Assembly: GCA_044892505.1 (NCBI GenBank)
Contig: CM097882.1
Location: 335,296,001-335,342,821, forward strand
Source of the DNA: Schmidtea nova
Taxonomy: Eukaryota
Direction: 5' to 3'
Length of the DNA: 46,821 nucleotides
Part shown: piece after piece, positions 1-46,821 of the stretch
How the letters are laid out: each line of letters begins with the position of its first letter
Position numbering within the stretch: the first letter of the stretch is position 1
Made by a program: the position numbers and the translations under genes
Notes under the pieces: generated by a model
What the model saw: the letters and a program-made list of their open reading frames with translations, nothing else
The model's database searches: none
What the model was told of the DNA's origin: nothing

Positions 1-240
1 AAATATTATATTAATAAGGTATTGCTTTTTTAACTGAAAATAAATTAGACTTTTCATAACTAAATTGACGAATGCAGGGCTATTATTGGTTTTGTGAGAC
101 TGTTTATGCCAGACTAAAAATTGCAAAATTCATGACCAATTACAATTTTTACTGACTAAATTTATTAATTCCTGACTATTTATTATTTAACTAGTGTTTA
201 AAAAGACAAATGTCTCAATTATGTCTTCATAACTGATGCA

Positions 241-279
241 AAAACTTTATGCCTAATAGTTTATTAGGCATAAAGTTTT
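241..279. repeat. Perfect 18-bp inverted repeat (hairpin/cruciform)
   Basis: aaaactttatgcctaata-gtt-tattaggcataaagtttt read directly from the sequence. Confidence 0.9.
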
Positions 280-356
280 CTAAGTAATTATAATTACGTT
301 AAATAGAAAAAGACTTTATGCATTTTGAATTGTATTTTACCAACGCAAATAAACTT

Positions 357-400
357 AAAGTTTTTTTCTGTAACGGAATTCCCTTACAGAAAAAAACTTT
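357..400. repeat. Perfect 17-bp inverted repeat
   Basis: aaagtttttttctgtaa-cggaattccc-ttacagaaaaaaacttt. Confidence 0.9.
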
Positions 401-1056
401 CGAGTACTCGACAAACTAACCTCTGATAAAAATATGGAGGCTTGCATAGCGTGTTTTTTTCCATAAATTTGAACTGGTCCAATAATAATGTAGGAAGGCT
501 TTTTTATGAATGTGTTTTTATTTATTTATTGACTTTTCAATTTGAAACCATCGCAAATATTTTTTGATCAATCAAAATGATTTTAATCGGTTCACGAATA
601 CAACAGTGCCACATAATATGTTTATTTTTTAACTTATTATTTTAATTTAGTAAATTGTTCATTTGTTTTAAAAATGAGCATTTTTATTACAATAGCATTT
701 TGTAGTGAATTTTTTTTAGTTTCTTTAAACTCGTGCATTTATTTTGTAAAAAATGTTTTTCAATGAATGTTGTACAAATTAAAACAGTTTTTGTAACATT
801 TGTGAATTTCTTATCTAGACTGTCATATAATTGTAAGTCTAAAAAATATAAAAAATAAGACAAAATTCAAAATGTTATTTTGGCATGATTTTAAAATTAA
901 TTTGGATTTGGATCTTTAAAAATTAATCCCATTAACCAACATTATCTAGTTTGCGATGTGTAAGATTTTTTCATTTTATTGACCCGAATTTCAGAAACAT
1001 ACTTTTAAATTAAACAATAACAATAAATAATAATTTAATACTCAAATTGAAAAAAA

Positions 1057-1067
1057 TTGGCAACCTG
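1057..1067. mobile_element. Possible right TIR of a non-autonomous hAT-like element whose left end is outside the window
   Basis: ttggcaacctg is the reverse complement of CAGGTTGCCAA, a typical hAT terminus. No partner TIR or TSD is visible. Confidence 0.3.
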
Positions 1068-1492
1068 TTTTAATTTGCAGTCTTTCTTTCACATTGTTAT
1101 GATTGCGCATTCGAGTTCGAGTACGTAGTATCCAGTTGGCAAAAGTTCATGAAATTTTTATCACAATGCAAGAATTCACTTTTATTGGCAATTCCGATTG
1201 AAATTCATTTAAATAAATACTTCTACGTTAGTAACTTCGCTCTTCGCATTGAAATAGTAAGGATTTAATTTCTAAACATAGATTTGGGTAATTTAAATGA
1301 ATTAGATTCGATTTTATTTGCAGATTTTTGTTTTTGTTTGAAGACAACAAAAAACAGACGAAAATAAGTAGGCATTGGAAAGAAATAATCTCAGATAATT
1401 TTAGTTTTTTGGTAAGAATTTAAGAATCAATAATCAATATTTTATTTCTAATGGATAGTTTTATATTTATTTAATATCCAGAAACCCCTAAC

Positions 1493-3015
1493 ATGTCACA
1501 AAAAGTATTCAAAGAGTTCAGCACCGGTGCACGAGTAGATGAAAATTCTGTGTGGTTTTATTTTCTGCGTGATAAAGAAAATCAACTTGCAAAGTGTAAG
1601 AAATGCGGCAAAGAATTAAAAACTCATGGTGGCAGTACCAGTGGACTCCATACACATCTAAGAACAAACCATGAAATCGACTTGCGAAAGAGAAAATCGA
1701 CCCAGGACACAGCAGCGTCATCGGCTTCGTTGTCATCGGCAAAAAACCCAAACCTCTGATAACAGATTTCTTCTAAAATCAACATGACAAGTCGTTGCCT
1801 GCAGTTTTTTATAGAATGACCGCCCTTGACGGACTGCCCTTCAGCGTATTTTCCACATCAGTTGAACTGATAACATCGCTACAAGCTCGTGGGTTTGTTG
1901 TTCCGAAATCGGAGACGACAATTCGAAATATGGTAGTCAAATACGCAAACACAATCAAAGAGACGGTCATATCCAAGTTCTCTCGTCTCCGATCGCAAGA
2001 GATGCGATTCAGTTTGGCATTTGATGAGTGGACGTCAAGAAAAAATCGCAGATATTTAAATGTAAACGTTCACATTGAGGACGAATTTTGGAGCCTTGGA
2101 TTAGCTAGAGTTGTTAGTTCACTGACTGCTGAAAAATGCATTGGGTTAGTTCAAAAAGTTTTGACGCAGTTTATGCTGAATTACGATGAAGACATTGTGT
2201 GCATTACTACTGATGGAGCTTCCCTAATGCATTAAGTGGGATGTTTAAGAAATTGTAATCAACAGTTATGCTTTATGCATGGTATTCAACTGGGTGTGCA
2301 AGAAACCGTCAATTTCATGCAAAGCAATCTTGAAAGGAATCTTCAATGACGAGAATAGCAGTGAAAGTGACGATGATACGACCACTGACGATGACGCAAA
2401 CATATCCAATGATGATGAAGAAGACTTTTCTGACAGGTTTCAAGTTGTTATGAGTGAGAAGGACGAAACTATTGAACTGACTGATGATTTGCAGCCGTTA
2501 ATCGCTAAGGTGCGTACCGTTGTAAAATTGTTTCGCTGTTCTCCGACAAAAAATGATAAAACGCTCGAAAAGTACACAGTAGACGAATTTGGTAAAGCAT
2601 TTTCACTAATACTCGACTCCAAAACTCGTTGGAGTAGCTTGCACACAATGCTCGAACATCTCATGAAATTGAAAAATTGCATTCGGAAGTCACTGATTGA
2701 CCTTGACTCTAAAATTAAGATAACTGATAAGGAGTTTGACACAATTTCATCTGTTGTGGCATGTCTCGCGCCAGTGAAACTAGCCGTGGATGCAACACTG
2801 TTGTCAGCCGATACAACACTTTTGTTTATGGTAAATAACCTTGGAGACACGGAATTAGCTGAGTTGGTGCGACGAATAAATGAGCGACGGACAAATTTTT
2901 CTAGCTTACTGCACTATCTACACAACGGCCATCAACGATATGAGAATTTAGATCCAGCGCTGTCATTTGAGCACCTTAGCAAATCAGTCATTGTAAACGC
3001 CATAGTTCGACTGAA
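1493..3015 (+). pseudogene. Decayed BED-finger hAT transposase, 3'-truncated
   Basis: BED finger (VWFYF..CKKC..H...H), FDEWTS (first catalytic D), ITTDGAS (second D), QQLCFMH (CxxH) and KTRWSS. Broken by frameshifts and stops near 1750, 1775, 2233 and 2310. The catalytic E/dimerisation domain is missing because the frame runs into ORF-Y at about 3016. Confidence 0.9.
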
Positions 3016-3478
3016 TGAGCGGTTTAGTCCAGCGCAAATGAAAGAGCAGATAACAGAGACTCAACGAGCCCAGAGAGCGGGTGAAGAATATCGATTAGAG
3101 CTCGAAGCTACCAAAATCGAATTACGGAAATGCTTGCGTTCCTTCACCACCGATTTCATTGAAACTGAATTAAAAAGTCTAATCCGACCAGTCACCTATC
3201 AATACTGGTCGCCGGGAAAATGTTCAGGATGTTCGGTAGGAACCGATACCGATGGGTTATCTCGAACCACAGAAGTCACAACAATACCAACCCCGACCAT
3301 GAAAATAGTTACAACAACCGAAAACAATAAGAAAAAGAAGAAAAATAAAATGGGTTCACGGCAAAGGAGATCGAATAAAGTAATTAATCCAGTCGATGAT
3401 ATGTCTGAGATAGCAGAAATAGATTTGTCTATGGAATTTGTACCTATAGATGACGATTTCCTGAAATTCTTCGAATAA
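3016..3478 (+). CDS. ORF-Y copy A (unknown coiled-coil/NLS/acidic-tail protein), fused in frame to the hAT remnant
   Basis: FSPAQMKEQ..LELEATKIELRKCLRSFTTDFIETELKSLIRPVTYQYWSP aligns by eye with copies at 10253, 21410 and 37158. AATAAA at 3474-3479 overlaps the stop. Confidence 0.6.
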
Positions 3479-3794
3479 ATCTCGATATATATAATTAACT
3501 GATATTTAAAAAATGGCGTTTGTGAAAATATAGTTTTATTCTCTATATTTATTTCTTATTTTTTTGTGTAATATAAAGTAAAATAATTAATAGATTCAAA
3601 CTTGTTTTATAAAGTATAAAATATTCTCGTAACAAGGTATACAAAATTAATAATAATTAAAAATTTAAGGAACATTAGGAGTATAAAGCAAAATATATAT
3701 TAATGATACGTTTTGCCTGTTGATATTGTAAGGGGCAGTAGGGATAAAATGAAAGATAATGCTTTCAATGAAGTAAAGTGAAATTAAAGCGTAA

Positions 3795-3928
3795 GTCCTT
3801 CTATCGGCAGCAAGGAACCCGCGAACATAAATGGGGAGTAGTTCTAGAAATAGAGCTCACTTGCCCATCATTGTTCAAACACCTTGCACATTTCCAACTC
3901 GACTATCCAGGGAAATATTCGAGGGTGC
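3795..3928 (+). ncRNA. Conserved two-hairpin structured element, copy A
   Basis: CCTTCTATCGG..GAACCC, then hairpin 1 (GGGGAGTAGTTCT/AGAGCTCACTTGCCC), then hairpin 2 (GCAC-ATTT-CC-AAC-TCGA..TCGA-GG-GTGC). The unit ends ..aaacccagca at 4012. Confidence 0.6.
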
Positions 3929-4013
3929 TTGTGTGTAGCGTAAGCATTTTATGCATGGGTATGGATAGAGGCGTCCCTAGAATGTTTTAATTTAACCCGT
4001 CCAAACCCAGCAT

Positions 4014-4130
4014 AATAAAATTTTTGATTTATAATCTTTACATTCCAATATAATAAAAAATTTTAATTTATAATTTTACATTCTAATATAAGTTTTGATT
4101 TATAATTTTTACATTCTAGGAAAATTTTAA
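4014..4130. repeat. AT-rich minisatellite, about 3 imperfect ~37-bp units
   Basis: Recurrent ttt(g/a)atttataat(t/c)tttacatt(c)(c/t)aata. Confidence 0.6.
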
Positions 4131-4499
4131 TTTAAAATTTTAATATTTTAATTTTCACGTAATATATTATCTATAAAAGTAAATTTTAATTTTTATAACC
4201 AAATCTGAAAATATTATAAGAATTATACCATAATAAAATTTTTATTCACGAATTTTGCAAACTAAATAATTCAATCTAAAAAATTTTAAATATTAAATTA
4301 TCTTCAAAAATAAAATATAAATTTTTAGAAAATTAATTCCCATCTATGGGTTTCTAAAAATAAGGCATATAAAATTCTAGCCGGTTCTTTTGGCGATCTC
4401 TAATATTCAAAATTCTACATGCAGTTTTTAGAAGTGTTTATCAATGAGGTTCATGATTTAGAGTAAAATTCACGAAATACTATCGAACATAATCATTTT

Positions 4500-5000
4500 C
4501 ACCGCTCTTCGAGTAATCATTTACGAGCTTTTATACGTTTGACTTTTCGACCGATTTTTCGAGTTCTTTCGTAGTGAAGTAGAGATGACGTTTATTGAGC
4601 GAAGGCGATTGACGAGACGAATGAATATTTCCTATTCATTTTTATTATGTTCGCATCTTTATGTAGTTATCAGAATCATACCATTTGATGTAAATAAATA
4701 TAAATACGATACTATAAATAAAATATTCATTTGTGTCATTGAATACCATATCGCATTTCAAAAAAATGTAATAGGATTCTAGACGTTAATTATTTTGAAC
4801 AGACCTTGCGCTTGGCCAATCCACTACTCCTAATATATCCAGGTATGAGATGAAGCGTTTTTGGATGTATTTGCTCACTTCGATGAAAAAATGGATCAGA
4901 ACGCTGAAAGGACTCCAGCGAAATAATGATTCACCAAAGTGGCTAATGACGGTACAACGACTAAACAAATTGAGAAATGAGCATTAACAAGAAAAAGCAC
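4500..5000 (-). pseudogene. Decayed pair of overlapping unknown ORFs (a/b), copy 1
   Basis: Homologous to 30130-30510. Frame b SDPFFH..HPKTLHLIPGYIRSSGLAKRKV matches HPNSLHLIPDYMRSSG*AKCKV with several third-position changes. Frame a ends PSLATLVNHYFAGVLSAF*, matching PSLVT*VNHQLAGVCSAF*. Confidence 0.55.
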
Positions 5001-5253
5001 AATTAAAACAAAAATAAAAAAATGAAAAAGCGAGAAAAATGACAAAGATGTGAAATTTGAGTAAAAGTTAATAAATAAAAAGAATAAAAGAATAATTATG
5101 AAATTAATAAGAAAAATAATAAAATAATAATGAATAAAACCTAGGATAATAAAATAAATTATTAGGAAAATCGAGCTTTTAACCAATAAAAAGGTTACTC
5201 GATTCTGATTGGCTGCCTGAACGTCGATTTTACTATAAGGAAGCGCTCAGGTC

Positions 5254-7871
5254 CAGCGCCGGCTCTAGCGGTACTATCACCCCGATGCAAGTTTCTGTTT
5301 AGCGCCCTGAATAAAAAAATATATCAACAAACTCAAATACAAATTAAACTATATTGATTATTGTATATTATTTGAAATTAAACATTTATTTGTTATCAAT
5401 TGTAATTAACAGATATCAATTATGCATAAAATAAATTGCACGATGAATTCAAAATTTTATTTTTCTTGCTTTTATCGAAGCAAATTCATCCAAAATATCA
5501 TTAATTTTTATTTCTTCGCAGATATCGCTTTCAATTGCAATCATTGCCAACCCAACTAATTTCTCTTGAGAAATACTTGATCGCAAATATGTCTTAATTA
5601 GTTTAAGTCTAGAAAATGATCTTTCGCCACTTGCGACAGAAACTGGTAGAGTTAATAGTATCCGCAAAGATATTGTTAAATTTGGAAATATCCCAAATAA
5701 ATCATTTGTATATATATACTGTAAATTATTTAAGGGATCATAATTGTTTAGTAGCGTTATTGTATCTTTAAATATAAACAGTTCATTATATAACTCCGAA
5801 GAATTTATGTCTATTTCTTCACCATCAGTTAATACAGTTTGTAAATCGGTACATTTAATTTTCATTACTTCATCACCCAAATTATAAATTTCATTAAAAT
5901 TTATAAGAAATTGAAACTTTTCAGCATGACTATTCAGAAGTTCGAATCTCTCTATTAAGGAGTTAATTGCACTGTCCACAATTGGAAGAAAGAATGAAAT
6001 TTTATAGTTCTGTTCCGGGTCTCTCGGCCTCTCATCACTACATTCGTAATTAAACATACGTTTTTTACGCCGTCGTAGTGGATTTTCTTTAAATTGAGGA
6101 CAAATATCTACATCTTCTGCCAAGGTTACAGCTTTTTTTATTATATTGTTAAAATTGTCATCTAAGTGGAATTCTTTAAAAAAAGTTATTAAATTATTTA
6201 AATATTTTGTTGATTCATTTAGGTTGGTACTTGAAGATTGGAACATTTTGCTCACAACATTAATTCTGCTTAAAATCTCGTACCAAATTATTAGCGAACA
6301 AATAAATTCGTAGTCAAGCATCATTGCTAAAGATTTAGCTTCAGATTTTGTATTATTGTCATTATTTTCATTATCGTATATGGCAAGTAAAGCATCTAAA
6401 TAATCTCCAATATTGTTTCTTAATGGGCTAAGTGCTTCAATTCTTGATTCCCACCGAGTATCCGATAAAGGTTTGAGCGTAATTTTACTAAATTGTTTTA
6501 ACACATCCCAACGTTTTGTTGAAGCACTGAAAAAATTGTAAAGTTCTTGTATAATACCAAAAAAAATTATAGTTTCTGTATTAACTTTCGCCGCATCACT
6601 GACCACTAAATTCAAGGTGTGAGTCGCACATGGAACAAAGAATGCTCGTGGATTCTCATTCAAAATACGTCTTTGAACACCGCTATGCTTACCGCGCATA
6701 TTAGCACCATTATCATATCCCTGTCCACGTAAATGTTTTATATTTAAATCTAATTCTTTTAGTTTTTCAACTATGCATCTGAGCAAACCTTAGCCAGTAG
6801 AATCATTTATTTCTACGAAACCCAAGAAATGTTCTTCTACGGTAATCTGGTTGCTTTCATTTTTGTGGACAAATCTGACAATTACAGTCGTTTGTTCAGT
6901 GTGACTTATGTCGGGAGTACAATCCAATATTATGGAAAAATATTTGGCATTACTTACCCTCTGGATAATAGCATTCACACATTTTTTTGAAATTAAAGAT
7001 ATTATTTCATTTTGGATATTTTTTCCTAAATAATGAACGGTTTCTTTTTGTATGTTCTGAATTTTCGCGAGATGAGTTTCCATTACAATATCAAATTTAG
7101 AAAATAGTTCAACTAATTTTAAAAAATTACCATTGTTTTTCTGAAAAATTATATCTGACGAGCCGCGAAGAGCTAAATTTTGTTTAGCGAGATATTTTAT
7201 TATTTCAACAATTCTTTCTAACACACTACGCCAATGTCGTTTTTCCCTTTCATATACCTTTTCAAGTTCACTATCTATTGTGGTATGTTTCTCCAACTGT
7301 TTTTTTAGTTGAACCCATTTTATAAACGATGTTAAATGTGATCTACTTACTTCATGGAAACTTAATGTCTTTGATAAATTTTGCCAATTTGAGAAACCAT
7401 CTGTTGTTAAATGACTTTTTTCACCTGCAAATAATTTGCAACAAGAACAGAATACGCAGTTTTTAGAAGATGAATATTTGAGCCACGTTCGTGAAACAGT
7501 TTCATTATTTGCTATCTTACGATAATAATAATTATTACTAAAACTACGACCAGAATCATCTCGTGGATATAATTTATTTTTTATCTGTACCATCGCACCT
7601 TGCTCAATAATAACTTTTCGTATTTTGTCATTAATAATTTCCGGCCAAGTGGCTGGATCATTTGAATTAAATGAACTAAAATCTTCACTTGCTGTTTCGC
7701 TTACTTGCACTGTATTTTCTGTTTGTTGTGGTGAAGATAAATTATATTCAGAAGTTGACATGTTTTCTTAAAAATTGAAAAAAGTGGATAATCACTTTTC
7801 GATTTCAGCGCCCTTTTAGAGTGGCGCCCCGATGCCGTGCATCTTCTGCTTCCACTGTTGAGCCGGACCTG
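5254..7871 (-). mobile_element. Full-length hAT transposon (ZMYM1-like/DUF4371-type transposase), 2618 bp
   Basis: TIRs cagcgccggctc / gagccggacctg. Perfect 8-bp TSD ctcaggtc at 5246-5253 and 7872-7879. Confidence 0.95.
5449..7761 (-). pseudogene. hAT transposase split by one in-frame TAA (6790-6792)
   Basis: The 323-aa and 445-aa ORFs are in the same frame (..DSTG*GLLRCIVEKL). Motifs IILDCTPD, GQGYDNGANM, VPCATHTLNL, SDTRWESR and VASGERSFSRLK are all present. Confidence 0.93.
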
Positions 7872-8109
7872 CTCAGGTCAGTCAATTTATTGTCATTTAC
7901 ACCCATAGAAAAGGTCAATTTTCACTACAAATCACTGTTATTCATACTAAACATATTTCGGAAAACATCAACAACACTCGTAGGAAGACTTAGCTGAAAT
8001 TTGTGACCAATCTGAACGGAACAACTCTGTAAGTAGTTTGTTATAATAAATAAAAATTTTATAATCTAATCACGTTTCGTTTTGCCTATGATTATTTGAA
8101 TATATATAA

Positions 8110-8460
8110 TGCGAGAGTTTGGCGATCCCGTTGATTGTCATCTCTCCGGGTGATCTCTTTTTGTTTCGTGCCTCGGCACGGGGCATAAGATAGGTTGCTC
8201 CGTAAAGACCTTTTATTGCATTGGTAGTAGATAGAGAGTGAATGTCGAAAGGCGGTAGTAAGGCTCCAAATGCTTAAATTCATTATTGATGATATACAAT
8301 GACGAATGCCGAAAGAGTTAAATCACAAGTTCTAATGATATCAATGGCGATCGCGACCATTGCGGATTTTTGATAAGATGAGAACCTGTGAGACAGGAAC
8401 TAGATTGTGAAATTCCTGGTTCACGAATTCAACCCTAAATTAACAAAACTTGCGTAGAAA
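8110..8460 (-). pseudogene. Decayed unknown coding segment (c), copy 1
   Basis: Patchy homology to 32040-32420: gagaacc..ttcacg..ttcaaccc blocks, and NKKRSPGEM vs IENRPGEK on the minus strand. Confidence 0.35.
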
Positions 8461-9366
8461 GAATGCGCGACTAAATGAGAATTGTCCAGTGGGCGAGCGT
8501 TACCCACGATTCCCAGAACCGATTAGGTAAACCTCTATCGACTGAATTCAAATTTTCGTTGAATATCGATTGATTATTCCACCATAACAAGTGTAATATT
8601 TTTCTCAGTATTTGTTCAGGAAGGAATCGAATTTTTCTAAATTAACCAAACCCAACCCATTTGCTTCCCGCTATCAAAAATCCACACCAAAATTATGTAC
8701 ATAGATTACATAATTCAAATGACGGTGAGCGACGATTTCAGTAACAATTCCAACATGCATTGAATATGCGTAACCAGTCGTAGGGAGTAGATTACAACTC
8801 GTCAGATAAACATGCAGAAATCAAGATAAGGGCTAGGGTGGAATTGCCATCGATTCCAAGCATCACGATTTGACTAACGATTAAAATGTAAAAGGGAGCT
8901 AATTACCGGAAGGGTAATTAGTAAGCACAGCCATTTTTTCAGCAATTAGGGGCGCGACATCGCAATTAGACCGTCAATCATACAAACCTAATTCGAGATA
9001 ATTACCGATTTGCAGACAAGGATGACAATTGGCCATAGACCGATGATAATTAAATTCGCAAATTAAAATATAATTAGACAGAACTAAATATCATGGCACC
9101 CAAATATTAATAATGAAAGACAAATTGGGAAATTCGGGAACTCCGGGCTAATAAATTATCCACGCGTGATTTTCATAAAACGATGGTAAACGGAACATCC
9201 ATAAATATTATATCGCTAAAAGGTTCTAAGTGGGTAGCGGAGGTGCGCGACGGAAGCATGTGGTTGTTGCAATATATATATCCAAGTATGTATAACATTT
9301 AAATATGTAGATCCAGATCAAGCATGTTTCACCGGACTACAAATCACGGGCTCACGAGGAGAGTCG

Positions 9367-9786
9367 ATGGCGGTGAAAGATCGTACTGACGAGGCAAGGC
9401 AATATGATACGCATTTGATGATGCTCATGCCGCTCAAACCGATCCCAACTGAGTTGGCAAATGAGATACTCCAAGAGCACAAGGAAGAATTCGAGAGGAC
9501 TGGGATTGCCCCTCCGTTAAGTTTGTTCCGGGACAGTCCCTCGGACATTATTTGGCACGGCAGCAAGGAGTGGCCGATCGATGTGGATCGCCCTTACTGG
9601 CCCAACCAGGCGAGATATTTCGTAGAAACTCCCACCGAAATTCCCGGGAGGTTTCAAATATACTACCAAGGTGAGATTCCGCAGAAAGAGTTTCTGGGTA
9701 CGGGACGATTTGTGTTCGCACCCGCACCAACGCCAAGCCCGACAGACTCGCCGTTCAGTCCCTCGACGCTCAGCGAGGCCGATTGA
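9367..9786 (+). CDS. ORF-X, intact 139-aa unknown protein
   Basis: GC-rich open frame in an AT-rich background. The C-terminal YYQGEIPQKEFLGTGRFVFAPA has a diverged homolog at 22291-22396 (QYQGTIQTAEFLKTGRFVFNPA). Confidence 0.6.
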   Translation: MAVKDRTDEARQYDTHLMMLMPLKPIPTELANEILQEHKEEFERTGIAPPLSLFRDSPSDIIWHGSKEWPIDVDRPYWPNQARYFVETPTEIPGRFQIYYQGEIPQKEFLGTGRFVFAPAPTPSPTDSPFSPSTLSEAD

Positions 9787-10252
9787 AGTGATAGTGAGGT
9801 CGAAATCCTCGATGAATATTTTGAAATGTGAACTATCGAAGCGTCGTTGTAATTAATTATATGTTCCGTCGCGTTTCTTTGACTGCTTATTTTGAATTAA
9901 AACTTGGTGTAATTAAATAAAAATCACAACAATACAATGATAAATAAGTCGGTGAATAACCGAAAATAAATTCAGTAACAAAAATAGGGGCAACACAGTA
10001 GCGTTGTGCATGAATAGGAATTGTCGTAGCCAAGCAAAAGCATAGTAGAAGGAAAATGTCGTATGCAATACACCGGTACCAGTTATATAAACGTCCAGGA
10101 ACTAGGTAAAGGAGAGTAGCTACCACCCGAGAAGCACAAATAGGTAGAGTAAAACTCATAGGAACCGAGTAAGAGTCGTGTAGGAATCCCTCGCTTGGTG
10201 ATTAAAACTAAACTGATAATTACGAATATGTTTCTATCTTCCAGTAGGGACA

Positions 10253-10688
10253 ATGGCCACTACGGAAAAGACAATTGGACAGTTGAAGAGAAGAATCATG
10301 GACATTGAAAGTAGTTACTTCTCGCCGACGGAAATAAAGAAGGTAAAGGAAAACTTGATCAGGGCGACGCAAGTTATACAGGACCAGAGAAAGGAGATAG
10401 ACGCCTTGAAAATTGAAGAACTGCAGATCGTTCATCACAGAGAAGTTCATAACCGAAAATCTTCAAAGATTAATTCGTCCGATAACCTTGGAAAAGTGGT
10501 TTCCCACACCAGATCCATCGACGAGTACCGAAATAGAGACGACAAAAATGCAACCGACGAAGCGAAAACGAAGGAAATTGCATGCGCAACGCCGACAACA
10601 ATTGAAGTTGAGGATGGAGATCGACGCCAACAAATTGGTTATTGATGCAAACATTTCCAGAACGAATGACTCTAAATGCCAAGACTAA
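10253..10688 (+). pseudogene. ORF-Y copy B with one frameshift near 10413
   Basis: QLKRRIMDIESSYFSPTEIKK..DALKIE / LKNCRSFITEKFITENLQRLIRPITLEKWFP..KRKRRK. A pyrimidine-rich acceptor tttctatcttccag precedes the ATG. AATAAA at 10763-10768. Confidence 0.7.
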
Positions 10689-10932
10689 TTGTAATGTTAT
10701 GTGAACAAATATATGTATTTAAAAGAAATGTGTTGTTGTTGATTGGATGAGATCTAAGTTAAAATAAAGCAATAAGGCAAAGTAATCTTCAGTTTCATTG
10801 ACTTGTAAAACAGTAAGGAATAATGTAGTTAATAGGAATTATTAAAGTAGTAGGCCGAAGGGTAAGATATGAAATAGGAAGAGAACACCCAAAAAGAGAG
10901 ACCTAAACGCAGGGTGAGAAGAGTTATAACGA

Positions 10933-11072
10933 GACCTTCTATCGGTCAAGCTAGAACCCAAACGATGCGACAAGTCAGGAGTAGTTCTTGTAAAGGAGCT
11001 CACCTGCTGACTTGCGATCGGCTGTTATACACAGTTCCAACGTGAATGATTAGGGTAATTCACGGGTGTATG
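10933..11072 (+). ncRNA. Structured element, copy B
   Basis: GACCTTCTATCGGTC..GAACCC; CAAGTCAG..AGTTCT/GGAGCT..CTGACTTG; ATACAC-AGTT-CC-AAC-GTGAAT..ATTCAC-GG-GTGTAT. Confidence 0.65.
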
Positions 11073-11717
11073 AGCAGTTAAGTTTTTATGTGTGTCTTGG
11101 ACCCTAGAGAGCAAGGAAGAAAAATTTAGAAAGAGAAAGTCAGAAAGTCAATTCAGAGTTTGAATTTTGAACACAACGCACCAACAATTTGTTTGGAACG
11201 ACTCATGTGACACTGCTAATGATATGCGCTTATTCGCATTTGATGATTGACAATTTAGTCAATGGATTTTCAATGACAATTTCTAGAAAGTTATGTAATG
11301 ATATTATGACAAATATGTTTGGGTTTTTCGTCGGAAGTAGTCCACTAATTATATTTTATTCATTGGGTTTTGTTTATTTCTTCTCTCAAGCCTTGATTAA
11401 CTGGCCTGGATCAAACATGTATATGTAAATTAATTTTCTAATTTTCAAAAAAAAATAAATTACAAAATTTCTTAATATTTACAAAATTTTATAATTAACT
11501 AAATTAGAAATTTTATAAAGTTATACATTTATAAACTGATTTTTTACGATTATATAAAATAATAATTCCACTTTAATATTTATAAATTTTCCTAAAATAA
11601 TTCAATCCCGAATTTTATGAATTCGTACAATGGTCAAATTTTTCGATTTTATTATTTTCAATGTGGATCATAAGACATTTAAATGCATTTAAATTTTAAA
11701 TTTCATATGATTCGTAA

Positions 11718-11720
<3 letters not shown>

Positions 11721-11760
<40 letters not shown>
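11721..11760. repeat. (TA)n microsatellite
   Basis: Direct reading. Confidence 0.95.
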
Positions 11761-11763
<3 letters not shown>

Positions 11764-11989
11764 TAATCAAATTGTCTAAATGAAAAAAAATGAAATAAAT
11801 AAATCCAAATTATATAAAATTATACCAAATTTCAAATAAAAATCTGAAATTGTAATTTTTCCACAGAACTTCGAATCTATTGAACCAAAATTTTTGAAAA
11901 TTATAGCAGCTTCAGATTTAGGATCTTTATTCAATTAAATAATAGAGATTATTCACGTCTTTGAATTTGTTAATGTTTAAAGCTAAAAC

Positions 11990-14900
11990 GAATCCTAACA
12001 TAGCGACTACGCCAATGCTGCAGTTTATTAGACTCCCAGAAACATTCGAAATCAGCGATAACATAAAAAAAATTATCGAAGAAGCAGTTAAATCTTTTGA
12101 ACTTACTCAGACAGCTGAGGAACACAGGAGTTTTTATTAAAGCGTTTTTATCAATGAAAACGCGAAAGTTCGATGAAATGTATCTTGAAATTCATTACAA
12201 GATAAGAATCCACAATGCTTTTATAATCCACAATTGCTTCAACACAGCATGAAAAGAAAAATTATGCTAAGGCAGTGATGTTGAATGAAGGAGAAATATG
12301 GAACCAAAGAAAACCATATCATTGTCAAAAGAATGAAAGAATCGAACAAAGACGAACTGTTGGACGACTGGAAGCAAATGTTCAATGATCTGGAAATCGA
12401 AATGAGTAGGGAAAAACTAGATATCAAGGACAATTTCGAGAAGAACAGTGGCCCTCGAGACCTTTTAATGGATCGATTAGGAGAAATGTTTATCCAAACC
12501 AAGATTATCGCATGCGAAGATGCTGGGCTTGTAGAGAAGAAGGTCATCTAAGATCAGAATGCCCAAATGTCAAATAGCAACCATTGCCAAAAGAATAAAC
12601 ATTTCAAACACCAGTGTTATGAAGCTAGTCCACAAAGAAAGTTCCAGAGTTCTTAGTACATGACTGCTTTCGAGACAAGTGTGAACGATCGGTGGAAGGA
12701 GATGACCCAAACGATTTTGCAAAGACATCTGGAGAAGTGATCGGAGCCATAAGTTGAATGTAAGTGATATTTCGAACAATGTTTGTATGGATTTGAATGA
12801 TTGTAAATGTATGTATGATTTGAATACGAATGAATGTAATTTGAATATTGATGTATTTTGATAACAGTTTGAATGAACTTAATAATTATAATAATTATGA
12901 TTTATATAATTTAAATGAAAATAAATTAATTTTTAAGCCATATCGCCCTAGTAACGTTAAAAGGACTAATATTTACAATATAAAAGTGAAAAATCCTAAA
13001 GAATTTATTATTAATTATAACCATATGGGAGGAAAACCTAGTGTTTAAATTGAAATAAACAAAGAAAAAGCAATATGTATGCTTGATACAGGGGCAAAGA
13101 TAAGTGTTTTAGAAAACAAGATTTATAAAAGATTTGAAAACGTAACATAGGAGAAATGTAATATTGAAGTGAAATGTGCAAATGTCAATGGAATAATTGT
13201 AATGGGAAAGATAAATATAACTTTAACTGTAGGGACTATTTCAAAACCAAAAGAATTTGATGTTACTCGAGGAGTTTTTCCAAAAATAATTGGGGGTATA
13301 AATTTTGTAATGGAATTTAATATATATTTACAAAGAACAAATAGTGAGAAATATGAGATAGGTTATATTGAAAAAAGAAAGAGGATTTCAAAAAAATGGA
13401 AAGAGAAGACAAAGAAATCGAGAAATTGATTGAAGAATATGAAACGATATTTATGAAACATAAATGAGACATTGGTAAAACAGAAATAGTACAACATTAG
13501 ATAAATACGACAGGACCTCCAATTGTTATTAATCCAAGACGTCAACCAGTACACCTATTTTCGAAAGTAGAAGAAAATATTAAAGAGGTGGAAGAGAATG
13601 GTATTATAAAGAAATGTGAATCTACTTGGAATTCGCCAATGGTATGCATTAATAAGAAAGAGAAAGATGAGATAAGGATTTGCTTAGATTTTCGAGCATT
13701 AAATTTAGTAGCAGGGCGACATATTTTCCTATACCAAATACAGAAGAAAAGATGGACGCCCTTAATGGATGGAGATTTTTCACAACACTGGATTTACGCA
13801 GTTCATATTATCAAGTGGAGTTAACTGAAGATTCAAAAAATAAAACGGCATTTTCTACAAAGAATGAGCAATGCTGCTTCAATCGTATGCATTTGGAATA
13901 GCGGCGGCTCCTGCTACTTTCCAGAAATTTATGAGCAAAGTACTTGGATTACTAAATTGGAAAGAATCTGTAGTGTATCTTGATGACATCCTAATATTTT
14001 CAAATACTAAAGAGAAACACATGAAAAGCGTAAAAATGTTCTAGACAGAATTAAAACAGCTGGATTAAAGTTGAATCGAGAGAAATGTCAATTTCTGAAA
14101 TGTGAATATAAGTTTTTAGGTCATATCATAAATAAATATGGTATAAGAACGGATGATCGTAAAATTGATGCAATAAAACAGTTCCAAAGACTAAAATGTA
14201 TAAAGAGGTTGAGGAGTATTTTGAGACTAACGAATTATTATCGAAGATTCATTGAAAATTAAACATATTATTCTAAGAATTTGGAGAAACTATGTTGGAG
14301 TAATAAAAAAATTAATATGGACAGATGAATGTGAAATAGCGTTTCAAGGTATGAAAGAACAATTAATGAGAACTCCAATACTGGCTTTCACTGATTTTAA
14401 AAAAAGAATTTATATTAGATACTGATGCAAGCTTTGATAGAATAGGAGCGGTGTTATCACAATTAGATTAAAATAGAAATGAAAGAGTGATTTCGTATGG
14501 ATCGTGTGCGATGAGTACACACGAATTAGGGTATTGCATCACTAGAAAAGAATTACTTGCAATTTATTATTTTACGTTACATTTTAAACATTATTTATAT
14601 GGGAAGCGATTTAGACTCCGAACGGATCACAAGGCAATAACATTTATGTAGGGTTGTTAAACGAGCAACGGTTAACCGGTTTCCGGTTTTCGTACTTACG
14701 AACCGGAAACCGTTTCCCCAAATATTCGGATGTTATATTTAGTTTTTTTTTCAAAAAAATAATTATTCATTATTCATTAGTATAAAAACAGTTAATAATT
14801 ATAAACAATATTTAATATATTATGAAATTTATATCAACGTTCCCTCTAAGCGCAAAATTTTCTTTGCGGGCAAGATTTTTGAAATGCAAGAATGTGTCTG

Positions 14901-16060
14901 AGTGGGAGAGCGCATATAAAATCTTGTATTTCAAAAATCTTGCTCACAAATCACTTAGGAAAAATAATTTATGTGACTTCACAAAAGTCGTAAGTTATGA
15001 AAACTTATAACTAACATCAATTCAATTTTATATGGCATTTTAGTTTTTCAATTTTTATAAGATTAATGAAACAAGTAGTTTTAAAAAACTTTGTTTATTT
15101 TTATTTCGGATTTTTCGCAATGTTATTTTCTGAGTAATATAAGTACATTTATTTCTAGCGCACCACACTACCCCAGCGAGTACTGCGCACAGCCTAGAAG
15201 GAACATTGATTATAATGTCATATAATAATTATGAATATGATATTATTTAAAAGTTAAAATTAAAAGTTCAAAGCCACATATCGACAATATCAGCCAATAT
15301 CCAAATTCGCAATTGTTTCATTGATGCGGTGATTGCTTTCGTGGTAAAACTAGTAATGTAATTAAACGGATACTTCTTTCAAGCAAGGCCTACACGAAAG
15401 AGTCACATTTCGATTGGATATTTATTCTTGGGTCCCGCAATTAAGCGGTTTGGGAGTCCGATGGAAATCCGCCAGAAACCGATTCTCGGATCAAAAGTCT
15501 AGTCTGCTATGCAGTATGCCCCAGAGCATAGTCAAACCGATGACCGGTTTCAAACCGGTTTTTCAGAAACGGTTACCGGTTTCGTTAAAATTCGGTTTTA
15601 ACAACCCTACATTTATGCTTAAAACCAAGAAACATTTTACACCACAGTTTCAGACATGGATTAACCATCTTAGTAGTTTGGATATGGAATTAGAGTACAG
15701 GAAAGGTGAATTGCATGTAAATGCTGATGTTTTATCACGAAACAAATGTGGCACATACATACAGTGACAAACAATACACGAAGAACCAAAGAAAGGTAGG
15801 TTGAAGACAAGAATCCTAGCAATGATGCTAGGAGATGATGGTTCCATGTTGCAAAAGGATTATATAGAGGATGCTGATATAAGAGAAAAAATACTGAAAG
15901 GAGCAGAAATCAAAGTTAAAAATATTAATAATGTTATAGCAACAAACAAAAAGGAAATATGGACATCAAAGGAAAAGATAAGTCAATTCGTAGAACATAC
16001 TCATCAAACGTTATGCCATGCAGGAGCGAAGAAAGTACAAGATTATATTTCACAAATCGT
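11990..16060 (+). mobile_element. Decayed Ty3/Gypsy gag-pol remnant (Gypsy-1), integrase truncated
   Basis: gag-like region with a degenerate CCHC knuckle (~12590); protease LDTGAKISV (~13085); RT WNSPMVC, CLDFRALN and VYLDDILIF; RNase H DTDAS, ELLAI, TDHKA and NADVLSR; integrase H2C2 start (HQTLCHAG). Many stops and frameshifts. No matching LTR pair found. Confidence 0.9.
14649..15609. mobile_element. Non-autonomous hAT element (961 bp) inserted in Gypsy-1 RNase H
   Basis: TIRs tagggttgttaa / ttaacaacccta. Perfect 8-bp TSD catttatg (14641-14648, 15610-15617). Subterminal aaccgg/ccggtt repeats and an internal ~25-bp hairpin at 14866-14947. Removing it restores TDHKAITFM-LKTKK. Confidence 0.95.
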
Positions 16061-16199
16061 AATTTTATTTTTAATAACTCTATTTGTTTGGATTTGCATA
16101 AAAATGTGGATTATTCGCATCGAAGAAATGATTTTAGGTGAACTTCACAGATGAGTGCTTAGTGGGTAATATTGGCAAATTATTAGGTTTCTTGTTTCT

Positions 16200-16640
16200 C
16201 TTAAGTAGGAAACGGTACAAGAACTTTCCTACCCATGGACAGACCTATAAGTTCATGTCTTCAATGTTCTATTTGGATCGATTGTACATTTTCTGTTGGA
16301 CTTAATTAAATTCGTCTGCGTTACTGGTGTTCGATATTAAATGACTCCCATGATAAATTATTTTGGTACCAGAACTTCTGTCGATTTCGCTGTCAAATTT
16401 CATTCAACAAATACTATGCCTATCCAATACTTTGATCATCATCCGTATCTTCTGAACTAAAATAGGTATAGTTGTTGTTATCATTTTCAAACATGTCTTC
16501 GTATTCTTGTAGGTCTATTGAATTGAGATCATCCTGGTCATCTTCAATTTGTTCTTCAGGGATATATTGAATCTCTTATTTAGTTGGCTTATGCTTAGAC
16601 ATTTCTCTTTGAAGTGTGAAGTTTTTGGTTTTTTTATTTA
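16200..16640 (-). pseudogene. Decayed acidic ORF of unknown type
   Basis: Minus frame EIQYIPEEQIEDDQDDLNSIDLQEYEDMFENDNNNYTYFSSEDTDDDQ, interrupted by stops. Confidence 0.3.
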
Positions 16641-16689
16641 TTAATATATTTATTTATTTGGAGTAATTTAATTAGGCACAACAAGAACA

Positions 16690-16880
16690 ATGGATAAACA
16701 TCCTGTTTCAAAATGATCCCGACATAGAACGCAGCGTTAAAGTTTCTCAATGAATTAACTCAACCATTAGCTGTCATAAAGAATTTAAAAAAGAAACAGA
16801 AAGAAAGGTAAAACAGACTACTTTGGACAATTTTTTTAAAGCAGATCAATCCACATCAGTGGAAAGTGATGACGACACTA
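16690..16880 (+). pseudogene. pogo/Tigger transposase C-terminal remnant
   Basis: NDPDIERSVKVSQ*INSTISCHKE..KVKQTTLDNFF resembles the Tigger/TIGD C-terminus. Confidence 0.6.
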
Positions 16881-16908
16881 ACAGTTTAAAAATTTAAGTT
16901 ATTATTAT

Positions 16909-16912
<4 letters not shown>

Positions 16913-16951
<39 letters not shown>
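16913..16951. repeat. (AT)n microsatellite
   Basis: Direct reading. Confidence 0.95.
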
Positions 16952-16954
<3 letters not shown>

Positions 16955-18574
16955 TCGCATGTATTTTATTGTACCTATATGCAAGAAATGTTTAATGAAA
17001 TACATATAAAGAAATAAATTTATTTTAAACTAAAAACTACGTTATGTAATAAATAATGGAGACTAAACCTTGAATATTTGTGAATCATATTAAGCAAGAA
17101 TAACGAATTCAATCAATAAAGGTTTATGGGTAAGACATCATTTTCAATGATTCGATGTTCGATCAATGTTACATATTTGTGAATAAAATGTGATTTTTAA
17201 GTACAATGTTAAAAATTTAAATAAACGTATGTATAAAAATAAGAATACCATTATTTTTAAAAACCTTACTCTTGGCAAGGCAACTGTCTTTATTCATCAG
17301 CGAATAAAATGAGGTGTAGAGGATAGATAAGCGTTGCCCCTATGGAGACTTGGACCACGTAATTAGCATAAAACTCTTCAACGGAAATCCAATTAGGCTA
17401 CCTGGTTGATACTAACTCATGCTAATCGCGTAGCCAGAACCAACTTAGGAAGGTTAGGGAAAAAAATTAATATTGTTGATAATAATAATCTAAATTAGTA
17501 TTGTGAACTAATTAATTTTAGACTTCATGGTGAAAATGGTGACGTATGAGAAAGCTCATAAAAATGAATATAATAAAATCAATATGTATAATAATTGAGA
17601 TGTTTAAAAATACTCTAAAGATTTTTATAAAATTATTTTAATAAAAAAAGTATTTTGCAAAGAAAACATCTCATTTAAAATAAAAATGATTATCAGTAAA
17701 GATTTTAATAATTAGAATATTTAAAATCAAATTTAAAATGTACTATAAAAAGTCTTATTAAAGTTTATATTAAATATATAGGTTTATTAAAATATAGCTG
17801 AAATTAATTAAAAATCGTATGTCGAATGTATGTATGAATGTTCTGTATGAATGTTCTGTATGAAAATTCTGTCAAGAAAAATACATATTTATTTGAATCT
17901 CCTAACGTTGTTTATATAATTGTTGTAAAAAATACAGTTTCGAAATTTTGTTAATTTAATTAATTATTTAATGATTGACGCAATTAATACCCGAAGTTCG
18001 GGAAAAGAAGATACTAACAATAATTATTATAAAATAAAATAGAACAAAATTCCCAATATAGGGTATCGGGAGCATGATCCGATAACAAATACTTACTAAA
18101 AAATCATCGTCCTTACATTTTAAATGTTCGAATTGCATCAGTCCGATTCCGAATGTATCAAATTGAATCATTGATATTCTGGTGGATACATGAAAAGCGA
18201 GCGAAGAAAGTGTTTCCGGAAGGAATATAAATGTACTCTAAATTTTTCATCCTCCAAAAATCGATTTGTAAGTCAAAAATAAAGTGGTGTTTTCAACAAA
18301 AAAATTTAGGAAGTGAATCTCAACTGTTTATAGTTTTAGGTAGTAAAAACTAATGATTTCAGTTTTGATCAACGGCGGCTTACATATCAATTCCCGTTGT
18401 TTCTCTTTATTTACGCATTGAAACAAATTTCTTAGATCGAATATTTCGTTTTTTTTCAAAATTAAATTTATTTTACCATGATATTTTTATTATAAATCAA
18501 AGTTTTTGCTTATTTAAAAAAATTAACAAAATTTTAATTAATATCATTTTTCTTTGGAATTTTATTAAAATTTT

Positions 18575-19450
18575 TATTGGTGGGTTGTTGACCGTCAATA
18601 TGACCTTGACGTTGCTATGGTTCATATCAACAACTCAACATACAAAACATTAGATTAACCATTTTGTTGCCCGTCACAATGTAACGTTGGTAATTCAACA
18701 AATGGGTGGGTATTCGTTATCAGTGAGCGTCGAACATTCGAAACTATGATTGACCGAATATCTCCTGGGTACAAGGGCTACCGATAGAAGATTTAATGCC
18801 TATTTTCTCCTTTCTTCAAAAATCGATCTATAAGCATTCAATAATGTTTTAATTGGAATTTCAAAATAAATAATCTACATCAATATAAGATTATTATTGC
18901 ATCAAAATAACCCATTTTTCAACATCAAAACATCAATAATTCACGCAATGATCCATTTCAGGTACACATAACATAACAATAAACAGAATAAAATCAACAA
19001 AATCATTCGCTCAAAGAATAAAAAAAGTCCTTCGAGTTTTCGAGATGTTTTCGTACCTTACTGTCACCAAATTCTCGATTTTTCCGATCAAAATCTAAAA
19101 CATAATAAAATCAATGATTCCAATCAGCTGTTACACTTTACATTGAAAAAAACAAGCATATTCGCTTTTTAGGTTATTCCCAAGCTCATACTCAAACATA
19201 TCATCGCAACTCAATTCGGGATCAAATATTTCTTCAAAATTACACATCTTCGGGGTATACGATCGGGTTATTTTGGCCCAAAATACTATTATTTTCGTAA
19301 TTTTTCAAATTTTTGTGTTTTAAATATTTAAAATTTAAGTAATCTTTATTTATATCTATCTTGATTTGTTAAAATTATCTATAATTTATTAAAAATTTAG
19401 TATTATATTTTTTAACATATTGACGAGGCCCTAACAACGGGTAACGGTTG
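18575..19450 (-). mobile_element. LTR-like unit F' (inverted relative of unit F); structured element at 18664-18791
   Basis: The reverse complement aligns along 26778-27456. The coding remnant ELSCDDMFEYEL resembles the acidic ORF-Y tail. Confidence 0.75.
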
Positions 19451-19799
19451 TGAAAAACAACAAAAAAATTAAAAGTTATAGTCATCAAATTTAAAGTCAT
19501 TGAACCATCTAATTTTTATTTTATAAAATAAAAAAAATTTCTGTACATTAAATTATACTTGGTGACCCCTTAGTTTTAAAAATTAATATCTAAGATACTA
19601 TGTGTACATTTTCATGACTATTTGTTTGAAATGATCAATTTTAGGATTCACATATGACGACCTTGCTTCGCACAACCGGATTGGTTATTTTCTTACCTTA
19701 TGTGTTGTGATAATGTATGTTTATGGATTTTTGCTTTTTATTTCGTCTAAAGTTAGATTTTTCTTTGGGGATTCCCATTAATTCAGTTGGTAGGTTTAT

Positions 19800-20100
19800 T
19801 AATTTAGTATTATGCTCCTGTCATTCTTCATGTTTAGCTAATCCACTGCACCATCAGCCATAATATCAAGGCTGAAGAAATTTCCTTCTAAATTCAGTAG
19901 TGGTATTGTGGTCATCCATTGGCGTCAATTCACTAGCAACAAAAAAATTTTCCTGATCGACATTTTGCTTTTCAATTTTCCTTTCGCAAAATATGGAATT
20001 ATCATTTCTTATGATCTCGTCTGAAAGAATCTATCGAGCAGGAATCCTCCATCCCAGCTTAATGCTTTTCCGAATGCTATATTAGACAGGAAATTCACTT
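19800..20100 (-). pseudogene. Decayed unknown ORF
   Basis: A single minus frame with few stops: NFLSNIAFGKALSWDGGFLLDRFFQTRS*EMIIPYFAKGKL..IPLLNLEGNFFSLDIMADGAVD. Confidence 0.3.
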
Positions 20101-21311
20101 ATTCGTCTTGAAATCATCACATCAGGGTCTTTGGAATTTTGCGAAATTTGTGTTAATAAAGATGGTAATAAATTTGAGTCGCTTTTTATTTAATTTTTTT
20201 ATGATGGTAAATTGTAATAAAACTTTTTATGAAATTCTTCTCTCAATTTAGTAAAGTTTTCATGCCGGATTTTTATTATGAGGCGAAATTAAAATTACTC
20301 AAACTTCATTAATTTAAATTTTTTATGTTATTTCGGATATCGAATTGGGTTACCGATTTCGATATTTAGGTGCATATTTCCATACTGGTGTTATAGTAAA
20401 ATATTATATTAAGATATTATAGTAAAATATTATATTCTCGTAACATAATAAATGATGCTATACGGGTACTACTAATAGCTTGAGAGCAAGGTGATAAGTT
20501 TATAGTGAACTACTAATGTAACAATAAGTGCAATAAGTTAAGGTTTCCATAAGATGATATAGTTGACCAGTAACATTATTAAAAGTCATAGGAGATATTT
20601 TTGCATATAAGGTTAAATTACTATTACTATAGGATGTTGTGATTCGTAGTTGTTTGTGACTGTATGTTGAATAGATTGTTGGGTGAAATAGGTAATTCAA
20701 TGATGGATGTGAATGCTTGTGCAAATTATGGATGTATGATTCTTAGATTCAGAATTTTTATACCTTTAAAATTAAATTCAGTTTTTCACATTATAGTGCA
20801 TTCAACAATAGGTTTTGGGGAATTTTTCGAATTTTTCGAACATTGAACTATACAATTATTGCTTTGCATGAAAAATGAATACATCTGGTGAGTTGCCTGA
20901 TCAATCGAATGGCTGGTGGAACTGCACCGTTTGGAGTACATCATCCTCGATTACTCTAGGAACATTCATACGGGAGAACAAATCGGATACCCAAACATAT
21001 CATGGAAGTTCCCGGATGCATGGCGGTCCCGATCCCAATGGTCATTAGGCATCAGATGACAGGATATCTTCCTGCACCAGGGATTTTTATGTTGGAGACC
21101 CAATTTGGCTTTTTACCAGACCAATGGAGTCCGACGGGATGATAGCGAATACTCCCAGGACTGGATTACCGAGTCTCAATAACCAAGCGTCCAAATGTAC
21201 AGTGTCACGAACTATCATGTGTTGTCATTTGTATTTACCTTTATTATAATTTAGTTTGAGTTAAAATTCTTTTTGCATGTTTGTTGGTTGTGATTAACAT
21301 GACTGAATGAG

Positions 21312-21938
21312 ATGCAGGTAACCCAAATGACTGAAGGGCAGAGGGGTGACTGTTGAATGACACAAATTTCTAACACTGATAGTAATATCACGAGTACCTG
21401 TCATTGTAGATAGACGAAATCAGCAAGCATGTCGATACCGATAGCCGTAGACAATTACAGAGACGCATTCGATTACTCGAAGGGGCGATAAACAGGCAGG
21501 CCGCCGAAATCGACGAAATCAGGAGGAGTTGGTTTAGTCCAGCAGTAGTAATGGAGATGACGAAGGGCAAAGATAGAATACATCGAGCACTCGACGAACA
21601 GTCCATGGAATTAGCTGTCACGAAGGTGGAATTAAATCGATGTTTGAAGACGGTCTCGGGTGACTTCATCAAGAGGCTGGGTTCCAACTCGAAGCACGAC
21701 GACGGGGACACAGACTGAGGATATACCATCGTTAGTAGAGACAGAGGGGGTCAAAACATCTTCCCCGATTGAAGTAACAGCGGTACTTTCCAAAACTATG
21801 AGAAACCGGTTAGGCGCAATGAGACGACGCAAGAGCAGGGCATTCGCCGAGAGGATGGGTATTGAGGTGGACTTATTAAGCGGCTTGGCGGAGAAGCAGT
21901 TGATCAATGTAATCAACACAAGCGTATTTTTAGGATAA
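21312..21938 (+). pseudogene. ORF-Y copy C, probably spliced, with one frameshift/deletion near 21680
   Basis: ATGCAG|gtaacc (21318)..ctaac..cattgtag|(21410) IDEISK..QLQRRIRLLE..SWFSPAVV..MELAVTKVELNRCLKTVSGDFIK, then GWVP..GTQTE..RRRKSR..EVDLLSGL*. AATAAA at 21938-21943. Confidence 0.65.
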
Positions 21939-22065
21939 ATAAATGTATTGATTTAGTTATGGTGGTTTTGATTTTCGTTGCTTCATCGTGGTTTGCATGA
22001 ATGGAAGTATGATGAATGCTTTAACTACTTAAATATCTATAAATGGAACCTAATGTAACTACTAA

Positions 22066-22210
22066 GACCTTCTATCGGTCAGAACGAACCCGTGGCATTG
22101 ATAGGGGAATAGTAACTACCTAAGTTGCTAACCTGCCCTATTGGTCTACACCGCTCAGTACATTACCAACATGAGGCGCAATTAGGGGCAAAACATGGGT
22201 ACTAGAGTGG
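22066..22210 (+). ncRNA. Structured element, copy C
   Basis: GACCTTCTATCGGTC..GAACCC; ATAGGG-GAA-TAGTAACT/AGTTGCTA-ACCTG-CCCTAT; AGTAC-ATTA-CC-AAC-ATG..CAT-GG-GTACT. Confidence 0.65.
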
Positions 22211-22290
22211 GTAATATTTTAGGTTGGCCAGGTGACCTTATCATTTCATCCAAGAACACCCGTGTTGAACATCAACAAGCACAACCAACA

Positions 22291-22396
22291 CATTATTCAA
22301 TATCAAGGTACAATACAGACAGCTGAGTTCTTGAAGACCGGACGGTTTGTGTTCAATCCTGCATCAGATTCAACAGTACGAACCGGATTCTGCTGA
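22291..22396 (+). pseudogene. ORF-X C-terminal fragment
   Basis: IIQYQGTIQTAEFLKTGRFVFNPA. Downstream aagagtccgtgtggaatc (~22597) matches the X-Y spacer aagagtcgtgtaggaatc (~10171). Confidence 0.6.
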
Positions 22397-23402
22397 TATA
22401 AACGATGGATTTTTATTCATATATCTTAACTATTTATCTATCTTATAATTTACAGTTTAGTTCATTCCAATGGTTTTTCTTCATTTCATTTTTATTGTTC
22501 ATTAAAATTAATATTGGTTGGTTGTTTACCATACATATGAGGCCGTCGAGGAGTAGATCAGAGTCAAATGAAAGATGGGGTCTAGGTAACTTTTATAAAG
22601 AGTCCGTGTGGAATCGCGATATCTTAATATCGTGAAGTGGCGATTCGAATGAGTAACAATACATTACTGAACTAGATTTTTGGGAACGAACCAAAATTTT
22701 CGAAAATGCGAATTATTTACACCAGGCCTGCCCTACTAATGACTTTTTTGTGTTGTGTCGTGACCCAAGCCAAGCCGTAAATGAAATAGAATAAAAATTT
22801 TAATCAAATTTGCATGCACAACCCACAGTATGATCTTATTGGTGATATTCATACTCAGGGGCACCAGAAGAAAAACCGGAGGAGGGGGCTTTTTATCTCG
22901 AAATCCAATTATTTCTAATTGTTCTTCAAAACTTGATGATGAAAATGGCTTTTTAATAAAATAAATTCTTACTAAATGAATTTAACTTCCCCACGTACAA
23001 CTCAAATATTAGCTTACGGAATCATCCTGCTTGTCGAGAGTAAAAATGAACGGATATTTCAGCCATTGTTGCTGTCCCATCAAATGTGAAGAGTGAAATA
23101 CGAAGCTGGAGTAAAGGACTGACTATTGGACTACCAATACATTACAAGGATCAGTTGTTGATTACACATTTAAGAACTCTTAAAAAACTGCCAAATATCA
23201 ATATCATACGGTTATAATTAAGTGAAACATACGTTGTAGCTCCAATATTTCACACAAAAGTCTAGAGACCATCTCTACCAATGACATGACACTATGAAAG
23301 TGAATCAAAAAACAATGCAAATTGATGCGATATGGCATATGGACATCAACATAATTCAGTGTATGCTCGGGTGCCTCAAAGTTAGATAAAGGAACGAAAC
23401 AT

Positions 23403-23902
23403 TTATAACATAACCAATAATCTATTTAACAAATCAACAATTTCCGCCGCCAAACAATTTCCCTTGCAGCTGCTGACGCATTCTAGCCATGGCTCGATAG
23501 TCTCGTAAGGATTGACGAGAAAATCCAGAAACAAACTGCTCGATTTGGCTGGAAACTTCCTGGAAATACCGAAATTAAACTCGCTTAGCAACAATTAACA
23601 TAAACCTCAAAAGCTTCGACATCTTCATCGGTAATGGCACGCCTAAATGCGGTTTCTAGTTGATCACGTACAGAGATCGAATTGAAATATTTAGCGTGGA
23701 GAATTCTGTAGCGTTCCAGCAACTGATCGGATTGCTCAATCGATTTAGAGCTAGGTCTTGCTGATCTAGCATTTGTGATTTTTTTTACTCCAGGAACAAT
23801 TGAAGTTTTTCGGACCTTGCTAATTTTTGTAGGTGCTCTTTTGGAATCTATGATTACCTCGTGCTTTCTAGACTGTCTATTGTGTTGCTGGCGAGTAATC
23901 AA
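23403..23902 (-). pseudogene. Possible distant ORF-Y relative, frameshifted
   Basis: LERYRILHAKYFNSISVRDQL..SRKF..FLVNPYETIEPW is roughly in register with RRIMDIESSYFSP..TEKF..LIRPITLEKW. Weak similarity, and no structured element was found downstream. Confidence 0.3.
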
Positions 23903-24999
23903 ATTATTACTGGATCTAAATTAATGATTCACAACTCAATATTTATCCTTCTATTGATTTATGATTGGATGTTAATATTTCGCGTCATAAAGTTACAAAC
24001 TATTAAGGCGTTTATTTAGTTACGTGATGTTATATTTCTGCTACAAAAATGTGGCAAAATTTTAATTTAATTTTCTTTTTCCAATCGCCGTACTGCCACT
24101 CCGTGAAAGATGGTAATGCAGACAATACGCAAATTTATAAGCAAATATAATTAGAAAAGTATAACACGATTAAATTAAATAATATTAATAATGCACTCAA
24201 AATTAAAAGAATAAACAAAGCAATACTATTTTTTTACATTGTGTTTGACTTCACCTTTTCCCTCCTAAATAACATCAACATTATTCATTAAACTATTTGA
24301 TCGGTTTTACTTTTTCAATTTGAGATTTTCTTCTTTGATTATGTCAAATTTAGCAATTTCAAAACTTTCATGATTGCCATGGATTTTTAAGCATTTAAAA
24401 ATTGGCTTCGAGTTTTGTATATTAATTCTAATTCAGAAATAAAATTCATGAAACTTAGTCACAATCTAACTTATTGTCATCACCAATACTGCATATAGAG
24501 TGAGAATTTTCATTTAAATTAGCAACATTAAAATGAAATGAATTATTTTCATTTCCATTTATAATAAATTTCTTTATTAATTAAATATTAAATTATATAT
24601 TATATATCAAAATTATACTCCATTATTGTTTTCACAAATAATTTCTAGTTCATCAACCTAAAAGAATTAAAATTGACACAAATTTCATAATATTACTTTA
24701 TCACTAATATTAATTAAAAAACTCTTTGTACATTTTATTAAATAAAAATCAGTCATTTAAATATGAACGGAATTTAAATTAAAAAAACAAAGTAAACTTT
24801 ATTCAACTTTTAATCTTTCTATAATTTATATCTTTCATTTTTTCATTTTTTTCATCTTTGATTTCTTTGTTCTAATTAGAAATTTTTTATTTATTTTATA
24901 AAAAAGACTAAGTATCAATTTCCTATTAAAGAACAAAATCTTTTGGCAATTTTTTTCTAGAGTGTATTTCGTTTTTAAAGGGCTTGCCGAAAACTAGTA

Positions 25000-26149
25000 C
25001 ACCTAATTCTGTTTTACACGAATTGTTTTTACACGAATTTGATTTACCACGAATTAAAAAGAATTTTTTTCTTTTTTTACACGAATTGCTTTGTTTTAAG
25101 ACGATTTTCAATATTCTATGAATTTTTTTTGATGTTCTATTAATTTTTTTATTTTCATTTATAACAAATTATGTATACACACATTTTAACTTCGCATTAT
25201 ATTCTTCAGAATTCAGTTAGATTATGTCGATTATATGCGTATGTTTTCTCTTTGAATGAGATTCCCAGAAATATACATAAAGTAAAAACGTCATCCATAA
25301 TAACACTGAATATACTGACATCGTAACACTGACACATACAATTGGTGGAGATAGATTTGATGATCTATCATTTGCAGATATAGAGGAATTGTTAGTTGAT
25401 AAGAGCTTGAGTGAAAATGAAAGTATAGACCTCACCCTTGAGACTCATCATGACAAGGAACATAATGATAAGGACGAAGAGGATCCTCCTGTTTTAAATG
25501 CAACTCTAATTAAAGAAGGTCTTGATCTTGCCAGGAAATTAGGTAATCATTTTGAACAACATGATCCTGATGAGGAACAAGCTAAAAAATTTCAACGTGA
25601 ACTGAAATCATTAATGGCATCTTACAGAGAACTTTATAATGGTTAACACGAAACCAAACACAATCTTTAATAACTAATTTCGTTCTAAAAATTTCTGAAT
25701 TATCAACACAGGAGACCAATGATAATAATACAAAAATAATTTCCCAAGACGTCGAACAATATAATTCGAGTGATAACAGTGATATTGCAGTCTTAGGCAA
25801 ACGTATACGTGTGTCAGAAAATGACAATGAATAAAAATTTGTTATGTTTATATTATTTTTACTTTTTTTTATATTAATGAATTTCTGATATTATTTTCTT
25901 TTTTCGAAATCATAATTTCTTTTTTTATATAATATATTTAATGAATTAAAATGTGTGAGCACGAAAAATAAATTCTTTTGTGAACTCTAACAAGGATTTT
26001 TTTATATTTATTATTATACTCTTGTTTGTTTATTGTACTTTTGTTGCTTTTTTAGGTATGGAACCAATCTACTATTTTTCCATTCAGCCAATATCTTTCT
26101 TACACGATTTTTTTAAGAACGTATCTATCGTGTAAAACAGAATTAGGTG
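25000..26149 (+). mobile_element. pogo/Tigger deletion derivative (1150 bp)
   Basis: Perfect 22-bp TIR cacctaattctgttttacacga with TA TSD. The internal remnant FDDLSFADIEELL..FEQHDPDEEQAKKFQRELKSLMASYRELY is a Tigger-type C-terminus. Confidence 0.9.
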
Positions 26150-26289
26150 TATTTATATAAAAATAGTAATATTAAAAAATTATAAATATGAAATATTTGA
26201 GAAAATGCTGAACAAAATTTCACATTTTCTCTAGAAATAATATTGTTGAGCCAAAACTGCAAATTGTTTAAATGAAGCGGTAACTCAAT

Positions 26290-26600
26290 TAGTAGAGATC
26301 GCGCAAGATTCTAATTTAACCAAAGCATCAAGTAAAATTGAAGTAGTTAAGTGGAAACACACCTAAATATTAAAGTGGACAAGTAGAGAGCGCGCAAGAC
26401 TCTAATCTAAAGTCCCTTAATCAAAACATCAAGGAAAAATTAAAATGGTTAAAAGAAGCACGTCTAAAAAACTAGAATAGACAAAAAACACATCGAATAT
26501 GCACGTGGTGAACGCATTCATGATATAAAACCTCGGTTGTGGAAAATTAGCATGTTTACAGAAAGAAAATTACGATTTTATCTTAGAAAATTCGTAAAAA
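26290..26600 (+). repeat. AT-rich dispersed repeat family Z, arm 1
   Basis: The agagagcgcgcaag..aaacatcaag..aaaattaaaatg..atatgcacgtg block recurs at 31400-31660 (-), 33460-33670 (+) and 37880-38070 (-). Confidence 0.6.
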
Positions 26601-26777
26601 TATAAAAGAAAATGATAATGCTTTATAATTTTTTTAAACAAATTTTTCTCTATTCGCTAAAAATGGGTTTCAGTGAATAATCTTTAATATAAAAAATAAA
26701 GGAAGTTTCCTTTTAAACATAAATGGTCTTCAAATAGGTAAATGAAAGACATTAAAGCTTGTTTAAATATCCTACAT

Positions 26778-27456
26778 TGTAACCGTTACTGTTGTCAAGG
26801 CCTCGGTGATAATTTAAGATTTTAACGTTAAATTTTGATAAAAATTTAAATAGAAGTTTTAAAGCAAGATAGACAATAGGACTAGAACATAAATATAGTG
26901 TACCTAGATTTTTAACATTAAAAACATAATAATTTAGAAAAATCGCGAAAATAATAAAAATTCAGGTCTAAATAATGATAATTGAATATTCCCAAATATA
27001 TGTATTTTCTAAAGGAATAATTGGTCCTCGAATTGAGTTTGCGATGATATGCTTGAGTATGAGCTTACGAATAAAAATAAATGCGCGAAAACTCCTGTGC
27101 GTTTGGATAATACTATGTAAAATGATTAATTGGGAAAAGCTTAATAAATTTATATTGATGGAACTATTTATGTTTTCTTTTAAATTGAAATGAATATCCG
27201 TAGTAAAATTGTTGAAGAAGGGACGAAATGGGCAATAAACCTTCTATCGGTAGCCCTTGGACCCAGGAGATATTCGGTCAATCATAGCTTTGAATTTTCT
27301 ATGCTCACTGATTGCGAATACCGACCCATTTGTTGCATTACCAACGTTACATTGTGACGGGCAACAAGATGGTTAATCTAATGTTTTATGTGTTGAGTTG
27401 TTGATGTGAGCCATTGCAACGTCAAGGTCATATTGACGATCAACAACCCACCAATA
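26778..27456 (+). mobile_element. LTR-like unit F (~680 bp); structured element at 27239-27367
   Basis: Starts TGTAAC and ends ..caacaacccaccaata. Contains ACCTTCTATCGGT..GGACCC and TTGTTGC-ATTA-CC-AAC-GTTAC..GTGAC-GG-GCAACAA. Confidence 0.7.
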
Positions 27457-27597
27457 TCAAATATTATTATAAGCTATAATCAAAAACTTGTACATTTTAT
27501 TAATTTAAAAATTGACAACTATATATGTATATATGTATATATGTATATTGTTGGGTTATTAACGAGTTGACAACTATATATATATGTATATATATAT

Positions 27598-28506
27598 TGT
27601 TGGGTTATTAACGAGTAGTCGGTAATATCTGACTCCTGTGTTCTCTTTCAATCGCCAAAATAAGTGAAACCCAACACAATAACTTTTTATTATTTTTAAA
27701 ATGAAAACAACATTTTTAATCACAGAAAGTTACTAATGCTCTGCACTCTTCCACGTGAGGGTAGAACACCCAATGGGATATCTCCCTCACTGGCACGCAA
27801 GAAGATTAAATTCAAATCCTACCTTTGGTCTTCTCTATAAGCTTCCTCCAAAGAGCTTCTAGTTGTTTGAAAAATTCTGTTTATTCTTGAAATTTATCTT
27901 CGACCACTTTTGGCGTGTGCTGAAATTTTGACTTGCTTTTTATAGTGATTTTTTGATTGTTTCTGTCACACCTTAATGGATCTGTCAATTACAAAATTAA
28001 TTGGGAGTTGCCGCTAAGTGGATTTGCTGCCTCTTTCCCAGGGGCACCTTTCAATTTTTCCATTTACTTTAATTAATCGCTTTGGTGATGCTCCGGGTTT
28101 CCGAAATCGCTCAGGTTTCCTACAAGCTTGGGTTTCCCATTAGCTCGGGTTTCCCACTAGCTCGGATTTCCCATTAGCTCGGGTTTCCCATTATCTCGGG
28201 TTTCCCATTAGCTCGGGTTTCCCATTAGTTCGGGTTTCCTATAGAGTAATTAATTATTTTAATTAATTTGTATTTTCTAAATATTTCTTTCTGGGGACCG
28301 CTTTTTATTTTTATATACCCATATTCGAATTTTTCTCATCATTTGGCATCCTCCCATAGCAGTTTCTTCCGCTCAAACTTTATTTTGATTTTTTATAAAT
28401 TTTTAATTAATGTTTTCACATTAATTATTGTTTTTCCAATTTTTGTATTTTTATTGATTTGTGCTATTTAATATTTATTTTCTGTAAATTTTAACAACTC
28501 CAATAA
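27598..28506 (-). mobile_element. LTR-like repeat family R2, copy 1
   Basis: Colinear with 38620-39260. Termini tgttggg.. / ..ccaata. Both copies have a minus-strand ATGCCAAATGATGAG (28349 and 39260). Confidence 0.6.
28124..28242. repeat. 17-bp minisatellite x7 (tagctcgggtttcccat)
   Basis: Contiguous units with no spacers. The 39100-39160 copy has only about 2 related units. Confidence 0.9.
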
Positions 28507-28617
28507 TATAGTGATGTTCAATAATATTAAAAATTAATAGTATCAAGTTGGCACGGTTATAAAAATATATATTTTAATTTGACAAATTGTTATTATACAT
28601 TATGAAGAGATTTTAAT

Positions 28618-28628
28618 TGGCGACCACG
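28618..28628 (+). promoter_or_regulatory. Primer-binding site (TGGCGACCACG), tRNA-Arg(UCG)-like
   Basis: Complementary to a tRNA 3' end ..CGUGGUCGCCA. Lies just upstream of a gag-like ORF. Confidence 0.6.
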
Positions 28629-28651
28629 TCGAAAAGGTCGAGCTGATTCAC

Positions 28652-28903
28652 GTGGTGACAAGAAATCATCATAGAAAGATGATTATAGAATCTTTGCCTA
28701 AACAGGCAAAAGACATTTTGAATTTTAATGTCAGAAGATTCGATAGCCGAAACACGATAGAAGCAGAGAAATGGCTCAAGGATATTGAAGATTGGATGCT
28801 ACTAAATGATCTAAATTTAGTAAGTATTTTTGATTTATTATTGTCTGAAGAGGCATCTATTCTCTGTAAAGAATTTAAGGACTTAAGAAGGTTATTCATT
28901 TAG
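28652..28903 (+). pseudogene. Retrotransposon gag N-terminal fragment
   Basis: VRRFDSRNTIEAEKWLKDIEDWM fits the Gypsy gag F-x-G..WL..E pattern and follows the PBS. No pol downstream. Confidence 0.55.
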
Positions 28904-29099
28904 ATGTTTCAATTTGTTAGCGAATCAAGAAGCAATACACAAAGACTAGAACGAAGAGTGTACTGTATACACGAAGAAGACGATGACAGATCAGAGGAAT
29001 TGATAGCCCCAGTCATACTCAATGTTGAGACTCAATATACCAAGAAGACTCTGTTGTCTACATTTCGTCAATATGGTTGAGACTTTATCCCAATGTACC

Positions 29100-29330
29100 T
29101 ATCTCAACTGGTATTTGTATTCTTAATTCGCATAAAACCTTTCAACCTTCATTTGATTGTATCCATGATATTACATCAGGTTGTAATTTTGTTATTAGTT
29201 GTCCTGCTTCTTTCTTTAATTGTTTATCCGTATCAGTTATCAACATATTTTCTAATTTATTCACTTCACAACAAATTTTAACCACTCAAATCTGTGGCAA
29301 AATTCAACACAAGATTCTGAAACAATTAAA
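29100..29330 (-). pseudogene. Bcl-2-like (BH2) remnant
   Basis: Minus frame KLQPDVISWIQSNEG*KVLCEL vs Bcl-xL BH2 WIQENGGWDTFVEL. The TGA (29142-29144) sits at the conserved W. BH1 is not unambiguously recovered. Confidence 0.45.
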
Positions 29331-30129
29331 CGGATGATCATAATAACGCGATCTGTCCCTATATTAATTAGACAATCTACAGGATTCGGGTTTTTATTAT
29401 TGCAAACACGATAGTTGTCAGGATGTTGTTGAATGATAACTTGTGGAGTGTTACTATCCTCAAATGTAGATTTAGTCTATTTGTCGTTATATGAGATTCT
29501 ATTTATCAATTCTCATGATTGTTGATGTAAAACTTTCTGCAATAAAAGTTTGATTAACTCCTAAATCTTCATGAACTTTGACTAATTCTAAATGTTTATA
29601 AATTTTGATTAAATCTAAATTTTTATGAATAAAAATAAAGAATGTTATCTTAGACAAAATAGTTTCCCTCTTATTTAAATTTTATATTACGTAATTTGGG
29701 ATATCACTAACGGGAGTTCTTTGGTAGAGTTTATTTTCCAGCTCATATTTTCTGGGGTTCTATATAAAATTTCCTAATAGTAATTGTTACGGCAACGTAG
29801 TAAACCAAAAATTTGTACTACTATCTATGGCATTGGGTGAAAATTGGATGCGGTTGTGTGGTTAGTGTGTCGTCCATAACTAACATATTCAATTTGAATT
29901 TCTGAATAATATATCATTTTTGATAATAAAATTTTATATTTATATTGAAAAAAATAATTTCAATCGTATACAAATTTTCCAAATAAAGTGTACCTAAAAT
30001 TTTCGAGATAATTCATTTGGAAATTTTGAATACCTATAATTACAGATCCAAAAATAAAAGTTTTATGAATAATTTTCTCATTAGAGTGATGCTCAACTAA
30101 ATATAAATAAAAATCACTAATGACTTTTC

Positions 30130-30510
30130 CATTACGTTTTGGGTTTCTAGCTAGGAGATTATTATAGATTCGATTTTCTAAATGGTTTTGCGATCTCTTT
30201 CGTGATGAGGTGAAGATTTTCTTGTGAGCGATAGTGATTTACGATATGGACGCATGTTTTCAATAGCTGTTATTGATATAGAACTTTTATGGAGTTGTGA
30301 TAATCAATTAGTTTCAGATAGTCACGAATAATTTTAATTTGAACAACCTTGCACTTGGCCTAGCCACTACTCCTCATATAGTCAGGTATGAGATGGAGCG
30401 AGTTTGGATGTTTGAATGTTTTGTTAGATGAAGAAATGGATCAGAAAGCTGAACAAACCCCAGCTAACTGATGATTCACCTAAGTGACTAATGACGGTTC
30501 AACGAGTTAC
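30130..30510 (-). pseudogene. Decayed unknown ORFs a/b, copy 2
   Basis: Homologous to 4500-5000. HIVNHYRS..LITKEIAKPFRKS matches RLVNRLRS..FTTKELEKSVEKS. Confidence 0.55.
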
Positions 30511-31069
30511 TGGACCGTCATCAGAACATATAGAAGAGTTGTTAATAAAAAAATATTATATTTCATTAGTAATTATAATAATTCAAGTAAATTAAATTGA
30601 TGTCTGATTACATTGAGTTGGGGTAAATGTGACAAACTCTGTGATAAAAAAAATTTTAAAACATAATTCAATTCGATCTAAGTAAAATGAGGAAAAAATC
30701 CAATCCATAACTAAACAAAATTTGAATCAACATGAACATAACAATAAAATGCCATAATTAAAACTAATGATATATAATATGATAGAAATAGAATAATGTA
30801 CCCGACATGGACAATGGGAGCAAGACCCACGAGCCCATACTTGCATAAACATAGTTCTTACATCAATTAGAAGTGCCTATTTCTTTTAATAAATGATGGC
30901 TTCGTGTGTGGATACCGACTCTACTTTGAGAACTGTTAGACGGGTTCTGAGTACTGAGTGCTTTAATATCACTTTTATTGGATTCTAGAGATTTTTAGGG
31001 CAGCGATCCACTTAAAGTTATTTACAAAAATTGGTAGTCGCAAATTCTGAGGTTAATAATTTTGATGGC

Positions 31070-31071
<2 letters not shown>

Positions 31072-31136
<65 letters not shown>
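31072..31136. repeat. (TA)n microsatellite
   Basis: Direct reading. Confidence 0.95.
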
Positions 31137-31138
<2 letters not shown>

Positions 31139-31399
31139 ATTCCTGGCTGTTATTTTCGTCGATGCATTTAAACAAATTGTTCTAGAAGGAATTTTCCAAT
31201 CTTCCAAAATTAAATTTAACAATTTTAAGCAAAGTTAAATTATTATTTTTTGTATAAAGTCTTAATAAAACTTTAAATAATTTATTTTTTATCTAAAATA
31301 TCTCTATTAAATTAAAGTTTTTGCTAATTTAATTCAATTTGTTAAAATTTTCTCTAAAGCGATTTTCTTTTATATTTTCTTTTTGAGTTTTTAAGTAAA

Positions 31400-31660
31400 A
31401 ATCGAAATTTTCCTTCAGGAAATATGTTAATTTTTTTACTAATTTCTAATTTTATCCTGTAATTGATGCTTTTATGTTATATATGTGTTTTTAATGTGTA
31501 TATTTGATGGCCTTTGTTCAGTTTAATTTTTAAACGTGTTTTAATTAATTAATTATGTGTTTTGTTATTACTTTGTTTTACTTGGTGTTTCTCCTATTAA
31601 GGTTTTAAATTTACTTCTTGCGCTCTCTCTCTACATGATGTATTATCGTGATATTTAAAC
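31400..31660 (-). repeat. Family Z arm, inverted relative to 33460-33670
   Basis: aaatttacttcttgcgctctc is the reverse complement of gagcgcgcaagaagtaaattt at 33474. Confidence 0.65.
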
Positions 31661-32039
31661 AAATTCCAGTTTTTGTCCAAAAAATATAGTATATTTTAGT
31701 TCAAGGGGAAATGGGTTTTGAGTGTAGGTCCCCTCGAAATAAAGCAATGAATTTATACTAAAAATTTTAATTTAATTTAAATTAAAAATTAGAATTATAC
31801 CAAGAATTAAAATTTTTACAGAAGCCCTAGCAACAGCAACACCTTTATTACGGCAGATTTTGATAATTTTTAGGACTTGGACTTCTCGTTTTTGGGTTAC
31901 ATTAGATCAATAAATGTTTAAGTATTTTAAATTATATTGGAAAGTTGAAAATCTCAACGACACTCAATGTTAAAACACATATATTGTTATAAAACATTCT
32001 ATATGGAATTCATATGAGAGTTCCAAATCCAGAATTAGA

Positions 32040-32420
32040 TGAAAAATTATGTCAAGATTTTCTCACCTGGTCGGTTTTCTATTGTCCAGTTAATATTATA
32101 GAAAGTAAATTCTATATTATGATTATTGATTATACGATGCTATTTTTAGGAGAAGAAAACTAAATATTCTAGCAATCAATTTCCAATCAAGTAAAGCATA
32201 ATTAATTTATCTTTGATGTTTGATTTTATCACGTTTTTTCGATGTGGAGTTCCTGGTCAGAGAGCGGTCATACCTGTAATAAAAAACAACAACTCTCATT
32301 CCTTACTGTTTTAGCCAGAAAATCGAACACTTCCCTGTGTTAAATGAAATGTGAGAACCATGGAATAATTCCTGGCAATCTAATTCAAACATGATTTCAC
32401 GGGTTCAACCCAAATCGGAA
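32040..32420 (-). pseudogene. Decayed segment c, copy 2
   Basis: Patchy homology to 8110-8460. Confidence 0.35.
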
Positions 32421-33459
32421 CTCAAGTTCCAGGGAGAATTATGTAACTTAATATAATTCACTATTCGTTGGACCTTACAAATGGAATTGGAACTATCAGT
32501 GATTTTTGAATTTTTTTGCTTTTGTGATCATCATTTTTTATTTTCTTTTTGGCCAATTATGCTTTGATTGTTACTGGATGTGATTCCTGGCAATTTTTTG
32601 GGTGAAGTAATTTTAGAATATTATTATTCTTTCTGTGGAAATTCGGTTTAAAAGAGATTAAGACTGATTTCTTTCGTGACCTAATTGGTTAATTTTCCTT
32701 GTGGATTGGCATCTGGATTTACGATTATGTGGATTTTATTAGAAATAATGCTAATAAAATCTATAACAGGGTCAGATAGGACAATAAAGGTAGTTTATCT
32801 AGTTTCGGAATTCTTATATGATTTAAATTCGAATAAATTGAGTAAATCGGTTATATACTTTGTTGTACTGGTCTATAGTTAATAAGTTTTCGTATAATAT
32901 ATCCTAGCTAAGGTTTTGGTAGAATATAGCTTGGAATATTTTATAGTATGGATAATCAGTTAGCCTATTTTGCTATAAATAGCTGATCGGCAATATATTA
33001 TAGGGAATCCATATTTTGATAATAAGTGGAGGGATCTTTTCGACGTCATATTTTGGCCAAATAATTAGTGAGTAATGCATCACGTAATGAACCAAGTTTT
33101 TGTACACGTTTAAATTAAATTCTCTTATATCAAATTTTACAACACGAATAATTTATACAGGGTTTTTCTTTTATGAAATACACTATAATAAAATAAAATA
33201 AAATTTTTTGTCAACCTAAATAGATCGTATAATTAAATTAACTCGTATTTTATATTAAAATAGATTTTTCTAGAAAAATTATTAAAGCAAACTAAATTTT
33301 TATGGATTATGATTTTTTTTATCAAGACAAGAAATAAAGTATGTTTATATGATGGATAAAATATTAGATAAAATTTGTAAAAATTAAATTCCTAAGATGA
33401 CGAATTTTAAGGTAATTTTATACCTATTGGGCAAAAACTAAGAATGAATGAAACGGTAA

Positions 33460-33670
33460 CACAGCAAGTAAAGAGCGCGCAAGAAGTAAATTTACAATTT
33501 TATGAGAAAAAACACCAAGTAAAACAGTAATCATAAAACACCGAAATAATTAAATAAAACATGTTAAAAAATTAAAATGAACAAAAGAGCATTAAATATA
33601 CACGTGAAAAACACATATATAAGATAAAAACATCAATTATGTAATAAAATTACCAATTAAGAAAACGTAG
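33460..33670 (+). repeat. Family Z arm
   Basis: Inverted homolog of 31400-31660. Confidence 0.65.
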
Positions 33671-34537
33671 TCATTACAGCACAGAGTACTGGACTGACAT
33701 CAGAATGTATGAAAGAATGGTTATTTAGAAAAACAATCATAATAATTATAATACCAATAAATCAATGAAATACTTTAATGTGTTTGTGTGACAGTATTTT
33801 GTTAAAAAAATTATTATTGATGAACATTTGTCTGTATATAGATTAATAGAGATTAAATAAAAGATTCAAAATTATGAAAATATTAATTATAGTTGAAATG
33901 AAAATGAAATTTGCTAAAAACTCCTATAGATAATTATTTATAATAATATTGAGCAGAAGAATTCACCTAAAACTATAAAATAATCAAAGTATAATAAATA
34001 AATAATAAAATATGCCCAAAAAAACCCACTGAGAATCGAAAAAGCAACAAATTGAATATTAATAAGAAAAAATTAAAATAAGAAAATTACTATTTCGAAA
34101 TTTAAAACAGAAATAACTGTAGGATTCAATAGATAGGAAGAATTTAGAATAAATTAAATAAAATCTGAGCAAATTAGATAAAATAAAAGTACTTTTTATT
34201 AAATCATTACATGGACGATGATCCACAGAACAAGATATTCGAAACGTCCATCGCGATTTCTACAATAAATAAAAAAACCGACTTACTTTTAGAGGTAGAA
34301 CGAACCTTATTGGCCCTTTAGACGAGTCGGATCAATATAAATACTGAACTCAAAATCATAATAATCATCAAAATCTTCACTGAGAATTTCAACATTCAAG
34401 CGCTATTTAACTGAACTTGAATTCAATACTGTATCATTTGAAAGAACCATTTTCCAGGATCAAGAAGTAATTTTTGTTTTTTGCGTTATTTATGATTTTT
34501 GAAAATGGATGCTCCCATGCTTTTACAATTTTAAATA

Positions 34538-34538
<1 letters not shown>

Positions 34539-34612
<74 letters not shown>
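34539..34612. repeat. (ATT)n microsatellite
   Basis: Direct reading. Confidence 0.95.
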
Positions 34613-34613
<1 letters not shown>

Positions 34614-35608
34614 GCTTTATTTCATTATTTAAACATGTTAAATTTCATAGATGCGTCCTCTGTGGCGAAAGTCGCGAGGGCGTTTCCGTACGCGTAGGGC
34701 TTTTTAGCTCCACGATATGGTGAGGATTTATATAAAATTTTCATTCGAGGTTAGGCGAACAGGGTTGCACATGGATAGAAGGGAAACCATTAATGCGAAT
34801 TTTATATGACCAAGGGGAACTCGTATAGGAGGTAATGTAGCCGTCAAACCGGAATAACTTGGAAAATGAACTAGGGACGGAACGAACGGGTCCGACACAC
34901 AGAATCAAACTAATTTTGTTACTTATGCGAGGCAAGTCATAAAAGCAACGGAGCTAGTAGAAAAAAGTTATGGGGGATAATCGGCAGCCAATTCCACCCA
35001 AACCGTTTCGCAAGCATCTAATAAATTTTTAAAGTAATGGAATTAAAAACTGAACCACAGTTCGTAATCAATAGATGCAGGGCCAAAGCACAAGCAGCCT
35101 ACTGTATCTAAATAAATCCGAGACATACCGAATCGGATCTGGTCAGATGTTTAGTCAAGATCAATTTCGATGAAATTCTTAAATTAAAATTCCATCATTT
35201 AGAAAGATGTATGATCTAGAGGATACTATCACCACTCAATGGTTCAGAGAAGAGATGGCCGAAAAGCTGAGAAGGCCAAGTTTGAAGCATATCTTATGAG
35301 GGTTTTGGGGCCCCTGATAAATCTGCCGTCCCAATACATTCAGCAAATGAACAGGCAAATGAGAAAATGACACATCGAATTGCGGTCAAGGTGCCCGTTT
35401 TCAATCTGGGAAGGGAGAAATAAAGAAGTGTGGTATAGATGAAGCCTCAGATGGCCGATAATTCCGGATTCAGAGTACTCACCCCTATTCGCAGAATGGC
35501 TCATCTTTATTAAGGATGTCGAAATGTTTTCTCGTCATATATTATATTGAGGCTGTATTCCATCTCTAACGTTTGAAGAATTGGGTTTCTTGCTAATAGA
35601 CCCCGCCA

Positions 35609-36090
35609 GACTTCTACGACAGTGGTTCTCAAAGAGTGTTCCACGGAACACTGGTGTTCCGGCGATCACTTTCAAGTGTTCCGCGAAAAAATCAAATGTA
35701 CAATTCAATTAAAAATTGTTCGCAAATAAAAATCAATTCAATATAAAATTTTACGTACCATTCGGCTTTGTATAAATACAAACATAATGGAGTGTTTTTG
35801 CGAACATTATTCTATTTTTCTATTGTTCTTTTGATTTTATAAAGGTTAACTACCCGCGTCTCCTGTTTTAAAGTTTATGTTGTATTGTAGATGTTCCGCC
35901 TGAAAATGTATCAGAGTTTAGTGTTCCCCGACTTCAAAAAGTTTGAGAACTACTGCTCTACGAACCCGTATGGAAGGAGCACTCATCGAACCGGTCAAAG
36001 TAGACCCAAGGAAGTGCTCCATCCGAAGTCAGCTCCAAGTACATCGAGTGTTTTCATATAAATTGGCACTGTGCGTTGACTGAGCTTAGT
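35609..36090 (+). ncRNA. Divergent structured element interrupted by a MITE
   Basis: Removing the MITE gives GACTTCTACGAACCCG, then the GGAGCACT/AGTGCTCC and GTCAGC..TCCAAG..GTTGAC hairpins. A weakly ORF-Y-like remnant (QWFREEMAEK) lies upstream at ~35240. Confidence 0.4.
35620..35955. mobile_element. hAT (Charlie-like) MITE, 336 bp
   Basis: TIRs cagtggttctcaaa / tttgagaactactg. 8-bp TSD ttctacga / ctctacga (7/8 identical). Confidence 0.9.

Positions 36091-46821: not shown

What the first reader, a model, noticed from the sequence alone, without database searches (positions are those of the whole stretch)
21282..22290. ~1-kb TG..CA LTR-like units that carry their own mini-gene (ORF-Y)
Seen: unit C has a perfect 11-bp terminal inverted repeat (TGTTGGTTGTG..CACAACCAACA). 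Inside are an ATG 30 bp from the start, a candidate 92-nt intron, ORF-Y, AATAAA and the structured element. Unit B (10194-11186) has the same size and order. Units A and F end in related CCAGCA/CCAATA. Known: TG..CA ends with short inverted repeats are the integrase-recognised ends of LTRs, and LTR/U3-encoded accessory genes are known in some retroviruses (MMTV sag, HIV nef overlapping U3). Inference: these are solo or orphan LTRs of several diverged retroelement lineages, and each insertion delivers a self-contained gene cassette. No RT or integrase lies inside any unit.
Basis: partly seen in the sequence, partly recalled or inferred. Interest (0 to 1): 0.85.

Follow-up and report, generated by a model that had tools for sequence, protein, structure and literature searches.

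The report
Giant retroelement LTRs carry two genes
The "1-kb unit" is the decayed tail of a 3.2-kb end repeat (LTR) from giant Burro-like retrotransposons, and these LTRs carry two protein genes with no detected relatives, kept under purifying selection and likely spliced from the LTR's own promoter, so each lone LTR inserts with a whole gene cassette.

Summary
The 11-bp inverted arm at 21282 occurs in 1 of 113 copies, has no target-site duplication (TSD), and homology runs on upstream to 20918 and 20843.

Unit C is the broken 3' part of a 3.0-3.6 kb LTR (TGTTGG...CCAACA). 14 of 17 two-ended solo copies have a perfect 4-bp TSD. Six LTR pairs (98.7-100% identical, with TSDs) flank bodies in 25-46 kb elements, with a tRNA-Pro primer site. 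Bodies scanned run gag, fusion env, protease, RT, RNase H, integrase, ankyrin, TRAF/MATH, the layout described for planarian Burro elements; one lineage lacks RT-integrase.

Both LTRs carry two genes, ORF-X (~220 aa) and ORF-Y (~188 aa). dN/dS is 0.11-0.22, and no homologue was found. They sit behind a conserved CCAAT-TATA-initiator promoter, each with an acceptor-like AG and AATAAA, ahead of a covarying RNA element.

Splicing, the long-R model and a Rev/Rex-like role for ORF-Y are inferred; no RNA data were available. The two main Burro papers could not be read, so novelty is provisional. Verdict: new variant of a known kind.

The parts
20843..20914 (+). most upstream surviving LTR piece of unit C, followed by an internal deletion of about 530 bp; the promoter-bearing 5' ~1.5 kb is absent
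   Evidence: blastn to its closest copy, 89% identity
20918..22290 (+). continuous 3' part of a decayed solo LTR (the real extent of unit C)
   Evidence: 70-79% identity to full-length copies
20916..21182 (+). C-terminal third of ORF-X, stop TAA 21180-21182
   Evidence: profile match E 2.7e-28
21282..21292 (+). apparent 5' inverted-repeat arm; not a terminus
   Evidence: 1 of 113 copies, no TSD; deletion junction
21410..21938 (+). ORF-Y (~188 aa in intact copies); broken here: start codon reads ATA and there is a frameshift near 21674
   Evidence: alignment A1
21938..21943 (+). AATAAA; an AATAAA lies in this region upstream of the RNA element in many copies, including F-type units without ORF-Y
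22066..22290 (+). covarying RNA element: small hairpin, two stem-loops, 8-nt bulge, predicted TTAGGG/CCCTAA pseudoknot, and a stem pairing TGTTGG with the LTR end
   Evidence: no Rfam family
22285..22290 (+). true 3' LTR end CCAACA; not followed by a primer-binding site
4962..11186 (+). unit B: solo LTR of the B lineage (promoter 5206-5240, ORF-X 9238-9786, frameshifted ORF-Y 10238-10676), interrupted by a hAT element
5254..7871 (-). hAT-type DNA transposon with 8-bp TSD CTCAGGTC, inserted at the presumed start site of unit B
   Evidence: family name from recalled motifs, no profile run
3023..4012 (+). unit A: 3' remnant of an LTR (ORF-Y part and RNA element) related to the E4 lineage
26244..27453 (+). 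unit F: short LTR-like unit (TG..CA with ATAT on both sides in this copy only) with the RNA element and AATAAA but no detected ORF-X or ORF-Y; an inverted relative lies at 18578-19449
35242..37508 (+). further ORF-X (35242-35613) and ORF-Y (37155-37508) remnants of another LTR copy

Best explanation
Unit C is the broken 3' part of a lone 3.2-kb LTR from a family of giant Burro-like Gypsy retroelements whose LTRs encode two proteins, ORF-X and ORF-Y, under purifying selection, likely expressed from the LTR's own upstream promoter through a short non-coding first exon spliced to one or the other gene.

Shown: LTR identity, pairing around gag-env-pol bodies, TSDs, a tRNA-Pro primer site, both ORFs in both LTRs of three diverged recently mobile lineages, purifying selection, the conserved promoter, acceptor-like AG and AATAAA motifs, and covariation of the 3' RNA element.

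Inferred (about 0.7): spliced X and Y mRNAs, each ending at its own AATAAA.

Inferred (about 0.55): the element's full-length RNA starts at the same promoter and ends at the AATAAA after ORF-Y. This would put both genes in a repeated (R) region of about 2.4 kb and the folded RNA in U5, next to the primer site.

Inferred (about 0.3): ORF-Y (coiled coils, arginine-rich patch, leucine-rich tail) is an RNA-binding regulator working like Rev/Rex, letting unspliced RNA pass the LTR's splice and polyA signals.

Solo LTRs would arise by LTR-LTR recombination; they keep the whole cassette and then decay.
For: Termini and TSDs: 54 matches to the 5' 20-mer, control 0. Of 40 fetched, 17 had both ends clean; 14 have a perfect 4-bp TSD, 3 have one mismatch, and none is followed by a primer site.

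Pairs: 6 clean LTR pairs among 12 candidate regions, 98.7-100% identical, LTR 3.08-3.57 kb, element 25-46 kb. The primer site has 1,891 exact copies and matches the 3' end of the host tRNA-Pro(TGG) plus CCA. Pfam order is Gag, Monjiviricetes fusion, protease, RT, RNase H, integrase, ankyrin, then a TRAF/MATH ORF.

Selection: dN/dS is 0.11, 0.15 and 0.19 for Y and 0.22 and 0.15 for X in five sets. Shifted frames give 0.97-2.21, apart from the antisense frame that shares third positions. DNA-picked copies differ from unit C at codon positions 1/2/3 by 0.29/0.27/0.43 and 0.20/0.14/0.44.

Promoter: ATTGG-N15-34-TATA in 25 of 40 copies against 1.6 in shuffles, and also in three young lineages. AATAAA lies 150-180 nt before the RNA element in 61 of 121 copies and 130-200 nt before it in 22 of 23 F-type loci; a TATA box 30-60 nt before it in only 11 of 121.

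RNA element: 40 of 49 drawn pairs show two-sided changes, and 82% of cells pair against 33-40% for slid controls.

ORF-Y: WFxP-type motif 35 of 35, TQT 26 of 35, basic patch of 10-11 K/R in 20 residues in three lineages; long helices in the predicted model.
Against: No transcript evidence of any kind, so start site, splicing and polyA use are motif-level only.

The dN/dS sets were chosen by protein similarity and intact frame, which lowers dN. Only 27 of 190 pairs in the C group were unsaturated.

A donor-like motif follows the promoter in only 12 of 25 old copies and is weak in E4. A 2.4-kb R would need a first reverse-transcription product of about 2.8 kb and read-through of two polyA signals in the 5' LTR, which is unusual by general knowledge.

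The RNA structure was drawn by me from these same sequences; RNAalifold alone gave 7 pairs and single folds had z of -1.7 and -2.9.

TQT is absent from the B and E4 lineage ORF-Y proteins, and many TQT peptides do not bind LC8 (PMC6607443, passages). F-type units spread without a detected cassette.

Unit C's own sublineage was not found attached to a body (0 matches). The link is by homology of X, Y and the RNA element, and through one relative at 69% identity that follows a PPT and pol remnants.
Confidence: 0.7

Rival explanations
1. Two promoters: X and Y form an independent transcription unit wholly inside a 3-kb U3. The full-length RNA starts just before the folded element, which is R-U5, and its 3' end is made by the upstream AATAAA brought close by RNA folding, as in HTLV-1.
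For: It gives an ordinary first reverse-transcription product of about 230 nt. Some C-group copies, including unit C, have TATAAAT about 28 nt before the element. A U-rich TTTTTATGT tract lies about 75 nt from the end in most copies. There is precedent in HTLV-1 RxRE (PMC3434621, passages).
Against: TATAWAWR sits in that position in only 11 of 121 copies and is missing in Y44, E4 and B64. The U-rich tract is also explained as pairing with the LTR end. A GU-rich stretch directly follows the AATAAA, as at an ordinary polyA site.
Confidence: 0.3
2. Same anatomy, different job: X and/or Y are counter-defence proteins acting on host silencing, immunity or cell death, and they sit in the LTR so that any copy can supply them.
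For: X and Y are 23% and 32% identical between two lineages whose RT is 96% identical. The body carries RING, TRAF/MATH and ankyrin modules. Burro elements are piRNA targets (PMC8532177, passages), and Burro1 carries an anti-apoptotic module (PMC13465017, passages, second-hand).
Against: dN/dS is well below 1 in every set; no site-wise test for positive selection was run. The divergence may equally reflect old LTR lineages exchanged onto a shared pol.
Confidence: 0.3
3. The host selects the genes: solo LTRs are domesticated gene copies.
For: Many solo copies keep open frames; about 135 of the 150 best ORF-Y matches have no stop (my count).
Against: Those are best matches to a young copy. Old solos, including units A, B and C, are broken. 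dN/dS rises among close pairs, as expected from neutral decay after insertion.
Confidence: 0.05
4. One reading: a separate 1-kb unit bounded by an 11-bp inverted repeat, with its own ATG mini-exon; or a non-autonomous TG..CA DNA transposon.
For: The perfect arm, ATG and GT..AG are in unit C. None of the 54 pattern-picked 5' ends was paired.
Against: The arm occurs in 1 of 113 copies without a TSD, homology continues upstream, and homologous units flank gag-pol bodies as direct repeats.
Confidence: 0.02

Closest known systems
Burro giant Gypsy-like elements of planarians (Burro1/GYPSM1, Burro2-4)
   Same: About 30 kb; Gag with CCHC knuckles; a mononegavirus-like fusion env between gag and protease; ankyrin; MATH/TRAF; RING (PMC6431247 section 7, read whole).
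   Different: That section mentions no ORFs inside the LTRs. MATH/TRAF here is a separate ORF downstream of pol. BIR, BCL2, dUTPase and ubiquitin-like domains were not detected by Pfam in the frames scanned. One lineage lacks RT, RNase H and integrase. No direct sequence comparison was possible.
MMTV sag (LTR-encoded superantigen)
   Same: A protein gene encoded in the LTR and kept open in most proviruses (PMC11998498, passages).
   Different: sag is one type II membrane protein; here there are two genes, each with its own acceptor-like AG and AATAAA, in an invertebrate Gypsy-type element, with no detected homology.
HTLV Rex/RxRE and HIV Rev/RRE
   Same: A small protein with an arginine-rich stretch and a predicted oligomerisation region, next to a structured LTR RNA of about 230 nt (PMC3434621, passages).
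   Different: No sequence or fold similarity was found; Rex and Rev are encoded outside the LTR; RNA binding and export are untested here.
Foamy virus LTR polyA control
   Same: A splice donor upstream of the polyA signal inside the LTR, with U1 binding suppressing 5' LTR cleavage (PMC3694450, abstract). This is a precedent for the long-R model.
   Different: The foamy R region is short and holds no complete genes (general knowledge).
Ogre elements of plants
   Same: Multi-kilobase LTRs (1.9-6.5 kb) and extra ORFs (PMC6431247).
   Different: The extra ORFs are described in the internal region, not in the LTR.

Membership tests
Ty3/Gypsy LTR (solo LTR) | TG..CA ends with short inverted repeat and TSD | tested here: met
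   TGTTGG..CCA(A/G)CA; 14 of 17 perfect 4-bp TSDs. Unit C itself has lost its 5' end.
Ty3/Gypsy LTR (solo LTR) | near-identical direct pairs flanking gag-pol | tested here: met
   6 clean pairs of 12 candidate regions; none from unit C's own sublineage
Ty3/Gypsy LTR (solo LTR) | tRNA primer-binding site after the 5' LTR | tested here: met
   19-nt match to host tRNA-Pro(TGG) plus CCA
Ty3/Gypsy LTR (solo LTR) | polypurine tract before the 3' LTR | tested here: inconclusive
   a conserved GGGG(A/T)CCCCGAGTG tract abuts the 3' LTR in 330 places but is not a pure purine run
Ty3/Gypsy LTR (solo LTR) | domain order PR-RT-RH-IN | tested here: met
Burro | giant size, about 30 kb | tested here: met
   25.1-31.3 kb, and 46.2 kb in one copy with nested insertions
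Burro | fusion-type env between gag and protease in the polyprotein | tested here: met
   PF24664 directly before RVP in one frame
Burro | ankyrin and MATH/TRAF domains | tested here: met
   MATH/TRAF is in a separate downstream ORF
Burro | BIR plus RING (B-IAP), BCL2-like, dUTPase-like and ubiquitin-like motifs | tested here: inconclusive
   RING found after the primer site; the others not detected by Pfam in the frames scanned; the review used HHpred, and short frames were not scanned
Burro | sequence or RT-tree placement with Burro1-4 | not testable with these tools
   no Burro sequence was available from a tool
1-kb unit bounded by an inverted repeat (reader) | shared 5' terminus at 21282 with TSD | tested here: not met
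Rev/Rex-type export protein (ORF-Y) | arginine-rich motif | tested here: met
   10-11 K/R in 20 residues in three lineages; motif only
Rev/Rex-type export protein (ORF-Y) | leucine-rich export signal and oligomerisation | tested here: inconclusive
   leucine-rich tail in most lineages but altered in B; long helices predicted, pTM 0.33
Rev/Rex-type export protein (ORF-Y) | binds the element's RNA and exports unspliced RNA | not testable with these tools
   needs experiment

The most novel reading that the evidence does not exclude
A virus-like planarian retroelement has placed a complete two-gene regulatory unit of new protein families inside a 2.4-kb R region of its LTR, with ORF-Y working as an independently evolved Rev/Rex on a pseudoknotted LTR RNA. 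Thousands of solo LTRs and an RT-less lineage would then be scattered, promoter-bearing sources of these proteins acting in trans on the family and possibly on host cells.
Probability: 0.25. Interest if true: 0.85.

Novelty: new variant of a known kind. Interest (0 to 1): 0.62.

Why it matters
LTRs are usually treated as non-coding and solo LTRs as regulatory leftovers. Here the LTR holds two selected genes with their promoter, so recombination that deletes the element body leaves the cassette whole, probably in thousands of places (8,983 and 3,414 first-look candidates, not copy numbers).

Burro elements are reported to be active, piRNA-controlled and, second-hand, involved in planarian stem-cell survival. 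Two unrecognised Burro-type proteins and a covarying LTR RNA would be directly testable by RNA mapping and RNAi. The layout also raises a concrete question: how does such an element pass its own splice and polyA signals to make a genome-length RNA?

Tried and rejected
Homology searches for X and Y found nothing usable:
- Pfam: nothing above cut-off.
- 5.8-billion-protein search: 0 hits for one Y, one X and the 35-sequence Y alignment, at near lengths only.
- 1.84-billion representatives with the X profile: 0 hits.
- Atlas: X scored 0.97 to phage portal clusters but recognition was 1749, under the tool's 2300 mark, so rejected; Y best 0.80.
- Folds: the X model is low-confidence (pLDDT 50), best Z 4.0; no viral match for X or Y. 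These blanks do not show the folds are new.

RNA and reads:
- Rfam: no family.
- No RNA holder listed.
- Four runs of unknown kind were laid as contigs. Depth peaks at the LTR ends cannot be interpreted, and the listed joints (15 of 18 shown) were not GT..AG at the predicted sites.
- Search for a retro-copied splice junction: 0 matches, uninformative.

Other dead ends:
- C-sublineage LTR end next to a primer site: 0 matches.
- Candidate pairs rejected as tandem or segmental duplications: 3. One pair had altered ends; two regions had a single 3' LTR with body remnants.
- Dropped before the TSD count: 23 of 40 copies (20 with no same-strand 3' end found, plus L067, L080 and L101 as ambiguous). 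L096's mutated end was placed by hand.
- My early reading as a 5'-truncated LINE/Penelope tail or a TG..CA DNA transposon was dropped.
- A loose promoter pattern was uninformative (37 of 40 against 20 shuffled) and was replaced by the strict one.
- The IQ-TREE omega was not captured.
- F-type 5' ends were not resolved.

Literature: Grohme 2018 and Lee 2026 were not held. Searches for LTR-encoded ORFs gave no Burro case; two hits read as passages were irrelevant. Earlier scan findings: none.

Full report
Observation. Unit C belongs to a dispersed family in the 1.25-Gb genome G000 (919 first-look candidates, 40 scored). The copies share a sharp 3' end, CCAACA, but not a 5' end at 21282. 10 of 29 loci remain homologous upstream of it, and the alignment shows the arm at a deletion private to this copy. 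The perfect 11-nt arm occurs in 1 of 113 copies, without a TSD. The ATG at 21312 with its donor is kept in about 3 of the 9 closest copies. The stable feature is an acceptor AG right before ORF-Y's own ATG. In unit C that codon reads ATA and the frame shifts near 21674.

True unit. Longer flanks put the shared 5' end 3.1-3.5 kb upstream of the 3' end, at TGTTGGGCC. A 20-mer from it has 54 matches, control 0. I fetched 40; 17 had both ends clean, 14 with a perfect 4-bp TSD and 3 with one mismatch, none followed by a primer site. Their longer versions are explained by nested insertions where checked by ORF content. Unit C keeps 20843-20914 and 20918-22290 and has lost the promoter end. Unit B reaches back to at least 4962, with a hAT element inserted at its presumed start site.

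Parent element. Protein searches gave 8,983 first-look candidates for ORF-Y and 3,414 for a second gene, ORF-X, with many same-strand pairs about 21-28 kb apart. Of 12 candidate regions, 6 are clean LTR pairs, 98.7-100% identical, with TSDs TTTT, CCTG, GAAG, ATAG, CTCT and TATA. Three were duplications, one had altered ends and two had a single 3' LTR with body remnants. The 5' LTR is followed after 6 nt by a site complementary to host tRNA-Pro(TGG) plus CCA, with 1,891 exact copies. Pfam gives Gag, Monjiviricetes-type fusion protein, protease, RT, RNase H, integrase and ankyrin, then a RING-TRAF-MATH ORF; one lineage has a RING ORF after the primer site. This matches the description of planarian Burro elements (PMC6431247, section 7 read whole), except for the position of MATH/TRAF and several motifs Pfam did not detect. 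Unit C's own sublineage appears to survive as solos. A relative at 69% identity follows a PPT and pol remnants.

The LTR genes. Both LTRs of three diverged, recently mobile lineages (Y44, E4, B64) carry open X and Y frames. Pairwise dN/dS is 0.11-0.19 for Y (27, 20 and 10 sequences) and 0.15-0.22 for X (27 and 18). Other frames give about 1 or more, apart from the antisense frame sharing third positions. These sets were chosen by protein similarity, but the 29 DNA-chosen loci also differ from unit C most at third positions. Between Y44 and E4, RT is 96% identical while X is 23% and Y 32%. No homologue or fold match was found; the X model was poor. Y is predicted as two long helices around a WFxP motif, a low-confidence linker with TQT (26 of 35), a basic patch and a leucine-rich tail.

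Signals. A CTGATTGG box, TATA box and TCAGT-like initiator sit 330-510 nt into the LTR in 25 of 40 copies, against 1.6 in shuffles, and in all three young lineages. A donor-like motif follows in 12 of 25. X and Y each have an AG shortly before the first ATG and an AATAAA within 200 nt after the stop in the three young lineages. The AATAAA 150-180 nt before the RNA element is found in 61 of 121 copies, and at 130-200 nt in 22 of 23 F-type loci, which show no X or Y. A TATA box next to the element is found in 11 of 121. The last ~230 nt match no Rfam family. A 49-pair structure that I drew from these sequences has two-sided changes at 40 pairs and 82% pairing, against 33-40% for slid controls. 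It includes a predicted TTAGGG/CCCTAA pseudoknot and a stem closing on the LTR end. RNAalifold alone found only 7 pairs.

Mechanism. The most economical reading is one promoter, a short first exon spliced to either gene, and the AATAAA after Y as the element's 3'-end signal. That places both genes in a long R and the folded RNA in U5 beside the primer site; foamy viruses give a precedent for a donor suppressing 5' LTR polyadenylation (PMC3694450, abstract). The rival puts the genes in U3 with a second, mostly TATA-less start site and HTLV-like long-range polyadenylation (PMC3434621, passages). Either way unspliced RNA must pass these signals, which is why I rank a Rev/Rex-like role first for Y, level with counter-defence. 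None of this is shown: no RNA run was listed and the laid contigs could not decide it.

Novelty. Burro elements and LTR-encoded genes (MMTV sag; PMC11998498, passages) are each known. A two-gene cassette with its own promoter wholly inside a Gypsy-type LTR did not turn up in my searches. Grohme 2018 and Lee 2026 and their supplements could not be read and may describe it. Papers seen as passages only: PMC11410931, PMC8532177, PMC13238120, PMC13465017, PMC10558129, PMC6607443, PMC6884822, PMC6673714 and bioRxiv 2025.09.22.674508. Verdict: new variant of a known kind, interest 0.62.

Noticed in passing
L198-L200 (G000:C2:64.52-64.545 Mb) and L201-L203: Both B-lineage bodies examined lack a 2.9-kb stretch holding RT, RNase H and integrase, with the frame staying open across the gap, yet their LTRs are 99.9% and 99.2% identical: likely a recently mobile non-autonomous giant lineage that keeps gag, env, protease and X/Y.
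   Followed up: partly
L232-L235 versus L204-L207: RT 96%, integrase 90% and env 85% identical, but X 23% and Y 32%: either fast LTR-gene evolution or exchange of old LTR types on a shared pol.
   Followed up: partly
window 26244-27453 and 18578-19449; L236-L260: F-type units (4,613 first-look candidates) share the RNA element and AATAAA but show no X or Y within 2.2 kb of the 3' end; 5' ends and parent element unresolved.
   Followed up: partly
L192-L197 (G000:C1:459.6 Mb): Tandem array of tRNA-Pro(TGG) genes with a 308-bp period; 1,102 matches to the motif genome-wide.
   Followed up: no
window 22182-22187 and downstream: The predicted pseudoknot pairs TTAGGG with CCCTAA, the telomeric hexamer as I recall it; possibly coincidence.
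   Followed up: no
L111-L115: 5.5-kb tandem duplications of LTR fragments next to a 505-aa ORF with RING-like cysteine motifs, and a Polinton-like insertion; both named by eye.
   Followed up: no
L200:2493-3182; L206:7161-7688: A small ORF with a hydrophobic C-terminal stretch lies just before the 3' LTR in two lineages; weak Pfam hits only.
   Followed up: no
window 1777-3478, 5449-7767, 13399-16154, 43189-45514: Other decayed transposons by eye: two hAT-like transposases and two Gypsy pol remnants; unit A's ORF-Y is joined in frame to a transposase fragment, apparently by chance.
   Followed up: no
L031-L033: 6.4-kb tandem duplication, GIY-YIG-like ORFs and a long protease-bearing ORF, by eye.
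   Followed up: no
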